Shown: piece after piece, positions 1 to 64,000 of the stretch
Layout: every line of letters begins with the position of its first letter
How positions within the stretch are numbered: position 1 is the stretch's first letter
Origin: Bacteroidota bacterium
GTDB taxonomy: Bacteria; Bacteroidota; Bacteroidia; Flavobacteriales; Flavobacteriaceae
Direction of reading: 5' to 3'
Length of the DNA stretch: 64,000 nucleotides
NCBI GenBank assembly: GCA_043738745.1
Contig: JAYUFL010000135.1
Span: forward strand, 796 to 64,795
Position numbers and translations under genes: made by a program
Notes under the pieces: generated by a model
Seen by the model: the letters and a program-made list of their open reading frames with translations, nothing else
What the model was told of the DNA's origin: nothing
Database searches by the model: none

Positions 1-116
1 TTTACGGTTACTTCGCATTTTAAATTATCTATATATTTTGTTCGAACGCCACATAAATAGGCAGATGGCAATTTGAATATTAGAAAAAGATTAACTTTGG
101 ATTTGGTTAGGGACAT
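1..116 (-). CDS. DUF4442 / hot-dog fold thioesterase-like protein, 5' part (runs off left edge)
   Basis: Own translation from ATG at 116: MSLTKSKVNLFLIFKLPSAYLCGVRTKYIDNLKCEVTV; FKLPSAxxCGVR resembles the Flavobacteriaceae DUF4442 N-terminus. Not in the ORF track. Confidence 0.7.
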   Translation of the reverse strand, partial: MSLTKSKVNLFLIFKLPSAYLCGVRTKYIDNLKCEVTV

Positions 117-171
117 TTTTATAATTTTTTGTAAATATAAGGTTTTTGTTTAAAAAAGTCTAGTGGTTAAG

Positions 172-230
172 AGTTTAGAAGGTTTAAAAGTTTAAAATGG
201 TTTAATAAAGTTTAAAAGTTTAAGGTTTTA
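172..230. repeat. Degenerate 7-11 bp tandem repeat, core GTTTAA, about 6 copies
   Basis: AGTTTAGA AGGTTTAAA AGTTTAAAA TGGTTTAATAA AGTTTAAA AGTTTAA in the divergent intergenic region. Confidence 0.6.
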
Positions 231-343
231 TTTTTAAAATTGATTTTGTTATTGACATTGAATAACCCTAATAAAACAACTATATTTGTTAAATAAAAGT
301 TAATAATTATTACTATGCGAAACAAGATACTGTTTTTTAACAT

Positions 344-351
344 TATCTTTG
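344..351 (+). promoter_or_regulatory. Bacteroidota sigmaA -7 element upstream of padR
   Basis: TATCTTTG matches TAnnTTTG. Confidence 0.55.
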
Positions 352-472
352 TATAAGAAATTAATGGCTATTAGATAGTATTATTCATAAGTCGAGTTTC
401 AATCGTTAGAAATAAAAAATTAAATCAAAAATGAACAGTTAAATCAACTTAAAAAATCAAAATTACAAAATT

Positions 473-802
473 ATGAACATAGAAAACACAAAAGCCCAAA
501 TGCGAAAAGGTGTTCTCGAGTTTTGCATCTTGTCGGTTCTAAAAGACAAAGAAGCCTACACATCAGAAATTCTGGACACGCTAAAAAACGCAAAATTGCT
601 CGTTGTCGAAGGCACGGTTTATCCGCTACTCACACGACTCAAAAACGACGGATTGCTCAACTATCGTTGGGAAGAATCTACATCGGGACCACCACGTAAA
701 TATTATGAATTAACCGAATTAGGAAAAACTTTTTTAAACGAATTAAATAGTACTTGGACCGAATTATCAGATGCAGTACAACTTATAACAATCAAAAACT
801 AA
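473..802 (+). CDS. PadR family transcriptional regulator
   Basis: 109 aa; QMRKGVLEFCIL, EGTVYPLLTRL, WEESTSGPPRKYY are PadR wHTH motifs. Confidence 0.92.
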   Translation: MNIENTKAQMRKGVLEFCILSVLKDKEAYTSEILDTLKNAKLLVVEGTVYPLLTRLKNDGLLNYRWEESTSGPPRKYYELTELGKTFLNELNSTWTELSDAVQLITIKN

Positions 803-806
803 CACG

Positions 807-2624
807 ATGAACAAGACAGTAAACATAAATTTAGGAGGTATTTTATTTCATATCGATGAAGATGCATACCAAAAATTGAATCGCTATTTTGAAGCAATCA
901 AACGCTCTTTGACCAACTCATCTGGACAAGACGAAATCATAAAAGACATCGAAATTCGAGTTTCCGAACTTTTGACAGATAAACAAAAATCAGAAAAACA
1001 TGTTGTCGGAATGAAAGATGTTGACGAAGTAATAACCGTTATGGGTCAACCCGAAGATTACAGAATCGACGACGAAGGAATTTCAAATACAACTTCGACT
1101 GGTTTCGATATAACTACCAGAAAAACCAAAAAATTGTATCGAGATCGTGAAAGCGGTGTTGTTGGTGGTGTACTTTCTGGTTTGGGTTATTATTTTGGCG
1201 TAGAAGCAGTTTGGTTGCGATTGGCTTTGTTAGCCTTGGTTTTCTTTGGCGGAACAGGAGTTGTTTTGTACATAATTCTTTGGATTGCAATGCCTGAAGC
1301 AATTACAACTTCAGAAAAATTAGAAATGAAAGGCGAACCTGTAAATCTTGAAAATATCGAGAAAAAAGTACGAGCAGAATTTGAAAGTGTTTCTGAAAAA
1401 CTTAAAAATTCCAGTGAAAAACTAACTGATGATGCCAAAAATTTCAATGCTAAATATGGCGATAAAATTAATTATCAAGCCAAAAATATCGGAAGTTCGT
1501 TTGGGGATTTTATTATCACTATGTTAGGAGTTTTCGCTAAATTTATCGGAGGAATTATCGTTTTTATCGCCGCAATTGCACTTATAGCATTATTTATTTC
1601 GATGTTTACTTTTGGTTCTACCGAATTTGTATCGGTGCCTTGGTTAGATTATTTTGATAGTTTTAATTACGGAAACACATCTATGTTTTTTATTGGATTA
1701 TTAACATTTCTAGCCATTGGAATTCCATTTTTCTTTTTATTAATATTAGGATTAAAAATCATTATTACCAATATGAAATCTATTGGAAATGTTGCCAAAT
1801 ATACACTTTTTGCGGTTTGGTTAATTGCGATTGCAATTTTAGTATCATTAGGAATAAGTGCTGCTCACGAAGTTGCATTTGATAACAAGGTTATTTTAAA
1901 ACAACAAATAAATATCTTGCCAACAGATACATTAAATATATCGTTCAAGCCAAATACTTATTATTCGAACCATTCAAAAAATAAAGGCAATTTAACGATT
2001 GTTGAAGATTCATTATCTCAAAAAATGATTTATTTAGATGATATTTCTTTCGAAGTTTTGCCAACAGATGAGCGTTTGCCTTATATTCAAATCGAAAAAA
2101 GAGCCAACGGAAAATCGTCTATTGATGCCAAACAAAAAGCCGAAAAAATAAATTATAATTTTAAAATTGTTGGTAACAAACTGATTCTTGATGATTATTT
2201 CTTGACCAATTTAGAAAACAAATTCAGAGATCAAGAAGTTCAGATTTTCTTATATGTACCAAAAGGAACGCTGCTGAAAGCCGACGAAAATGTAAAAGAA
2301 TTTGATGAATCTGACAATGATTTCTTCAACTTGCACCACAGTTCAAGTTCCTACATATATAAGGTAGAAGAAAATAAAGTAAAATGTTTGAATTGTCCAG
2401 ATTATGAAACCGATGAATATAAAGATGCTGTAAACAACGACGATAGTAATGTAGATATTGATACTGATAATGACGAAAACATCAACATCAAAACGCCAAA
2501 CATCAAAATTAACAAAAATGGAATTTCGATTACTACTGATTCAACTTCGATAGATTCAAAAAACAATAAAGAATTTAAAGAATTGAAAATCAATAAAGAC
2601 GGAATAATTATTAAAACTAAATAG
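807..2624 (+). CDS. PspC domain membrane protein (HAAS-like N-terminus, PspC, TM helices, soluble C-terminus)
   Basis: KKLYRDRESGVVGGVLSGLGYYFG...LYIILWIAMPEA is the PspC motif; begins MNKTVNINLGG...IDEDAY. Confidence 0.88.
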   Translation: MNKTVNINLGGILFHIDEDAYQKLNRYFEAIKRSLTNSSGQDEIIKDIEIRVSELLTDKQKSEKHVVGMKDVDEVITVMGQPEDYRIDDEGISNTTSTGFDITTRKTKKLYRDRESGVVGGVLSGLGYYFGVEAVWLRLALLALVFFGGTGVVLYIILWIAMPEAITTSEKLEMKGEPVNLENIEKKVRAEFESVSEKLKNSSEKLTDDAKNFNAKYGDKINYQAKNIGSSFGDFIITMLGVFAKFIGGIIVFIAAIALIALFISMFTFGSTEFVSVPWLDYFDSFNYGNTSMFFIGLLTFLAIGIPFFFLLILGLKIIITNMKSIGNVAKYTLFAVWLIAIAILVSLGISAAHEVAFDNKVILKQQINILPTDTLNISFKPNTYYSNHSKNKGNLTIVEDSLSQKMIYLDDISFEVLPTDERLPYIQIEKRANGKSSIDAKQKAEKINYNFKIVGNKLILDDYFLTNLENKFRDQEVQIFLYVPKGTLLKADENVKEFDESDNDFFNLHHSSSSYIYKVEENKVKCLNCPDYETDEYKDAVNNDDSNVDIDTDNDENINIKTPNIKINKNGISITTDSTSIDSKNNKEFKELKINKDGIIIKTK

Positions 2625-3367
2625 TGATGATAAAAGTTATAATAATGCTCACAAAATTTATAATTGCTTTTACAATTGCGTTACTATTAAATTCTTGCAA
2701 CATTAAAACCGATTTTGGAAACGGCGAGAAAGGCAACGGAAAAATAACAACCGAACTCCGAAACATAAAAGAAGATTTTTCGAGTATTGATGTTAGCACA
2801 GGAATCCAAGTTATTTTGGAACAATCAACCGATAAATTGGTATCGGTTGAAGCCGAAAGCAATTTACAAAAATTAATAGATACCAAAGTCGAAAATGGGG
2901 TTTTGATGATAGAACCAAACGAATCTATTAAAACTACCGAAACCATAAAAGTAACTATTAGAATGCCAAAAATTGATGGTTTACAGTCATCAAGTGGTTC
3001 TGCAATAAAAGGGATTGGAACTTTTATAGGCGATGCAATTTCAATCGACACATCAAGTGCGGCAGAAGTAAATGTGAATTTGAAATACGACAACATTACG
3101 CTTGATGCATCAAGCGGAAGCAGCATCAACGCCAAAGGAATTGGCTTGAAACTCGAAAGTTCTGCCTCAAGCGGAAGCGAAATAGAAGCCGAAGAATTGC
3201 TTGTAAACGATGTTGATGCCGATGTTTCTAGCGGCGGAAACATAAAAATTCATCCAATAGTAAATCTTAACGGAACTGCTTCAAGCGGTGGAAATATTAC
3301 TTACGACATCGAACCAAAATCTATAACCAAGGACGAAAGTTCTGGAGGGAATGTTGGGAGAGAATAA
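2624..3367 (+). CDS. Head GIN / DUF2807 (Toastrack) beta-solenoid lipoprotein
   Basis: Lipobox LLLNSC; GNGKITTE; repeated (A/T)SSG(S/A/G)xI turns. Exact start uncertain. Confidence 0.85.
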   Translation: MMIKVIIMLTKFIIAFTIALLLNSCNIKTDFGNGEKGNGKITTELRNIKEDFSSIDVSTGIQVILEQSTDKLVSVEAESNLQKLIDTKVENGVLMIEPNESIKTTETIKVTIRMPKIDGLQSSSGSAIKGIGTFIGDAISIDTSSAAEVNVNLKYDNITLDASSGSSINAKGIGLKLESSASSGSEIEAEELLVNDVDADVSSGGNIKIHPIVNLNGTASSGGNITYDIEPKSITKDESSGGNVGRE

Positions 3368-3481
3368 ATTAGTTTTACAGGTTTTAGATTTTACAATTCA
3401 ACCACAAATGAAAATTAGCGGATTCAAAAAATAAAATTGAAAAGTTCGTAAGTATAAGTTTGTTTAAACCAAAAATAGGTT

Positions 3482-3489
3482 TATATTTG
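3482..3489 (+). promoter_or_regulatory. -7 promoter element for tRNA-Pro
   Basis: TATATTTG 10 bp before the tRNA; a TTTG at about 3459 could be the -33 element. Confidence 0.7.
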
Positions 3490-3499
3490 CATCCGATTT

Positions 3500-3577
3500 C
3501 GGGGTGTAGCGTAGCTCGGTTATCGCGCCTGCTTTGGGAGCAGGAGGCCGCAGGTTCGAATCCTGCCACCCCGACCA
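3500..3577 (+). tRNA. tRNA-Pro(TGG)
   Basis: Acceptor CGGGGTG/CACCCCG, anticodon arm CCTGC-TTTGGGA-GCAGG, GGTTCGAATCC T-loop, encoded CCA. Confidence 0.97.
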
Positions 3578-3608
3578 AATCCTTTTCATTTGTGAAAAGG
3601 ATTTTTTT
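3577..3608 (+). terminator. Intrinsic terminator after tRNA-Pro
   Basis: AAATCCTTTTCA-TTTG-TGAAAAGGATTT followed by a T run. Confidence 0.85.
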
Positions 3609-3693
3609 GTTTTATATCATTTTGAATTCAAAAAATTAACAAAACTCAAAAAACTTTCTATATTTACAATTCGTAATCAATAAACGATTTACT

Positions 3694-6228
3694 ATGGAAG
3701 GTTTTGTAATTATTGTACTGATTTTTATTATTATTTTTCTGTTTTCAATTAATAGTAGTATCAACAACAAGTTTGAAACATTAAACACTAAAGTTAATTT
3801 TCTAAACAAATCTATTGAGTCTCTCAAAAAGACAGAAGTGGTTTGGAAACCCGAAGATGTGGTGTTGAAATCTGAATTTAAACCTATAATTGATGTTCCG
3901 AAAGCGATTCCAGTTGTCGAAGATGTCAAACCAACTCCAGAGGAAATTAAACCAATTGCTGTTGAAGAAAATTTAGTTCTAGAAACCGAAAAGCCTATTT
4001 TGTCTCGAAACTTGGAAACTCCAGTTGTAGAATTCAAAAAACCAGAACGCAAACCTTATATTCCTAAAAAATCATTTTGGGAAAAATTCAAAGAAAATAA
4101 TCCCGATTTAGAAAAATTTATAGGTGAAAACCTGATTAACAAAATTGGTATTCTGATTTTGGTACTCGGAATTAGTTATTTTGTGAGTTACTCCATCGAC
4201 AAAGGTTGGATTCCAACGCCTGCCAGAGTAGGAATTGGTATTCTTGCTGGCGCAATGGTTCTTGGTGTGGCGCACAAACTTCGATTAAAATACGCCGCAT
4301 TTAGTTCGGTTTTTGTGGCTGGTGCAATTGCAATTTTTTATTTTACTATTGGAATTGCGTTTCATGATTATAAACTTTTTAGTCAACCCGTCGCCTTCTC
4401 GATAATGGTACTTATCACGGCTTTTGCTGCTTTGATTACCGTTTCGTATAACCGAATAGAGTTAGCAATTTTAACGCTCATTGGCGGTTTTGCAGTTCCG
4501 TTTATGGTCAGTACTGGCGAAGGAAACTATGTGGTTTTGTTCTCATATATTTTGATTCTAAATTCGGGAATTTTGGCAATTGCCTATTTCAAAAAATGGA
4601 ATCTGGTTAATGTTTTGGCTTTTATATTCACGATTTTGCTCTATGTGGGTTGGTTGAGTTCCGAATTGAACAAAGAACTACCTCATTATTCTGGTGCTTT
4701 GCTTTTTGCCTTTGCATTTTACTTGATGTTTACGATTATCAACATCATTAATAATATCAAAACTCAAGGCGTTTTTTCTAAAATGCAATTAGCAATTCTC
4801 ACTATAAATACTTTTGTTTTTTATGGTATTGGAATGTCTATCTTGAGTAATTTTCATCCAGAATTTAAAGGATTGTTCACTACTATTGTGGCTGTTTTGA
4901 ATTTAGTTTATGCTTGGTTTTTATACAAAAAATTCGGTATCGACAAAACTGCTGTCTATTTGCTCATCGGCTTGACACTAACGTTTGTTACTTTGGCAAT
5001 CCCAATTCAGTTTGCAGGACATTATATTACACTTTTTTGGGCTTGCGAAGCGGTTTTACTCATTTGGTTATCACAAAAATCACAAATTACAAGTTATCGA
5101 TATGGTGCTGTGATTGTACAATTTTTGATGCTCGGAAGTCTAGTTATAGATTGGGGACATTTCTATGCGGGCGACTCGATTTTACAAATCATATTAAACC
5201 CAATTTTCATTACAGGAATTGTTGCTGTAACATCATTTTTTGGAGTATACTACCTTTTAAGAAAAGAAACCGAAAGTGTTTTTCAGTTTGGAATTACATT
5301 CAATCCAAAATCATATCGAAAATTCGCTTTTATTCTTGGAATCGTGCTCTTATATTTTGTTGGATTTCTAGAAGTTGCCTATCAAGCAGATTCCTTTTTG
5401 ATAATCCCGCAATCATCAACATTTCCTGTAGTGTATCATTTGATTTTTACTGCAATTTTATCATTTTTCTTAATAAAAAAACATTCAAAATCTGGATATC
5501 AAGCCACAACTTTGATAGCAATTGTAAATATTGTTTTGTTTGCATTTGCATTTTCTCATTTTGCTTTTGTAGAACACGAAACCTATATTACAACTGGAAT
5601 TTCGCAACACGTGGCTTTTTACATGCACTATGTGATGCTCGCAATAACGATTTATTTCTGTTATCAATTATACAAAATGTATCGAGAAAAAGAAATCTCA
5701 ATGTTTTTTACAAAACCAATTTTTGTTTGGATTGCAGCATTTTTTATAATTTATATGGCAAGCACTGAAGTAATGTTACATGGTTTGACTTTACATGATG
5801 CTCCGATAACTGTTCAAGAAGTTCTGAAAGAAAACCCAACGTATAAAATGGATAAATATGCCATTGAAAACGCTAAAAATTATCTTGCATCTTCAAGAGT
5901 TGAGGTCACTCGTGAAACTATTCTAAAAACTAGTTTTCCAATTTTGTGGGGAATTTTGGCTTTTATCTTCTTGATTGTTGGAATCAAAAAACTATCCAAA
6001 TCATTACGAATCATTGCTCTTGCGTTGCTCGGATTAACAATTACAAAATTATTTATTTACGACATTAGTAACGTTTCAGAAACTGGAAAAATTATTGCCT
6101 TTATCCTTTTAGGAGTATTGATTTTAATCATTTCATTTGTATATCAAAAAATTAAAGTTCTGGTAAGTGGTGATGTAAAACCAGAATTAACGAACGAAAA
6201 ATTAAAATCCGATGATGAAATTAAATAA
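3694..6228 (+). CDS. DUF2339 family polytopic membrane protein
   Basis: 844 aa; LEKFIGENLINKIGILILVLGISYF motif; many TM segments; C-terminal KLFIYDIS...KIIAFILLG. Confidence 0.88.
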   Translation: MEGFVIIVLIFIIIFLFSINSSINNKFETLNTKVNFLNKSIESLKKTEVVWKPEDVVLKSEFKPIIDVPKAIPVVEDVKPTPEEIKPIAVEENLVLETEKPILSRNLETPVVEFKKPERKPYIPKKSFWEKFKENNPDLEKFIGENLINKIGILILVLGISYFVSYSIDKGWIPTPARVGIGILAGAMVLGVAHKLRLKYAAFSSVFVAGAIAIFYFTIGIAFHDYKLFSQPVAFSIMVLITAFAALITVSYNRIELAILTLIGGFAVPFMVSTGEGNYVVLFSYILILNSGILAIAYFKKWNLVNVLAFIFTILLYVGWLSSELNKELPHYSGALLFAFAFYLMFTIINIINNIKTQGVFSKMQLAILTINTFVFYGIGMSILSNFHPEFKGLFTTIVAVLNLVYAWFLYKKFGIDKTAVYLLIGLTLTFVTLAIPIQFAGHYITLFWACEAVLLIWLSQKSQITSYRYGAVIVQFLMLGSLVIDWGHFYAGDSILQIILNPIFITGIVAVTSFFGVYYLLRKETESVFQFGITFNPKSYRKFAFILGIVLLYFVGFLEVAYQADSFLIIPQSSTFPVVYHLIFTAILSFFLIKKHSKSGYQATTLIAIVNIVLFAFAFSHFAFVEHETYITTGISQHVAFYMHYVMLAITIYFCYQLYKMYREKEISMFFTKPIFVWIAAFFIIYMASTEVMLHGLTLHDAPITVQEVLKENPTYKMDKYAIENAKNYLASSRVEVTRETILKTSFPILWGILAFIFLIVGIKKLSKSLRIIALALLGLTITKLFIYDISNVSETGKIIAFILLGVLILIISFVYQKIKVLVSGDVKPELTNEKLKSDDEIK

Positions 6229-7441
6229 AATAATTGCTTTTTTGTTTTTTGTAAGCGTATCGTTTGCGCAAAATACAACAACTGCAAAACTAAAACCTGT
6301 AACCGAAAATGGTTTGCATAAAATCGTTTTACCAACCTCAATTCGATCCATTTCGAAAGAAGATTTGTCAGATTTTAGAATTTTGGATTCGAAAGAAAAT
6401 GAAGTTCCGTATTTTTATAAAAACACCACCGAAGCAACAAGATCATGCGATTATATTGCCTATAAAATTATATCAGAAACTATAATTCCAAAGAAACAAA
6501 CGACAGTTATTTTCGAAAATCCTATTACGAATATTAAATCGTTAATTTTGACAATTGCCAATTATGATGGAGAAAAAACGTATAATCTTTCGGGAAGTAA
6601 CAATCAAAATCAATGGTATGGCTTGTCGAATAACAATATTTTATCCGATTTGAATTCAGAAAAAGGATTATATAGTGATAAAATTATTTCGTTACCAAAA
6701 AACAATTACAAATTTTTAAAAATCGAATTAGACGATAAAAAAACCTTGCCAATAAGTATTCGAAGCATTTCAAATAATAATTATATAACTACTTTGTCAA
6801 ATTTATTACCAATTGATTATGCTAATTTAGAAACGACAGAATTAAAATCCGAGAAGAAAACACAAATTCATATTGTATTTGATAATTCTCAATTTTTGAA
6901 TCAAATAAAATTCAAAATTACCGAGCCAAAATTATACAAACGATATGCAACAATTTATAAAATCGTAAATACCAAAGTAAAACATAAATTTGTAAATCAG
7001 AAAATAGAACTTATTGGTTTTGAATTAAATGCAGATTCTAAAAATACATTTAATTTATCGAATATTCACGAAAAAGATTTTTATATTGCTATCGAAAACG
7101 ATGATAATCAACCTTTACAAATCAAAGATATTCAGTTTTTTCAAATTCCAGTCTACGTAATTGCTGATTTAAAAGTAAATGAAAATTATACAATTCGAAC
7201 AGGAAACCCAAATGCTATCGCGCCAGTTTATGACTTAGAAAATTTCGAAAAATCGATTTCTAACAAACTCCCAGAAGCCAAAATTATTGAAATAATAATG
7301 CCTAAATTAACGTTTGATGTTGCAACAAAAAAACAATTTTGGGAACAATCTTGGTTTCTATGGGTTTGCATTTGCGTTGCAGCAATTGCCATTTTATATT
7401 TCACGATGAGTTTAATAAAAGATTTGAAAAAATCCGAATAA
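6212..7441 (+). CDS. Exported protein with C-terminal TM anchor (DUF3999-like partner of DUF2339)
   Basis: Signal peptide; DLSDFRILDSKENEVPY, IENDDNQPL and PVYDL motifs; overlaps the DUF2339 stop. Confidence 0.65.
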   Translation: MMKLNKIIAFLFFVSVSFAQNTTTAKLKPVTENGLHKIVLPTSIRSISKEDLSDFRILDSKENEVPYFYKNTTEATRSCDYIAYKIISETIIPKKQTTVIFENPITNIKSLILTIANYDGEKTYNLSGSNNQNQWYGLSNNNILSDLNSEKGLYSDKIISLPKNNYKFLKIELDDKKTLPISIRSISNNNYITTLSNLLPIDYANLETTELKSEKKTQIHIVFDNSQFLNQIKFKITEPKLYKRYATIYKIVNTKVKHKFVNQKIELIGFELNADSKNTFNLSNIHEKDFYIAIENDDNQPLQIKDIQFFQIPVYVIADLKVNENYTIRTGNPNAIAPVYDLENFEKSISNKLPEAKIIEIIMPKLTFDVATKKQFWEQSWFLWVCICVAAIAILYFTMSLIKDLKKSE

Positions 7442-7480
7442 TAATACTTATTTTTGCATGATAAACAACATCAATTAATT

Positions 7481-8089
7481 ATGCTAATTATAGGAATTGC
7501 GGGCGGAACAGGATCAGGAAAAACAACTGTTGTGCATCAAATCATGAACGAATTACCCGATACCGAAGTTGGTATTATTGCACAAGATTCCTACTACAAA
7601 GAAACTGTGAATTTGAGTTACGACGAGCGAAAAAGCATTAATTTTGATCATCCACGAGCCATTGATTTCGAACTTTTGGTAGCGCATCTCAAGGAACTCA
7701 AAGCAGGAAAAACAATCAATCAGCCTGTATATTCCTTTGTTACGCATAATCGAACAGACGATACCGTGAGCACACATCCAAGAAAAGTAATGATTGTAGA
7801 AGGAATTTTGATACTCACTAATCCAGAACTTCGAGATCTTTTTGACATCAAAATATTTGTTCATGCCGATTCCGACGAAAGATTAATTCGACGTCTCAAA
7901 CGCGATATTGCTGAACGCGGACGCGACATGGAAGAGGTTTTGAATCGTTATCAATCAACTCTAAAACCAATGCATCAGCAATTTATTGAACCAACAAAAG
8001 CCTTTGCGGATATTATTATTCCAAATGACAAATTCAATACAGTCGCTATTGATGTAGTCCGAGCAGTAATAAATCAGCGAATTCTATAA
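7481..8089 (+). CDS. udk: Uridine kinase
   Basis: MLIIGIAGGTGSGKTT Walker A, NFDHP, VEGIL, D..L.RRLKRD. ATG 7481 preferred to track start 7454. Confidence 0.93.
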   Translation: MLIIGIAGGTGSGKTTVVHQIMNELPDTEVGIIAQDSYYKETVNLSYDERKSINFDHPRAIDFELLVAHLKELKAGKTINQPVYSFVTHNRTDDTVSTHPRKVMIVEGILILTNPELRDLFDIKIFVHADSDERLIRRLKRDIAERGRDMEEVLNRYQSTLKPMHQQFIEPTKAFADIIIPNDKFNTVAIDVVRAVINQRIL

Positions 8090-8111
8090 AAAATTATGTA
8101 AAAACAACAAA

Positions 8112-8441
8112 ATGTTTGATTCATTAAAACAAAAACCTTGGTTCAAAATTTCGAGCAATAAATATGTTCTGATATCCTTATTTTTTTTGATTTGGATGTT
8201 GTTTGTCGATAATTATTCCTATTTAGACCATCGTTATCTTAACAACCAAATCGATGAACTCGAACGACAAAAACAATATTATCAAGAAGGAATTCGTGAC
8301 GATCAAAAAAATATAAAATCGTTGAAAGATCCAAATCAAATCGAAAAATATGCTCGCGAAAAATATTATATGAAAAAAGATTCCGAAGATGTATATATCA
8401 TTGAATTTGAAGGTGATACTTTAAATAAAGTTAATAAATAG
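8112..8441 (+). CDS. Septum formation initiator (FtsB/DivIC family)
   Basis: One TM, coiled coil, IEKYAREKYYMKK motif. Confidence 0.8.
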   Translation: MFDSLKQKPWFKISSNKYVLISLFFLIWMLFVDNYSYLDHRYLNNQIDELERQKQYYQEGIRDDQKNIKSLKDPNQIEKYAREKYYMKKDSEDVYIIEFEGDTLNKVNK

Positions 8442-8468
8442 CAGATTTTAGATAACAGATTTAGTAAA

Positions 8469-9851
8469 ATGAAAAATAATAATACAAATTCATTAAACTT
8501 CAGTAAGGAATGGAATCCTATTTCTTCCAAACAATGGAAACAACAAATTCAATTTGAATTAAAAGGTGCTGATTATAACGAAACGCTAATCTGGAATTCG
8601 CCCGAAGATATTCAGGTAAGACCTTTTTACCACAAAGACGAATCAACTCCAAATTTTAATATCCAAACAAAATCAAGCGAATTCAAAATTTGCCAAAATA
8701 TATTTGTTCACGATCTCGAAAAATCTATTTTTAGAGCCAACGAAAGCATTTCGAGAGGCGCAGAAAGTTTGCGTTTTACCATCGAGGACGAAAAAATTGA
8801 TGTCGAAAAATTATTAAATGCTATAAATCTCGAAAATGTTTCGGTTTACTTTAATTTGAATTTTCTTTCAATCGATTTCGTAAAAAAAATTGATGCAATT
8901 GCAAAACAAAAATCATTCAATATTTATTGCAATCTTGATCCGATTGGTCATTTAGCGAAAGACGGAAACTGGTTCGAAACTTCAGAAAAATCGAATTTTG
9001 AAACCTTAAATTTGATTTCAAATCAAACCCAAAATATATCATTACTTAGTATCGATAGCGGTTTGTATCAAAATGCCGGAGCCAATATGGTGCAACAAAT
9101 TGCGTATGCAGTGGCGCAAGCAAACGAGTATTTCAATAGATTAGAAAACATAAATCAACCAATTGTTTTTCAGGTTTCGGTTGGAACCAATTATTTTTTC
9201 GAAATAGCAAAATTGCGTGCTTTACGATTGGTTTTCAAAGCGGTTGCTAATGAATACAACCACGATTTAGATTGTCATTTGTTAGTTTCGCCAACCAAAC
9301 GCAACAAAACAATTTACGATTACAATACCAATTTACTAAGAACAACAACCGAATGTATGTCAGCAATTTTAGGCGGTGCCAATGCAATTGCCAATTTGCC
9401 ATACGACAGTTTGTACCATAAAGACAACGAATTTGGCGATAGAATTGCCCGTAATCAATTACTGATTCTCAAAAACGAATCCTATTTCGATAAAGTCAAT
9501 AATCCGTCCGATGGAAGTTATTATATCGAAAGTTTAACGCAGCAATTAGCCGAAAAAGCATTACTATTATTCAAAGATATTGAAGAAAATGATGGTTTTT
9601 TGAAACAATTAAACGACGGAACCATCAAACGAAAAATCCAAGAAAGCGCAGATGCCTCTCAAGATTTATTCGATTCTGGAAAAGAAATTTTGCTTGGAAC
9701 CAACAAATATCCAAACAAAAACGACAAAATGAAACACGATTTAGAGTTGTTTCCATTCGTTAAAATCAAACCCCGAAAAACATTAATTAAACCAATTATC
9801 GAAAAACGATTGGCAGAAAAAATGGAACAAGAACGTTTGGAAACTGAATAA
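8469..9851 (+). CDS. Methylmalonyl-CoA mutase small (beta) subunit
   Basis: [54 protein letters not shown]; no B12-binding DxHxxG. Confidence 0.9.
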
Positions 9852-9853
9852 AA

Positions 9854-11980
9854 ATGAAAAGAAAAAACCTCCAACATATAAAAATAGTCGAAAGTCAAAA
9901 GTTGAAAATTGAAAATAACGAAAATCAAAATTTTCAAACCGCAGAACAAATTGACTTAAAAAAAACGTACTCAAAACAAGACATCGAAAACCTCGAACAT
10001 CTTGATTTTGGGGCAGGATTTGCACCAAATTTGCGTGGCCCTTATGCTACAATGTATGTCCGCAGACCTTGGACCATTCGCCAATATGCAGGTTTTTCGA
10101 CAGCCGAAGAAAGCAATGCTTTTTATCGTAGAAATCTTGCAGCGGGACAAAAAGGATTGTCCATAGCATTCGATTTACCAACGCATCGTGGCTACGATTC
10201 GGATCACGAACGCGTAGTTGGCGATGTAGGAAAAGCAGGCGTTGCCATAGATTCTGTCGAAGATATGAAAGTATTGTTCGACCAAATTCCGCTCGACGAA
10301 ATGTCGGTTTCTATGACTATGAACGGAGCCGTTTTGCCCATTATGGCCTTTTATATTGTCGCTGCCGAAGAGCAAGGCGTGGCACCAGAATTGCTGTCGG
10401 GAACGATTCAAAACGACATTCTCAAGGAATTTATGGTTCGGAATACTTATATCTATCCGCCTACTCCATCCATGAAAATTATTGCTGATATTTTTGAATT
10501 CACGAGCAAAAAAATGCCGAAATTCAATTCCATATCCATTTCTGGTTATCACATGCAAGAAGCGGGAGCAACTGCCGATATTGAACTAGCATACACATTA
10601 GCCGATGGATTAGAATACATTAGAACTGGACTTTCTACTGGAATGAAAATAGATGAATTTGCTCCAAGATTGTCTTTTTTCTGGGCCATTGGCATGAATC
10701 ATTTTATGGAAATTGCCAAAATGCGAGCCGCCAGAATGATTTGGGCAAAATTGGTTAAACAATTCAATCCAAAAGATGATAAATCATTGGCACTCAGAAC
10801 GCACTGCCAAACATCGGGTTGGAGTTTGACCGAGCAAGATCCTTTTAACAATGTGGCACGAACAACTATCGAAGGTTTGGCAGCAGCATTAGGAGGAACG
10901 CAATCGCTACATACCAATGCTCTGGACGAAGCCATTGCTTTACCAACCGATTTTTCTGCGCGAATTGCTCGAAATACACAAATATTTTTGCAGGAAGAAA
11001 CCAAAATCACCAAAACGGTCGATCCTTGGGCTGGAAGTTTTTATATAGAAAGTTTAACCAACGAAATCGCCGAAAAAGCTTGGACATTAATACAAGAAGT
11101 TGAGGAACTGGGCGGAATGACCAAAGCCATTGAGGCTGGAATTCCAAAATTACGTATTGAGGAAGCGGCCGCACGAAAGCAAGCCAGAATCGATTCGGCG
11201 CAAGACATTATTGTTGGTGTAAACAAATACAGATTAGAAAAAGAAGATCCGTTGCACATTCTTGATGTTGATAATCAGATGGTTCGAAAACAACAATTGG
11301 AACAATTAGATAGAATCAAAACTTCTCGTGACAACGAAAAAGTTCAGAATTCACTCAAAAAATTAATAGAATGTGCTAAAACTGGCGAAGGAAATTTACT
11401 AGAAATTGCGGTCGAAGCAGCAAGAAACCGAACTACACTTGGCGAAATTTCGGATGCGTTGGAAAAAATTTTTGGAAGATATAAAGCACAAATTAAATCC
11501 TTTAGCGGCGTATATAGTAAAGAAATAAAAAGCGACATAAGTTTTGAAAAAGCCAAACAACTGGCTGACGAATTTGCCAAAAAAGAAGGACGACGACCAC
11601 GAATTATGATTGCCAAAATGGGACAAGATGGTCACGATCGTGGTGCAAAAGTAGTTGCCACGGGCTACGCCGATGTAGGTTTTGATGTAGATATTGGTCC
11701 ACTTTTTCAAACGCCAGCAGAAGCCGCTAAACAAGCTGTAGAAAACGATGTGCATATTTTGGGCGTTTCCTCATTGGCCGCTGGACACAAAACATTGGTT
11801 CCACAAGTTATCGAAGAACTCAAAAAATACAGTCGCCAAGACATTATGGTTATTGTTGGTGGCGTAATTCCTGCTCAAGATTATCAATTTTTATTCGATG
11901 CTGGAGCAGTTGCTGTTTTTGGGCCTGGAACTAAAATTAGTGAAGCTGCGATTAAAATTTTGGATGTTTTGATTGGGTAG
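9854..11980 (+). CDS. scpA: Methylmalonyl-CoA mutase large subunit
   Basis: [43 protein letters not shown]12-binding motif. Confidence 0.96.
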
Positions 11981-12148
11981 TAATTTTCATAATTCATATA
12001 CCAATATTATTGGATGCACTAATTTATCGTGGAGACAAAGTTAGTATATACAATCTTTTGAATACATAGAAATCTGATACAACAAAAAAAGAAGACACTC
12101 GGCTCTAAATTATCAAAATATTGATCAATTTAACTATAAAAATATCGT

Positions 12149-12514
12149 TTAACTAAATCTCTGCTTTTTGTTTGCATATTCAGTTTTGGTTTTACCATTT
12201 ATGGTTTCAAAAATCAGATTATCCTTGAAAATATCGTAATTAATATTCAAATCATAATACGGTTGACCATCGTAACTAACATCTCCTTTTTCGAAAGACT
12301 TTGAAATTAAAAAACAGTTATCGTCTTTTTTTGTGTTATAAAAATCAATGTATAATAGTCCATTGTTTACATTTAGATTTTCTCGTCCAACCGATTCGTC
12401 GAAAAAATTATATAGAGAAACTTCCTTTTTAGTTTGAGAATTAACTTTTATAATGCCAACAAAAAGTGACATACAAATAACAATAAACTGAAAACGTAAT
12501 TTTTTATTAGCCAT
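12149..12514 (-). CDS. Hypothetical exported protein, possibly truncated
   Basis: Signal peptide; NNGLLY..., GDVSYDGQPYYDLNINYDIFKDNL resembles a Bacteroidota family I recall as longer than 121 aa. Confidence 0.5.
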   Translation of the reverse strand: MANKKLRFQFIVICMSLFVGIIKVNSQTKKEVSLYNFFDESVGRENLNVNNGLLYIDFYNTKKDDNCFLISKSFEKGDVSYDGQPYYDLNINYDIFKDNLIFETINGKTKTEYANKKQRFS

Positions 12515-12704
12515 TTTTAATTTTTAGAAAAGGTATTAGTGCAATATTACAACAATATCTTACAAAAAAATTGAAATTTATCCTGTTTTTTTGACTCTTT
12601 TTTAACTTATTAGTCACGAAAACAAAAAAATAAATAATTAAACACTCTTTTATGCTAGAGTAATTTAAAATTTTAACATTCATTAATTTATATTTACATA
12701 TAAA

Positions 12705-13988
12705 CTATATTTTATGAAACAAAATTTTTCTGAAATAAATAGTTAAAACCACCAAATACAAAAAATTATCTAATGCTTGCGCGATTACAACTCCTTGGAT
12801 TCCTAGTGTTTTTATAAAATAAATACTTGATATGTACAAAACTGCAAACGATAATATTTCAGAAATTATAAATGCTGTTGTTAATTTTTTTGCGAAAAAT
12901 TGATAGCCTAAAATTAACGAAGCGACCTTAAAAATATCGCCCAATAATTGCCAAAAAAAGAGATCGGTTACAGGCAAAAATTCCTTTGTGAAAAGAATTC
13001 TAATTATAAAAAAACGCAAAAAATAAACGGTCGTTACGCCTAGAATAAAAAGTGGTAAAATACTTTTGAAGTAAAGACTAAATACTCGTTTTGTTTCTCG
13101 AATATTTTGGGCAGTTGATAGTTTTGGAAAAAAATAAACAGATAATAAAGTGCCAATAAACATCATATAATAAGACGAAATTCGAGTTAATGTTTCTAAA
13201 AATCCTGCAGATTGCAATCCGAGATTTTCGATAACGTTTTTTCGAATTGCCAGAAAAACTAATGGTCCTAGAATTGACGAAATCAATGCCATTAGAGAAT
13301 AGGACGATAAGTTTTTGATGATTTTAAAATCGAAATAACGAAGTTTTAAATTTTCGAATAAATTAATTTTCTTGTTGAGAAAGAAAATAGTTACAAAAAA
13401 AAGTAATGATGGCGTGATAATAATTGACAATAAGGCTCCAAAAACGGAGTAATTCAAAATCAAAAATAATGAAACCAGAAGCCCAATTATATTTCCAATA
13501 ATATTAATGTAAACTACTTTTTTGAATTGACTAAATCCGTTTATAATTGCCAAAAAAACAATCGAAAATGCGTAAAAAGGAACGACAAAAGCCAAAATTT
13601 TAAAAATAATCGCATATTGAAAATGATTTCCGAAAATTTTGAAGTTCCAATAATCGGAAAAAAAGTATAGTATTCCACTCGACAAAATTGTTACTATAAA
13701 AAGACTAACAAAAACGGTTGTAATTATTTTCTGAATTTTAATTCTATTTTGTTCATTTTCAGCAATATATTTTACGATTCCGTTCTGAAAACCCAATGTA
13801 GAAACGCTTTCGATAGTTGCAATAAAATTTCTTAGATTACCAACCAAAGCCATTCCGTTTGGGCCAACAAAAAGAGCCAATAGTTTTGAGGTTACAAGTC
13901 CAATTCCGATTTTTACAACAATACTAAAACTATTCAAAGATGTGATCTTAAATAGATTAGTTTTGAATATGGTTTTTATAAATTTCAA
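12705..13988 (-). CDS. O-antigen translocase (Wzx/WzxE-like flippase)
   Basis: 427 aa, about 12 TM; GPNGMALVGNLRNF and FFWQLLGDIFKVAS motifs. Confidence 0.85.
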   Translation of the reverse strand: MKFIKTIFKTNLFKITSLNSFSIVVKIGIGLVTSKLLALFVGPNGMALVGNLRNFIATIESVSTLGFQNGIVKYIAENEQNRIKIQKIITTVFVSLFIVTILSSGILYFFSDYWNFKIFGNHFQYAIIFKILAFVVPFYAFSIVFLAIINGFSQFKKVVYINIIGNIIGLLVSLFLILNYSVFGALLSIIITPSLLFFVTIFFLNKKINLFENLKLRYFDFKIIKNLSSYSLMALISSILGPLVFLAIRKNVIENLGLQSAGFLETLTRISSYYMMFIGTLLSVYFFPKLSTAQNIRETKRVFSLYFKSILPLFILGVTTVYFLRFFIIRILFTKEFLPVTDLFFWQLLGDIFKVASLILGYQFFAKKLTTAFIISEILSFAVLYISSIYFIKTLGIQGVVIAQALDNFLYLVVLTIYFRKILFHKI

Positions 13989-14969
13989 TTATTTGGTTTT
14001 ATAACTTGTAATAAATGTATGATTTTTTGTTTCAATTTCGTAAAAATGTTGAACTACGGTGCTTGCTCCAAAACTTTCTTTCCAATAGGACAATCCTAAA
14101 TTGAGTTTTCGACCTTGTTCTTCGTTTGAGATTCCAAAATCGAAGTGTTTTTTATTTTTAAAAACTTGAGAAATTAAATAATGGTGTAAAAAATCTAAAC
14201 TTCCGTTTTCTGATTTGGTTTCATTTGCCGAAATATATTGTGAATGCGCTACATTTTCGCTTTCGAAAATAATTGTTCCCCCAACAATTTTATTGTTTTG
14301 ATAGACATTAAACTGACGAATGTTTTTTGGGAACAGTTCTTGCAATTTAGTTATCTCTTCTAACGAATGAACTGGTTTTACTTCGAATTTGGAATTCAAA
14401 TTAGGAATCAGAATCTCGTTCCAAAACAACTCGAAAGTAGTTTCTTCTCTTATTAATAATTTATTTTTTATACCTTTTTTCACTCCTTCCAATCTTCCTG
14501 ATGTAATTCTATTTTTTTTTGTTAAATCAATAACAGACAAACTATCACAACGGATTAATTTTGCATCTGCTAAAAACAGAGCATAATTGAGTTCTTCAGC
14601 TGGTTTTTTATGATAGATATGTGGAAGTACTTTTACAATTAATTTCACTATTTTATTGTTATTCAAAAACTTTAAAATTTCAGAAAAAATAGTTACAACG
14701 GTTTCGAGTTTTTGTTTTTCGTTGTAAACTAGGCCTCCATAAGTTAATCCTTGATGTGAATACACTACATTCGCATCGACATTTGCAGGCAAAACAGCAA
14801 TCCATTTTTCAGCATCTAAAACTATCAACGAAAAATCTTGGAATCGATTTGCATGATAATCCATAAAATTTCTGTCGAACAAAAAAGTTCCGTTTTTAGA
14901 TTGTGCTATAAAATCGTTCCATTGCTCGAAATCTTGGATTTCGTATTTTTTTATTCTATAGTTTTTCAC
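13989..14969 (-). CDS. GNAT/FemAB-like acyltransferase
   Basis: WNDFIAQSKNGTFLFDRNFMDYH, SHQGLTYGG, FDFGISNE, WKESFGA. Confidence 0.8.
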   Translation of the reverse strand: MKNYRIKKYEIQDFEQWNDFIAQSKNGTFLFDRNFMDYHANRFQDFSLIVLDAEKWIAVLPANVDANVVYSHQGLTYGGLVYNEKQKLETVVTIFSEILKFLNNNKIVKLIVKVLPHIYHKKPAEELNYALFLADAKLIRCDSLSVIDLTKKNRITSGRLEGVKKGIKNKLLIREETTFELFWNEILIPNLNSKFEVKPVHSLEEITKLQELFPKNIRQFNVYQNNKIVGGTIIFESENVAHSQYISANETKSENGSLDFLHHYLISQVFKNKKHFDFGISNEEQGRKLNLGLSYWKESFGASTVVQHFYEIETKNHTFITSYKTK

Positions 14970-15084
14970 ATCATTTTTTTTGATTTTGGAAAATTAAACA
15001 ATTATTTCAAGAAAAATTACTTTTATAAAAAATTAGATTTTTAAAATTAAATGACTAATTTTAAACTTATTATAAAATCATTAT

Positions 15085-16899
15085 TTGGAAATAAAACTAA
15101 AATATTACTTTTTACTCAATTGTTTTTTGATAAATTTTGCTTTTTTTGCGCAAAATGTAACCTTGTACAATCAATTTAACGGTCGGTATGATTTTACTTT
15201 TATAGGAAATACAATGAATCCAGAAGAAGATTCATTCATGCTTATACCAGCTATTTTCACGAGTTCGAGTGCTGTTTTGAACCTTGACCCTAGTAATGTA
15301 GTAAAAAAAGCTTATTTGTATTGGTCTGGCTGTGGAACTGGCGATTTTGATGTGAAACTAAACGGAACAGATATAACCCCAGATCGAACTTTTAGTTTAA
15401 TTCAACCTGTTAGTAATTTGCCTTTTTTTAGTGCATATAAAGATGTAACAACTCAAATTTTAGCAACTGGAAACGGAACTTATACACTTTCTGATTTTGA
15501 TTTAACAAGTTTGATTAATACTTACGCAAATAATGCTACTAATTATGCTGGTTGGGCAATTCTAATTGTTTATGAAAATTCGAGTTTGCAATTAAATCAA
15601 CTAAATGTTTATGATGGTTTGCAAAACATACCTATTGATAAAGATGGGATATTGGGCACTGGTCTAAATATTACACTAAATAGTATCAATGTAATTGACA
15701 ATGTTGGAGCAAAAATTGGCTTTTTAGCATGGGAAGGCGATGTGGATTTGAATAATAACGAAAAATTGAAATTTAATGGAAACACTTTAACTAATTCATT
15801 AAATCCTCCAACAAATGCCTTTAATGGAACAAATACATTTACTAATTCGGCGACCTTATTCAATATGGATATAGATGTGTACGACATTCAAAACAACATT
15901 AATATTGGGGATACCACAGCTCAAATTCAATTAACTTCTGGTCAGGATTTTGTGATGATAAATACAATCGTAACCAAACTCAACAGCCAATTACCCGATG
16001 CTACAATTGCAATAAACAACTATTCACAGTCTTGTAATTCTCGTCAGGTTATTGTCAATTATACCGTTTCAAATACCAATAGCACTGCGCTTTTACCAGC
16101 AGGAACTCCAATTGCCATTTATGCAAATAATGTGTTGATCGGAAGCGCAACTACTAACGTAATTTTACAAATTGGAGAAAGTTTTTCGGGGCAAATTACA
16201 TTAACTATTCCAAGTTCAATTCCACTAAATTTTGTGTTAAAATTTGTTGTAGACGATAATGGAACTGGAATAGGAGTTGTTACCGAAACTAACGAATTGA
16301 ACAATACTGCAAATCAAAACATATTACTTTGGATTTCGCCAACTTTCAATGTCTTAAATCCTTTGAGTATTTGTCAATTAGATCCATTAGGAACAGTTTT
16401 TGATTTTTCGACTTACGAAGATAGCATCAAAACAAATCCTACTGATGTGGTTTCGTTTCACGAAAGTTTGCTCGATGCACAAAACAATGTAAATCCAATC
16501 ACAAACACTACAAATTATATTGCAACGACAACTCCAAAAGAAATTTTTGTTCGAATCAAAAATGTAAATTGTGAGAGTTTTTCATCTTTTCTATTAATTA
16601 CAAAAAACTGTCGATCAACAATTTACAACGGAATTAGTCCAAATGGTGACGGTTTGAACGATACTTTTTTAATAAATCGAGATGCTTATCCGAATTTTGA
16701 ATTAGATATTTACAATCGTTGGGGTTACTTGGTTTGGAAAGGCGATAACACACAAAACGATTGGGACGGAAGTTCGAATCAAGGAATTGTTTTGTTTGGA
16801 AATCAATTACCAGATGGCATTTATTATTATATTTTTAAACCTAATACTAATTCAAAAAATCCAAACACAATAGCAAGTTATTTGTATTTATCGCATTAG
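15085..16899 (+). CDS. T9SS type B (gliding motility-associated C-terminal domain) protein
   Basis: TTG start, signal peptide, CARDB-like VVDD...ETNELNN, C-terminal YNGISPNGDGLND...IYNRWG...GIYYY...YLYLSH. Confidence 0.85.
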   Translation: MEIKLKYYFLLNCFLINFAFFAQNVTLYNQFNGRYDFTFIGNTMNPEEDSFMLIPAIFTSSSAVLNLDPSNVVKKAYLYWSGCGTGDFDVKLNGTDITPDRTFSLIQPVSNLPFFSAYKDVTTQILATGNGTYTLSDFDLTSLINTYANNATNYAGWAILIVYENSSLQLNQLNVYDGLQNIPIDKDGILGTGLNITLNSINVIDNVGAKIGFLAWEGDVDLNNNEKLKFNGNTLTNSLNPPTNAFNGTNTFTNSATLFNMDIDVYDIQNNINIGDTTAQIQLTSGQDFVMINTIVTKLNSQLPDATIAINNYSQSCNSRQVIVNYTVSNTNSTALLPAGTPIAIYANNVLIGSATTNVILQIGESFSGQITLTIPSSIPLNFVLKFVVDDNGTGIGVVTETNELNNTANQNILLWISPTFNVLNPLSICQLDPLGTVFDFSTYEDSIKTNPTDVVSFHESLLDAQNNVNPITNTTNYIATTTPKEIFVRIKNVNCESFSSFLLITKNCRSTIYNGISPNGDGLNDTFLINRDAYPNFELDIYNRWGYLVWKGDNTQNDWDGSSNQGIVLFGNQLPDGIYYYIFKPNTNSKNPNTIASYLYLSH

Positions 16900-16902
16900 A
16901 GT

Positions 16903-17646
16903 TTACATATTTTGAGTATAAAAATTGTAATCTTTTAGAATAGTTTTTATAAAATCCGATTCGTTACCCGATTGGTTTTTAATTCCTGTAACTTTTTCGA
17001 TTTTATGCTGAAGTTTTACAATTGTTTCTAAATCTTTTTTGGCTTTTGCTTGATTAAAAGTTTCTTTTATAATACGTAAATCGTTGTCCGAAAGTTTAAT
17101 AACCAAAGGATATGTTGGTACGTAAGCATCACCAATATTTTCGATAATCGTATTATTTATTGAGATATTGTTTTTTAAAGTAATAATCGCTGTTCCTGCA
17201 GCCATGTCGCCCAATCGTTGTACTTTTTTGCTGGTTGCCATAGCAATTAGTCCTATGAGTCCACCCATCATGTTGTTTTCGACCAAGCGAAATAACCATC
17301 GAATTAGATAATCTCCAAAACCCGCCTGATAGCCATCGATTTTGACTACTTTAATTCGAATAAGTTTTTTTCCGATAGTTTGCCCTTCAAAAATGCTTTC
17401 TAAAACAACCGAATATACAAAAATAGGAAGCAAAAAAATAGCCACAATAGCCATTGCTGACCATTGATTCATGGTTTCTAGTTTTTGAGTAAGTCCAAAA
17501 GCATAGAAAAAAACATAAAAAACAACAATTGAATAGGCAATTTTTATTAACAAATCTAGCAAACTTGCCAGCATTCGCTCGCCTACAGAAGCGGCTGTGA
17601 AATTTATATTCACATTTTGTGTTGTATTGATGGTTAATTCTGACAT
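16903..17646 (-). CDS. RDD family protein
   Basis: ASVGERMLASLLD, GQTIGKK, QRLGDMAAGT. Confidence 0.88.
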   Translation of the reverse strand: MSELTINTTQNVNINFTAASVGERMLASLLDLLIKIAYSIVVFYVFFYAFGLTQKLETMNQWSAMAIVAIFLLPIFVYSVVLESIFEGQTIGKKLIRIKVVKIDGYQAGFGDYLIRWLFRLVENNMMGGLIGLIAMATSKKVQRLGDMAAGTAIITLKNNISINNTIIENIGDAYVPTYPLVIKLSDNDLRIIKETFNQAKAKKDLETIVKLQHKIEKVTGIKNQSGNESDFIKTILKDYNFYTQNM

Positions 17647-17666
17647 ATTTTATATTTTAGCCCCCG

Positions 17667-18632
17667 ATGAGAGAAATTGCGTTCATAAAACAAAATAAAG
17701 AAAAATGGCTTGAGTTCGAACAAGCAATTTTTAGCAAATCTAAAAAAAATCCTGATGAAATGGCACATTTGTACATTCAATTAGTGAACGATTTGTCGTA
17801 TGCGCAAACTTATTATTCCAAAAGCAAAACAGTTGTATACCTTAACTATTTGGCTTCGCAAATTTATCAAAAAATTTATAAAACCAAGCGAACGGAATCG
17901 AATCGATTGATTTATTTTTTTAGAACTGAAGTTCCGTTACTCGTTTACGAATATCGAAGATATATTTTGTATGCTTTTGTGATGTTTTTTGCAACGGTTG
18001 CTGTCGGTGCAGTTTCGGCAAAATTTGATGTAGATTTTGTACGTTTAATTCTGGGCGACGGCTATGTTAACGAGACTTTAGAAAACATAAAAGCGGGTAA
18101 TCCAACGGCAATTTACAAATCTGGAAGCAATTGGGGAAGTTTTGTTGGCATTACGCTCAATAATTTATATGTTGGTATGACATGCTATATTTTTGGAGTT
18201 TTTGCAGGAATTGGAACTTTTTATTTTGCCTTGCAAAACGCAATTATGCTTGGTGCTTTTCAATATTTTTTTTATGATCAGGGAGTTTTTTGGAAAAGTG
18301 TTCGTGGCATTTGGATTCATGGTTCTATGGAGATTTTTGGAATTGTAATCGAAACTGCAGCAGGATTTATACTTGGAGCATCAATATTGTTTCCGAAAAC
18401 TTTTTCGAGAATGAATTCATTTAAAATTGGGTTCAAAAATAGTTTTAAAATTTTTTTAAGTACGTTTCCTTTTACCATTGCAGCAGGCTTTCTAGAAGGT
18501 TTTATTACACGATATTCGATTGATATGCCCAATTGGTTGAGTAGTTTTATTATACTTTCGACTTTATCAATAATTTCTTTTTATTATTTGATTTATCCTT
18601 ATATTGTACACAAAAATAATAATAAAATATAA
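17667..18632 (+). CDS. Stage II sporulation protein M (DUF95) family membrane protein
   Basis: MREIAFIKQNKEKW, DLSYAQTYY, IWIHGSMEI, AGFLEGFITR. Confidence 0.85.
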   Translation: MREIAFIKQNKEKWLEFEQAIFSKSKKNPDEMAHLYIQLVNDLSYAQTYYSKSKTVVYLNYLASQIYQKIYKTKRTESNRLIYFFRTEVPLLVYEYRRYILYAFVMFFATVAVGAVSAKFDVDFVRLILGDGYVNETLENIKAGNPTAIYKSGSNWGSFVGITLNNLYVGMTCYIFGVFAGIGTFYFALQNAIMLGAFQYFFYDQGVFWKSVRGIWIHGSMEIFGIVIETAAGFILGASILFPKTFSRMNSFKIGFKNSFKIFLSTFPFTIAAGFLEGFITRYSIDMPNWLSSFIILSTLSIISFYYLIYPYIVHKNNNKI

Positions 18633-19588
18633 TGTTCGAACTTTACAAAAAACGCGATTTTAACGCCTATTTTTCTGATACAATTGATTTTTTTAAGCGT
18701 TTTGGAAAACATTATTTCAAAAATTATTTTATCATTAACGGTATTTTTTTAATGATTTTAGTTGTTTTGATTTATTTTATTTCTAAAGTCTACATGGAAG
18801 TTATTTTTTCGTCGTTGCATTCTAACAATCCAAACCCTAATTTTATAGAAAACTATTTCAACAACAATATTGCTTTGTGTTTAATTTTCTTTGGTTTTTT
18901 TGTGTTGGTTTCGATTTTTCTATCGTTGTTAGGCATCACTTATCCGATAGTTTATCTTCAATTACTCGATGATTACAAAAATAATGATTTTACAACCAGC
19001 GAAATAATTGATAGAATAAAACACAATATTGGTCGATTATTTTTGTTTTTTATTGGTACTGTTTTTATCATAATTCCAATTGCACTAATTACATTTACAG
19101 TATTAATTTTGTTGTGTTTTGTATTGATAGGAATTCCTTTGCTGATAATTAGTATTCCATTTTTTATGTCGTGGGTTTCACAAAGTTATTTTGCATTTGT
19201 AGTGGAACGAAAATCTTTTTTTAGTTGCTTAACGTCTAGTTTTAAATCTATTAAACAAAAATTTTGGATTGTAGTGGGTACTACATTATTTATGCAGTTT
19301 GCGATTCAAACCATACAAGGTTCAATTACCATGGTGGTTTATCTTGCTGGAATTGCTGTTGTAATGGTTTCGAGTCATAATTTTGCAGACACAAGTGCAT
19401 TTACGGAAAATCCGACAATTGTTGCTATTTGTGTTACTTTAGTATTTGTTCTATTGGTTTTGATGAGTTATATTTTAAACAATATTCTAATTGTAAACCA
19501 AGGAATTATGTATTATAGTTTGCTCGAGGAAAACGAAAATCGTTCCACAAAAAGTCAAATCGATCTAATAGGAAATGAAATTGAATAA
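18632..19588 (+). CDS. Hypothetical polytopic membrane protein
   Basis: Several TM segments; KKRDF start and IDLIG end; TAATG-coupled to SpoIIM gene. Confidence 0.7.
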   Translation: MFELYKKRDFNAYFSDTIDFFKRFGKHYFKNYFIINGIFLMILVVLIYFISKVYMEVIFSSLHSNNPNPNFIENYFNNNIALCLIFFGFFVLVSIFLSLLGITYPIVYLQLLDDYKNNDFTTSEIIDRIKHNIGRLFLFFIGTVFIIIPIALITFTVLILLCFVLIGIPLLIISIPFFMSWVSQSYFAFVVERKSFFSCLTSSFKSIKQKFWIVVGTTLFMQFAIQTIQGSITMVVYLAGIAVVMVSSHNFADTSAFTENPTIVAICVTLVFVLLVLMSYILNNILIVNQGIMYYSLLEENENRSTKSQIDLIGNEIE

Positions 19589-20342
19589 ATTAGTATTTTT
19601 GTTTTTAATGTTATTTTGTTCCCATCTCGGAGCGCAAGATTCTTTGACTAAAACTAAAAAAGACAAAGTAACTTTTTCCGAAAAAGATATTCGTGTTGAT
19701 TCGGATTCTATCGAATTAAAAACTTTTTCTAAAAATTTTAAACAAAAATATACTAATGTTGCTTTTGTTTATGAAGTCAAAACACCCGAAAAAAACACTT
19801 GGGATCGATTTAAGGAATGGTTAGCCAATATTTTTAAAAATTTATTTAGTTTTAGTAACAACAAAACCTCGATGAATTTTGTAGAAATTCTTTTAAAAAT
19901 CCTTGCCATTGCCGTAGTTATATTTGTAATTTATCTCATTACAAAATCAATATTAAACAAAGAAGCTTCTTGGATTTTTGGAAAAAATTCAGACAAAAAA
20001 ATTATTAACTACAACGAAATCGAAAAAAACATACATTCCGTCGATTTCGAAAAACTCATTCAAAGCACGCTCAAATCTGGCGAAAATCGTTTGACAATTC
20101 GGTATTATTATCTTTGGTTATTAAAAAAGATGACTGCAAAACAAATTATTGTTTGGGATATCGAAAAAACAAATACAGATTATTTATACGAAATTCAAAA
20201 CGAATCTCAAAAAACCGAATTTGCTTATTTGTCCTATCTGTACAACTATATTTGGTACGGCGAAGTCGAACTCGACGAAGCAACTTTTGAAAAAGCAAAA
20301 ATTGCTTTCCAAAAATCTATAAAATCTTTAGGCAATGGATAG
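19575..20342 (+). CDS. DUF4129 domain protein
   Basis: IRYYYLWLLKK...WDIEKTNTDY and YNYIWYGE motifs. Confidence 0.8.
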   Translation: MKLNKLVFLFLMLFCSHLGAQDSLTKTKKDKVTFSEKDIRVDSDSIELKTFSKNFKQKYTNVAFVYEVKTPEKNTWDRFKEWLANIFKNLFSFSNNKTSMNFVEILLKILAIAVVIFVIYLITKSILNKEASWIFGKNSDKKIINYNEIEKNIHSVDFEKLIQSTLKSGENRLTIRYYYLWLLKKMTAKQIIVWDIEKTNTDYLYEIQNESQKTEFAYLSYLYNYIWYGEVELDEATFEKAKIAFQKSIKSLGNG

Positions 20343-21531
20343 AACGCTAAAAATATATATTGTGCTTTTGGTTTTTCTGATTGTAGGAATAGTAGTTGTG
20401 GATTTAAACCGACCAAAACCAATAGATTGGAGACCAACGTATGTTATAAATGACAAAATTCCGTTAGGAATGTATGTTTTTAACGCCGAAATAAATACAA
20501 TTCTAAAGAACCAAAAAGTAGATAAAGTTACAGTTTCGCCTTATGAATATTTTGTAAAAAATTATAATAACGATACTTTAGTGAGCAATTATAGAATCAA
20601 AGGAACATTTTTGAACATTGCTCAATATTCGGATATCGACAAACAATCGGTCGAAGAAATTTTTAGTTTTGTAAGCCACGGAAATTCGGCTTTTATAAGT
20701 GCTAAACAATTTCCACAAGAACTTTTGGATAGTCTAAAAATCAAAATGTCGTCAGATCATAAATTTAAAGACAGTGTTTATAATTGGATGGCAAATCCCA
20801 AATTAGGAAAACAAAAATACAATCTTGCCGAAGATGTAAACGATGAATACTTTTCTAAAATCGACACGCTTAACACTACTGTTTTGGGCTATCAAAGTGG
20901 CGATAGCACTCGAGTTAATTTCATAAAAATAAATTACGAAACAGGTTCTATATTCTTGCATTCGCAACCAACAGCATTCACAAATTTTCATTTATTGAAA
21001 AAAAATCATTCGGATTATGCTGCAAAAGTTTTATCCTATATTCCAAAAGGAAACATATATTGGTACCTCAAAAATCAAAATGGAGAACTCATTTCGGACT
21101 CGCCAATGCGCTATATTTTGAGTCAACCTGCACTAAAATGGGCTTGGTGGATTTTTCTGATCGGAATGCTTATTTTTATGATTTTTAATGCAAAACGCAA
21201 ACAACGTATTATTCCGATTATAAAACCATTACAAAACACCACCGTGGATTTTACAAAAACTATTGGAAATTTATATTATCAGGAAGGTGACCATGATAAT
21301 ATTATCAACAAAAAAATAATTTATTTTTTAGAAAAAATCAGGAATCAATATTTGTTAGATACCAATAAACTCGACGATGATTTTATTAAAAAATCACATC
21401 AAAAATCAGGAAAAAACTTAATCGATATTCAAAAAGTAGTTTTTTTTATCAATAATTACAGAAAAAGCCCGCATACTAGTATCGAAGCCGATTTAATTGA
21501 AATCAATAATGCTATCGAAAAAGTAATTTAG
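20335..21531 (+). CDS. DUF4350 domain protein
   Basis: PIDWRPTY...DKIPLG, VSHGNSAFISA, FNAKRKQRIIP, FTKTIGNLY. Confidence 0.8.
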   Translation: MDRTLKIYIVLLVFLIVGIVVVDLNRPKPIDWRPTYVINDKIPLGMYVFNAEINTILKNQKVDKVTVSPYEYFVKNYNNDTLVSNYRIKGTFLNIAQYSDIDKQSVEEIFSFVSHGNSAFISAKQFPQELLDSLKIKMSSDHKFKDSVYNWMANPKLGKQKYNLAEDVNDEYFSKIDTLNTTVLGYQSGDSTRVNFIKINYETGSIFLHSQPTAFTNFHLLKKNHSDYAAKVLSYIPKGNIYWYLKNQNGELISDSPMRYILSQPALKWAWWIFLIGMLIFMIFNAKRKQRIIPIIKPLQNTTVDFTKTIGNLYYQEGDHDNIINKKIIYFLEKIRNQYLLDTNKLDDDFIKKSHQKSGKNLIDIQKVVFFINNYRKSPHTSIEADLIEINNAIEKVI

Positions 21532-21587
21532 AAGGATAAGGTTAGGGTTGAGTGAAAAATAAAGAAAATATCATAATAACAGAAAAA

Positions 21588-22595
21588 ATGGAAGACATAA
21601 ACAAAACAGAAATTCAAAACGAAAACTTAAGTTTCGAATCCAGAATAAACCTTGAGCCACTTTTGGAAAGTATTAACGCCATCAAAAAAGAACTCGGGAA
21701 AGTGATTGTAGGTCAATCTAAAATGATTGATCAATTGTTGGTTGCAATTTTGTCAAACGGCCATGTTTTGCTCGAAGGAGTTCCTGGAGTTGCCAAAACA
21801 ATTACTGCCAAATTATTAGCAAAAACACTAAATATTGGCTTTAGTCGAATTCAGTTTACGCCCGATTTGATGCCATCGGATATTTTGGGAACCTCAATTT
21901 ATGATTTAAAAAAATCGGAATTTGAGTTCAAAAAAGGTCCAATTTTTTCTAATCTGATTTTGATAGACGAAATTAATCGTGCGCCAGCAAAAACTCAAGC
22001 AGCCCTTTTTGAGGTTATGGAAGAACGCCAAATTACCATTGACGGAAATGCTTTTATTTTAGAAACTCCATTTTTAGTTATTGCAACTCAAAATCCTATT
22101 GAACAAGAAGGAACGTATCGTTTGCCAGAAGCGCAATTAGACCGATTTCTATTCAAAATTTCGATCGATTATCCTAAATTAGACGAAGAAATAAATATTA
22201 TTCAGCGCGAACATGCTTTGCAAAGTCATGGTAAATTAGAAAATATCAAAACAATACTTTCATCAGAAGAAATAAAAAAGTACCAATCGATTGTAAAACA
22301 AATAGTTGTAGAGCAAAATTTATTGGAATATATTGCTAAAATCGTTGTTAATACGCGCGAAAATGCTTTTTTATATTTAGGAGCATCGCCTCGTGCATCG
22401 ATTGCAATTCTAAATGCTGCTAAAGGTTTTGCAGCCATTCGAGGTCGCGATTTTGTAACTCCCGAAGACATAAAAGAAGCCGCAATACCTGTTTTGCAAC
22501 ATCGTGTTATTGTAACTCCAGAGCGCGAAATGGAAGGAATTTCTAGTACCGAAATTATTAAACAAATTCTAGATACAGTAGAAATTCCGAGGTAA
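21588..22595 (+). CDS. MoxR family AAA+ ATPase
   Basis: LLEGVPGVAKT, RIQFTPDLMPSD, DEINRAPAKTQ, GTYRLPEAQLDRF, GASPRA. Track start is GTG 21552; ATG 21588 preferred. Confidence 0.93.
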   Translation: MEDINKTEIQNENLSFESRINLEPLLESINAIKKELGKVIVGQSKMIDQLLVAILSNGHVLLEGVPGVAKTITAKLLAKTLNIGFSRIQFTPDLMPSDILGTSIYDLKKSEFEFKKGPIFSNLILIDEINRAPAKTQAALFEVMEERQITIDGNAFILETPFLVIATQNPIEQEGTYRLPEAQLDRFLFKISIDYPKLDEEINIIQREHALQSHGKLENIKTILSSEEIKKYQSIVKQIVVEQNLLEYIAKIVVNTRENAFLYLGASPRASIAILNAAKGFAAIRGRDFVTPEDIKEAAIPVLQHRVIVTPEREMEGISSTEIIKQILDTVEIPR

Positions 22596-22632
22596 ATTAA
22601 AGTTTAAAATTCTAGAACTTAACCTTAAAAAA

Positions 22633-23964
22633 ATGAAATTCATAAAAAATCTATACATTAACAACTTTTTTTTCTATGCACTTTTGGGCATCATAACTTT
22701 GTTTATTTGCGCTTTTATTTTTCCGTTTTTGTATAGTGCAGTTTGGTGTATAGTTTTGGTTTTATTAACTTTTTTGGGTTTAGATTTCTTGATTTTATTT
22801 AGTGCGAAAATCGGAATAGAAGCAACTCGAATTACACCCGAAAAACTATCCAATGGCGACGAAAATCCGATTAATGTTAGCATAAAAAACTATTATACGT
22901 TTCCTGTTATTGCCAAAATTATCGACGAAATTCCGTTTCAGTTTCAAATACGAAATTTTGAAATTAACCGAAAAATAAAAGCATCGTCTCAAGACGAAAT
23001 CAACTACAATCTTCGCCCGACCGAGCGTGGCGAGTATTCGTTTGGAAATTTAAATGTTTATATTTCTTCGCCATTGCGATTAATTTCCAGACGTTTCCAG
23101 TTTAATAAAAATCAAATTGTTCCTGTGTATCCATCATATATTCAATTGCGGAAGTATGATTTGATTGCCTTTTCGAATAATTTATTTCAATATGGAATAA
23201 AAAAAATTAGAAGAATTGGACATTCTATGGAATTTGAACAAATTAAGGAATATGTGGCTGGCGACGATATTAGAACGCTAAATTGGAAAGCAACCGCCAA
23301 AAAAAATGCTTTGATGGTCAATCAATTTCAGGACGAAAAATCGCAATCGGTGTATATGGTTATCGACAAAGGTCGTGTGATGAAAATGCCTTTTAATGGA
23401 TTGAGTTTGTTGGATTACGCTATTAATGCAACGTTGGTTTTGTCGAATGTAATTCTAAAAAAACAAGACAAAGCCGGAATGTTTGCATTTTCTAAAAAAA
23501 TAGAAAATAGAGTTTATGCCGAAAAAAGGTCGTCGCAAATGCAAAAAATTCTTGAAACATTGTACAATGTTAAAACCGATTTTTTCGAGAGTGATTATAG
23601 CCGTTTGTATGTTGATGTTAAGAAGAATATAACGCAACGAAGTCTGATTATTCTCTATACAAATTTCGAAACTTTGGACGGATTGCATCGTCAATTACCC
23701 TATTTAAAAGGAATTTCAAAAAATCATTTACTGGTAGTTGTATTTTTTAATAATACCGAATTAAACGATTTAATTAATAAAAAAGCCGATACTATTCAGG
23801 AAGTTTACGACAAGGTTATTGCCGAAAAATTTGCTTTCGAAAAGCGCTTGATTGTCAATGAACTCAAAAAATATGGAATTTATTCCGTTTTAACCCAACC
23901 CGAAAATCTGACTTTAGATACCATTAATAAATATTTAGAGATAAAAGCGAGAGGGATTTTATAA
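22633..23964 (+). CDS. DUF58 (vWA-like) protein, MoxR partner
   Basis: EFEQIKEYVAGDDIRTLNWKATAK and VIDKGRVM motifs. Confidence 0.88.
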   Translation: MKFIKNLYINNFFFYALLGIITLFICAFIFPFLYSAVWCIVLVLLTFLGLDFLILFSAKIGIEATRITPEKLSNGDENPINVSIKNYYTFPVIAKIIDEIPFQFQIRNFEINRKIKASSQDEINYNLRPTERGEYSFGNLNVYISSPLRLISRRFQFNKNQIVPVYPSYIQLRKYDLIAFSNNLFQYGIKKIRRIGHSMEFEQIKEYVAGDDIRTLNWKATAKKNALMVNQFQDEKSQSVYMVIDKGRVMKMPFNGLSLLDYAINATLVLSNVILKKQDKAGMFAFSKKIENRVYAEKRSSQMQKILETLYNVKTDFFESDYSRLYVDVKKNITQRSLIILYTNFETLDGLHRQLPYLKGISKNHLLVVVFFNNTELNDLINKKADTIQEVYDKVIAEKFAFEKRLIVNELKKYGIYSVLTQPENLTLDTINKYLEIKARGIL

Positions 23965-24003
23965 TTTTATAATTCGATTACAAATAACAAATAATACTTT
24001 CAT

Positions 24004-24795
24004 TTGAAACAAATCACTTCTATACAAAATCCATTGATCAAATCGTTGGTGTTATTGCAAGAAAAGGCAAAAGCACGCAAACAATCGGGTACATTTTTGA
24101 TTGAAGGAAAACGCGAAATCGAATTGTCACTAAAAGGAAATTACGAAATCGAAACCATTTTGTTTGTATCCGATTTAGTTTCAGAAAGTCAAATAATCGA
24201 TTTACTAAACAATCGGAAAATTGATTTAATCGAAATCTCCAAAGAAGTTTATCAAAAGTTAGCCTATCGTGACACTACCGAAGGAATTTTAGCAATTGCA
24301 AAATTAAAATCGCTGAAATTGTCCGATTTAAAATTATCTCAAAATCCATTAATTATAATAGCCGAATCACCTGAAAAACCAGGGAATATTGGTGCTTTGC
24401 TTCGCACAGCCGACGCTGCCAATCTCGATGCTGTGATTATTGCCAATCCAAAATCGGATTTATACAACCCCAATGTAGTGAGATCTAGTGTAGGTTGCTT
24501 GTTTACTCGACAAATCGCAACAGGAACAACATCTGAAATTATTGCATTTTTAAAATCAAAAAACATTAATTTTTATTGCGCAACATTGCAAAACTCAACT
24601 TCGTATGTTTCTCAAAACTATACGTTTCCAACGGCTTTGGTGGTTGGAACAGAAGCGACTGGTTTAACCGAAGAATGGCGAGAAAATGCAACACAAAACA
24701 TTATTATTCCGATGCAAGGCGAAATCGATTCTATGAATGTTTCGGTGGCTGCAGCAATTCTAATTTTCGAAGCAAAAAGACAACGAGGTTTTTAG
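24004..24795 (+). CDS. TrmH/SpoU family RNA methyltransferase
   Basis: EKPGNIGALLRTADAA, VGTEATGL, IPMQGEIDSMNVSVAA. Confidence 0.92.
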   Translation: MKQITSIQNPLIKSLVLLQEKAKARKQSGTFLIEGKREIELSLKGNYEIETILFVSDLVSESQIIDLLNNRKIDLIEISKEVYQKLAYRDTTEGILAIAKLKSLKLSDLKLSQNPLIIIAESPEKPGNIGALLRTADAANLDAVIIANPKSDLYNPNVVRSSVGCLFTRQIATGTTSEIIAFLKSKNINFYCATLQNSTSYVSQNYTFPTALVVGTEATGLTEEWRENATQNIIIPMQGEIDSMNVSVAAAILIFEAKRQRGF

Positions 24796-24847
24796 TTAAA
24801 TTTTTAATTAAATGAAATAAAAATTACCGTTTTCCGTTAATAAACGA

Positions 24848-24855
24848 TAACTTTG
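24848..24855 (+). promoter_or_regulatory. -7 element for the OB-fold/DUF5777/cytochrome c/YceI operon
   Basis: TAACTTTG, 33 bp upstream of ATG 24889. Confidence 0.55.
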
Positions 24856-24888
24856 AATAAAAAATTTAATCTATTAAACATAATATAA

Positions 24889-25281
24889 ATGGGTTCAAAA
24901 GAAAAGTTATCTATAGTTTTTTTAATTCTAATTGCAGTTATTGGATTTGTCGGTTATAACTATGTTTTACATGGTGGCGAAAGAAATTTAGCAACAGAAA
25001 AAGCAGATTTTACTATTTCGTCCAAAGAAATTTCGAATGAATTTTCGTCAAATATAGATCTTGCTAACAAAAAATATCTCGAAAAAGCTGTTGCTATTTC
25101 AGGAAAAATTACCGCAATTAATGATAAAGAAATCATACTCGACAATGTTATTATTTGCAATTTAAACCAAGTAAATTCCGCCGCAAAAATAAGTGAGAAT
25201 ACAGTTATAAAAGGTAGAATTGTAGGTTTTGACGATTTGATGGGCGAATTGAAATTAGATCAATGTGTTATAAATAAATAG
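24889..25281 (+). CDS. OB-fold protein (tRNA_anti-like) with N-terminal anchor
   Basis: N-terminal TM; ANKKYLEKAVAISGKI; IKGRIVGFDDLMGELKLDQC. Confidence 0.75.
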   Translation: MGSKEKLSIVFLILIAVIGFVGYNYVLHGGERNLATEKADFTISSKEISNEFSSNIDLANKKYLEKAVAISGKITAINDKEIILDNVIICNLNQVNSAAKISENTVIKGRIVGFDDLMGELKLDQCVINK

Positions 25282-25288
25282 AAATTAA

Positions 25289-26158
25289 ATGAAAATTAGA
25301 ACCAAATTAACTCTTTTATTTGTCTTTTGCTTTTTTGGACTCGTTTCCGCACAAGACGATTTGTTGAATCAATTAGATGTGAAATCTAGCCAAAAAGAAA
25401 TTGAAACCTCTGCATTTAAAGGATTACAAATTTGCAATATGCAATCGACAAAATTACCTGCAAAAGGGGAATGGTATATTTTGATTTCGCACCGGTTTGG
25501 TGATTTAACACAAGGATTAGATAATTTTTTCGGTTTAGATAATGCTTATACGAAAATTGGAGGAATTTATGGTTTTACAAACTGGCTTTCGGTTGGTTTT
25601 TCGAGACAAACGTATCAAAAAACATATGAATTAGCAGCAAAATATAAACTAGCCAACCAGCAAGTAGACGGATTTCCAGTCACAATTGTTGGATATAACA
25701 CTATGGATATTAGAAGCGATTTGAAAACGAGTTTATATCCAACTCTAAGTTTTAGTAATCGTTTAGCCTACACAACTCAATTATTGGTTTCCAGAAAATT
25801 TTCCGATAAATTATCTTTGGAAATAGCACCAATATTGGTTCATAAAAATTTATACGATGACTTACTAGACCAAAAAAATGTTGTTTTGCTAGGTTCTGGT
25901 GCACGATATAAATTGACAAAACGATTGAGCGTTAATTTAGAATATGCTGCACGATTGAATTTACCAGAAGGTTATACATCTATATATCACAACCCGCTTT
26001 CTTTGGGATTGGATATTGAAACTGGCGGTCATATTTTTCAGATGGTTTTTTCTAACAGCCAGCCGATGAACGATGTTGCTGTTTTTTCTAACGCTACCGG
26101 AAAATGGAATGGAGGGAGTCTTTATTTTGGGTTTAATATGTATCGTGTTTTTAATTAG
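25289..26158 (+). CDS. DUF5777 family outer-membrane beta-barrel protein
   Basis: ISHRFGDL...NFFGLD, NPLSLGLDIETGGHIFQMVFSNS, terminal FGFNMYRVF. Confidence 0.8.
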   Translation: MKIRTKLTLLFVFCFFGLVSAQDDLLNQLDVKSSQKEIETSAFKGLQICNMQSTKLPAKGEWYILISHRFGDLTQGLDNFFGLDNAYTKIGGIYGFTNWLSVGFSRQTYQKTYELAAKYKLANQQVDGFPVTIVGYNTMDIRSDLKTSLYPTLSFSNRLAYTTQLLVSRKFSDKLSLEIAPILVHKNLYDDLLDQKNVVLLGSGARYKLTKRLSVNLEYAARLNLPEGYTSIYHNPLSLGLDIETGGHIFQMVFSNSQPMNDVAVFSNATGKWNGGSLYFGFNMYRVFN

Positions 26159-26165
26159 AATAATT

Positions 26166-26522
26166 ATGAAAAAAGTAAACCAAATTTTAATTGGATTAGT
26201 AGGATTACTAATTGGATCCTGTACCTCAAATACAATTCAGGAAATTCAGCCACCAATTCCGGTTGGAACTTCTATAACATATACTACCTATATTAAACCC
26301 ATTTTCGATGCTAAATGTGTTGGTTGTCATGGAGGCGGAAGTCAATACCCGAATTTAGAAACTTTTACTCAGATAAAAGACGGTTGTGTAAACGGAAATG
26401 TATTTTGTAGAATACGATTAGACAACCTTTCGTGTGGTGGTGTTATGCCTCAATCTGGAAAAATGTCGCAACAGACAATCGATTTAATTAAATTGTGGAA
26501 AACACAAGGATATCTTAATTAG
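26166..26522 (+). CDS. Small c-type cytochrome lipoprotein
   Basis: Start MKKVNQ (ATG 26166), lipobox LIGSC, IKPIFDAKCVGCH haem motif, distal MP. Confidence 0.75.
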   Translation: MKKVNQILIGLVGLLIGSCTSNTIQEIQPPIPVGTSITYTTYIKPIFDAKCVGCHGGGSQYPNLETFTQIKDGCVNGNVFCRIRLDNLSCGGVMPQSGKMSQQTIDLIKLWKTQGYLN

Positions 26523-26534
26523 AAACTAAAAATA

Positions 26535-27080
26535 ATGAAAAAGATAGTACTAATAGCATTTAGTTTTTTGGTTATAAATTCAATGTTTTCTCAAAAAATG
26601 ATGACTCGCGCGGGCGAAATAAAATTCGAAGCCTCAATGCCTGCTTTAGAAGAAATTGCAGCAACAAACAACACAGTTTCCTGTATTTTTGACCAAACCA
26701 CAGGCGATTTTGTAGCATTAGCCCTCGTAAAAGCATTTAAGTTCAAATCTTCGTTAATGGAAGAACATTTTAACGAAAACTATATCGAATCTTCCAAATT
26801 TCCTAAATCGACTTTCAAAGGAAAGATTTTGAATTTCGACCCAGCAAAAATTTCTGTAACAAAAATAACTTATGATTTAGAAGGCGATCTGATGATGCAT
26901 GGCGTTACAAAAAGAATAAAAACAAAAATTAGTTTACAAGTAACCAATGGGAAAATAAATGCTACAAGTAATTTTTTGATTAAACCTCAAGATTATAAAA
27001 TAGAAATTCCAAGTTTAGTAAAAAATAAAATTGCCGAGAACGTAAAAGTTGTACTTAATTTTGTTTTGGAAGCAAAATAA
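26535..27080 (+). CDS. YceI family protein
   Basis: Signal peptide; FKFKSSLMEEHFNENYIESSKFPKSTFKG; GDLMMHGVTK. Confidence 0.88.
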   Translation: MKKIVLIAFSFLVINSMFSQKMMTRAGEIKFEASMPALEEIAATNNTVSCIFDQTTGDFVALALVKAFKFKSSLMEEHFNENYIESSKFPKSTFKGKILNFDPAKISVTKITYDLEGDLMMHGVTKRIKTKISLQVTNGKINATSNFLIKPQDYKIEIPSLVKNKIAENVKVVLNFVLEAK

Positions 27081-27196
27081 TTTTTTTGGATCTTTGCTAA
27101 ATTCGATAAAAATATGTTAAAAAAAACATAAAAATTCTTCCTAAAAAAAACCAACTCTTTATTTTTCATAGTTTTACGAAATCAAATCATACAATT

Positions 27197-29386
27197 ATGA
27201 AAAAAATTACTTTAGTTCTATTCTTTATATTTACATCCCATTTATTTTCGCAGTTAAATTTAAATATCTTTTCTTCAAATGATAATTGCGTTGGAGGAAA
27301 ACACATAAGTTATCAAATTAACGGAGGAACAAGTCCGTATATGTATCAAATATATTTAAATAATACTTTATTTAATACACCAGTAACGCTTCCTGTAAAT
27401 TCTTTAATTTTTTCAAATGATCTAAACGCAGGTAATTATAGAGTTGTTGTCACGGATGTAAATAGCTTATCGACTTATATAGATTTTGTTGTAGTTGCTC
27501 CTGATAATTTGGGTATAAATCTTACTTATTTTGATGGTGGTGCAACGCGTCAAGGAGTAACAATTGATGGAATTGGTGGAAAACCTCCTTACAATTATTA
27601 CAGTATCCATGATGAAACTAATAATGTATATGTTTCTACAGTACAGAATACTTTGTTATTACCTGGAAATTATACGGCAAGAATTGGCGATTCTAACGGA
27701 TGTTATTACACCACTCCACAATTTAAAATAAACAATATCATTAAAGTTGTTGGCGACGATTTTAGTGGTTTGCCTATAAACTCTAATCTTGGTGGGGTAA
27801 CAAAGTCAGTTTTTGCAAATGACACTTTTAATGGAGTTATGCCAAACCAATCTAATGTAATTTTATCTTCGAGTAATATTCCTGTAGGATTAACATTAAA
27901 TCGAAACGGTACAATTGGTGTGGCACCAGGAACTCCGCCTGCAACTTATGTATTTAATTACAACATTTGCGATGTTTTGTATCCAACGGTTTGTAAATCT
28001 ACAATTGTAAATGTTACCGTAGTTGACACAGGACTTGTGCTAAAATCGTTTTTGGACACTAATAATAATGGTATTAAGGACAACGGCGAACAAAGTTTTA
28101 ATGATGCTAAATTTAGAATCCTAAAAAATAGCACTATACAAACAGATGTTATTGCTCCCAATGGTGTTTATGTAATTAACGATCCAAATATTAACAATCA
28201 AAGTAATGTATATAATTTTGGTTTAATTCTAAATTATCCATACTACACTGCAAATCCTGGGAGTTATGTTTTTATTCAAGGCAATCCAAACGGAAATGCA
28301 ATAACATATAATTTTCCGGTAACTATTACTCAATTATTTAATGATTTATCAGTTTCAATACTACCGATTGCACAACCAAAACCTGGATTTACTTACAAAA
28401 ACGAAATTGTATATACTAACAATGGTAATCAAACCATTTCATTGGGGACTTTATCATTTACTAAAGATAATTTAGTTTCAATAATTTCGAATTCGCAATC
28501 GGGAGTAACATCAACACCAACTGGTTTTAGTTATGTTTTCACTAATTTGCAACCTTTCGAATCACGAAGTATAATTGTAACTATGCAAGTTCCAACAATT
28601 CCAACCATTGCTATTGGTGGACTTTTAACAAATTCAGCCTCCGTTTCTCCAATTATTGGAGATGTAAACCTATTAAACGACACTAGTATTTCGTCGCAAA
28701 TAATAGTTGGATCATTCGACCCAAATGATAAAATGGAATCGCACGGAAAAGAAATTCAACTATCATCATTTACATCAAATGACTATTTGAATTATACTAT
28801 TAGATTCGAAAACACAGGAACAGCCGATGCAAGTTTTATAAATGTTACCGATATTTTAGATGCAAAACTGGACGAAACTTCTATTAAAATGGTTAAAGCA
28901 AGTAATAGTTATACACTAACCCGAATAGAAAATAATTTAAATTGGAATTTCGATAACGTTCAATTACCTCCATCTGTTGCCAATACACAAATTGGTCACG
29001 GATATATATCTTTTCAAATAAAGCCAAAACTTGGATATAAATTGGGTGATATTATTCCGAATATTGCTAATATTTATTTCGATTTTAATCCTGTAATAGT
29101 TACTGAAACTTGCAATTCTAAATTTATTTCGACTTTGTCCAACAATGATTTTGTTTTCAATAAACTTAAATCTTATCCAAACCCAGCAAACGATATTTTC
29201 ACTATTGAAAACGAATCAGTGATAGATTCTGTAGTGATTTTTTCAGTTTTGGGGCAAAAAATGATAGACAAAAATGTAAACGGATTAACTACCGAAATAA
29301 GTTTAAAAGAACTCTCAAACGGAATTTATTTTATAAAAATTATGAGTTCAGGAATCGAAAAAGTTATAAAAATCATGAAAGACTAA
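27197..29386 (+). CDS. T9SS type A sorting domain protein (Ig-like/SprB-like, DUF11/DUF7619 modules)
   Basis: GGTSPY repeats, FLDTNNNGIKD, GSFDPNDK...YTIRFENTGTA...NIYFDFNP, CTD YPNPAND...GIYFIKI...KIMKD. Confidence 0.85.
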   Translation: MKKITLVLFFIFTSHLFSQLNLNIFSSNDNCVGGKHISYQINGGTSPYMYQIYLNNTLFNTPVTLPVNSLIFSNDLNAGNYRVVVTDVNSLSTYIDFVVVAPDNLGINLTYFDGGATRQGVTIDGIGGKPPYNYYSIHDETNNVYVSTVQNTLLLPGNYTARIGDSNGCYYTTPQFKINNIIKVVGDDFSGLPINSNLGGVTKSVFANDTFNGVMPNQSNVILSSSNIPVGLTLNRNGTIGVAPGTPPATYVFNYNICDVLYPTVCKSTIVNVTVVDTGLVLKSFLDTNNNGIKDNGEQSFNDAKFRILKNSTIQTDVIAPNGVYVINDPNINNQSNVYNFGLILNYPYYTANPGSYVFIQGNPNGNAITYNFPVTITQLFNDLSVSILPIAQPKPGFTYKNEIVYTNNGNQTISLGTLSFTKDNLVSIISNSQSGVTSTPTGFSYVFTNLQPFESRSIIVTMQVPTIPTIAIGGLLTNSASVSPIIGDVNLLNDTSISSQIIVGSFDPNDKMESHGKEIQLSSFTSNDYLNYTIRFENTGTADASFINVTDILDAKLDETSIKMVKASNSYTLTRIENNLNWNFDNVQLPPSVANTQIGHGYISFQIKPKLGYKLGDIIPNIANIYFDFNPVIVTETCNSKFISTLSNNDFVFNKLKSYPNPANDIFTIENESVIDSVVIFSVLGQKMIDKNVNGLTTEISLKELSNGIYFIKIMSSGIEKVIKIMKD

Positions 29387-29428
29387 ATGATACTAAATTA
29401 GTTTTAATTAATTATAAAAAAGGCTAAT

Positions 29429-29466
29429 AACGATAGGAGACTATAAATTTGTAATCTCCTATCGTT
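29429..29466. terminator. Hairpin between convergent genes, probable bidirectional terminator
   Basis: AACGATAGGAGA-N14-TCTCCTATCGTT; the stem contains the stop codon of the 29459 gene. Confidence 0.6.
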
Positions 29467-29947
29467 TCATTTTTTCAATTCTTTCTTTTTTTTCATCAAT
29501 TAGTTTTTTGTATTTTTCCTTTTGATCCTTGTTTAGAAATTCATTTATTTTACGATCAGTAGTTTCAGACAATGCTTTTAGTTCTTCGATTTTTTCATCT
29601 TGTCCTTCTTCTTTTTTTATAATCGCATCTTGTTTTTTTACGCTTGTTGACATTACATCCGAAATTGCATACATCTGGAGTTCGTCTAAAGTCAATTCGG
29701 TTTTAAATTTGTCCATCATTTTGTCAAATCGCTCTTTTTTCGATTTTTCGCTTTCGACTTCTGGTGGTCTTTGCGTATTTATTCCATGACTCATACTCCC
29801 GTTCACACCACCCATTCCTCGATTTGAACCATAGCCTTGACCTCCGTAGCCGTTTTGATTTGGATATCCGCCGTAGTTTTGTGCTGAAATAGAATTGATT
29901 GACAAAAACACAATCGATGTTAATATAATAATTTGAATTGGTTTCAT
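29459..29947 (-). CDS. Hypothetical exported protein
   Basis: Signal peptide, Gly/Tyr/Asn-rich segment, helical C-terminus (LTLDELQ...FLNKDQKEKY). Confidence 0.7.
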   Translation of the reverse strand: MKPIQIIILTSIVFLSINSISAQNYGGYPNQNGYGGQGYGSNRGMGGVNGSMSHGINTQRPPEVESEKSKKERFDKMMDKFKTELTLDELQMYAISDVMSTSVKKQDAIIKKEEGQDEKIEELKALSETTDRKINEFLNKDQKEKYKKLIDEKKERIEKMKR

Positions 29948-29980
29948 TTAGTATAATTTTAATGTAAATATATAAAATTT

Positions 29981-31294
29981 CTAAACAGGCTCGCCATATA
30001 AATCGAATTCCGTTGCTTCTATGATTTTAATCATTATAAATTCGCCTGTTTTTACGTAATGTTTTGTAGCGTCAATCAGTACTTCGTTATCAACATCTGG
30101 ACTATCAAATTCAGTTCGACCTACAAAATGTCCACCTTCTTTTCGGTCAATAATACAACGATACGTTTGACCTACTTTTTCTTGATTCATGTCCCACGAA
30201 ATCTGCGACTGCAATTCCATAATTTCGTTGGCACGTGCTTGTTTCACATCGGCTGGAACATCGTCTTCGAGCAAATAGGCATGCGTGTTTTCTTCGTGCG
30301 AATAGGCAAAACAACCCATTCGATCGAATTTCATCTCTTGAACAAATTCTTTCAATATATCAAAATCTTCTTGCGTTTCGCCAGGATAACCAACAATTAA
30401 CGTAGTACGAATTGCCATTCCTGGAACTGCTTCGCGAAAATCTTTTAGCAATTTTGTAGTTTTTGCTTGTGTTGTTCCTCGTCGCATCGATTTTAGAATC
30501 GAATCCGAAATGTGTTGCAACGGAATATCAATATAATTGCAAATTTTGGGTTCACGTTTCATAATCTCCAAAACATCCATCGGGAAACCTGTCGGGAAAG
30601 CATAGTGCAAACGAATCCATTCTATTCCTTCTACTTTTACTAAAGCCTCTAAAAGTTCTCCAAGATTACGTTTTTTGTATAAATCTAAACCATAATAGGT
30701 TAAATCTTGAGCAATCAAAATCAATTCTTTAACACCATCTCGAGCCAAACCTTCGGCTTCTTTTACTAACTTTTCGATAGTTTGAGAAACATTTTTTCCT
30801 CTCATTAACGGAATCGCACAAAAACTACAAGGTCGGTCGCAGCCTTCAGAAATTTTTAGATACGCATAGTTTTTTGGAGTAGTAGTTAAACGTTCACCAA
30901 GTAATTCGTGCTTGTAATCAGCACCCAGAGCCTTCAAAAGTGCAGGTAATTCGGTTGTGCCAAAATACTGATCTACGTTAGGAATTTCTTTTTCTAAATC
31001 GGGGCGATATCTTTCTGATAAACATCCAGTTACAAAAACTTTATCGACTAAACCACGTTCTTTTTTGTTTGCATATTCCAAAATCATGTTTACAGATTCT
31101 GCCTTTGCATTGTCAATAAAACCACAAGTGTTGATTACAATAATGTTTCCTTCTTCTTCGGGTTTTGCCTCATGAGTTACGTTTTTTCCGCTCGCACGCA
31201 ACTGACCCATGAGTACTTCGCTGTCATACACATTTTTGGAGCATCCAAGCGTAATTACGTTAATTTTATTTTTTTTCAACGATTTCGTTCTCAT
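29981..31294 (-). CDS. rimO: Ribosomal protein S12 methylthiotransferase
   Basis: TLGCSKN.YDSE, NTCGFI, radical SAM CDRPCSFC, DSPDVDN in TRAM domain; TAATTTTG promoter upstream on minus strand. Confidence 0.96.
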   Translation of the reverse strand: MRTKSLKKNKINVITLGCSKNVYDSEVLMGQLRASGKNVTHEAKPEEEGNIIVINTCGFIDNAKAESVNMILEYANKKERGLVDKVFVTGCLSERYRPDLEKEIPNVDQYFGTTELPALLKALGADYKHELLGERLTTTPKNYAYLKISEGCDRPCSFCAIPLMRGKNVSQTIEKLVKEAEGLARDGVKELILIAQDLTYYGLDLYKKRNLGELLEALVKVEGIEWIRLHYAFPTGFPMDVLEIMKREPKICNYIDIPLQHISDSILKSMRRGTTQAKTTKLLKDFREAVPGMAIRTTLIVGYPGETQEDFDILKEFVQEMKFDRMGCFAYSHEENTHAYLLEDDVPADVKQARANEIMELQSQISWDMNQEKVGQTYRCIIDRKEGGHFVGRTEFDSPDVDNEVLIDATKHYVKTGEFIMIKIIEATEFDLYGEPV

Positions 31295-31410
31295 AAATAA
31301 CCTTTATTTGGTGTGCAAAATTACGCCTTTTTTTTAATCTTTTAAGGAACAATTTTTTGTTAAAAAAATCCGCTGTTTTCGAGCGGATTAAATTTCTATT
31401 TGTTGATGGC

Positions 31411-32928
31411 TTACAAATCAAAAGCCAAAGTAACGGTTACATTGTTTGTTATTGCACTTGTGTTAGAATAATCCGTAAATCCTTGAGAAAAGAATTGTTG
31501 TTGCGAACTTCGTTTGGCATAAGCATAGGACAAATCGAGTTTTGTGCCTCCAAAATCGTATCCGAGACCTGTTGAAATTCCAAATAAATCGCCCATGATT
31601 TTTTTATCTTTATAAGGACTTTGTTCCATTCGGTAGCCGCCACGCAAACTCCATTGTTTGATTCGGTATTCTGCTCCGAGCCTGAATTCGGCTGCAGTGT
31701 TTAGAATGCTTGCCATTTTTGAATTGATTCCGCTAAAATCATTTTGAGGTTTAAAAGTAGTTTTGGAATAATCTTTTATTGCATAATCCAAACTGATTAA
31801 TCCTCTTTTAGCAAAAACATAAGCCAAACTTCCAGTTATTTTACTCGGTGTTTGTAATTTATATGGATCATAAACATTGGTTACATTTGGGTTTACAACA
31901 TCTGCTGCAAGAACTCCAGCCGTACTACTGCTTACTGCGGTTAGGGTTTGAATTAACTCATCGTTTAGTTGGTACCAAGTTGGAGATTCGTAGGCTATTC
32001 CGGCTCTAAATTCTTTATTTAGTTTTGCTATTATACCCAATTGCATCGAAAACCCTGAACCAAATGTGTGAATATCGTTATTAAAACGAATGCTTCTAAC
32101 TCTGTAATTTGCATCTAAAGTATTTGAATTAGATTCGTAGAAACTGGTAGATTGCTTGTAGTCGTTAAAATGAGAGTTTAAACTCAATCCAAAATAAAAC
32201 GTATCGTTGTATGCCGCCGATGCGTTAAAGGATAATTTGCCATTATAGCCTTTGGTAATATAACTATTTTCTTGATGATAATTTCCGCCAGCACGAACAT
32301 TCGATAAGTAAACACTATTGTTTGGTAAATTTGTAACGGGATTTACGATAAATGCTTGATAGCCTAAAAAAGCCTGTTGGTCGGCATAATTTAACTGATC
32401 ATAAAACGAATCTTGAACTGTGTTTAAAGGTATTCCCAGTTGATTAATACTTGGGTTTGCATTAGCATAACTCAAAAAATAACTATCAATCGATTTTTGG
32501 TTTAAACCCGAGGAGAAAATAGAATTATTAAAATTATTCGTATTATCATAGTTTAGAGCCAAAGCAAATTTTTTCCAACCGCTATGCCTGTCATCGTTTT
32601 TAAAAACTAAAACTATTCCTGCTTGATTTAAGTCTAAAGAATTTTTGTTATCCGTTGTTTTTGTACCTAAATAGTTGGTATTGTTTCTGATTGCAAAATC
32701 GGTAACCGAACCTGCTACTTGGTTATTTGCAAAAATAACCGAGCCAGCAGGATTTACGTTTATAGAAGATAAATCGCCTCCTAAGGCTCCAAATGCACCA
32801 CTCATGGCCCTGAATCGGGCAGTTCCGTTTAAATTATCTTGAGCGTAGCGCAAAGCATCAGATATTTCTTGAGATTGAGCAGAAGTAATCATCAAACCCA
32901 ACATTATAATCGATAAATATTTTTTCAT
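31411..32928 (-). CDS. OmpP1/FadL family outer-membrane transporter
   Basis: GTARFRAMSGAFGALGGDLSSINVNPAG; YESPTW; C-terminal barrel strands ending AFDL. Confidence 0.82.
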   Translation of the reverse strand: MKKYLSIIMLGLMITSAQSQEISDALRYAQDNLNGTARFRAMSGAFGALGGDLSSINVNPAGSVIFANNQVAGSVTDFAIRNNTNYLGTKTTDNKNSLDLNQAGIVLVFKNDDRHSGWKKFALALNYDNTNNFNNSIFSSGLNQKSIDSYFLSYANANPSINQLGIPLNTVQDSFYDQLNYADQQAFLGYQAFIVNPVTNLPNNSVYLSNVRAGGNYHQENSYITKGYNGKLSFNASAAYNDTFYFGLSLNSHFNDYKQSTSFYESNSNTLDANYRVRSIRFNNDIHTFGSGFSMQLGIIAKLNKEFRAGIAYESPTWYQLNDELIQTLTAVSSSTAGVLAADVVNPNVTNVYDPYKLQTPSKITGSLAYVFAKRGLISLDYAIKDYSKTTFKPQNDFSGINSKMASILNTAAEFRLGAEYRIKQWSLRGGYRMEQSPYKDKKIMGDLFGISTGLGYDFGGTKLDLSYAYAKRSSQQQFFSQGFTDYSNTSAITNNVTVTLAFDL

Positions 32929-32994
32929 TTTGTTTTATTTTAAATCAAATACAATACTAAATTGTTATCTATACTACTACGATTGTGAAATATC

Positions 32995-34155
32995 CTATCG
33001 TCTTCCGCCGCTACCTCCAGATCTTCCTCCACCGCCGCCAGAATAGCCGCCTCCTCCACCGCCATAACTAGGGCTTGGAGAGTAACTACGTGTTGGCTCA
33101 GAATAACTGCGTGTGGGTTGTGAATAAGTTCTTGTTGGCTCAGAATAACTACGTGCGGGTTGCGAATAAGTTCTTGTTGGCTCCGAATAAGTTCTTGTTG
33201 GTTCAGAATAAGTTCTAGGTGTGTTGGAATAGTTTGGAGTTACATCTCTAGACGGTGTCGATTCGCTTCTAGGATTAAAACTTCTAGGGTTATCACTATA
33301 ATTAGATATCGAAGTTCTAGGGCTACTTTCGCTTCTAGGATTAAAACTTCTAGGGTTAGAGTTATTATCTCGTGTTGAACCGAACAATCCGTTATCTCTT
33401 TGTCCTGCTACACCTCTCACATTGTTAGTGCTAGAACCTCTTCGACCAGAATTATTGTCATATACCGAGGATTCTCTACCAAAATTATTGTACGATGAAC
33501 CTCTGCGACCATGATTGTAACTATAAGAATTTCCATTATTATAACCATTTCCATAATATCCATTGTTACCATAATAATTATTATAACCATAAAAGTTGTT
33601 ATATCCATAGTTTGGACCATACCAATAGTTATAATATGGGCTATATCCTACATTCCAATAACTACTATACCAATAATTGTTATATCCCCAACCAAAACTA
33701 GACCCATACCAATTGCTGTAATAATATGGATTACTGTATCCCCAATTATTTCCATACCAATTGTTATAACCCCAATTGTTGTATCCTGAGTTTCCATAAT
33801 AGTTTACCGTAACATGGTCAGGATTACTACCCCAACTCGAGTTACTATTATACGATTGATTTGTTGTACCGTTTCCATAATTTGTGTTTGTAACAGAACT
33901 GTATTTGTCAACATCTGTAATTACTTCCGGTTCTTGGTTGTCGTCTCTAAGATTTTTGAAATAATTTTTGTATTGATTATTTTCAGTACCAACATACTGG
34001 GTCTCTGGTCGCTGTTTTTCAGAATTTCCGTATATTCCGTCTTTATCATAATAAGAACTATTTTGATAGGAGCCACAAGAAGAAATTGCAATTGTAAGAA
34101 ATCCAAATAAACTATAAATGGATGCTTTTTTTAAAGAATGATAATTAGTTTTCAT
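32995..34155 (-). CDS. Conserved lipoprotein with long low-complexity, disordered C-terminus
   Basis: Probable start MKTNYH (34155), lipobox ISSC, YDKDGIY motif, then Y/N/G/W-rich, R-rich, heptad-repeat and poly-Gly regions. Confidence 0.72.
   Translation of the reverse strand: MKTNYHSLKKASIYSLFGFLTIAISSCGSYQNSSYYDKDGIYGNSEKQRPETQYVGTENNQYKNYFKNLRDDNQEPEVITDVDKYSSVTNTNYGNGTTNQSYNSNSSWGSNPDHVTVNYYGNSGYNNWGYNNWYGNNWGYSNPYYYSNWYGSSFGWGYNNYWYSSYWNVGYSPYYNYWYGPNYGYNNFYGYNNYYGNNGYYGNGYNNGNSYSYNHGRRGSSYNNFGRESSVYDNNSGRRGSSTNNVRGVAGQRDNGLFGSTRDNNSNPRSFNPRSESSPRTSISNYSDNPRSFNPRSESTPSRDVTPNYSNTPRTYSEPTRTYSEPTRTYSQPARSYSEPTRTYSQPTRSYSEPTRSYSPSPSYGGGGGGYSGGGGGRSGGSGGRR
33082..33216 (-). repeat. In-frame 21-bp tandem repeat (YS[EQ]P[TA]R[TS] x6)
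   Basis: Protein TYSEPTRTYSEPTRTYSQPARSYSEPTRTYSQPTRSYSEPTRSYSPSPSY; DNA period 21. Confidence 0.9.
33262..33357 (-). repeat. Two perfect 30-bp direct repeats, 66 bp apart (NPRSFNPRSE)
   Basis: TTCGCTTCTAGGATTAAAACTTCTAGGGTT at 33262-33291 and 33328-33357. Confidence 0.9.
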
Positions 34156-34256
34156 ATCTATGGTATTTTTATTGTTGGACATTACAAAAATAGTTAGTTT
34201 TGCCAAACTATTTAGTTATTTTTAAGTTAAACAATTTTTGTGCCAAACTATATTTT

Positions 34257-35735
34257 ATGAGCAAGAACCTTACAACACGATCCGAAGATTATTCAAAATG
34301 GTATAACGAACTGGTAGTTAAGGCCGACTTAGCTGAAAACTCTGGTGTGCGTGGTTGCATGGTCATTAAACCTTATGGCTATGGTATTTGGGAAAAAATG
34401 CAAGTTGAACTCGACCGAATGTTTAAAGAAACAGGACATAGCAATGCTTATTTTCCTTTGTTTGTTCCAAAAAGCATGTTCGAAGCCGAAGAAAAAAATG
34501 CCGAAGGTTTTGCCAAAGAGTGTGCTATTGTAACACATTATAGGCTAAAAAACGATCCCGACAAACCTGGAAAATTAATTGTCGATCCAAATGCAAAGTT
34601 AGAAGAAGAACTTATTGTTCGCCCAACAAGTGAGGCAATAATTTGGTCAACATACAAAGGATGGATTCAATCTTACAGAGATTTACCATTACTAATAAAC
34701 CAATGGGCTAATGTAGTTCGTTGGGAAATGCGCACCAGATTATTTTTGCGAACAGCCGAATTTTTATGGCAAGAAGGACATACTGCTCACGCAACAAAAG
34801 TAGAAGCCTTGGAAGAATCCGAAAAAATGATGCACGTATATGCCGATTTTGCAGAGAATTTTATGGCTATGCCAGTTATAAAAGGACTAAAAACCGAAAC
34901 CGAACGTTTTGCTGGAGCCGACGAAACCTACTGTATTGAAGCCTTAATGCAAGATGGAAAGGCTTTACAAGCAGGAACATCACATTATTTAGGTCAAAAT
35001 TTTGCTAAAGCATTCGACGTAAAATTTGCAAATTCTGAAGGAAAGCAAGAACATGTTTGGGGAACATCTTGGGGTGTTTCTACACGTTTAATGGGTGCTT
35101 TGGTGATGACACACTCCGACGATAACGGATTAGTTTTACCGCCAAATTTGGCTCCAATACAGGTAGTTATTGTTCCAATATTTAGAACTGACGATGAGTT
35201 TACATCAATTTCAATTGTAGTAAAAGAGTTAGTTTCTGAATTCAAAAAAATAGGAATAGCCGTTAAATTTGATGATAGAACTACTCAAAAACCAGGTTTT
35301 AAATTTGCAGAATGGGAACTTAAAGGTGTGCCTGTTCGAATAGCAGTAGGTCCAAAAGATTTAGAAAATGGTACATTTGAAGTTGCTCGTCGTGATACTT
35401 TAACCAAAGAAATAAAACCAAAAGAAGGAATTGTTGCTTACATAAACGAACTACTCGTTCAAATTCAGAATGATTTATTCGAAAAAGCATTCAATTATAG
35501 AAACTCGCATATTACCGAAGTCAATTCTTTCGAAGAATTTAAAGAAGTTCTAGAAAATAAAACAGGATTTATATCTGCGCATTGGGACGGAACTGCAGAA
35601 ACAGAAGAAAAAATCAAGGATTTAACAAAAGCAACCATTCGATGTATCCCAATTGATAGAAAACTAGAACAAGGTAAATGTGTTTTGACAGGAGCCGAAT
35701 CTACTGGTAGAGTGCTATTTGCTAAAGCATATTAA
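34257..35735 (+). CDS. proS: Proline--tRNA ligase (archaeal/eukaryotic type)
   Basis: Start [16 protein letters not shown]; [40 protein letters not shown]; TAGTTTTG promoter at about 34195. Confidence 0.96.
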
Positions 35736-35825
35736 AAAAAATAAAAAATATTTTTAAAAAACTTGATTTAACTCTTGTATTAATAAAAAATAATTGTATT
35801 TTTGCACTCGAATTACAAAAATAAT

Positions 35826-35897
35826 GGCCCGTTCGTCTATCGGTTAGGACGCATGGTTTTCATCCATGTAAGAGGGGTTCGACTCCCCTACGGGCTA
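35826..35897 (+). tRNA. tRNA-Glu(TTC), CCA not encoded
   Basis: GGCCCGT/ACGGGCT acceptor, CATGG-TTTTCAT-CCATG anticodon arm, GGTTCGACTCC; TATTTTTG promoter at about 35797. Confidence 0.95.
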
Positions 35898-35921
35898 CAA
35901 TTAAATAAAAATTAAGACACA

Positions 35922-36173
35922 ATGGCAAATCATAAATCTGCTTTAAAAAGAATTAGAAGTAACGAAAAAAGAAGAGTACTTAACAAATACCAACACAAGA
36001 CAACTCGTAATGCTATTAAAGCATTAAGAATGTCAACGGATAAATCGGATGCTTCTGCAAAATTGTCTGGGGTAATTTCTATGATTGATAAATTGGCTAA
36101 GAAAAACATTATTCACGATAATAAAGCATCTAATTTAAAATCAAAATTGACTAAATTAGTTACAAGATTGTAA
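35922..36173 (+). CDS. rpsT: 30S ribosomal protein S20
   Basis: MANHKSALKRIR, IDKLAKKNIIHDNKASNLKSKL. Confidence 0.97.
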   Translation: MANHKSALKRIRSNEKRRVLNKYQHKTTRNAIKALRMSTDKSDASAKLSGVISMIDKLAKKNIIHDNKASNLKSKLTKLVTRL

Positions 36174-36186
36174 TTAATTCTTGATT

Positions 36187-36222
36187 AAAAAAAATGCTCA
36201 CGTAACTGTGAGCATTTTTTTT
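36187..36222 (+). terminator. Intrinsic terminator after rpsT
   Basis: A8-TGCTCAC-GTAACT-GTGAGCA-T8. Confidence 0.88.
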
Positions 36223-36292
36223 GTTTATAAGTTATTACTTTAAAAAATCTATTTCTTAAAACTCAATTTCATATTTTTACATTAAAAAACTC

Positions 36293-36724
36293 ATGAAAAT
36301 AAATCCAAAAAATGGAATCGACAAGTTACTTTTCGGGATGAAACAAAAAGATGTTATAGCGATTTATGGCAAACCTAATAAACAATTCGAAGACGATGAC
36401 AAAAATGTTATTTACGTTTATAATGAACAAAAACTTCGCTTAACATTTTATGAAGACGAAAATTTGCGCTTAGGTTATTTAATTTCGTCCAGTTCAAACT
36501 TAACTTTGTTCGATAAAAAAGTAATCGATAGAAATGTAGAAGAAGTGAAACTAGAAGTATCCAGTTTTAGGTCTTGGGAAAAAGAAGATTTTGATTTAGC
36601 CGAAAATCATTTCAATGAAGAAAACTGGATTATTTTACAAACCGAATTCGGAAAAATTGCTAATGTCGAATTAGGAGCCATTATAAATATCAAAGATGAA
36701 TTCGATTGGAAATTTGGAGAATAA
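36293..36724 (+). CDS. Hypothetical protein
   Basis: 143 aa clean ORF; GIDKLLFGMK...VI.IYGKP resembles conserved Flavobacterium hypotheticals. Confidence 0.7.
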   Translation: MKINPKNGIDKLLFGMKQKDVIAIYGKPNKQFEDDDKNVIYVYNEQKLRLTFYEDENLRLGYLISSSSNLTLFDKKVIDRNVEEVKLEVSSFRSWEKEDFDLAENHFNEENWIILQTEFGKIANVELGAIINIKDEFDWKFGE

Positions 36725-36744
36725 TTATTGAAATTTATAAAAAT

Positions 36745-36783
36745 AAAAAAATACTCATTTCAAAAAAAATGAGGATTTTTTTT
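36745..36783. terminator. Bidirectional terminator between convergent genes
   Basis: AAAAAAATACTCATTT...AAATGAGGATTTTTTT with one mismatch, A and T tails. Confidence 0.6.
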
Positions 36784-36800
36784 GTGCAAAATTATTCTAA

Positions 36801-38420
36801 TCAAATTATAACATCATTTGCTTTGGCGATTTCAATATCGGCGTGAACATGTGCAGCATTTGCTCGTCCGCTTGGATCTTGATTCTCCTGCCATTTCGGA
36901 ATCCATTTTCTAACTGTTTGTGCTGCAGAAATTTGCGGATAATATTTATTGAAAATGGTTCTATAAAAATAGGCCTCTTTTGTTGTTGGAGTATTGTATG
37001 GGAATTCTTTTTGAGCATTTTCAAGTTGAATATTAGATACTTTTGATGAACAATATTCAATTAATTCATCTATCCAGTTGTAGCCAACTCCATCAGAAAA
37101 CTGTTCTTTTTGACGCCACAAAACTTCGTCTGGCAAATAGGGATTATCTGGTGTGTCAAAAGCCTTTCTGAGAATGTATTTTTCTTTGCCATCGTATGTT
37201 TTTGGCATTTTTTCTTCTGCTTTTATTAAGATTGCAGTATCTAGAAAAGATTTGTCTAAAAATGGAACTCTTGCTTCTAATCCGTGAGCCATGGTAGATT
37301 TGTCTGCTCGAAGTAAGTCTGCTGTGAATAATTTCTGAACCCTTTCAATCGTCTCTTTCTGAAAATCTTCTGTAGTGGGTGCGTTTCTGAAATATAAATA
37401 GCCTCCAAAAATTTCGTCAGCACCTTCGCCAGAAAGTACTACTTTTATTCCTAAATCGGTAATTGCTTTTGATAAAAAATACATAGGAGTACTGGCTCGA
37501 ATTGAGGTTACATCGTAGGTTTCTAGATGCCAAATCAATTTATCAAGAATTTCAATTCCCTCTTCGATTGTGAAATGCACTTCGTGGTGTTCTGTTCCTA
37601 AAAATTCAGCAACTTTTCTGGCGGCTTTAGCATCTGGCGCATCGGCATCTAAACCAATAGAAAATGAATGTAATTTTTTACCTGATTCGGCTAATAATCG
37701 TGAGGCTATTGATGATGTTAATGAAGAATCTAATCCGCCAGAAAGCAACACTCCAATTGGTACATCGCTCATTAATCGCTTGCGAGTTGCCTCTGTCAAT
37801 GACTCTCTAATAGCAACTAAATCCAATTCTTTTGTTGCTTTTTGATAATCCTCGTATTCTGGTTTATAGTATTTTACAAAATCTGTAGATGCTGTATAAT
37901 AATGCCCCGGAGGAAATGTCGAAAATGTTTTGCACTGGTCTGCAATGGGTTTCATTTCCGATGCGAAATACATTCTGCCACGTTCGTCAAGTCCATAATA
38001 TAAGGGTTTTACGCCCATTGGGTCTCGACCTGCGATGTAATCGTCGCCATCGACAACAACAAAAGCCCAATCTCCATCGAGTAAATGGCAAAAATTATAG
38101 CCAAATTCTTCGTATAAATGAACAATAACTTCTGAGTCTGATTTTGTTCTAAAAGTATGATCTTTTAGTATTCCGTCTCGCAATTCTTGGTGGTTATAAA
38201 CTTCGCCATTGTGAACCATATAAGCAGTTTTTGAACCTTTTATAGGTTGCTTACCCGAATGCAAATCGATAATCGAAAGCCTTTCGTGACTCAAAATATG
38301 ACCATTTTCTGTAACATGTAAATCGCTTTCGTCTGGTCCGCGATGTGACATTCTTTTAGAAAGTGTTTTTACTAATTCTTGATTTTTTCCTTTTCCAATA
38401 ATTGCTAAAATTCCGCACAT
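36801..38420 (-). CDS. asnB: Asparagine synthetase B (glutamine-hydrolysing)
   Basis: MCGI N-terminal nucleophile, HRGPD, LLSGGLDSS, SGEGADEIFGGY, EARVPFLD. Confidence 0.96.
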   Translation of the reverse strand: MCGILAIIGKGKNQELVKTLSKRMSHRGPDESDLHVTENGHILSHERLSIIDLHSGKQPIKGSKTAYMVHNGEVYNHQELRDGILKDHTFRTKSDSEVIVHLYEEFGYNFCHLLDGDWAFVVVDGDDYIAGRDPMGVKPLYYGLDERGRMYFASEMKPIADQCKTFSTFPPGHYYTASTDFVKYYKPEYEDYQKATKELDLVAIRESLTEATRKRLMSDVPIGVLLSGGLDSSLTSSIASRLLAESGKKLHSFSIGLDADAPDAKAARKVAEFLGTEHHEVHFTIEEGIEILDKLIWHLETYDVTSIRASTPMYFLSKAITDLGIKVVLSGEGADEIFGGYLYFRNAPTTEDFQKETIERVQKLFTADLLRADKSTMAHGLEARVPFLDKSFLDTAILIKAEEKMPKTYDGKEKYILRKAFDTPDNPYLPDEVLWRQKEQFSDGVGYNWIDELIEYCSSKVSNIQLENAQKEFPYNTPTTKEAYFYRTIFNKYYPQISAAQTVRKWIPKWQENQDPSGRANAAHVHADIEIAKANDVII

Positions 38421-38551
38421 AAAATTCTGATTTTATTTTTATTTGTACGAAATACAGAAAAATGTTTTAATTTAAAAACTAAAAATATATTTTTAGTTAC
38501 AATTTATAACTATAAACATATTTTTAATTGAAATACAAAAGTAAAAGTGAT

Positions 38552-39001
38552 TTATTCGATACTTTCAATCAAATATTTAGTCCCATTTATTTCAAACTCA
38601 AAACCAACTTCGTTGCCTAAAAGTTTACTTCCTAAAGGAGATTGCGGCGAAACTGAAATGATCGTTTTTTCATCTACACTAATTTTTGGCAAAGCAGTTG
38701 ACATAAAAAGTAACATTCCATTGGTTTGAATTAAACTTCCAATAGCGATTTTTCTGGAACTTTGATTCACATCTATTTTATCCAAAATTGATTTTTGAAG
38801 TAAAATTTCGGATAATTTTTTATTGAGTTTTTCTTGTTCAATATGCATCATCGAAAGAGACGTTTCATGTTTGTCGCCAGCGGAACCTTTAGCATCATTT
38901 TTTGAATCTTCGGTCAATGCTGAAATCATATCCTGAAAAACATCAACTCTATCGTTTATAATTTCTTGAAATTGTTGAAGGATTTTTTGTTTGAAAAGCA
39001 T
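38552..39001 (-). CDS. GreA/GreB C-terminal-domain-like protein
   Basis: KGSAGDKHETSLSMMHIEQEK coiled coil; GSLI; ISVSPQSPLGSKLLG. Confidence 0.65.
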   Translation of the reverse strand: MLFKQKILQQFQEIINDRVDVFQDMISALTEDSKNDAKGSAGDKHETSLSMMHIEQEKLNKKLSEILLQKSILDKIDVNQSSRKIAIGSLIQTNGMLLFMSTALPKISVDEKTIISVSPQSPLGSKLLGNEVGFEFEINGTKYLIESIE

Positions 39002-39031
39002 TTTTTTATCGCAAAGATGAGAAGTTAAACC

Positions 39032-40786
39032 TTAAAAATCAAATTTATAATTTGCGCCTAAAAGAACTTGAAATCCTTGAACGGGGAAATTCAACCATTT
39101 TTGATATTGCTGATTGGCAATGTTATTCAATTTTAAAAAAGTAGTTAATCGATTGCTATAATTGAAGCCAACGTGCGCATTTACATCAAAATAACTTGGC
39201 AAGGTTTTGATTTCGTTATTTGAAGCAAGCAACGGAATATCTAAATTAATTTGTTGATCTTTTCGCTCACCAACAAAAAAGAAATTTGTACCTGCATACC
39301 ATTTTTTAGAAATTATAAAATCTAAATTCGCTCCCATTTTTATGGATGGTAAATTCCAAGGTTTTTCTTGAATTGAAACTCCAAAACTATTGAAAGTTCC
39401 ATTGATTCCAAAACTTACATTTTTAGAAAAATCGGCTTTTAATTCTCCAAAAAAACTGGATGTTTTTAAATCTTCTGAAACGACATCAAAAGAATTTCCA
39501 TTCGCATAACCATCAATATTTAAGTTTAAAAGCGAATAATTATTGGCTTTATAGAGCAATTTATTTTTTTCTGTTTTATAGGAACCTTTAATATTATAAC
39601 TCATATTATTTGCCAATTTTCCTCGCAAACCAGCAAAAATATCATATTGTTTATCTGTTGGCGAAACAAAAAATGTTGGTGAAACAAACGGATTTGTTTG
39701 TACCAAATCATGATACGAATTTTGATCTAAACTTCCTTCTGCTCCTGCATAAAAAACCATTAAATCGCCAACAACTTTATATGAAGCATTGACTTGTGGA
39801 TAGACAAAAAACTTGCCTTTGTTGTTGATGTTATCTGAACTGTAAAATAAATTCACACCCAAACTAATCGATAAATCATCTTGGTTGATCACATAATTTG
39901 GATTAATTCCCAAGTTTACATAACCATATTTCAAAGGCTCAACATTGGTTTTAAAATAATTATTTTTGAATTCTCCACCAACATAATCAACCAGAATATT
40001 AGTTTTTATTTTTTTGTCCATAACGTCAATCTCAAAAGATGGTTTTACAAAAAAACGATTTTCTGCTGAATTAAATGAATCTGAAAAACGATTGAATTTG
40101 AAACTCATTTCTTTAAAAATGCTTTCTTTGAAGTTTAAATTTCCACCAACATAAAAATTATTATAAGATTGTTTTTCATTAATCGAATTCACTAAAGTTT
40201 CTCGATTTTGTGGTAAAATAGTTACTTCAAAATCCGATGGCAAACCATACCAATTGTACTGTTGGTTTTGATAACCTAAATCAAAATTCCACGAAAAATC
40301 CCTTTGGTTTGAACCATAAGTCAAATCTAAATTAGTATCATAGAATTTGTCTTGAAGTTCCAAGTTTTTGATGCCGCCTTGCGAAGATAAATGCCTCAAA
40401 GCAGCACCAAAATAATCGGTATTGCTGATGTTTTCTGTTACAAAAAATTCCGCATTCAAATTTCCATAATTTCCAATCCCAAAAGTTGCATAATTCTTGG
40501 AAATTTCCTCTGGTTTTTCTTTGTCAACAGTTGCTGCTTTTCCTTTAGATGGCGTGAAAGTCGAAGCAACTGGGAACGAAAAAATGTTGTATTTTACAAT
40601 TTCTTTTTTGGTTGTTTCAGTATCTTCGTCAGCAGGAATTTCCTTAATTTTTGATGCGTCAGAAATTGTTGGTGTATATGGTTTTACGATATTTACGACT
40701 TCGGTTCCAATATTCTCGTCTTTCTTTTGAGAAAAGGAAAATTGAAATGCTATCATAAATATAAATAAGGCTAATTTGTTTTTCAT
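39032..40786 (-). CDS. Outer-membrane beta-barrel (often annotated TonB-dependent receptor)
   Basis: Probable start MKNKLALF (40786); EVVNIVKPYTPTISDASKI; terminal GANYKFDF. Confidence 0.75.
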   Translation of the reverse strand: MKNKLALFIFMIAFQFSFSQKKDENIGTEVVNIVKPYTPTISDASKIKEIPADEDTETTKKEIVKYNIFSFPVASTFTPSKGKAATVDKEKPEEISKNYATFGIGNYGNLNAEFFVTENISNTDYFGAALRHLSSQGGIKNLELQDKFYDTNLDLTYGSNQRDFSWNFDLGYQNQQYNWYGLPSDFEVTILPQNRETLVNSINEKQSYNNFYVGGNLNFKESIFKEMSFKFNRFSDSFNSAENRFFVKPSFEIDVMDKKIKTNILVDYVGGEFKNNYFKTNVEPLKYGYVNLGINPNYVINQDDLSISLGVNLFYSSDNINNKGKFFVYPQVNASYKVVGDLMVFYAGAEGSLDQNSYHDLVQTNPFVSPTFFVSPTDKQYDIFAGLRGKLANNMSYNIKGSYKTEKNKLLYKANNYSLLNLNIDGYANGNSFDVVSEDLKTSSFFGELKADFSKNVSFGINGTFNSFGVSIQEKPWNLPSIKMGANLDFIISKKWYAGTNFFFVGERKDQQINLDIPLLASNNEIKTLPSYFDVNAHVGFNYSNRLTTFLKLNNIANQQYQKWLNFPVQGFQVLLGANYKFDF

Positions 40787-40800
40787 TTTATAATTTATTA

Positions 40801-40838
40801 CACAGAGGTTCACGAAGAATACACAGAGTCTCACAGAG
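40801..40838. repeat. CACAGAG repeat x4, spacing 10/11/10
   Basis: CACAGAG 40801, CACGAAG 40811, CACAGAG 40822, CACAGAG 40832. Confidence 0.8.
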
Positions 40839-40842
40839 TTTT

Positions 40843-43800
40843 TTATTTAATGATTGAAGAATTGGTTTTTGCTTCTTCGGTTTTAATAGCGTCTAATTCT
40901 TTTTGGGCTTCTTCTTGAATGTCAGCAAAATCTTTAAAATTCTCTAAAACGGCATTCAAAATATAGGTTGCTTGGTAACTATCTTTTAATCCATAAAAAT
41001 TTTTTGCCATGACAATCAATCCTTTAGCACCAAAATATTTATAACTTGAATACTCTTTTGATAATTTATTAACCGATTTATTAGACAAGTCAAAATTGCC
41101 ATCTTTATTTTTAAAATAGGCATCATAAAACAAGGCTTCGGCAGCCAATTCGCCTTTTGCGATAGTTTGTAATTTTGCGTATGCAACTCTTGCTTTAGCA
41201 TCATCACTTGATTTTATTGCAGAACGTGCCACGATAATTTGAGCATCGGATTTGATTTTATTTTCGGTTTTTGGATTGGCTAAAACCTTTTCGGCATAAA
41301 TCACAGCATTTGGATAATCTTTTAAATCGTAGTACGATTTCATTAAATTTGCTTGTGCAAAAGTTACATTTTGCGGAAAATCGGCTTCGGTTTCTAAACG
41401 TTTTAAAATTGGTGGTGCTTTTGTAAAATCGTTTATTTTGATAAAAATTTGAGCCAAACGAGCCAAAGATTGCTCCGTAAATTCGTTTCGTGTTTTTGAA
41501 ATTACATATTCATAATTTGGAATCGCATTTTTCTCTAAACCTTCATTAAAGTACAATTGTGCCAAATAGAAGTTTGCTTTCAAAGCATTGATTCCGTTTG
41601 GAAATTTTGAAACATAGCCCGAAAACCCTGTAATTGCAGGTTTCGAATTGCCTTGTTGGTATTGTTTATCCGCAGAATTAAATGTGTCGTTATCTAAATC
41701 TGTATCAGAAACCTCAACAAAATCTAGCGTTTTTACCCAAGTTGCATATTCATCGACTTTTCCATTATCAACATAAATCAATCGTGCTGTCGCAACGGCT
41801 TCTAATGCTTCGGAAGATTTTGGAAACTCCGAGGCTACTTTTTTAAATTTTGAAATTGCCAAATCATCTTTATCAGAATTGTAATAAATCAAACCTTGTT
41901 TTAAAATTGATTTTGCATTATAGGAGCCATTTTTAAATTCCGAATTCAATTGATCGTAAATTTTAATTGCCAAGTCGTTTTTGTTTTCGGATACATAGGT
42001 ATTTGCGAGTTCAAACAAGGCATCGTCACGATATTGCGATTTTGGAAAATCTTTTAGAAATTGATTAAAATTTTCAATTTTTTTATCATTTTTAGATAAA
42101 AATCCATAACAAATTGCTTTTTGATATGCAGCATAATCCGCATCAATACTTTTAGATTCAATAACTTTTGTGTAAGAATCCAAAGCAATCTGATACTTTT
42201 GCATCACAAATCGAGAATCTGCTAAACGCAGAAAACTATCATTCAATCGAACTTTATCGTCTTTCACAGCATTGATTTGCAACTGAAAAAAATCGCCTGC
42301 TTGATCGTATTGCTTCATTTTAAAATTACAATAGGCAATATTGTAATTGATGTTTTTATATTCTGGAACATTTTTCGATTCGGGTAAACTCGCAAATTGA
42401 TTGAAGTTAGATAACGATTCGTTGAAATTTTCTAGAATAAATTCGGTTTCGGCTTTCCAGAAAGTGGCACGAGCCAAAAATTTTGGATCTTTTTGTTCTG
42501 CAATCGATTTTTTAAACATCGGATTCGCTTCTTTGTAATTTCCATCTGTAAAAAGTTCTAAACCACGATAAAATGTTACCTTTTGATAGGCTAATTTGTT
42601 TTCGGGTTTTCTGTTTTTATCTAATAAAATCAAGGCGTCTTTATAATTTTTTGAAGAAATAAAAGAATTTATTAATAAATTTTCTAATTCTGGAACGTTA
42701 GTGTTTTTTGGATATTTTGCAATAAAATTCGATAAAACATCGGGAACAGATTGGTAGGAATTTCCGATTTCGTAACTCAATTTGGCATAATTCAAATTAG
42801 CATCTTCTTGAAGTTTCAAATCAAAAACCATCTCCGAAGCATTCTTAAAAGCGTTGAATGCTTGTAATTTTCTATCGGTTTTGAGATAACATTCACCCAA
42901 ATGATAATAGCCATTTTGGGCAACAAAATCTTTTCCGTCAATAATTTTATTGAATTGCGAAATGGCATTTTCGAAATTATTTTGTTTGTAATAGGCATAT
43001 CCCAATTGGTAAAAATCGGTATTGTTCCATTTTCCTTTCTTGCCACGATATTCTAATAAATAGGGCAATGCTTTATCGTATTGATTCAAATTGAAATAAC
43101 TTTCGCCAATGATTTTGCTTAATTCTGATTTCTCCGAAGCATTGGATATTTCCATAGCCACTTTTCCCAAATCGATTGCTTTTTGAAATTTCCCTAATTT
43201 AAAATTCATATCTGCCTGAAAATAGGACAGTTTTTCTTTGTATTTTTCCTCGCCAGCAACTTGGTCAAATTGTTTGTTGGCTTCTTTGTAATTATCAACT
43301 TCATAGGCCATAAACCCTAAATAATACTTCGCTTGCGAGCCATACTCGGGAGAATTTACAACTTTATTGAAATAATTGGTGGCTTCTTTTACATTTTTAG
43401 AGGTGAAATAACCATATCCTAATTGAAAATAAAAAGCATCTAAATCTTGACTGTTTAAAGTGTTTTCATCAACTTTTTTCGACCATTCTAATGATTTTTG
43501 ATAATTTTCTTGAACAAAATAATAATGTGAGACTTCAATATAGGCTTGGTTTGTTTTGGTACTTGTTGGATAATTTGCAACGAAATTTTCCATTAAATCA
43601 TCAGCATTGGATTGATTGAGATGAATGGCGCAAACCGCAGCATAATAGGAACAATCCGATTGAATATCGAAATTTTTATTTTCTAATTTTACTTTATTAA
43701 ACAAAATTTCTGCCGATTGATATTGCTTGTCCTGAAATAAGGAAAGTGCACGAGAATAATCTTCGGAATCGTTAGCATATATTGCCGATTTTTGCGCCGA

Positions 43801-43872
43801 TGCTGAAAAAAATGCTAGAAAAAGAAATGCTATATATAAAGGAGAAAATCGAATCGTGCGAATTTGTTTCAT
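40843..43872 (-). CDS. Large periplasmic tetratricopeptide repeat protein
   Basis: 1009 aa, signal peptide, many YxLG/AxYxxA TPR pairs. Confidence 0.88.
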   Translation of the reverse strand: MKQIRTIRFSPLYIAFLFLAFFSASAQKSAIYANDSEDYSRALSLFQDKQYQSAEILFNKVKLENKNFDIQSDCSYYAAVCAIHLNQSNADDLMENFVANYPTSTKTNQAYIEVSHYYFVQENYQKSLEWSKKVDENTLNSQDLDAFYFQLGYGYFTSKNVKEATNYFNKVVNSPEYGSQAKYYLGFMAYEVDNYKEANKQFDQVAGEEKYKEKLSYFQADMNFKLGKFQKAIDLGKVAMEISNASEKSELSKIIGESYFNLNQYDKALPYLLEYRGKKGKWNNTDFYQLGYAYYKQNNFENAISQFNKIIDGKDFVAQNGYYHLGECYLKTDRKLQAFNAFKNASEMVFDLKLQEDANLNYAKLSYEIGNSYQSVPDVLSNFIAKYPKNTNVPELENLLINSFISSKNYKDALILLDKNRKPENKLAYQKVTFYRGLELFTDGNYKEANPMFKKSIAEQKDPKFLARATFWKAETEFILENFNESLSNFNQFASLPESKNVPEYKNINYNIAYCNFKMKQYDQAGDFFQLQINAVKDDKVRLNDSFLRLADSRFVMQKYQIALDSYTKVIESKSIDADYAAYQKAICYGFLSKNDKKIENFNQFLKDFPKSQYRDDALFELANTYVSENKNDLAIKIYDQLNSEFKNGSYNAKSILKQGLIYYNSDKDDLAISKFKKVASEFPKSSEALEAVATARLIYVDNGKVDEYATWVKTLDFVEVSDTDLDNDTFNSADKQYQQGNSKPAITGFSGYVSKFPNGINALKANFYLAQLYFNEGLEKNAIPNYEYVISKTRNEFTEQSLARLAQIFIKINDFTKAPPILKRLETEADFPQNVTFAQANLMKSYYDLKDYPNAVIYAEKVLANPKTENKIKSDAQIIVARSAIKSSDDAKARVAYAKLQTIAKGELAAEALFYDAYFKNKDGNFDLSNKSVNKLSKEYSSYKYFGAKGLIVMAKNFYGLKDSYQATYILNAVLENFKDFADIQEEAQKELDAIKTEEAKTNSSIIK

Positions 43873-44085
43873 AAATCAAAAATAAGATTGTTGTTTCTAT
43901 AACGAAATGAATTCGGTTTTTATTATAAACATTGTTTTAAACATTTCTTAATTTAGGAATTGATATTGATATTGTCTTTTGTATTTGATTTTTGAAATTG
44001 GTTTTTGAAATTGTTTCGATTTTTAAAAAATAAATTTTGATTAACTGCGTTTAGATAGTACTTTTACAAAATAAAATCATTCAAT

Positions 44086-44769
44086 ATGTCAAAATCTGTA
44101 CTTTCTCTTCATGGAGTAACTATTTATCAATCCGAAAAAATTATTTTGGATGATATTAATCTCGAAATCGAGAAAGGAGAATTCATTTATTTGATAGGAA
44201 AAACAGGTTCAGGAAAAAGTAGTTTCATGAAAACGCTCTATGGCGAATTGAAATTAGCCACTGGCGAAGGTTCGTTTGTGGGTTATGATCTAAAAACTTT
44301 AGAAGAAAAAGAAATTCCGTTTTTGAGACGAAAAATAGGAATGGTTTTTCAGGATTTTAAATTACTTTCCGATCGAAGTGTGTATCAAAACATGCTTTTT
44401 GTTTTGAAAGCCACCGGTTGGGAAAACTTGCAAGAAATGGAATTGAAAATCGATGAAGTACTTTCAAAAGTTGGGTTAAAAGATTTTGCTCAAAAAATGC
44501 CTCATCAACTTTCTGGAGGCGAACAACAGAGCGTAGCCATTGCACGCGCTTTGCTCAATGATCCCGAAATAATTCTTGCCGACGAACCCACGGGAAACCT
44601 CGATCCACAAACCAGTGCCGAAGTTTTAGAAGTACTTAAAAAAGTTAATGCGTTAGGAAAAACCGTGATAATGGCAACACACGATTATGCGCTTTTGATG
44701 AAATTCCCGGCAAAAACATTGAAATGCGAAGACGGGAAGATTTTTGAAGTGGTTCAGAAAACGGTTTAA
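44086..44769 (+). CDS. ftsE: Cell-division ABC ATPase, FtsE-like
   Basis: [45 protein letters not shown]. Confidence 0.75.
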
Positions 44770-44829
44770 TTAATAGTTTGTAGAGTTCAGTTTATAGATT
44801 GTGTAAAAATTCATTTGTTACAAAACAAA

Positions 44830-44856
44830 AAAACCTTGGCATGACACCAAGGTTTT
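44830..44856. terminator. Bidirectional terminator
   Basis: AAAACCTTGG-CATGACA-CCAAGGTTTT between convergent genes. Confidence 0.75.
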
Positions 44857-44878
44857 CATAAATTTAAACTTAAGTAAT

Positions 44879-45563
44879 CTATCCAGCAACTGTAACGGTT
44901 ACAATATCACTCCACATACCTACTTTTTCGTCGTTCATTAAATAAATGGCACGGTAGTTCCAAATGGCACTTTGTACTTGTGCTGGCATAGTAGAATTAT
45001 CTATAAAATCAGGATGAAAATCTTTGTCTAAGGTTACAAATCCTGCTCCGCTGTCTTTTTCGATAAGTATTCTTCCCAATTTTCCTTTTTTCCAAAGTAA
45101 ATTTACTTGTCCGCCTCGCATTACTGATTTTAAAACAGGTTTTGCATTGTCTAAATCGATTTTTTGCGAAGCCGAAATTTCTATTCCCAAGTTTTGACCT
45201 ATGGCAGTAGTATAACTTTGATGTGCTTTAATGCGGTTGACCATGGTTGTAAACCGAACCAAAATACCTGGTGGCACTACCCGTTGGGGTGATATCCAAC
45301 GTTGGGGCTTCGGGAGCTGTGTTACTGGTTACGTTGGATTCTCATTTTTTGAGAATGTTTTTGAACGTAGTCCAATTTTTTTTGTAGGTATCTACTTTTT
45401 TAAAATTTGTAACTGCCCAAGTATAAAAAACCGCATCGGTCTGAATACTTGTTACCTCGGCGGTAGAAATTGCAAATGCAACATTGTAGGCGTCAATTTT
45501 TGAAGCAAAATTTGCTAATTGAATGGCTAATTTTTCGTCTATTTGTTCTAAATAAGTTCCCAT
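44879..45563 (-). pseudogene. Disrupted hypothetical gene (about 227 aa if restored): in-frame TGA plus a +1 frameshift
   Basis: 73-aa ORF ends KK-TGA(45342-45344), the frame stays open as ESNVTSNTAPEAPTLDITPT, and removing one base near 45280-45290 joins it to VVPPGILVRFTTMVNRIK...VTVAG. Confidence 0.75.
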
Positions 45564-45714
45564 GATAGTATTGTTTAAATTAATATTACCAAATAAAATT
45601 CAATATTTATGCCGATTTTTAATATTAATCTTTATTTAAATCATAAAAAAATGTTATAAAATATATTATTTATGATATATTGTTAATAATCAATAATATA
45701 AAATTTTCTTTATC

Positions 45715-45923
45715 CAGTAAGAAATGTTTTTTGACCAGTAAGAAACTATTTTACATCAGTAAGAAATCATTTTTAAACAATACAAAACTATTTTATACCA
45801 GTAAGAAATCATTTTGAACAGTTGGAAATCATTTCTAACCCTCCTAAAATCATTTTTGACTAGTAGGAAATCATTTTATCCCAGTAAGAAATTTTTTAGA
45901 GCAAGGAAAAATTATTTCTGCAA
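45715..45923. repeat. Degenerate 21-bp tandem array, about 10 units, consensus CAGTAAGAAATCATTTTxxAC
   Basis: Units start at 45715, 45736, 45757, 45778, 45799, 45819, 45840, 45861, 45882, 45903. Confidence 0.85.
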
Positions 45924-45936
45924 CTGATAAAACAAA

Positions 45937-45966
45937 AAAAGCCGAAAAAATAATTTTTCGGCTTTT
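45937..45966 (-). terminator. Intrinsic terminator of the T9SS protease gene
   Basis: AAAAGCCGAAAAA-ATAA-TTTTTCGGCTTTT, 27 bp past the stop at 45993. Confidence 0.8.
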
Positions 45967-45992
45967 ATAGATTAAAATAAATTCAAGACTAT

Positions 45993-48900
45993 CTATTTTT
46001 TTATGAATTTAAAATCTTGTGAGTAACTCTCGGAAATTAATTTTACGATATACATTCCGTCTGAAAATTGTTGCAAATCGACTTGGCAATTTGGAATTTC
46101 GGAATCGGAAAGATTTTTGCTGAATAAATTTCGACCATTCAAATCATAGACATTCAATTGAATTGAATGATTGCCGAAAAGTGTTGTATCGATGTTCATC
46201 AACTCGAATGTTCCATTGTTTGGATTTGGAAAAAGAACAATATTGTTGATTAGTTCTGATTCTATTTTTTGTTCCAATCCAACTTTTGCCGTTTTAGAGA
46301 GAACACAAGGCTCTATTTTAGCAGAAAACACCGCGCCCGAATTGATATAGGTGTTTGGTTTTAAACTAATAAAATCTCCTGCTCGCATGGTAACCTTTTT
46401 TCCTGTCGCTACCAAATAGTTAGTGTTGGTTATAATTGAGTTTTGACGACGATACAAAACCGTTGTGTTAGGCTCTGGAACTGACAAGGTCAAGGTGCTT
46501 AAACCACAATTGTTGTTTGTGTTACCACACGATGGATCAGAGGCTGGTAATACGGTAACAGTTAAAGTTGCAGTTGTAGCGCATTGTCCTGTTGCTGCAG
46601 TAAATGTATAGGTTGTTGTTGCTGTATTGTTTGCTGTTGGGGACCAAGCACCTGTAATACCAATTGCATTTGTTGAAGTAGTTGGCAATGCAAATGTTGA
46701 GCCCAAACAAATAGGTGCAATTGAGTTGAACGTTGGAATAATACCTAAACTTACAACAGTAATAGTACATGAAATCGGAATAACACATAGACTTGTATTA
46801 AGTGGAAAAAAAGTAATTTGATGTATCCCTAATCCAGCAGTTGTTGAGTTAAAAGAATAAACACCGTTGTTATTTATAACGCCATCTCCTGAAAAAGTAC
46901 CAGATATAGGTTGAGATGTAGTAATAAAATCGCTTAAATTATTTAAATTAGAGTTTATACATACCGATTTTGGTAAATTAAAAATAACATCTGGTGATAA
47001 TCTTAAATCAACATTATCAAGATAGTAATAGTAATAACCTTGATCTGTATATAAACCATAATTAAAATTATAATGATCACAAATATTTTCATCTGGTTGT
47101 AAAGGAATATTTTTATATTGTACGTTTTTAAGACCGCCTAAATATAAATATTTTTCACCTCCTAAAGAATCCGTAGTAAACGTAAAACTAATTCTTTCCC
47201 AACCATTTGAAATAGTTGAAAAAGTTGGATTAGTAAAAAGCATACTTGAATTATTTAGAGGTAAGTCTACAAAACGGTTTGATTCAATTATTAATTTTTT
47301 GCTTAGATATGCTTGCAACTTTATAGCCGTCGAATTACTTCCCTCTGCCAAAGAAACATCAAAGCATAATTGATATTTTGTATTTGCTAGTAATGGTTGT
47401 TTTAGCTGTGTTATAATAGATTCATTTTGACCACCAGATACGACTGGTATAAAATTATTTACTTGTTTTGGTGCTCCAGCAATGCCAGCATATGCAGCGT
47501 ATCCGCGATTATCATTTTCAAAACCTGCATGATTACAAGGAATTTGAAAATTATAATTAGTATTAAAAACACTTAATGCATTAAAATAACCTGGTGTGGA
47601 ATTTTCGCAAGACGATCTCCAACCACATGCCTTTATAATTTGAGGGTAGTCAACGCATATTCCGCCACAAGGCAAGTTAGAATATTGTTCGAAATTACCA
47701 TTATTAACTAAATTGTCATTTATTGGTGTTGCACAACTAGAATTATCAAATACATAAACAAAAACATAGGTTAAATTTCCTTTTTGATTAGTTACAATAT
47801 TAATTGGAACATATCTCAGAATGTGAAGTCCGGGTACATTACTAACAAAAGAGATACTTGTTGTTAAATCTCCAGATGAGACAGATAAATTAGATGCGCT
47901 GAATGAAGTAGTAGTGGAAAGATCTTCTAAACAACTAAATCTGAGATTATTTAAATTTGGAGAATAATCAATATTAGAGTTGTTTGTGTAATCGTTGGCT
48001 AATATATTTGTTATATTTATGGTTTGCCCCATAGTACCAATAAATTGAAATGACTGATCTGCATTTAGTCCATCATTAATTCCGCCAACAATTGAACTAT
48101 TTAGAGGAATTGTATAATCAATGAAACTATGTTGTGCAACATTTCCAAAGGTTGTTTTTACGCTATATCCTATATCAGATAAAACATTTCTCTCTTCAGG
48201 GCGTAAAAATCTTTTTGTTGATATTGAGCCAATTGCATTACTCATTGCAAAATATAAATTATTATTTGCATAATTACAAGTTGGATATAACTGATCTTCA
48301 AAATGACTTAAACTACTACCGCTTTCAAAACATTGAGGTGTATATAATGGAATTGGTGTGTTGTTGTTTCCTGTATAAGTAATGGCTTTACCACAGATTG
48401 TTTTATCTACTGAAGAATTTAAATTTAAATGATTCAAGTTAGTGCAATCAGGGTATAAGACGTTTGTGTTTAGATGCGGATTAAATATATAATCGTACAT
48501 ATTGCAGGAATCACTTGCATTTGTAATTAAGTTAGTTCCATTAGAAGATAAAAATTTATCATAACGACTGTAATAATGATCCGCTATTCCTGGTTGATTG
48601 AAGTAAACCGATGAATTACCAGTTTCATTAATTAAACTATTAAAACCTAATAGATGCATTGCTTCGTGGAAAATTATACTGTAAAAATCAATAAGTCCAA
48701 CAGGAGAATTTATGCTTAAATCATTGTTCCAATTAAAACTTGTGTTAGTGTAATTTACAGATATAAATCCATGATGAAATCTATTATTTAAACCAGTACT
48801 CGGTAAAATAATATTGTTGTTTGTGTAAGAATCATTTCCACTATTTATTGTCTGCCAAAGCATAGTGTCCAGAATACCTCCCTTAGAATTATTATAAGGA

Positions 48901-49325
48901 ATGCTATAAAAACCTGAACTCACCGCTAAAGCACCACTTTTAGCAGCTATTGTAGCGTTTATAATATTATTTATGGGACGTATCCAAATATTTACTCTAT
49001 TTATATTTCCAACATTTTTTAGTGGTGAATTAATAAAATCCGACAAATCACTAAATACCTGGCAGACAACTGCTCTTCTTTGAATTTCGACTGCGCTTGT
49101 GCCTTCCATACCACAACCTATTTCAAAATACAAGTCGAATATCCCAGAACTACAAAGTAGAGTTATAGATGATTTTGAACCTAAACTGGAGTTACTTGAA
49201 GTTTCAATTTGAACGTCTTTTATACTATATTCAGTACCAAACCTATCGTATAAACCACCATGATTTAAATTTGTATTTGCTAACTGCAATGGACTTTGTC
49301 CAAACCCCAAAACTCCCACTATCAA
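45993..49325 (-). pseudogene. T9SS type A zinc-metalloprotease-like protein, 5'-truncated at the IS3 boundary
   Basis: HEAMHLLG (HExxH), GSSLSHFED, NGNFE CBM-like module, RAGDFISLKP, CTD LFPNPNNG...GMYIVKL...KFIKK. The ORF begins mid-signal peptide (LIVGVLGFG-Q) 1 bp from the IS end. Confidence 0.7.
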
Positions 49326-49360
49326 TTAGACTGCACCCAAAAAGTTAGACAAATTTATAA

Positions 49361-50194
49361 TTAATTTTGATAATAATGAGTTCGATATTTTATCGGGCTC
49401 ATTTTGTTTAAATTTGATTTAATTCTTTCGTTATTGTAATAGTTTATATATTCATTTATTTCCTTTTTTAATTGATCAATTGAGTGATATTTTTTAAGAT
49501 AAAACAATTCAGATTTTAGAGTTCCAAAGAAGTTTTCAATAATAGCATTATCTAAACAATTTCCTTTCCTTGACATGCTTTGCATAATGCCTTTTTCTTT
49601 TAATAAATGCTGATATTGCTTCATTTGATATTGCCAACCTTGGTCAGAATGTAGTGTTAAATTAGTATTGTTGGGTATTTTCTTAAATGCTTTTTTTAAC
49701 ATCATAACTACTTGATTAAATACTGGTCGTTCTGTAAGCTCATAACTAACGATTTCCTGATTAAACAAGTCAATAATAGGCGATAAATACAATTTATTTC
49801 CAGAGACATTAAATTCAGTAACATCTGTTGCCCATTTCTGATTTGGAGCAGCGGCTTTAAAATTTCTTTCTAAAATATTTGGTGCTATTTTGCCCTGTTC
49901 TCCTTTATAGGATTTATATTTTTTAACTCTAATTAAACTCTTTAACCCTAATAATTTCATCAATCTTAAAACAGTTTTATGGTTGATAATTAATCCTTTG
50001 TTATTTATTTCATCAGTAATTCTTCTATACCCATAACGCCCTTTATGTTTATGATAAATAGATTTAATTAATTCCTTAATCACTCTGTATTTATCAGGCA
50101 ATTTACTTTGGTTTTGATAATAATAAAAACTACTACGTGCCATATTAGTATGATTTAAAAGTGTGTTTAAATCATACTTATGCCTTAATTCCAT
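49361..50194 (-). CDS. IS3 OrfB, DDE integrase-core transposase
   Basis: YGYRRI, KWATDVTEF, HSDQGWQY, SMSRKGNCLDNAIIENFFGTLKSE. Confidence 0.93.
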   Translation of the reverse strand: MELRHKYDLNTLLNHTNMARSSFYYYQNQSKLPDKYRVIKELIKSIYHKHKGRYGYRRITDEINNKGLIINHKTVLRLMKLLGLKSLIRVKKYKSYKGEQGKIAPNILERNFKAAAPNQKWATDVTEFNVSGNKLYLSPIIDLFNQEIVSYELTERPVFNQVVMMLKKAFKKIPNNTNLTLHSDQGWQYQMKQYQHLLKEKGIMQSMSRKGNCLDNAIIENFFGTLKSELFYLKKYHSIDQLKKEINEYINYYNNERIKSNLNKMSPIKYRTHYYQN

Positions 50195-50718
50195 TATGAC
50201 TTGCGCTTTTTGGCGTTCTCTTCTGATTGAATTAAGGCTTGTAACTTTTTTAAAAAATCGAGTTCACAACGTAAGGCTTCATTTTCTAATAAAAGTTCCT
50301 CTTCTCTGGTTAGAGGCTTATCTGATTTACGTTTTTTACGTTTATTATTCATAGTCTTTGGTCTTCCTTTAGGTTTGGAATACAAACCCTTCAAGCCAAA
50401 GTTAGCAAAATCTTTTTGCCATTGAAAAATAGATGAAATGGGAACTTCAAATTTAAGGCTAGCGTCAAATAAAGATGAAACAGTAGAATTCATATATTTG
50501 ACAACACTAACTTTAAAAACTAAACTATAAATAGTCTTACTTTTATTAATTTCTAAACCTAATATTCCCTTAGATTTATATAAACTTACCCATCTTCTAA
50601 TTACAGAATGATCTATGTCAACTGCCTTTGAAATTTCGATATAAGATTGATGATCGTTTATGTATTTTAAAACTTGTTCAAGTTTAAATTCCGATGAAAA
50701 ACTTCTTTTCTTATTCAT
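50194..50718 (-). CDS. IS3 OrfA, tandem HTH protein
   Basis: FSSEFKLEQV...IRRWVSLY and second HTH FKVSVV...IFQWQK; C-terminal ENEALRCELDFLKKL; A6G slip site at 50245-50251. Confidence 0.88.
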   Translation of the reverse strand: MNKKRSFSSEFKLEQVLKYINDHQSYIEISKAVDIDHSVIRRWVSLYKSKGILGLEINKSKTIYSLVFKVSVVKYMNSTVSSLFDASLKFEVPISSIFQWQKDFANFGLKGLYSKPKGRPKTMNNKRKKRKSDKPLTREEELLLENEALRCELDFLKKLQALIQSEENAKKRKS

Positions 50719-50799
50719 AAAAATGCCCCAAATAGTGTCTAACTTTTTGGGGCATGTCTATTTTTGAATAGGGTTTTTTATATTTAATTAATCAAGTTT

Positions 50800-52170
50800 T
50801 TACTTCAGCAATCCTAATATTAAATTTGGAAAAATTCCTATTGTAATGTTTAATGCAATTGCTGTAACGCCAACAAAATAATATACAAATGGAGTTTTTT
50901 CAGCAACTTCGTTTGGCTCACGAGTGTACATAACCAAGATTAGTTTAAAATAGTATCCTACACTAATAATCGAACTAATTACAGCCGCAATTACAACCGC
51001 TAAATAACCTGCCTCGATTGTGTTGGAAAATAACATAAACTTAGCAAAAAATCCTGAAAAAATGGGTATTCCAGCCATCGAAAGTAATGATGCGGTTAAT
51101 ATTCCTGCCATCAAGGGATTTGTTTTTCCTAATCCGTTGAAATTCAAAATATCTTCGTTGTCTTTATTTCTAGTTGCAAATATTATTACAGCAAAAGATG
51201 CCATTCCTGCCAATGCATACGCGCAAGTATAATATAACAATGTTCCTTGAGAGTTGGCTATATTTAATAAAGTCATTAACATAAATCCAGCATGAGAAAT
51301 TCCTGAAAAAGCCAACATTCGCTTTACATTATTTTGTCTCAATGCCATAATATTTCCTACCGTCATCGATAAAACAGAAATTATTGCAACTACCATTTTG
51401 AAACTATCCGAAACATTTGCATCAAGCGAACTTACTAATTTATAAAGTGTTGCAACGGCTACAACTTTGGCGATTGTGCTCATTGTTGCTGTAGTAAGTG
51501 CGGGTGAACCTTCGTAAACATCTGGTGCCCAAAAGTGAAAAGGAACGGCTGCAATCTTGAAAAACATTCCGATAATGATCATTGTTAAACCAATGTAAAA
51601 CCATTCAGGAATTCCCATTCCTTGTGATAATTCGTAAATTTCTTGAATGTTAAACGAACCAGTTGCGCCATAAACCAGACAAATTCCAAACAAAATTATT
51701 CCCGATGCAAATGATCCCATCAAGAAATATTTCATACCTGCCTCATTACTTTTCACACTCAAACGATTGCTTGCCGCTAATATGTATAATGAAATTGATA
51801 AAACCTCGATTCCCAAGAAAAACATTGCCATATTTCCAAACGAAACCATAGCAACTGCACCCGAAAGCAAAAAGACTTTTATAGCAATAAAATCGGAAAT
51901 TTTAGTTTCGTGGTCTTTATAAAAATCTTGACCTAATGCAACCAAAAACACAGTCAAAACAATAAATAAACTCGAAAAAGTCACCGAAAAATTATTGACA
52001 ACAATCATAGAATTGTAATGACTTGACGGATAATTATATTCGGAAACGGTCAAACCAAGAATTGCTAAAAGTCCAAGAATTGTAAATGGAACAATTACTT
52101 TTCTGGCATTGAAAATTTCAAATACTAGACATAAAACGCCTAGTGAGATTATTGCTATTAATGTGTTCAT
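50800..52170 (-). CDS. nuoN: NADH-quinone oxidoreductase subunit N
   Basis: EAGMKYFLMGS, FKIAAVPFHFWAPDVYEG, KRMLAFSGISHAG. Confidence 0.95.
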   Translation of the reverse strand: MNTLIAIISLGVLCLVFEIFNARKVIVPFTILGLLAILGLTVSEYNYPSSHYNSMIVVNNFSVTFSSLFIVLTVFLVALGQDFYKDHETKISDFIAIKVFLLSGAVAMVSFGNMAMFFLGIEVLSISLYILAASNRLSVKSNEAGMKYFLMGSFASGIILFGICLVYGATGSFNIQEIYELSQGMGIPEWFYIGLTMIIIGMFFKIAAVPFHFWAPDVYEGSPALTTATMSTIAKVVAVATLYKLVSSLDANVSDSFKMVVAIISVLSMTVGNIMALRQNNVKRMLAFSGISHAGFMLMTLLNIANSQGTLLYYTCAYALAGMASFAVIIFATRNKDNEDILNFNGLGKTNPLMAGILTASLLSMAGIPIFSGFFAKFMLFSNTIEAGYLAVVIAAVISSIISVGYYFKLILVMYTREPNEVAEKTPFVYYFVGVTAIALNITIGIFPNLILGLLK

Positions 52171-52251
52171 TTTTTATTATTGATTTAGGATTTAGTGTTT
52201 GCAATTTTAATTATTGCTTTACTAAATTCTGAATATTTATATTTATTAAAA

Positions 52252-53694
52252 TTAAAACTGGCGATTTATAACATTCAAAACAACTTCCAAACTTGGTTTT
52301 ATAAACTCGACAATTGGTTTTGGATACAATCCGAAAAACAATAAAAACCCAATGATTACAACCAAAACCATTCCTTCGTTTACTGTTATGTCTTTAAAAA
52401 CTTTTGAATTTGTTTCGCCTAACATTACGTGTTGAAACATTTTTAGCATATAATAAGCACCTAAAATAATTGTTGTTCCGCCCAAAACGGCATACCAAAC
52501 ATTTATTTGCGAAAGCGAATATAAAACGGTGAATTCTCCAACAAAGTTAAATGTTCCAGGCAAAGCAACCGATGCCAATACCAAGATCATAAACATTGAT
52601 GCAAATTTTGGAGATTGTTCCCTGATTCCGCCCATTTCAGAAATGTTTCTGGTTTCGAAACGTCTGTAAATTATTTCGGCTGCGAAAAACAATCCAACAA
52701 TTACAAATCCGTGGGCAATCATTTGCAAAACTGCTCCTGATAATCCGTCGAGTGTTAATGTATAGCAACCCGCTGCGATTAATCCAACGTGTGCCAAAGA
52801 TGAATACGCCAATAATTTCTTCAAATCTTTTTGGCGTAAAGCAACGATTGAACCATAAATTACGCCAGCAATTCCTAATCCCAATAAAATTGGCATAAAC
52901 GTTTTTGCAGCCAATGGTGCAATTGGCAATTGCCAACGAATAACGCTGTACAATCCCATTTTTAGCATAATTCCAGACAACAACATTGTTCCTAATGTTG
53001 GTGCTTTTTGATACACTTTTGCTTGCCAAGTATGAAATGGGATTAATGGTATTTTGATAGCATAAGCCAAGAAAAATGCCAAGAATATCCAACTTTGTTC
53101 GTTTACTGACAAGTCTAATTTATAGAAATCTTCAATCAAGAAACTATGTGCTTTTTGGTACAAATAAACAAAAGCCACCAACATAAAAAGTGATCCTGCT
53201 AAAGTGTAAATAAAGAATTTCAAGACTGCTTTTTTGCGTTCGTCGGCATCGCCATTTCCCCAAATAAGTGCTATAAAATAAATTGGAATCAATGCCAATT
53301 CCCAGAAAATATAATACAAAAATCCGTCGCCAGCCAAGAAAGTTCCGACCATTGCAAATGACATAAACAGAATTAATCCGTAGATTGCTTTTGCATTTTG
53401 AAACTCATTCCCGAATGATGAAAAGATGATAATTGGTGTCAAAGCCGTTGTCAATAAAACCATCGACAGAGATAATCCATCGGCATTTAATGCAAAATGA
53501 ATATTTGGTTTTGCGATCCATTGTAATAAAACATTGATGTCTTCGCCTTGATTGAATTGGTTTAATAATGCTAATGAAATTCCAAAAGCAGCCAATCCAA
53601 AAAACAAAGCCACTTTCGATGCCAACTTATCGCCAGAGAAATAAGTAGCAAATGCGCCGACTAAAAGAATAATTAATAAATAAGATATGTCCAT
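52252..53694 (-). CDS. nuoM: NADH-quinone oxidoreductase subunit M
   Basis: FYIFWELALIP, KIPLIPFHTW, LLAYSSLAHVG, ALPGTFNFVGE. Confidence 0.95.
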   Translation of the reverse strand: MDISYLLIILLVGAFATYFSGDKLASKVALFFGLAAFGISLALLNQFNQGEDINVLLQWIAKPNIHFALNADGLSLSMVLLTTALTPIIIFSSFGNEFQNAKAIYGLILFMSFAMVGTFLAGDGFLYYIFWELALIPIYFIALIWGNGDADERKKAVLKFFIYTLAGSLFMLVAFVYLYQKAHSFLIEDFYKLDLSVNEQSWIFLAFFLAYAIKIPLIPFHTWQAKVYQKAPTLGTMLLSGIMLKMGLYSVIRWQLPIAPLAAKTFMPILLGLGIAGVIYGSIVALRQKDLKKLLAYSSLAHVGLIAAGCYTLTLDGLSGAVLQMIAHGFVIVGLFFAAEIIYRRFETRNISEMGGIREQSPKFASMFMILVLASVALPGTFNFVGEFTVLYSLSQINVWYAVLGGTTIILGAYYMLKMFQHVMLGETNSKVFKDITVNEGMVLVVIIGFLLFFGLYPKPIVEFIKPSLEVVLNVINRQF

Positions 53695-53704
53695 TATGTA
53701 GAAA

Positions 53705-55591
53705 TTATTGTGCTAAAAATAAATAAATTAATATTGCCGAAACGCCTATTACAAATGCAAAAAGATACAATCCAATGTTTCCGTTTTGCAATTTTTTTCC
53801 TTGTTTTCCAAAATAATTTGCGCCTGTTCCCAATCCGAAAACCAATCCAGAAAGTGTTGGTTCAACATTATTTCTGAATATTTTTGATAAAGCGTTTATA
53901 GGTTTCACAAAAATTGCGTTGTAACCTTCATCAACATAATATTTGTTGTATAAAACTTTAGCAAAACCAGTAATTTCTGAATCTTGCGACGGAACTTGAT
54001 TTTGTTTTATGTATTTGGAGTAAGCAATAAAAATTCCGACCAATGCTCCGATTGTTGCAATTCCCATTAAAATGTAATCTGTGCTTCCTAAAGCGTAGTG
54101 TTCTTTTCCTAATTTTGGTAAAATTGGAGTCAAATAATGATTCAACCAACTGTTTCCTGGCAAAGATATTAATCCGCCAACGGCAGCCAAAATCGCTAAA
54201 ATTACAAGTGGAAACGTTATTAATGCTGGACTTTCGTGCAAATGAGATTTTTGTTTTTCGGTTCCTCTGAATTCTTTAAAGAATGTCAAATACATTAATC
54301 TAAACATATAAAAAGCAGTCAAAATCGATGCAATTGAACCCACAACCCAAAGTGCGATATTTCCGTGAAATGCGGTCATTAATATTTCGTCTTTTGACCA
54401 AAATCCTGCAAAAGGAAAAATTCCAGATATTGCTAAAGTTGAAATCATCATTGTCCAAAACGTAATTGGCATTACTTTTTTCAATCCGCCCATATTGCGC
54501 ATATCTTGTTCACCGTGCAAAGCGTGAATCACCGAACCCGAACCTAAAAACAAACAAGCCTTGAAAAATGCGTGAGTAATTACGTGAAAAACAGCAACTT
54601 CATAAGCGCCAAGTCCCAAAGCCAAAAACATTAATCCTAATTGTGATACGGTCGAATAAGCCAAAACTTTCTTAATATCATTCTGAACTAACCCGATAGT
54701 TGCAGCGACTAATGCTGTTACTGCTCCAACAACCGATATCAATATTTGAACAGAATAAGCCATATCGAAAACATAATTCAATCTGGTAATCATAAAAATC
54801 CCCGCAGTTACCATCGTCGCAGCGTGAATCAATGCCGAAACTGGCGTTGGCCCAGCCATTGCATCTGGCAACCAAGTATATAAAGGAATTTGTGCCGATT
54901 TTCCACAAGCACCAATGAATAAACAAAATGCCGCAATTGGCAACGCATCTAAGTGCAAACCTTTGTCATCGGCAATTGCCATTTGCAAAGTCGTATAATC
55001 CAAACATCCAAAACTATAGGCTAAAATAAAAATCCCGATTAGCAAACCTAAATCGCCAATTCTATTCATTATGAATGCCTTTTTGGCAGCATCGTTGTAC
55101 TCTTGATTTTTGTACCAAAATCCGATTAACAAATACGAACATAAACCAACTCCTTCCCAACCAATGAACATTACTAGTAAATTGTTGCCAATAACTAAGG
55201 TAATCATAAAGAAAATAAACAAGTTTAGGTAAGCAAAAAACTTGTTCATATTCTCGTCATCGTGCATATAACTAATAGAATACAAGTGAATTAGAGAACC
55301 GATTCCAGTTACAAACAATAACCATAATAATGACAATTGATCGAATAAAAATCCAAAATCAACTTTAAAGTTATGAACCGAAATCCATTCGAATAATGAA
55401 ATTTCAATAGCAGTTTTACTTTGATTTACATCTAAAAATAAAATCAAAGTAACTATAAACGAAGTAATTACTGCAAATGTTCCAATATAACCTGAAACAT
55501 TTTTAGTAACATTTTTACCGAAAAAAACATTGAATAAAAATCCAACGAACGGTGATAACAATAATAAGAGTGATAAAATTGTGTTGTCCAT
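53705..55591 (-). CDS. nuoL: NADH-quinone oxidoreductase subunit L
   Basis: FIGWEGVGLCSYLLIGFW, GKSAQIPLYTWLPDAMAGPTPVSALIHAATMV. Confidence 0.96.
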   Translation of the reverse strand: MDNTILSLLLLLSPFVGFLFNVFFGKNVTKNVSGYIGTFAVITSFIVTLILFLDVNQSKTAIEISLFEWISVHNFKVDFGFLFDQLSLLWLLFVTGIGSLIHLYSISYMHDDENMNKFFAYLNLFIFFMITLVIGNNLLVMFIGWEGVGLCSYLLIGFWYKNQEYNDAAKKAFIMNRIGDLGLLIGIFILAYSFGCLDYTTLQMAIADDKGLHLDALPIAAFCLFIGACGKSAQIPLYTWLPDAMAGPTPVSALIHAATMVTAGIFMITRLNYVFDMAYSVQILISVVGAVTALVAATIGLVQNDIKKVLAYSTVSQLGLMFLALGLGAYEVAVFHVITHAFFKACLFLGSGSVIHALHGEQDMRNMGGLKKVMPITFWTMMISTLAISGIFPFAGFWSKDEILMTAFHGNIALWVVGSIASILTAFYMFRLMYLTFFKEFRGTEKQKSHLHESPALITFPLVILAILAAVGGLISLPGNSWLNHYLTPILPKLGKEHYALGSTDYILMGIATIGALVGIFIAYSKYIKQNQVPSQDSEITGFAKVLYNKYYVDEGYNAIFVKPINALSKIFRNNVEPTLSGLVFGLGTGANYFGKQGKKLQNGNIGLYLFAFVIGVSAILIYLFLAQ

Positions 55592-55597
55592 TGCGAA

Positions 55598-55918
55598 TTA
55601 TCCTTTTAAGTTTTTTAAATTATCAATATCAATCGAGCCTAAATTTCTGAAAACTGATACCAAAATCGCCAATCCAACGGCGACTTCTGCGGCAGCAACA
55701 GCCATCGAAAAGAATACGAAAACTTGTCCGTTTGCATCTTGATGATACGTCGAAAACGCAACAAACAAAAGGTTCACGGCGTTGAGCATAATTTCTATCG
55801 ACATAAATACGATAATGGCATTTCTGCGGTACAAAACTCCAAAAATCCCAATACAGAACATAAGTGCCGAAAGGAAAATATAGTTTTGAATGCCTATTTC
55901 TTGTAAAATATTTTGCAT
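55598..55918 (-). CDS. nuoK: NADH-quinone oxidoreductase subunit K
   Basis: [28 protein letters not shown]. Confidence 0.96.
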
Positions 55919-55920
55919 CT

Positions 55921-56442
55921 TTATTTTTTAAGTTCTTCTTTTTTAGACAATAAAACCGTTCCAATCATTGCTACCAAAAGCAAAATCGAAGCATATTCAA
56001 ACGGAACCATAAAACCTTCTTTGTCGTCCAACAAAACGTTTCCTAGTTTTTTAATTGATTGATAATCAGTTCCTGAAACATCATATTCAGCAATAAACGG
56101 AACTGCATTTGTGAATATCAAAACCAATATCACACAAATAGAAACGAACGAAACAATTGCTCCCAAACGGGTGATTCTGGGTTTATGAACTTCGTTTTCT
56201 TTGTTCAAATTCATTAACATTATCGTAAAAAGAAACAAAACCATAATCGCTCCCGAATAGACAATTATTTGTACAATTGCCAAAAATTGCGAGTTCAATA
56301 ACAAAAAATGAAATGCGATTGTAAAAAAACAAACCACTAAATAAATAGCACTGTGAATAGGGTTTTTGCTGTAAATTGTCATAAATGCAGTTCCAAGTGT
56401 GACTGCCGACAATAAATAAAATATAATTAAAAATGTACTCAT
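55921..56442 (-). CDS. nuoJ: NADH-quinone oxidoreductase subunit J
   Basis: [31 protein letters not shown]. Confidence 0.94.
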
Positions 56443-56987
56443 TAATTCAAATTTAATTGTTGAGAATTTTGCATTGCAACATCCAAAGGCATTACCAATC
56501 GATCTTTTCCGAAAATAAAATCTTCACGTTTGCCGCTCGAAGGCACCAAAACTTTCGAAGTTGTCAAATAAATTGCATCTTTTGGACACGCTTCTTCGCA
56601 TAAACCACAAAAAATACAACGCAACATATTGATTTCATAAATCGAAGCATATTTTTCTTCTCTATACAAATGTTTCTCTTCTTTTGTGCGTTCGGCAGCC
56701 GTCATTGTGATGGCTTCTGCAGGACAAGAAAGTGCACAAAGTCCACAAGCCGTGCAATTTTCACGACCTTGCTCATCACGTTTCAACTGATGTTGCCCAC
56801 GATACACTGGACTCATTTCTCGAACTTGCTCCGGATAATGAATCGTTGCTTTTTTTCTAAAAAAGTGTTTTATAGTAATCAACAGCCCTTTCACAATGGC
56901 GATCAAATACATACTTTCAAAAAAAGTCATCTCCTTGTTCGAGACTTGTTTTTTACTTCCAGAAAGCGAAATTGTTTCTATTGACAT
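56442..56987 (-). CDS. nuoI: NADH-quinone oxidoreductase subunit I
   Basis: CTACGLCALSCP and CIFCGLCEEACP ferredoxin motifs. Confidence 0.95.
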   Translation of the reverse strand: MSIETISLSGSKKQVSNKEMTFFESMYLIAIVKGLLITIKHFFRKKATIHYPEQVREMSPVYRGQHQLKRDEQGRENCTACGLCALSCPAEAITMTAAERTKEEKHLYREEKYASIYEINMLRCIFCGLCEEACPKDAIYLTTSKVLVPSSGKREDFIFGKDRLVMPLDVAMQNSQQLNLN

Positions 56988-57013
56988 TCTTTATTTTATT
57001 TTATTTTATTTTT

Positions 57014-57108
57014 GGAGCCAATCCTGCTATTCGTTACAATCTTTTTTAAAATTTGCTTGCTTCGCCGCAAACTTTAAAAAAGGATTTCCACTGCTATCAG
57101 GGCTAGGG
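57014..57108 (+). repeat. Flavobacterial dispersed structured repeat, copy 1 (Flavo-1 RNA-like)
   Basis: CCAATCCTGCTATTCGTTACAATCTTTT-[hairpin]-AAAAGGATTTCCACTGCTATCAGGGCTAGG; homologous to the reverse complement of 60041-60120. Confidence 0.6.
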
Positions 57109-57130
57109 CATTCCGTTTCAATTCAACTTT

Positions 57131-57655
57131 TTAATTTTTATAACCAATTTTAGTTCTTTCGACTTTATTTTCGTGCTTATCCATCATTTCGTCAAGATAA
57201 GAAAACAAAAGTTCAGTATTTTTATCACTGTTGTCTAACCTTCTTTTAATTTCTTGAATATCAATTTTCAATGTCAAATTATTTGATAGAAATTCTCTCA
57301 TACTCACAAAAATTTCTATAATTTTTATGCTCATTTGAGATGCTTTATCACTTTTTACAACATTTGACAATTGCAAAATTCCGTGTTCTGTAAAAACATA
57401 AGGCAATGACCCGCCTAATGCCTGTTTAGAAGGTATCGCATTTTGCGATACCATAATTTCTGTTTCAATTTCATTCAATCTAAACATAAAATGTTCAGGA
57501 AATTTATCAGGATTTCTTGCGATTTGTTCTCGTAATCGATATGGTTTCACATCAAACAATATTGCTAAATCTCTATCTAACATCACTTTAGTATTCCTAA
57601 CGAAATAAATTTTATTTTCAATTATTTCATTTGGAATAATGATGCTGTCTTTCAT
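57131..57655 (-). CDS. ORF6N domain DNA-binding protein inserted in the nuo operon
   Basis: KVMLDRDLAILFDV, RNPDKFPEHFMFRL, LPYVFTEHG, C-terminal coiled coil and KIGY tail. Confidence 0.9.
   Translation of the reverse strand: MKDSIIIPNEIIENKIYFVRNTKVMLDRDLAILFDVKPYRLREQIARNPDKFPEHFMFRLNEIETEIMVSQNAIPSKQALGGSLPYVFTEHGILQLSNVVKSDKASQMSIKIIEIFVSMREFLSNNLTLKIDIQEIKRRLDNSDKNTELLFSYLDEMMDKHENKVERTKIGYKN
57432..57452. repeat. Palindrome copy A, inside ORF6N
   Basis: GGTATCGCA-TTT-TGCGATACC; minus strand encodes (M)VSQNAIP. Confidence 0.9.
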
Positions 57656-57669
57656 TTTAAATTTTTAAT

Positions 57670-57694
57670 AAGGTATCGCAAAATGCGATACCTT
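57670..57694. repeat. Palindrome copy B, 14 bp upstream of the ORF6N ATG
   Basis: AAGGTATCGCA-AAA-TGCGATACCTT. Confidence 0.9.
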
Positions 57695-57784
57695 TAGTTT
57701 TACCTTATGTAAGTTTATTTAAATTTCTGTTTTTAAATAACTTATGATATTTTAAAATAGTGTTTTTGATGCTTTTTATTCCAT

Positions 57785-57809
57785 AAGATATCACATTTTG
57801 TGATACCTT
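57785..57809. repeat. Palindrome copy C, degenerate, near the nuoH stop
   Basis: AAGATATCACA-TTT-TGTGATACCTT. Confidence 0.8.
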
Positions 57810-57847
57810 AAATTTATTTTTATATGCCAATTTGACTCCTCAAGTTA

Positions 57848-58900
57848 TTAAAACCCAAAATAAGTAGCAATTTCACTTTTCAAAAGCACAATTCCAACTA
57901 CAACTATATTAGCAATCGAAAGCGGAATCAAAATTTTCCAACCCAAATTCATCAATTGATCGTAACGAAAACGCGGAATCGTCCAACGCACCCACATGTA
58001 GAAAAATATGAATCCACAAATTTTTGCAAATAAAACAATTATTCCGATAACATTACCAATATTTATGCCCCAATTTTCAACAACCCAACCCATTCCTGGA
58101 TAATTGTATCCACCGAAGAATAAAACAGCCAATATTGCTGACGAAATAAACATATTTGCATATTCAGCAAACAAATAAAATCCCATTTTCATTGACGAAT
58201 ATTCGGTGTGATAACCACCAATTAATTCTGTTTCGCATTCTGCTAAGTCAAATGGCGTTCTGTTGGTTTCTGCAAATGCACAAATCAAGAAAATCAAAAA
58301 TGATAATGGTTGATAGAAAACATTCCAATTCATTCCGGCTTGTTGGGCAGAAATTTCTCTTAAACTCAACGTTCCAGTCATCATTAAAAGTGCAATCATC
58401 GATAATCCCATAGCAACTTCATAACTAACCATTTGCGAAGCTGCACGAACGGCGCCCATCAATGAAAACTTGTTGTTAGATGCCCATCCACCAATCATTA
58501 TTCCATAAACTCCAACAGATACAACTCCAAAAATATACAATAAAGCCACATCAATATCTGTCGCTTGAAGCATAATATCTCGACCAAATAAATGAAATTT
58601 ATCGCCCCACGGAATTACCGCACTCGTCATTAATGCTGTGGTCATTGCAATTGCTGGACCAACCATAAACAAAACTTTGTTTGGAGTATTGGGTTCAAAT
58701 TCTTCTTTCGAGAATAATTTTAAACCATCGGCAAGCGGTTGCAACAATCCGCCCCAACCTGCACGGTTTGGACCAACTCTATCTTGTAAATAAGCAGCAA
58801 CTTTGCGTTCTGCCCAAGTAGAATACATTGCCATAAGCATTGTAATTGCAAAAACCACAAAAATTACGGCGCTTTTTTCTATTATAAATGCAGTTTCCAT
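57848..58900 (-). CDS. nuoH: NADH-quinone oxidoreductase subunit H
   Basis: ERKVAAYLQDRVGPNRAG, QPLADGLKL, AETNRTPFDLAE, PRFRYDQLM. Confidence 0.96.
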   Translation of the reverse strand: METAFIIEKSAVIFVVFAITMLMAMYSTWAERKVAAYLQDRVGPNRAGWGGLLQPLADGLKLFSKEEFEPNTPNKVLFMVGPAIAMTTALMTSAVIPWGDKFHLFGRDIMLQATDIDVALLYIFGVVSVGVYGIMIGGWASNNKFSLMGAVRAASQMVSYEVAMGLSMIALLMMTGTLSLREISAQQAGMNWNVFYQPLSFLIFLICAFAETNRTPFDLAECETELIGGYHTEYSSMKMGFYLFAEYANMFISSAILAVLFFGGYNYPGMGWVVENWGINIGNVIGIIVLFAKICGFIFFYMWVRWTIPRFRYDQLMNLGWKILIPLSIANIVVVGIVLLKSEIATYFGF

Positions 58901-58903
58901 TTC

Positions 58904-59926
58904 TTAAGTATTTTTATTTTTAACTAATGGAATATCCGACATACTAATTTTATTTCGGTCTTGTTCACGTCCTTCTAGAATAAATTCTTCGGTGGCGATT
59001 TCGACTTTTTCCAGTTTTTGAGTATAATTATTCTGTCCAATAACTGAATCTTTTTCTACTTTTCTTGGTCCTTCGATAGTCCAATCGGCTACATTTTTAT
59101 GGTCAAAACGACAACCGTTGCAAATAAATTCATCAACTTCGTGGTATTCGTCTTTGCGACCCGTAACTCTTTGAATTTCGCCTCCAAACATCCAAACAGT
59201 AGTTTTTCCGCAACATTTGTCGCAATCTCTATGAGCGTTGTAAGGTTTGTTGAACCAAACACGTTGTTTGAAACGGAAAGTTTTATCGGTCAATGCGCCA
59301 ACTGGGCAAACATCAATCATATTTCCAGAAAATTCGTTGTCGATTGCTTTGGAAATCATAGTCGAAATATTCGAATGATCGCCACGATCCATAACGCCGT
59401 GAACTCGGTCATCGCACAATTGGTCGGCAACTTGAACACAACGTTGGCACAAAATGCAACGGTTCATATGCAGTTGAATGTTTGGACCAATATCCTCAGG
59501 TTCGAAAGTTCTTTTTTCTTCGATGAAACGCGATTTTGGGTTTCCGTGTTTGAAACTTAAATTTTGCAAATCGCACTCGCCTGCTTGATCACAAACTGGG
59601 CAATCTAGCGGGTGATTTATCAATAAAAATTCGGTTACCGATTTTCTTGCTTCTTGAACTCTTGGCGATGCTTTGCTGGCAATTTCCATTCCATCTTGGC
59701 AACCCGTTACACACGATGCCATTAATTTTGGCATTGGTCTCGGGTCGGCTTCGCTGCCTTTGGTTACATCAACAAGGCAACAACGGCATTTGCCACCGCT
59801 TCCTTTTAGTTTAGAATAATAGCACATTGCTGGTGGCACAACTTCGCCACCAATCATTCGGGCTGCTTGCAGGATTGTGGTTCCTGGTTCGACTTCTACG
59901 GATTGTCCGTCAATGGTTACTTTCAT
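58904..59926 (-). CDS. nuoG: NADH-quinone oxidoreductase subunit G (short form)
   Basis: CYYSKL...CRCCLV 2Fe-2S, HPLDCPVCDQAGECDLQ, RCILCQRC, CPVGALT; 340 aa only. Confidence 0.9.
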   Translation of the reverse strand: MKVTIDGQSVEVEPGTTILQAARMIGGEVVPPAMCYYSKLKGSGGKCRCCLVDVTKGSEADPRPMPKLMASCVTGCQDGMEIASKASPRVQEARKSVTEFLLINHPLDCPVCDQAGECDLQNLSFKHGNPKSRFIEEKRTFEPEDIGPNIQLHMNRCILCQRCVQVADQLCDDRVHGVMDRGDHSNISTMISKAIDNEFSGNMIDVCPVGALTDKTFRFKQRVWFNKPYNAHRDCDKCCGKTTVWMFGGEIQRVTGRKDEYHEVDEFICNGCRFDHKNVADWTIEGPRKVEKDSVIGQNNYTQKLEKVEIATEEFILEGREQDRNKISMSDIPLVKNKNT

Positions 59927-59939
59927 TTATTATTATTTT

Positions 59940-59968
59940 CCTCACCCCGACCCTCTCCAAAGGAGAGG
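59940..59968. repeat. REP-like element CCTCACCCCGA-CCCTCTCC-AAA-GGAGAGG
   Basis: GC-rich island with hairpin CCTCTCC/GGAGAGG in AT-rich spacer; resembles the widespread CCCTCACCCCxxCCCTCTCC...GGAGAGGG repeat. Confidence 0.6.
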
Positions 59969-60040
59969 TAGACGAGATAAATGTGTAATTTTTAATTTTT
60001 AAAATCCCAAGCCAACGAAAATAAGCGAAAAACTTTTTCG

Positions 60041-60120
60041 CCTAGCCCCGATTGTAATGGAAATCCTTTTCTTTTTTTTCTTAAAAAAAGAAAAGATTGG
60101 AATGAAAAGCGGGAATTGCC
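60041..60120 (-). repeat. Flavobacterial dispersed structured repeat, copy 2 (Flavo-1 RNA-like)
   Basis: Minus strand GGCAATTCCCGCTTTTCATTCCAATCTTTT-[hairpin]-AAAAGGATTTCCATTACAATCGGGGCTAGG. Confidence 0.6.
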
Positions 60121-60151
60121 TTTGAAGAAATGCCCGAACGATTCGCTCCTT

Positions 60152-60174
60152 CCTTCGACTGCGCTCAGGATGAC
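60152..60174. repeat. Single arm of a GTCATCCTGAGCGCAGTCGAAGG-type REP element
   Basis: CCTTCGACTGCGCTCAGGATGAC, 1 bp from the nuoF stop; partner arm absent. Confidence 0.6.
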
Positions 60175-60175
60175 T

Positions 60176-61543
60176 TTATGCTAATTGTTTACCAATTAAG
60201 TGCTTCACTTTTTCGAATGGTTCGGCTACAAAATGTTCACGATTTTTTATTTTTTCAGGGAAACGAACGTGGTACTCGAACTCGTCACGGAAATGGCGAA
60301 TTGCGGCTGCGACTGGCCATGATGCGGCGTCGCCGAGTGGACAAATTGTGTTTCCTTCGATTTTGGACTGGATGTTCCAAAGCAAATCGATGTCTTCTTC
60401 ACGACCAAATCCGTTTTCGATTCGGTTTAATATTTTTTCTAACCAACCTGTTCCTTCGCGACACGGTGTGCATTGTCCGCAAGATTCGTGGTGGTAAAAA
60501 CGGGCAAAATTCCAAGTGTTTCTGACGATGCAAGCGGTGTCGTTATAAACGATAAATCCACCTGAACCAAGCATTGATCCTGTTGCGAATCCGCCGTCTG
60601 ACAGACTTTCGTAAGTCATTAATCGGTCTTCTCCTGCTGCGGTTTTGTATATTAAATTGGCTGGCAAAACGGGTACTGAACTTCCTCCTGGCACAAATGC
60701 TTTTAGTGGACGGTCAGATGACATTCCGCCAAGATATTCGTCAGAATTCATAAATTCGTAAACGGATAAACCTAAATCTATTTCGTAAACGCCTGGATTT
60801 TTGATATGTCCAGATGCTGATATTAGTTTGGTTCCTGTTGAGCGTCCGATTCCGATTTTGGCATATTCTGCACCAGAATTATTGACAATCCAAGGCACTG
60901 CGGCAATCGTTTCTACATTATTCACAACTGTTGGATTGCTCCATAGTCCTGATACTGCTGGAAATGGTGGTTTAATTCTTGGGTTTCCACGTTTTCCTTC
61001 AAGAGATTCGATTAATGCTGTTTCTTCCCCACAAATGTATGCCCCGCCGCCAATTTGAACGTGAAGTTCTAAATCATAACCTGAATTTAGAATATTTTTT
61101 CCTAACCATCCCGCGTTTTTGGCTTCGGCGATGGCACGTTCAAGGATTTTGTAAACCCACATATATTCGCCACGTATATATATGTACGATAAATTGGCTC
61201 CCAATGCGTAACTTGAAGTAATCATTCCCTCGATTAAAAGGTGTGGAATGAACTCCATTAGATAGCGATCTTTGAAAGTTCCTGGTTCAGATTCGTCGGC
61301 ATTGCACACTAAATGTCTTGGTTTTCCTGACTTTTTGTCTATGAAACTCCATTTCATTCCTGCTGGAAATCCTGCGCCACCTCGACCTCGAAGTCCAGAA
61401 GTTTTTACTTCTTCGACTACTTCGTCTGGTGTTAATGTTTTTATGGCTTTTTCTACAGATGCGTATCCGCCTTCACGACGATAGACTTCGTAGGTTTTTA
61501 TGCCTGGAACATTGATTTTGTCTAATAATATTTTTTGTGACAT
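60176..61543 (-). CDS. nuoF: NADH-quinone oxidoreductase subunit F
   Basis: SGLRGRGGAGFPAG, CNADESEPGTFKDR, AYICGEETAL, HESCGQCTPCREG. Confidence 0.97.
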   Translation of the reverse strand: MSQKILLDKINVPGIKTYEVYRREGGYASVEKAIKTLTPDEVVEEVKTSGLRGRGGAGFPAGMKWSFIDKKSGKPRHLVCNADESEPGTFKDRYLMEFIPHLLIEGMITSSYALGANLSYIYIRGEYMWVYKILERAIAEAKNAGWLGKNILNSGYDLELHVQIGGGAYICGEETALIESLEGKRGNPRIKPPFPAVSGLWSNPTVVNNVETIAAVPWIVNNSGAEYAKIGIGRSTGTKLISASGHIKNPGVYEIDLGLSVYEFMNSDEYLGGMSSDRPLKAFVPGGSSVPVLPANLIYKTAAGEDRLMTYESLSDGGFATGSMLGSGGFIVYNDTACIVRNTWNFARFYHHESCGQCTPCREGTGWLEKILNRIENGFGREEDIDLLWNIQSKIEGNTICPLGDAASWPVAAAIRHFRDEFEYHVRFPEKIKNREHFVAEPFEKVKHLIGKQLA

Positions 61544-61544
61544 A

Positions 61545-62075
61545 TTATTTATCGTGTAAAACTATTTTTCCTTCTTTGCAATCTGCAATAAGTTGGTCGA
61601 TTTTTTCTTCATTTAAATATTCTTGATAGAAATCGCCTAATTGCATCATTGGCGCATAGCCGCAAGCACCGAGACATTCAACGCCACGAACTTCAAAAAG
61701 TCCGTCAGCAGTTGGTTCTCCAACTTTTACTCCTAGTTTTGAACAAGTGTAATCCATTAAATTTTCAACTCCGTTTAAGCAACAAGGCGAAGTTTGACAA
61801 AATTCGAACATATATTTACCAATTGGTCGTTGGTTGTACATCGTATAAAATGTAACAACTTCGTAAACCTCAACAGGTTTTATGCGCAAAATTTCGGCAA
61901 CTTTGTCTTGCAATTCGATACTTAACCAATCGTTATGAGTATCTTGAACTTCGTGCAAAACAGGCAATAATGCCGATTTTCGTTTGTCGTCAGGATAATG
62001 ACTGCACAATTCCTCGATGCGCGTCATTAACGCTTCGGTTATGTTTATTTCTTGTTTTATATTAGTATGTACCAT
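61545..62075 (-). CDS. nuoE: NADH-quinone oxidoreductase subunit E
   Basis: SALLPVLH, VVTFYTMY, FCQTSPC...CLGAC. Confidence 0.95.
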   Translation of the reverse strand: MVHTNIKQEINITEALMTRIEELCSHYPDDKRKSALLPVLHEVQDTHNDWLSIELQDKVAEILRIKPVEVYEVVTFYTMYNQRPIGKYMFEFCQTSPCCLNGVENLMDYTCSKLGVKVGEPTADGLFEVRGVECLGACGYAPMMQLGDFYQEYLNEEKIDQLIADCKEGKIVLHDK

Positions 62076-62089
62076 ATTTTTTCTTTTAC

Positions 62090-62175
62090 CTCAAAGTGCA
62101 CAAAGTAGGCACAAAGTTCATAAAGATTTATTTTATAAGAATTAAATTTTTAATTTTTAATTCACAATTTTTAAT
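62090..62175. repeat. CACAAAG-type repeat x4 followed by TTTTAAT heptamer x4
   Basis: CTCAAAG 62090, CACAAAG 62099, CACAAAG 62110, CATAAAG 62119; TTTTAAT TTTTAAT TCACAAT TTTTAAT at 62148-62175. Confidence 0.65.
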
Positions 62176-62178
62176 TAA

Positions 62179-63417
62179 TTAAGCGTCTAATTCTCCTGCG
62201 ATTACATTCAAACTTGATAAAATTACTATTGCGTCAGATAACATTGCACCTTTTATCATTTCTGGATAGGCCTGATAATAAATGAAACATGGTCTGCGGA
62301 AATGTAATCTGTAAGGCGTTCTGCTTCCGTCGGTTACGAGATAAAATCCAATTTCACCGTTTCCGCCTTCGACTGGATGATAAATTTCGGCAACTGGAAC
62401 AGGAACTTCGCCCATTACAATTTTGAAATGATAAATTAACGATTCCATATTGTGGTAAACATCTTCTTTTGGAGGCAAATAATAATCTGGAACATCGGCA
62501 TGATACTCATTTCCGGATGGCATTTTGTCTAATGCTTGACGAATAATGCTCAAACTTTGCCAAACTTCTTCGTTACGAACACAAAAACGGTCGTAAGTAT
62601 CGCCTGATTTTCCTACTGGAATTTCAAAATTAAAATCTTCATAAGACGAATATGGTTGTGCTTTGCGAACATCATAATCAACACCTGCTGCACGCAAGTT
62701 TGGCCCTGTAAATCCATAATCCATAGCCATTTCGGCTGTAATTGGACCAACATTTACAGTTCTATCGATAAATATTCTGTTTCTTTCGAAAAGATTTTGG
62801 AATTCTTGCCAACAAACTGGAAATTCTACTAAAAATTTATCAAGAAGTTCGAATGCTTTTGGCGACCAATCTCTTTCGAAACCGCCAATTCTTCCCATAT
62901 TTGTTGTAAGTCGGGCTCCACAAATTTCTTCATAGATTTCGTAGATTTTTTCTCTAAACTGAAAAACGTATAAAAATCCTGTATAAGCCCCAGTATCAAC
63001 ACCCAGAATTGAATTACAAATAATATGATCGGTAATTCGAGCCAATTCCATAACGATTACCCTAAGATATTGTGCTCTTTTTGGAACTTCGATATCAAGT
63101 AATTTTTCTAACGTCATCCACCAACCCATATTATTTATTGGCGATGAGCAATAATTCATTCTATCGGTAAGTGGCGTAATTTGATAAAAAGGACGGTTTT
63201 CGGCAATTTTTTCGAAAGCACGGTGAATGTAACCAATGGTTGGTTCGGCTTCGAGAATGCGTTCGCCATCCATTAGCAAAATATTTTGAAAAATACCGTG
63301 CGTTGCTGGATGCGTTGGTCCAAGATTTAAAATCGAAAGTTCGCTACCATCTTCGTTGCGACTGGTTTCGATTATTTTAGCATATCGATGCTCTGGTGAT
63401 AATAATAGTTCTGACAT
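62179..63417 (-). CDS. nuoD: NADH-quinone oxidoreductase subunit D
   Basis: NLGPTHPATHG, IGYIHRAFEK, TDRMNY, GFTGPNLRA, GELDA end. Confidence 0.96.
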   Translation of the reverse strand: MSELLLSPEHRYAKIIETSRNEDGSELSILNLGPTHPATHGIFQNILLMDGERILEAEPTIGYIHRAFEKIAENRPFYQITPLTDRMNYCSSPINNMGWWMTLEKLLDIEVPKRAQYLRVIVMELARITDHIICNSILGVDTGAYTGFLYVFQFREKIYEIYEEICGARLTTNMGRIGGFERDWSPKAFELLDKFLVEFPVCWQEFQNLFERNRIFIDRTVNVGPITAEMAMDYGFTGPNLRAAGVDYDVRKAQPYSSYEDFNFEIPVGKSGDTYDRFCVRNEEVWQSLSIIRQALDKMPSGNEYHADVPDYYLPPKEDVYHNMESLIYHFKIVMGEVPVPVAEIYHPVEGGNGEIGFYLVTDGSRTPYRLHFRRPCFIYYQAYPEMIKGAMLSDAIVILSSLNVIAGELDA

Positions 63418-63428
63418 CTTTAATTAAA

Positions 63429-63501
63429 AATTGATAATTGATAATTTTCAATTAAATATTAATTTTTTGTTTGTTATTTTTATAATTATCAATTATTCAT
63501 T
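63429..63501. repeat. Inverted pair of heptamer tracts between nuoC and nuoD
   Basis: AATTGATAATTGATAATT (63429-63446) versus AATTATCAATTATTCATT (63484-63501), 16/18 complementary. Confidence 0.65.
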
Positions 63502-63506
63502 GTTAA

Positions 63507-64000
63507 TTATGAATTCATAATTGTTCTACCGAAAAAACGGTCGTCTTTGTCGGTTCGTCCGGAATCTTCCATAGGAAACTCTTTGCGCATTGGATGCGAA
63601 ATCATTTCGTCCATATTCAACATTCGTTTTAGTTGTGGATGACCTGCAAAATTAATTCCGTAAAAATCCCAAGTTTCGCGCTCCATCCAATTGGCACATT
63701 TGTGAATGTTAATGGTGGTTTTGATGTCAGGATTTGTTCCTGATATATATGCTTTGATTTTGATTCGTTTGTTTTCGTACCAATTGTGCAAATGATAAAC
63801 AACTGCAAACTGTCGATTTTCTTCGTTGTCAGGATAATGAATGCCGCACAAATCGGTTAGGAAATGAAAACGCAATTCTGGGTTGTTTTTTAAAAATAAA
63901 ATTACTGCTGTATTTTTTTCGGCATTGATTTCGAAAGAGAAAATATCTTTTTCTTGCTTGAAATCAAAAACATCTGAACCAAATGTTTCTTGTAATTTTT
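63507..64000 (-). CDS. nuoC: NADH-quinone oxidoreductase subunit C (5' end beyond window)
   Basis: Frame open to the edge (KLQETFGSDVF...NPELRFHFLTDLCGIHYP); ANWMERETWDFYGI, HPMRKEFP. Confidence 0.93.
   Translation of the reverse strand, partial: KLQETFGSDVFDFKQEKDIFSFEINAEKNTAVILFLKNNPELRFHFLTDLCGIHYPDNEENRQFAVVYHLHNWYENKRIKIKAYISGTNPDIKTTINIHKCANWMERETWDFYGINFAGHPQLKRMLNMDEMISHPMRKEFPMEDSGRTDKDDRFFGRTIMNS

Follow-up and report, generated by a model that had tools for sequence, protein, structure and literature searches.

The window, a stretch of 64,000 nucleotides from a Bacteroidota bacterium, contains an array of ten 21-base repeats that is real and non-coding, and arrays of the same class precede most relatives of the neighbouring gene across Bacteroidota. 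Taken as a whole, the array is probably an undescribed gene-linked protein-binding DNA element. The window copy is a surviving, recognisable one whose distal units are eroding and whose local gene is inactivated by two lesions. As a pseudogene remnant it is of little interest by itself and serves as a pointer to the wider rule.

The array occupies positions 45715..45923 and is annotated on the minus strand, the strand of the neighbouring gene, as a non-coding tandem array on the basis of its periodicity, its stop codons in all frames and a core that is shared across loci. On the plus strand its units start at 45715, 45736, 45757, 45778, 45799, 45819, 45840, 45861, 45882 and 45902, giving spacings of 21, 21, 21, 21, 20, 21, 21, 21 and 20 bp. 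The original prediction of a ten-unit array with a period of 21 bp is confirmed by these positions and by the periodicity measures given below; the spacings include two 20-bp steps. The plus-strand core of the units is CAGTAAGAAATCATTTT, with a variable linker of 3-6 bp. Read on the gene strand, the unit is AAAATGATTTCTTACTGG plus a linker of 3-4 nt, and within it AAAAT-N-ATTT is the family-wide core and CTTACTGG the clade-specific part. Tandem Repeats Finder (TRF) reports a repeat at 45709-45892 with a period of 21, 8.8 copies and 65% matches, as well as super-periods of 42 and 62 bp, and a repeat search of the array finds 8 in-register copies. When the array is compared with itself, 0.59 of the bases agree at lag 21 and 0.61 at lag 42; 2000 shuffles reached no more than 0.44 at any lag from 5 to 69. 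Fidelity falls toward the right, as had been noted before: units 7-10 are the most degenerate, and the right-hand end is the gene-distal one. The units abut and have no unique spacers, their sole variable part being the 3-6-bp linker, which agrees with the earlier statement that the array is not a CRISPR. With 0-1 mismatches allowed, the CAGTAAGAAATCATTTT core has no other occurrence in the 2.6-Mb draft genome, and no Rfam family covers the window array or the other array loci. Elsewhere in the window, two Flavo-1 RNA motifs, at 57016-57108 on the minus strand and 60040-60120 on the plus strand, reach 72 and 79 bits and exceed Rfam's gathering score. Such RNAs, together with the names carried by relatives of the protein, mark the genome as a Flavobacterium-like metagenome-assembled one.

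The array had been placed between the terminator of a protease gene and the AT-rich region 5' of the gene at 44879-45563, and this placement stands. On the minus strand, the module follows the order upstream-gene terminator, array, AT-rich leader, 227-aa gene and terminator; array, AT-rich leader with its promoter and gene together take up about 1.2 kb. The upstream gene, which ends at 45993, encodes a 1110-aa protein with a type IX secretion (Por_Secre_tail, T9SS) tail, and its strong intrinsic terminator (45937..45966, minus strand) forms the module's distal boundary. The array follows after about 15 nt and is shielded by this terminator (45966-45937) from upstream transcription.

Between the array and the start codon lies a 150-nt AT-rich leader or promoter region (45564..45714, minus strand) that can be aligned with the leaders of L020 and L023, two homologous loci. 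It is largely conserved in an intact paralogue of the gene and holds an AT-rich inverted repeat (45637-45650 / 45666-45679) as well as a TCGGCAT-N5-TTGAA motif about 50 nt before the ATG. A motif of the form TGGCA(C)-N5-TTG(A), 50-95 nt before the start codon, is found at 45610-45630 of the window and in the leaders of L020, L023, L028, L031 and L035. Its sigma-54-like scores are 8-10 of 11, with a chance expectation of 0.03 per 200 nt for scores of 9-10. We considered a sigma-54 promoter of the -24/-12 type, given scores of 9-10 of 11 in four related loci, and regard it as a doubtful candidate: the canonical GC at -12 is missing in all of them and the motif is missing in most loci. The motif could instead be a flavobacterial -33 element.

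The gene downstream of the leader (44879..45563, minus strand) is a pseudogene of a family of 227-aa orphan proteins with a helical hairpin and a fibronectin type III (FN3) domain. Its first lesion is a TGA at codon 74, where relatives read GGA; this glycine is invariant in an alignment of 17 sequences (A1) and is not invariant in a larger one of 98 (A2). The second is a 1-nt frameshift about 20 codons further on. Together they leave two fragments of 73 and 149 aa, and the window gene is dead. An intrinsic terminator with a 13-pair stem followed by a T run (44829..44857, minus strand) closes the module.

The intact paralogue lies on another contig of the same genome (G000:C32:5557-6240). It encodes 227 aa, is 72% identical over the C-terminal fragment and is preceded by a separate 21-bp array of about ten units. 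This array stops 139 nt short of the ATG, the same distance from the start codon as in the window, and the paralogue's leader is homologous to and alignable with that of the window. An XRE-HTH gene beside this paralogue was considered as a linked regulator and dismissed, as it is not conserved at other loci. Loci of the family were gathered from named genomes (22), relatives (two) and metagenomes (several). In 20 of the 23 closer loci, 21 is the best autocorrelation lag, and the three others are one frameshifted copy and two truncated Ignavibacteria homologues. Within 800 nt upstream of the gene, TRF finds arrays with periods of 21, 42, 63 or 84 and about 5-15 units at about 20 of the 23 loci (14.7 copies in the longest single row), including nearly all those of Flavobacterium and Chitinophagaceae; these counts come largely from related loci and are inflated by shared descent. 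Distant homologues with 35-45% identity are preceded by arrays with periods of 21 or 42 in 8-9 of 12 cases, the largest having 24.5 units with 96% matches, and arrays are missing at the other 3-4. A near-identical unit, AAAATGATTCTTGACTGGTGT, is present in 10.6 copies with 89% matches in a relative whose gene is intact. The original prediction had proposed a tandem-repeat search upstream of homologues as its check. A lack of arrays beside homologues would have refuted it; arrays of the same period in fact precede most homologues, and its suggestion that array and neighbouring gene are parts of one unit is supported.

The extent of this unit can be read from its borders. No other ORF conserved beside the family was found at the compared loci, and therefore array and gene form the unit. 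Flavobacterium restrictum LB1R34 has three copies of the module (L026, L027 and L029) that are 95-96% identical and sit at unlinked sites. Between L026 and L029, DNA homology of about 96% starts near the first array unit and stops about 90-130 nt past the stop codon, just beyond the terminator; the unit of inheritance therefore consists of array, leader, gene and terminator. In L027 the array has diverged, its best match is in inverted orientation, and a vestigial unit of the other array type is kept about 190 nt further upstream, which indicates that arrays are replaced or rebuilt faster than the gene diverges. F. restrictum paralogues with 97% identical proteins stand behind arrays that have diverged and that lie at differing distances from the gene; over all loci, between about 50 and about 350 nt separate the array from the start codon. 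In one and the same genome, arrays beside two family members share a core and arrays beside other gene families differ in their units; unit sequence thus tracks the adjacent gene and not the host. An apparent inversion of the array relative to the gene, in which arrays match plus to plus in blastn with their genes on opposite strands, was also looked at and discarded: the gene-oriented window unit aligns with L074, L023 and L032, and the plus/plus match arises because the core is palindromic.

The spacing of the units is far better kept than their sequence. About 95% of some 205 junctions between units show a step of exactly 21 bp, and uninterrupted runs of such steps reach 12-15, although units within one array are only 65-90% alike. 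Indels therefore appear to be selected against, and we read their scarcity relative to substitutions as selection on helical phase. Conservation of the period, a further check proposed with the original prediction, has thus held both between and within loci. Arrays of this kind might also be functionless by-products of slippage or unequal crossing-over at a duplication-prone site that hitch-hike with the gene. The super-periods of 42, 63 and 84 bp do reveal block duplication, unit number ranges from about 5 to 24 and some homologues lack arrays altogether. Such an origin is nevertheless very unlikely, given that the association extends down to 35% protein identity, over which unit sequence has turned over fully and the period has stayed the same; that indels are almost absent despite 10-35% substitution between units; that a core is conserved across loci; and that the array is identical in four metagenome samples, among which no variation in copy number was seen.

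Within arrays, a conserved block of about 16-17 nt is joined to a free linker of 3-5 nt. The palindromic core AAAAT-N-ATTT(T) is common to 19 Flavobacteriaceae and Chitinophagaceae loci, with 9-10 of 10 core positions matched in 16 of 20 loci; the information content of these figures is inflated by the rotation of every unit to whichever position fits the core best, and they come from related loci. The other 10 or so nucleotides of the unit are locus-specific and hold almost no information across loci. Units of distant homologues differ, and some have palindromic cores of another sequence (CAAT-N4-ATTG, TTCGC-AA-GCGAA and CGTTAA-GG-TTAACG). Over whole units, dyad symmetry exceeds chance, with a mean of 5.97 versus 5.27 of 8 pairs (Wilcoxon P = 4.5e-4). 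Taken one by one, 6 of 29 arrays reach significance and the window unit does not (P = 0.18), and we have therefore given up whole-unit symmetry as a universal rule and regard it as a tendency only.

The A/T-rich core raises the possibility that DNA shape alone matters, with phased A/T tracts making the DNA upstream of the promoter curved or easily wrapped, as UP elements or curved-DNA activators do, and no sequence-specific binder being involved. Each flavobacterial unit does have an A4-N-T4 block exactly every two turns, and under this model no constraint would fall on the variable 10 bp, whose drift is observed. However, the tracts recur once per 21 bp and not per 10.5 bp, the part of the conserved block that is not A/T is also kept within arrays, the distance to the promoter varies widely, and homologous arrays at L034 (a GC-rich 42-mer), L056 (CTGATTCTTCGCAAGCGAAAA), L066 and L058 are without any A/T tract. 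Shape as the sole function is on these grounds distinctly unlikely.

Since 21 is a multiple of three, any stop-free unit opens a frame through the whole array. The original prediction had met stops in the frames it read and had offered a decayed heptad-repeat ORF as one explanation. The stops are there, in all six frames across the window array, but the explanation fails: no strand and frame is consistently open across 18 homologous arrays, and L021, whose array is among the best preserved (92% matches), has 5-13 stops in every frame. An origin of the array as a decayed heptad-repeat coding sequence is scarcely credible in spite of the equivalence of 21 bp and seven codons and of another 21-bp repeat in the window that is coding. 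The latter, at 33091-33231, consists of 6 copies of TGTTGGCTCAGAATAAGTTCT with a period of 21/42 and lies inside an ORF of 403 aa on the minus strand (32995-34206), which makes it a coding heptad repeat and a phenomenon distinct from the array.

The array could also be transcribed into a repeat RNA with which the protein works. This RNA might inhibit the protein like an antitoxin, after the fashion of type III toxin-antitoxin systems, or serve as a scaffold on which the protein assembles unit by unit. Tandem repeats directly upstream of a small orphan gene do recall ToxIN, CptIN and TenpIN. The units are locus-specific, the family is patchy and multi-copy like accessory or defence genes, and similar arrays occur in integron-like cassettes beside defence-type genes. 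The layout and composition of the arrays argue otherwise. The strong terminator stands about 15 nt before the window array and no conserved promoter was found upstream of the arrays, nor is there any terminator-like site or hairpin between array and gene (45564-45714). At symmetric unit positions, G.T mismatches (94) and A.C mismatches (108) are balanced, so that the sense strand lacks the signature of G.U wobble pairing. The palindromic core reads identically on either strand, the unit of 21 nt is shorter than the 34-45 nt of known type III systems, and the protein matches no ToxN, AbiQ or PADLOC model. We consider a repeat RNA partner unlikely, and the array probably does not have an RNA role. 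The related array locus of Flavobacterium psychrophilum is absent from the strain mapped in the transcription start site atlas of that species (PMC9723704).

Pfam, NCBIfam, PHROG and PADLOC contain no model for the family, and the PDB contains no sequence match. An AlphaFold2 model built from the 98-sequence alignment (pLDDT 92) consists of a long helical hairpin (residues 9-73), an extended linker, two short helices and a C-terminal FN3-like sandwich. The two short helices carry the most conserved sequence of the family, R-F-x-x-x-V-N-R-I-K-A-H-x-x-Y-T-x-A-I-G-x-x-L-G-I-E. Foldseek matches the model to FN3 domains only, and the N-terminal 135 residues, modelled alone (pLDDT 90), match nothing in the PDB (best E = 6.9). 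Neither the family model nor the searches revealed a Rep, ParB, ribbon-helix-helix (RHH), winged-helix or other recognisable DNA-binding fold, and the median pI of the family is 7.8, which is not basic. The family profile matches 2287 representatives of 50%-identity clusters; among 401 Bacteroidota genomes searched with it, the family is in only 6, with 1-6 matches each. A relation between the N-terminal domain and the other array-adjacent helical ORFs of this genome was looked for and rejected, with nothing found by hmmsearch and a probability of 0.7% in hhalign.

The original prediction had offered, as one reading, an in-phase binding array, either iteron- or parS-like or a regulator scaffold. 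The in-phase binding array remains the best fit, with its strict spacing, its conserved block and free linker and its palindromic core, but the iteron or parS label does not survive the comparison with the gene family. An iteron origin or centromere of a small integrated replicon, with the gene as initiator or adaptor, would account for a row of direct repeats, two turns apart, that adjoins an AT-rich stretch and a gene. Against it, the protein has no winged-helix Rep, ParB or RHH fold, tblastn finds the family in none of 72,556 plasmids and 50,697 phages, and no partition or replication gene was found linked to it. Its neighbours are ordinary chromosomal and housekeeping genes, among which no mobility genes are conserved, and up to six copies reside in one chromosome. 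We regard a replicon origin as highly improbable.

A further alternative keeps the binding array and assigns it to a trans-acting host regulator, for example a LytTR-type response regulator, which would regulate the gene from this platform. The 21-bp geometry agrees with that of LytTR operators, the genome encodes 4 LytTR proteins, the neighbouring protein is without a DNA-binding fold, and the plus-strand unit of the window begins with CCAGTAAG, which resembles the AgrA box ACAGTTAAG. This CAGT-like part is, however, clade-specific and not family-wide. No regulator gene is linked to the module, nor is any of the 4 LytTR genes, and its 10-24 sites far exceed those of any known LytTR operator. 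Moreover, the units follow the adjacent gene family and not the host genome, and the core changes together with the protein across families. A host regulator as the occupant of the array is unlikely.

The reading we place first is that of a non-coding, helically phased protein-binding array, with one site per two turns of B-DNA, that is tied to this gene; we hold it to be somewhat short of an even chance. It is favoured by the two-turn spacing, the core with its free linker, the strand symmetry, the site upstream of the promoter and the co-inheritance with the gene. Binding as such, the identity of the bound protein and the effect on expression are points that we infer from these features. In outline, the array would be inherited with the downstream gene as one module of about 1.2 kb, and a dimeric or oligomerising protein would recognise the palindromic core AAAAT-N-ATTT(T) of each unit. 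With all sites on one face of the helix, neighbouring protomers could touch and form a cooperative filament or a wrapped complex of about 200 bp just upstream of the promoter, and this complex would set the expression of the gene. The variable distance of about 50-350 nt to the start codon is ill-suited to a classical operator at a fixed position and would be better matched by a complex that spreads or wraps.

The most economical candidate for the binder is the product of the gene itself, which would then be autoregulated, the alternative being a host regulator. We give self-binding about half of the weight of the phased-array reading. It is favoured because unit sequence follows the adjacent gene family rather than the host and because the core changes with the protein across families. 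It is disfavoured by the lack of a known DNA-binding fold, the neutral pI, the homologues that have no array and the diverged arrays of F. restrictum. Since proteins that are 97% identical stand behind diverged arrays in that species, it is unlikely that the protein reads the variable part of the unit; at most it would recognise the shared core.

A bolder form of this model may be entertained as a tentative possibility. Array and helical-hairpin/FN3 protein could constitute a new two-part nucleoprotein system, widespread in Bacteroidota, in which the protein polymerises on its own array, one dimer per two turns, by means of an undescribed DNA-binding fold, for which the invariant segment R-F-x6-R-I-K-A-H-x2-Y-T-x-A-I-G is the candidate. 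What forms, a filament or a wrapped particle, would do more than simply autoregulate, with sensing, silencing or defence as examples.

Arrays of this period are not confined to the family. In the genome to which the window belongs, 21 is by far the commonest tandem-repeat period, with 41 TRF rows, followed by 42 with 12 and 63 with 6. About a dozen separate non-coding 21-bp arrays are present in this genome, each with its own unit, at sites including C28:5322-5551, C137:57-287, C63:1615-1827, C229:166-306, C171:3349-3531, C67:472-655, C24:26860-27037 and C215:1667-1853. Several of them come after a terminator, either that of an all-helical orphan gene of 240-255 aa (MASTSETGHNKNVANF...) or that of a GmrSD-like gene. 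Those arrays stand just before an attC-like element and are therefore inside cassettes. The element is about 130 nt long, strongly self-paired (GCATCTGCTAAC...GTTAGCAGATATG) and present in 51 copies on 17 short contigs totalling 72 kb (C228, C56, C182, C191, C171, C137, C28, C229 and others), all outside the window; Rfam has no match to it. Copies on one contig share their orientation and are 600-2400 bp apart, with 1-2 co-oriented ORFs between them. A large chromosomal integron, or attC cassette array, has this layout, seen here in a Flavobacterium metagenome-assembled genome. The best match to an integron integrase (C29, 355 aa) falls below the TIGR02249 cut-off. A comparable arrangement is seen in F. 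psychrophilum CP059100 (L080, 3855-4044), where downstream of a homologue of the 240-255-aa helical gene come a terminator, about 9 array units of 21 bp and a stretch similar to the attC-like element; the insertion is absent at this position in F. psychrophilum strain OSU THC02-90. With 21 as the commonest period and similar arrays beside other orphan genes, the phenomenon may exceed one family.

The significance of the array lies in this association. A large protein family for which Pfam, NCBIfam, PHROGs and PADLOC hold no model carries a conserved cis-element in which the spacing of 21 bp is kept and only a short core of the sequence is kept with it, and the element provides a concrete handle for assigning a function to the family. 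Transcription factors and promoters of Bacteroidota are poorly charted, and the array may reveal a new DNA-binding fold or a new form of cooperative promoter control in this phylum.

Several known systems share part of this architecture. Iterons, which are known from the plasmids R6K, pSC101, P1, F and RK2, are direct repeats of about 17-22 bp with a spacing of about two turns; those of the lambda origin are dyad-symmetric and are bound by the O protein. The arrays described here are like iterons in these dimensions, in their several to many copies, in the adjoining AT-rich stretch and gene and in a sequence that is specific to each element. They differ from them in belonging to a chromosomal multi-copy module with neither a Rep-type protein nor a replicon, in having 10-24 units, which is more than at most origins, and in the variable distance between array and gene.

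Phased tandem operators are also similar in geometry. ARG boxes are 18-bp palindromes placed 21 bp centre to centre, and the sites of LytTR regulators such as AgrA, ComE and VirR are direct repeats of 9-12 bp with a period of 21-22 bp, including 9-bp repeats with spacers of 12-13 bp. The window array agrees with this LytTR-type geometry (repeats of 9-12 bp, period of 21-22 bp), an agreement in geometry only. Both kinds of operator resemble the arrays in their 21-bp centre-to-centre spacing, their placement on one face of the DNA, their AT-rich, partly palindromic cores and their position upstream of a promoter. In contrast, the known operators have 2-3 sites and a regulon-wide consensus, whereas the arrays have about 5-24 locus-specific sites and no linked regulator.

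Type III toxin-antitoxin systems (ToxIN, CptIN and TenpIN) consist of transcribed repeats of 34-45 nt, then a terminator, then a gene for an endoribonuclease of the ToxN fold. As in these systems, the array is found immediately upstream of one small orphan gene, its repeats are locus-specific and its distribution is patchy. Unlike them, it has a 21-bp unit with a strand-symmetric core, lacks a terminator before the gene and is paired with a protein made of a helical hairpin and an FN3 domain.

In plasmid centromeres such as parC-ParR, tubC-TubR and sopC-SopB, too, some ten short repeats adjoin the gene for their coating protein, and these centromeres double as autoregulatory operators. The present module differs in having no partner NTPase and no RHH or helix-turn-helix fold, and in not being on a plasmid. 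A full-text literature search found no description of gene-linked 21-bp arrays of this kind. The array in the window resembles iterons, ARG-box and LytTR operators and small plasmid centromeres in geometry and type III toxin-antitoxin loci in layout, but it lacks defining features of iterons, type III loci and CRISPR arrays that were tested. It belongs to a class of 21-bp phased arrays, linked to genes, that is conserved and apparently undescribed.

Follow-up and report, generated by a model that had tools for sequence, protein, structure and literature searches.

A selected palindrome at a fixed codon position of ORF6N genes, and a possible cognate site of the encoded protein

This locus raises the question of why an ORF6N gene lying between nuoH and nuoI carries, in its own coding sequence, a palindrome that recurs twice in front of it. 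In the window, that is, the whole stretch of 64,000 nucleotides analysed, GGTATCGCA-N3-TGCGATACC occurs three times, once within the ORF6N gene (57432-57452) and twice upstream (57672-57692 and 57787-57807), and all three copies were confirmed where the preliminary description had placed them. With up to three mismatches allowed, three occurrences in 64 kb compare with 0.01 expected by chance; none of 100 shuffles reached three, and a generic palindrome search of the 64-kb window returned none of this kind elsewhere. The mapped features are as follows.

57131-57655, minus strand: ORF6N gene, 174 aa (ORF list, Pfam PF10543, PADLOC PDC-S05, PHROG 'anti-repressor', AlphaFold2)
57430-57454: intragenic palindrome, copy A, with a perfect 9-3-9 core at 57432-57452, coding for (M)VSQNAIP
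57670-57694: proximal upstream palindrome, copy B, perfect 11-3-11, ending 14 nt before the ATG (57655)
57785-57809: distal upstream palindrome, copy C, a CACA/TGTG variant with one G.T mismatch
57823-57844, minus strand: decayed palindrome of another class (P1, GAGGAGCCAAWTTGGCACCTC), 3 nt past the nuoH stop
57016-57108, minus strand: Flavo-1 RNA motif between ORF6N and nuoI (Rfam RF01705, 72.4 bits)
57848-58900, minus strand: nuoH, upstream neighbour, same strand as ORF6N (ORF list; conserved synteny by tblastn)
56442-56987, minus strand: nuoI, downstream neighbour, same strand as ORF6N

Copy A reads GGTATCGCATTTTGCGATACC on the plus strand and GGTATCGCAAAATGCGATACC on the sense strand, and spans the last base of Met68 together with codons V69-S-Q-N-A-I-P75. 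Taken with its flanks it is an 11-3-11 palindrome with a single mismatch, which is there because the ATG codon forces it, and as a DNA hairpin it is calculated at -9.4 kcal/mol (z=-6.8). The centre of copy B is inverted relative to that of copy A (TTT versus AAA on the sense strand). Copy C had been described as a compensatory variant that keeps the symmetry; the replacement of CGCA/TGCG by CACA/TGTG is indeed a true compensatory pair, but the copy also has an additional G.T mismatch (AAGATATC versus GATACCTT), which that description left out. The orthologue of copy C in the relative L001 is perfect. Downstream of copies A, B, and C lie CCTTCTAAAC, CCTTATTAAAAA, and TCTTATGGAA, respectively. 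The fourth palindrome, CTTGAGGAGTCAAATTGGCATA (57823-57844, minus strand), is decayed and has lost its folding in the window; this P1-class palindrome after the nuoH stop is better preserved in L001, L003, and L056, and its sequence class is that of the internal palindrome of LRSQ(I/F)GTS-type ORF6N genes.

ORF6N is a very large family without experimentally known function, on which there is next to no literature, with 11 papers using the name. More than 4000 homologues were found, and a profile search of a 5.8-billion-sequence set gave more than 6500 ORF6N proteins among the 8000 candidates scored, spread over bacteria, archaea, phages, plasmids, and defence loci. In the window protein ORF6N is the only domain detected (88.7 bits, cut-off 27.8, all 86 model positions covered), with no Rep or initiator domains found; the protein also matches PADLOC PDC-S05 (model PDLC04856 of 177 positions, residues 1-173, E=5.4e-55), and its PHROG match is 'anti-repressor'. 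The AlphaFold2 model (pLDDT 82; pLDDT 43 with 18 close homologues as input) consists of a winged-helix-like ORF6N domain at the N terminus, roughly 100 residues long, and a C-terminal helix of 58 residues, and contains a beta-hairpin and a helix-turn-helix, with R42, Q44, R47, and N48 invariant. In this model the segment encoded by copy A runs from the last residues of helix 62-70 into loop 71-85. The closest folds in a Foldseek search, Dachshund/Ski winged helix and MarR/MerR, are weak matches (E=0.2), and a PDB sequence search with the protein returned no match. The 'DNA-binding' role of ORF6N is a predicted one, and the winged-helix-like domain and long helix of the model would be compatible with a dimer on a dyad.

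The preliminary description had proposed asking whether the patch is palindromic more often than codon-shuffled controls, and the outcome is clearly positive across phyla. The family set comprised 110 distinct ORF6N genes from six bacterial phyla and phage contigs, with two archaeal genes checked separately; tblastn against the plasmid collection was the source of the cross-phylum examples, and the phage collection gave few matches. At the same codon position, these genes carry a palindrome with arms of 9-14 bp and an A/T centre. At least 10 of 12 positions are paired in 77% of the 110 genes versus 1.6% of synonymous-codon shuffles, the register is identical in 98, and in about 80 of 100 genes the patch is exactly where the domain has its best palindrome. 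Carriers include Legionella, Treponema, Sulfuricurvum, Haliovirga, Butyrivibrio, Bacteroides, phage contigs, and the two archaea, and the Methanolobus gene has a 25-mer identical to that of Flavobacterium although its protein shares only 53% identity with the window protein. Among 55 VSQNAIP-type genes (55-100% amino-acid identity), Ser70 is TCG and Asn72 AAT in 100%, Ala73 is GCG in 98%, and Ile74 is ATA in 100%, whereas Ser, Asn, Ala, and Ile outside the palindrome use 2-6 codons. Real loss of the palindrome is confined to one lineage, the IAEKAIPS class, in which the gene is retained; once the pairing is gone, these codons start drifting immediately (GCG to GCT, ATA to ATT). In the gut-phage LKSQIVTS genes (L135, L137, L149, and L164), two or three mismatches leave 9-10 of the 12 pairs intact. 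Another AT-rich palindrome, at NKIYFIR, was set aside, as it is mostly accounted for by the amino-acid motif and AT-rich codons.

Pairing within the element covaries. Paired cells amount to 83.3% versus 66.2% in shuffles (0 of 500), the covariation score is 0.44 versus 0.16, and slid controls reach 28-38%. Double changes occur in 10 of the 12 pairs and include non-synonymous ones, namely Q to K with A to S in Treponema, I to T in L077, and L to V with S to R in L096; the candidate pair in L010 (GATATCGCA...TGCGATACT) was rejected as its register does not fit. Internal mismatches are G.T in 11 cases versus A.C in 21, those of the upstream copies on the sense strand are 31 versus 18 (not significant), and G.U makes up about 2% of paired cells. 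Because there is no sense-strand G.U preference, the palindrome behaves as a DNA dyad. Overall, it is a selected DNA-level dyad-symmetric element, intrinsic to and ancient in ORF6N genes, whose codon position is fixed and coincides with the transition from a helix to a permissive loop.

The upstream copies are a more local matter. The nuoH-nuoI position holds an ORF6N gene in about 44 of 80 fetched loci (tblastn, one genome per species), all of them Flavobacterium-like, and several of the ORF6N genes at this locus are pseudogenes. Among the loci fetched, no empty nuoH-nuoI site appeared. Family-type palindromes lie within 260 nt upstream in 28 of 44 Flavobacterium nuo loci and in only 5 of 94 cases elsewhere (3 of 38 other genomes, 1 of 48 viral genes, and 1 of 8 plasmid genes), so that the upstream copy does not hold as a general property. 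A positional histogram of free sites around ORF6N genes peaks at -200 to 0 and at +200. Up to four palindrome classes are found together as arrays in the nuoH-ORF6N spacer. An orthologue of copy B exists in 21 of 22 VSQNAIP-class nuo loci, symmetric variants and AAA/TTT flips among them. The suggestion that upstream sites track the internal variant stands in part: the P3 class lies upstream of 21 of 22 VSQNAIP-class genes versus 7 of 14 LKSQ-class genes (and of 3 of 4 genes without an internal palindrome), and in Butyrivibrio the upstream site clearly matches the gene's own palindrome (19 of 21). However, the same array also precedes genes of different classes (L020 versus L058). Between orthologous upstream sites of near-identical proteins, middle positions change symmetrically (GGTATCGCA, GGTGTCGCA, GGTATCACA). 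Upstream palindromes were considered as leftovers of gene fragments and rejected, homology being confined to the palindrome itself; they may still derive from erosion of tandem ORF6N genes, since the three genes of L017 match the class order of the L056 palindromes.

Two roles proposed at the outset find little support in this arrangement. Autoregulation through a promoter and operator is doubtful here, as the Bacteroidetes -7 box TAnnTTTG turns up in no more than 3 of 28 nuoH-ORF6N spacers, and there is no helical phasing between sites (spacings calculated by hand); furthermore, most genes outside Flavobacterium lack an upstream site. Nor do the palindromes look like the inverted-repeat ends of a mobile cassette, for they lie upstream of and inside the gene rather than flanking it, the 3' side holds Flavo-1 instead of a palindrome, and the nuoH-nuoI position is stable in about 44 loci. 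Outside the nuo locus, ORF6N genes stand alone and point in the same direction as the housekeeping genes beside them.

The explanation favoured here, which we hold as plausible but at somewhat less than even confidence, is that the palindrome is the gene's own cognate dyad for a dimeric ORF6N protein, with predicted binding and feedback that is independent of the promoter. The ORF6N protein would be the putative binder of the palindrome in its own gene; its winged-helix-like domain would dimerise through the long C-terminal helix, and it would therefore read a dyad of about 25 bp. ORF6N genes appear usually to sit alone and without a promoter of their own in host operons, here nuoH-nuoI, and an intragenic site could provide negative feedback by roadblock or occupancy control, which would move with the gene whatever promoter drives it. 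The upstream palindromes in the window would be additional sites. Some of these probably outlived eroded tandem ORF6N paralogues of the Flavobacterium nuoH-nuoI spacer, and may have been kept because class-matched ORF6N proteins still bind them. Hairpin-templated strand switching during replication might account for the frequent AAA/TTT centre inversions and would also help to keep both arms identical. Several points speak against this own-site reading, however. Since most ORF6N genes have the internal site only, classical operator logic is inapplicable, and a roadblock within nuo would be expected to have polar effects on nuoI-N. Symmetric changes at middle positions of the upstream sites are predicted by selection for intrastrand pairing and not by fixed specificity, barring arm-to-arm conversion. 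In addition, IAEKAIPS genes, in which the internal palindrome is lost and the patch changed, retain the upstream P3 site, and identical upstream arrays stand before different gene classes.

Alternatively, the extruded structure might act, as a DNA hairpin or cruciform, instead of the duplex recognition sequence; this is unlikely. Such a structure could serve as a site of recombination, template switching, replication pausing, or structure-specific cleavage, and could drive turnover of the ORF6N module, or cause the gene or the palindromic unit to move or duplicate. It would agree with strict Watson-Crick covariation in the non-coding copies too, transversion pairs included (GTCGCA/TGCGAC to GTAACA/TGTTAC, and GGGGTTGCA/TGCAACCCC), with a centre that is always A/T-rich and so favours extrusion, and with whole-centre AAA/TTT inversions both between 95%-identical relatives (window versus L001) and inside genes (QN to HF or the reverse in L020, L037, L065, and L077). 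Further points in its favour are that B. ovatus and a Methanoperedenaceae archaeon have in-frame duplications of the unit, N-terminal classes are swapped on a constant C-half (L044 versus L013: C-half 98%, N-half 67%), tandem arrays and palindrome relics exist, and integrase genes adjoin several loci. However, the palindrome was rejected as the recombination breakpoint, since the mosaic genes have their junctions close to the conserved FTEHG segment. The loci share no regularly associated recombinase or HUH protein, and centres of 1 or 3 nt are unlike the core sites of tyrosine and serine recombinases. The arrangement at nuo is preserved in about 44 of the fetched loci, and selection for evolvability alone would be a weak force for freezing one site across phyla. 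An RNA reading is rather unlikely. As the ORF6N gene is probably co-transcribed with nuo, the copies would be present in the transcript, and mRNA stem-loops at two places, 14 nt ahead of the start codon and at codons 69-75, might control translation, processing, or stability of the ORF6N/nuo transcript; the ORF6N protein might even bind the hairpin as a translational autoregulator. In many loci the proximal copy does precede the ATG by 12-40 nt, the sole variable synonymous position of the VSQNAIP class gives G.U (GTA to GTG), sense-strand G.T exceeds A.C upstream, the -37 copy in the window can pair with the internal copy over 23 bp, and some orphan metagenomic copies are terminator-like (A-run, hairpin, T-run). 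Yet the upstream excess is weak and the asymmetry is opposite within the gene, so that the sense-strand hairpin was rejected on this measure; stems are conserved in sequence as discrete classes and do not covary freely. The long-range pairing is not kept in L001, where both copies have an identical centre, nor in others, the orientation of the centre being random. Copies at the nuo locus have no U-tract, and copies A-C lack the GC-rich hairpin plus T-run of an intrinsic terminator. In Rfam 15, a scan of the locus at E<=5 and gathering scans of the window returned only Flavo-1 and tRNAs, leaving the palindromes unmatched bar one chance-level match, and a known structured RNA was accordingly dismissed.

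It is quite unlikely that the dyad is read by another factor, such as ORF6N-PLD nuclease relatives, ORF6N paralogues elsewhere, or a phage or host protein, in which case the gene would carry a decoy, immunity mark, or trigger site. The full-length match to PDC-S05, a candidate PADLOC family, would suit a role in defence, and so would the long forms with a PLD-like C-terminal domain that have the same palindrome, the ORF6N genes inside type I R-M operons (Treponema, Methanoperedenaceae), those that adjoin Abi and ArdA genes, and the spacer arrays that hold classes absent from the resident gene. A PDC-S05 member with a RhuM domain is reported to have lowered T7 and T5 plating about 1000-fold (preprint 10.1101/2024.09.26.614923). 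However, the member so assayed lies outside the ORF6N family, the window gene is located in a respiratory operon between nuoH and nuoI and not in a defence island, and a nuclease target in the enzyme's own gene would be self-destructive. More far-reaching is the improbable view of ORF6N as a module of protein plus site, in which the 25 nt would be both DNA site and code for the variable peptide, the two evolving in a coupled manner with classes arising together. Inversion of the centre would then be a hairpin-driven switch that toggles residues, AAA/TTT exchanging Gln-Asn and His-Phe, and A/T exchanging Ile and Phe; that the encoded peptide itself reads the site is pure speculation. Finally, absence of any function, the palindrome being a by-product of the amino-acid motif, codon bias, or self-correcting quasi-palindrome mutation, is very improbable. 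Quasi-palindromes are indeed perfected by template switching, the IAEKAIPS lineage kept its gene without the internal palindrome, and there are the pseudogenes at the nuo locus. Nevertheless, motif and codon bias are excluded by the synonymous shuffles and by rare codons (TCG, GCG) frozen in an AT-rich genome, the codons drift once the palindrome is gone, the 25-mer is shared by Flavobacterium and Methanolobus despite their divergent proteins, and non-coding copies persist at orthologous positions.

The own-site reading has partial precedents. In lambda O/ori-lambda and pT181 RepC with its origin, the binding sites of the initiator lie inside its own gene. The likeness consists in dyad-symmetric sites within the coding sequence of the binding protein, in a part that tolerates variation, with site and DNA-binding domain changing together. 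Those sites, however, are replication origins with several iterons read by initiator proteins, whereas ORF6N has one dyad, codon-fixed across a Pfam family, in a chromosomal respiratory operon, with putative binding and no link to replication. Similarly, spo0J/parB of B. subtilis contains parS, a 16-bp palindrome bound by the encoded protein, but parS is one of several chromosomal copies with no family-wide codon position, and ParB, unlike ORF6N, is a partition protein with CTPase-driven spreading. C proteins of R-M systems, acting at C-boxes, and MerR-type dimers are small HTH or winged-helix dimers that bind a dyad near their own gene and exert feedback, and MerR resembles ORF6N in having an N-terminal DNA-binding domain and a long dimerisation helix. 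Their operators overlap the promoter, whereas most ORF6N genes have neither an upstream site nor a promoter of their own, in keeping with the scarcity of -7 boxes in the spacers. REP/BIME elements, associated with RAYTs, which are HUH/Y1 enzymes, number tens to hundreds per genome. They are likewise short imperfect palindromes in operon spacers near an associated gene, sometimes in mixed arrays, and the terminator-like form of some orphan copies is a further likeness; but no further ORF6N palindrome occurs in 64 kb, one palindrome class has 109 matches in the whole metagenome collection, ORF6N is the protein's only domain, with no HUH domain, and the key copy is intragenic. RNA structures embedded in coding sequence, such as the Rfam nuoG motif and viral cis-acting replication elements, share constrained synonymous sites and compensatory changes, but they tolerate G.U, and the ORF6N palindrome has neither a G.U preference nor an Rfam match.

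No earlier description of the conserved intragenic palindrome of ORF6N genes was found, and it seems to be undescribed. The codon-fixed dyad provides a first concrete and testable handle on the family, and a candidate cognate site for every member that can be read straight from the gene. If ORF6N binds it, the dyad would constitute a portable feedback device for promoter-less genes in host operons as well as a ready set of orthogonal protein-site pairs, and if the module of protein plus site were real, it would be a self-referential specificity or phase-variation device of a kind undescribed for any protein family. It should also be noted, for annotation and for evolutionary analysis, that the Pfam motif LRSQIxTS/VSQNAIP is partly shaped by DNA symmetry and not only by protein function.

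Flavo-1 is found at the same place in 15 of 17 nuo loci and in none of 17 non-nuo ORF6N loci, and given this distribution, the idea that it closes an ORF6N cassette on the 3' side was rejected. Flavo-1 is part of the architecture of the locus, and any role of it in the palindrome mechanism would be hypothetical. The Flavobacterium complex I operon thus holds a conserved non-respiratory insert consisting of palindromes, ORF6N, and Flavo-1.

The preliminary description placed three related palindromes, copies A, B and C, in and before the ORF6N gene that lies between nuoH and nuoI, and all three positions were confirmed exactly. The Pfam ORF6N domain (PF10543), a putative DNA-binding domain, is covered end to end by the open reading frame (88.7 bits against a cut-off of 27.8).

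Features of the nuoH-ORF6N-nuoI region
56442-58900, minus strand: whole region including nuoH, the ORF6N gene and nuoI
57848-58900, minus strand: nuoH
Spacer between nuoH and the ORF6N gene: 192 nt
57823-57844: decayed fourth palindrome of another class, 3 nt past the nuoH stop
57785-57809: copy C, upstream; CGCA/TGCG changed to CACA/TGTG, plus one G.T mismatch
57670-57694: copy B, perfect 11-3-11 palindrome 14 nt before the ATG
57131-57655, minus strand: ORF6N gene, 174 aa (from the ORF list)
57432-57452: copy A, perfect 9-3-9 palindrome within the ORF6N gene
Spacer between the ORF6N gene and nuoI: 143 nt
57016-57108, minus strand: Flavo-1 RNA motif (RF01705), 72 bits, in the spacer directly 3' of the ORF6N gene
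56442-56987, minus strand: nuoI
60040-60120, plus strand: Flavo-1 (RF01705), 79 bits, in another nuo-operon intergenic spacer

These three matches compare with 0.01 expected by chance, and the rest of the 64 kb held no comparable palindrome and no second ORF6N gene. Folded as single strands with DNA parameters, copies A, B and C give -9.4, -11.4 and -6.9 kcal/mol (z-scores -6.8, -6.9 and -4.5).

Copy A encodes the peptide VSQNAIP, and its codons are nearly frozen. Eighty genomic loci of relatives were fetched, and in 55 genes with this patch (55-100% protein identity) the palindrome uses TCG for Ser (100%), CAA for Gln (98%), AAT for Asn (100%), GCG for Ala (98%) and ATA for Ile (100%), whereas invariant residues outside the patch draw on 2-6 codons per amino acid, the commonest reaching 35-70%. 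Elsewhere in these AT-rich genes, TCG and GCG are non-preferred. The sole variable position is Val, where GTA to GTG gives a G.T pair; in the IAEKAIPS lineage the palindrome is lost and the corresponding codons drift (GCT, ATT). Judged from codon usage, selection acts on the nucleotides of the intragenic palindrome.

Other classes of the patch are also palindromic, each with its own sequence.

Palindromes of other patch classes
LKSQ(I/F/N)ATS: TTGAAGTCGCAA-W-TTGCGACTTCAA
LRSQIVTS: GAGGTCACAAATTGTGACCTC
LRSQ(I/F)GTS: GAGGAGCCAA-W-TTGGCACCTC
VVANCDHL: GGTGGTCGCAAATTGCGACCACC
LRSKISTS of Treponema: CTTGAGGTCGAAAATTTCGACCTCAAG
Legionella: TAAGGTCACAAATTGTGACCTTA

The same holds in Sulfuricurvum, Haliovirga, Butyrivibrio (8-9-8), Alistipes, Bacteroides and 80 phage contigs, and the 25-mer ATGGTATCGCAAAATGCGATACCTT recurs unchanged in a Methanolobus genome. 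In a Methanoperedenaceae archaeon, two palindromic units stand in tandem and in frame (L281:1501-2412, duplicate LKSQIVTSNNLKSQIATS, the cores of the adjacent palindromes differing), and in a B. ovatus plasmid gene (L090:1171-1722) the unit is likewise doubled in frame within the protein, LRSQIATLEKGADDETNLRSQTVTS.

The preliminary description had proposed testing homologues for palindromic bias over codon-shuffled controls, and the bias was found: at least 10 of 12 positions are paired in 77% of genes (110 distinct sequences) and in 1.6% of synonymous-codon shuffles, with means of 9.96 and 6.2 pairs. With the alignment anchored on a protein motif rather than on structure, the symmetry centre falls on the identical nucleotide in 98/110 distinct sequences. 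Covariation was scored on 52 aligned distinct sequences. Pairing reaches 83.3% of cells, where column shuffles give 66.2% (0/500) and sliding the partner gives 28-38%; the covariation score of 0.44 compares with 0.16, and both sides have changed in 10 of 12 pairs. Several double changes preserve pairing at the cost of two amino acids; pairing is kept through Q to K with A to S in Treponema, L to V with S to R in two loci (L096, L128), and I to T, matched by a synonymous change at Val, in another (L077). The centre is A/T only, with CAAAATG, CAAATTG, CAATTTG and CATTTTG accounting for 92/110, and its complete inversion inside the gene has turned QN into HF in four lineages. Throughout the ORF6N family, selection keeps a DNA palindrome at one set codon position.

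The protein was modelled with AlphaFold2 (91 sequences, pLDDT 82).

Modelled secondary structure (residues)
16-26: beta-hairpin
27-34 and 38-47: helices
57-59: strand
62-70: helix
71-85: loop
86-88: strand
90-100: helix
103-160: one long helix

R42, Q44, R47 and N48, invariant in the close family, lie on modelled helix 38-47, and the palindrome codes for the last part of helix 62-70 and the first part of the loop, a region that tolerates insertions in relatives. Foldseek gave weak similarity only, to Dachshund/Ski winged-helix domains and MarR/MerR regulators, and PHROG "anti-repressor" families were matched.

The gene lies between nuoH and nuoI in about 44 of the 80 loci (nuo loci), every one of them Flavobacterium-like. 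A family-type palindrome lies within 260 nt upstream in 28/44 of these; the figures elsewhere are 3/38 for other genomes, 1/48 for viral genes and 1/8 for plasmid genes. The nuoH-ORF6N spacers hold arrays of up to four sequence classes (P1, P2, P3, P4; P3 is the class of VSQNAIP-type genes), ordered as are the three tandem ORF6N genes of one locus (L017), and homology between arrays and genes is limited to the palindromes. The earlier proposal that an upstream copy matches the internal variant held for Butyrivibrio, the sole plasmid case, whose upstream site shares 19/21 positions with its unusual internal variant, and P3 lies upstream of 21/22 VSQNAIP-class genes. It was not supported as a general rule: upstream copies are rare outside nuo loci, and L020 and L058 share one array ahead of genes of different classes. 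Since P3 also precedes 7/14 LKSQ-class genes and 3/4 genes without an internal palindrome, the match is partial. A consensus Bacteroidetes -7 box occurs in only 3/28 spacers, so the gene is probably read through from nuo. A metagenome scan for P3 gave 109 stretches, of which about 30 precede an ORF6N domain by 30-210 nt, about 14 stand just 3' of one and three are inside; the remainder lie on short contigs or next to decayed remnants, or are orphans. Free copies cluster around ORF6N genes. The orphans, with no ORF6N gene nearby (L189, L204, L212, L176, L197, L184, L234, L238), include some with an A-run before and a T-run after, resembling bidirectional terminators, and others in mixed arrays of two or three classes.

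Beyond a selected DNA dyad, all mechanistic steps are proposals. Our tentative preference is that the ORF6N protein, as a dimer, would bind the palindrome as its own cognate dyad; a site inside the gene could then provide feedback whichever host promoter drives it, which would suit a gene living in foreign operons. What chiefly speaks against this is that the arms stay strictly complementary even where orthologous non-coding sites differ from one another, as in the symmetric double changes at proximal sites before near-identical proteins (GGTATCGCA, GGTGTCGCA, GGTATCACA). Such complementarity is more readily explained by pairing within a strand, as a hairpin or cruciform, than by fixed protein specificity, unless strand switching homogenises the arms. 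Hairpin-templated strand switching, which could do so, does appear to happen, as the centre inversions indicate. That the palindrome serves recombination or template switching as a structural DNA element is unlikely.

An RNA hairpin is about as unlikely. Internal mismatches (G.T 11, A.C 21) do not favour sense-strand wobble, G.U makes up about 2% of paired cells, the upstream G.T:A.C ratio of 31:18 is not significant, and an Rfam scan gave no match to the palindromes; this suggests, without deciding the matter, a true duplex dyad, or hairpins that either strand may form, more than a stem in the sense RNA. Recognition by another factor, or a role in defence, ranks slightly lower. Along its whole length the protein matches PDC-S05, a PADLOC candidate family; one member is reported to protect against phage (preprint 10.1101/2024.09.26.614923), but it carries a RhuM domain. 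That the palindrome has no function is very improbable given its selected codons.

Binding sites within the binder's own gene are known from lambda O/ori, spo0J/parS and pT181 repC, which the candidate ORF6N site resembles. We know of no other dyad fixed at one codon position family-wide and co-evolving with the encoded peptide, and it is this, rather than intragenic binding as such, that seems to be new; a search of papers on ORF6N, KilA-N with palindrome, Flavo-1 and PDC-S05 turned up no description of the intragenic palindrome.

At the orthologous nuo locus, the C-terminal half tracks species and the N-terminal domain is swapped between classes, with a junction near FTEHG: L044 and L013 share 98% of the C-half, 67% of the N-half and 40% of the middle, and L058 and L020 97%, 77% and 45%. 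With a coiled-coil C-half 97-98% identical and N-terminal domains at 67-77%, classes of the putative DNA-binding domain are evidently swapped through recombination, the C-terminal half staying constant. Four nuo loci (L016, L020, L056, L071) have ORF6N pseudogenes with premature stops or frameshifts and a nearly intact palindrome; tandem genes number three, of different classes, in L017 and two in L008.

Outside Flavobacterium, VSQNAIP-class genes are single and mostly co-oriented behind housekeeping genes, with upstream neighbours that are comM-like (Mg-chelatase family; L042, L055, L074) or XerC/D-like (recombinases; L026, L035, L079) three times each, trpS/tyrS-like, hipA or lexA-like; the comM-like and XerC/D-like adjacencies recur in unrelated Bacteroidota. 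Other ORF6N genes lie within type I R-M operons or adjoin integrase, Abi or ArdA genes. A widespread long form of about 290-300 aa adds a PLD-like C-terminal domain (HDRF...GASLKD; weak PLDc_2 match), often in hsdM-ORF6N-hsdS operons or on plasmids (L084, L085, L086, L088, L089, L281, L283; proteins P0121-P0240).

Flavo-1 follows the ORF6N gene in 15/17 Flavobacterium nuo loci checked, and none was found beside ORF6N genes outside the nuo locus. The window's two motifs are oppositely oriented; hits in both orientations are reported from the F. psychrophilum transcriptome (PMC9723704). A c4-2 RNA (RF02944, 49.8 bits) at L030:322-397 precedes an Aquimarina ORF6N gene by about 390 nt. In the P1/P7 phages, antirepressor genes are controlled by c4 antisense RNAs.

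Finally, copy B (centre TTT) exactly complements copy A in this window only (57400-57850, minus strand), and the predicted mRNA fold pairs them over 23 bp, enclosing the start codon and first 68 codons; this pairing is not conserved, as the 95%-identical L001 has the opposite centre, AAA, in copy B. Towards its 5' end the gene has a second inverted repeat, which is AT-rich (57592-57608/57622-57638). In relatives it occupies codons about 10-21, CTAATAAAAT-TT-ATTTTATTAG, encodes NKIYFIR and forms as many as 15 pairs; the amino-acid motif together with AT-rich codons seems to account for most of it (shuffle p 0.0 to 0.3).
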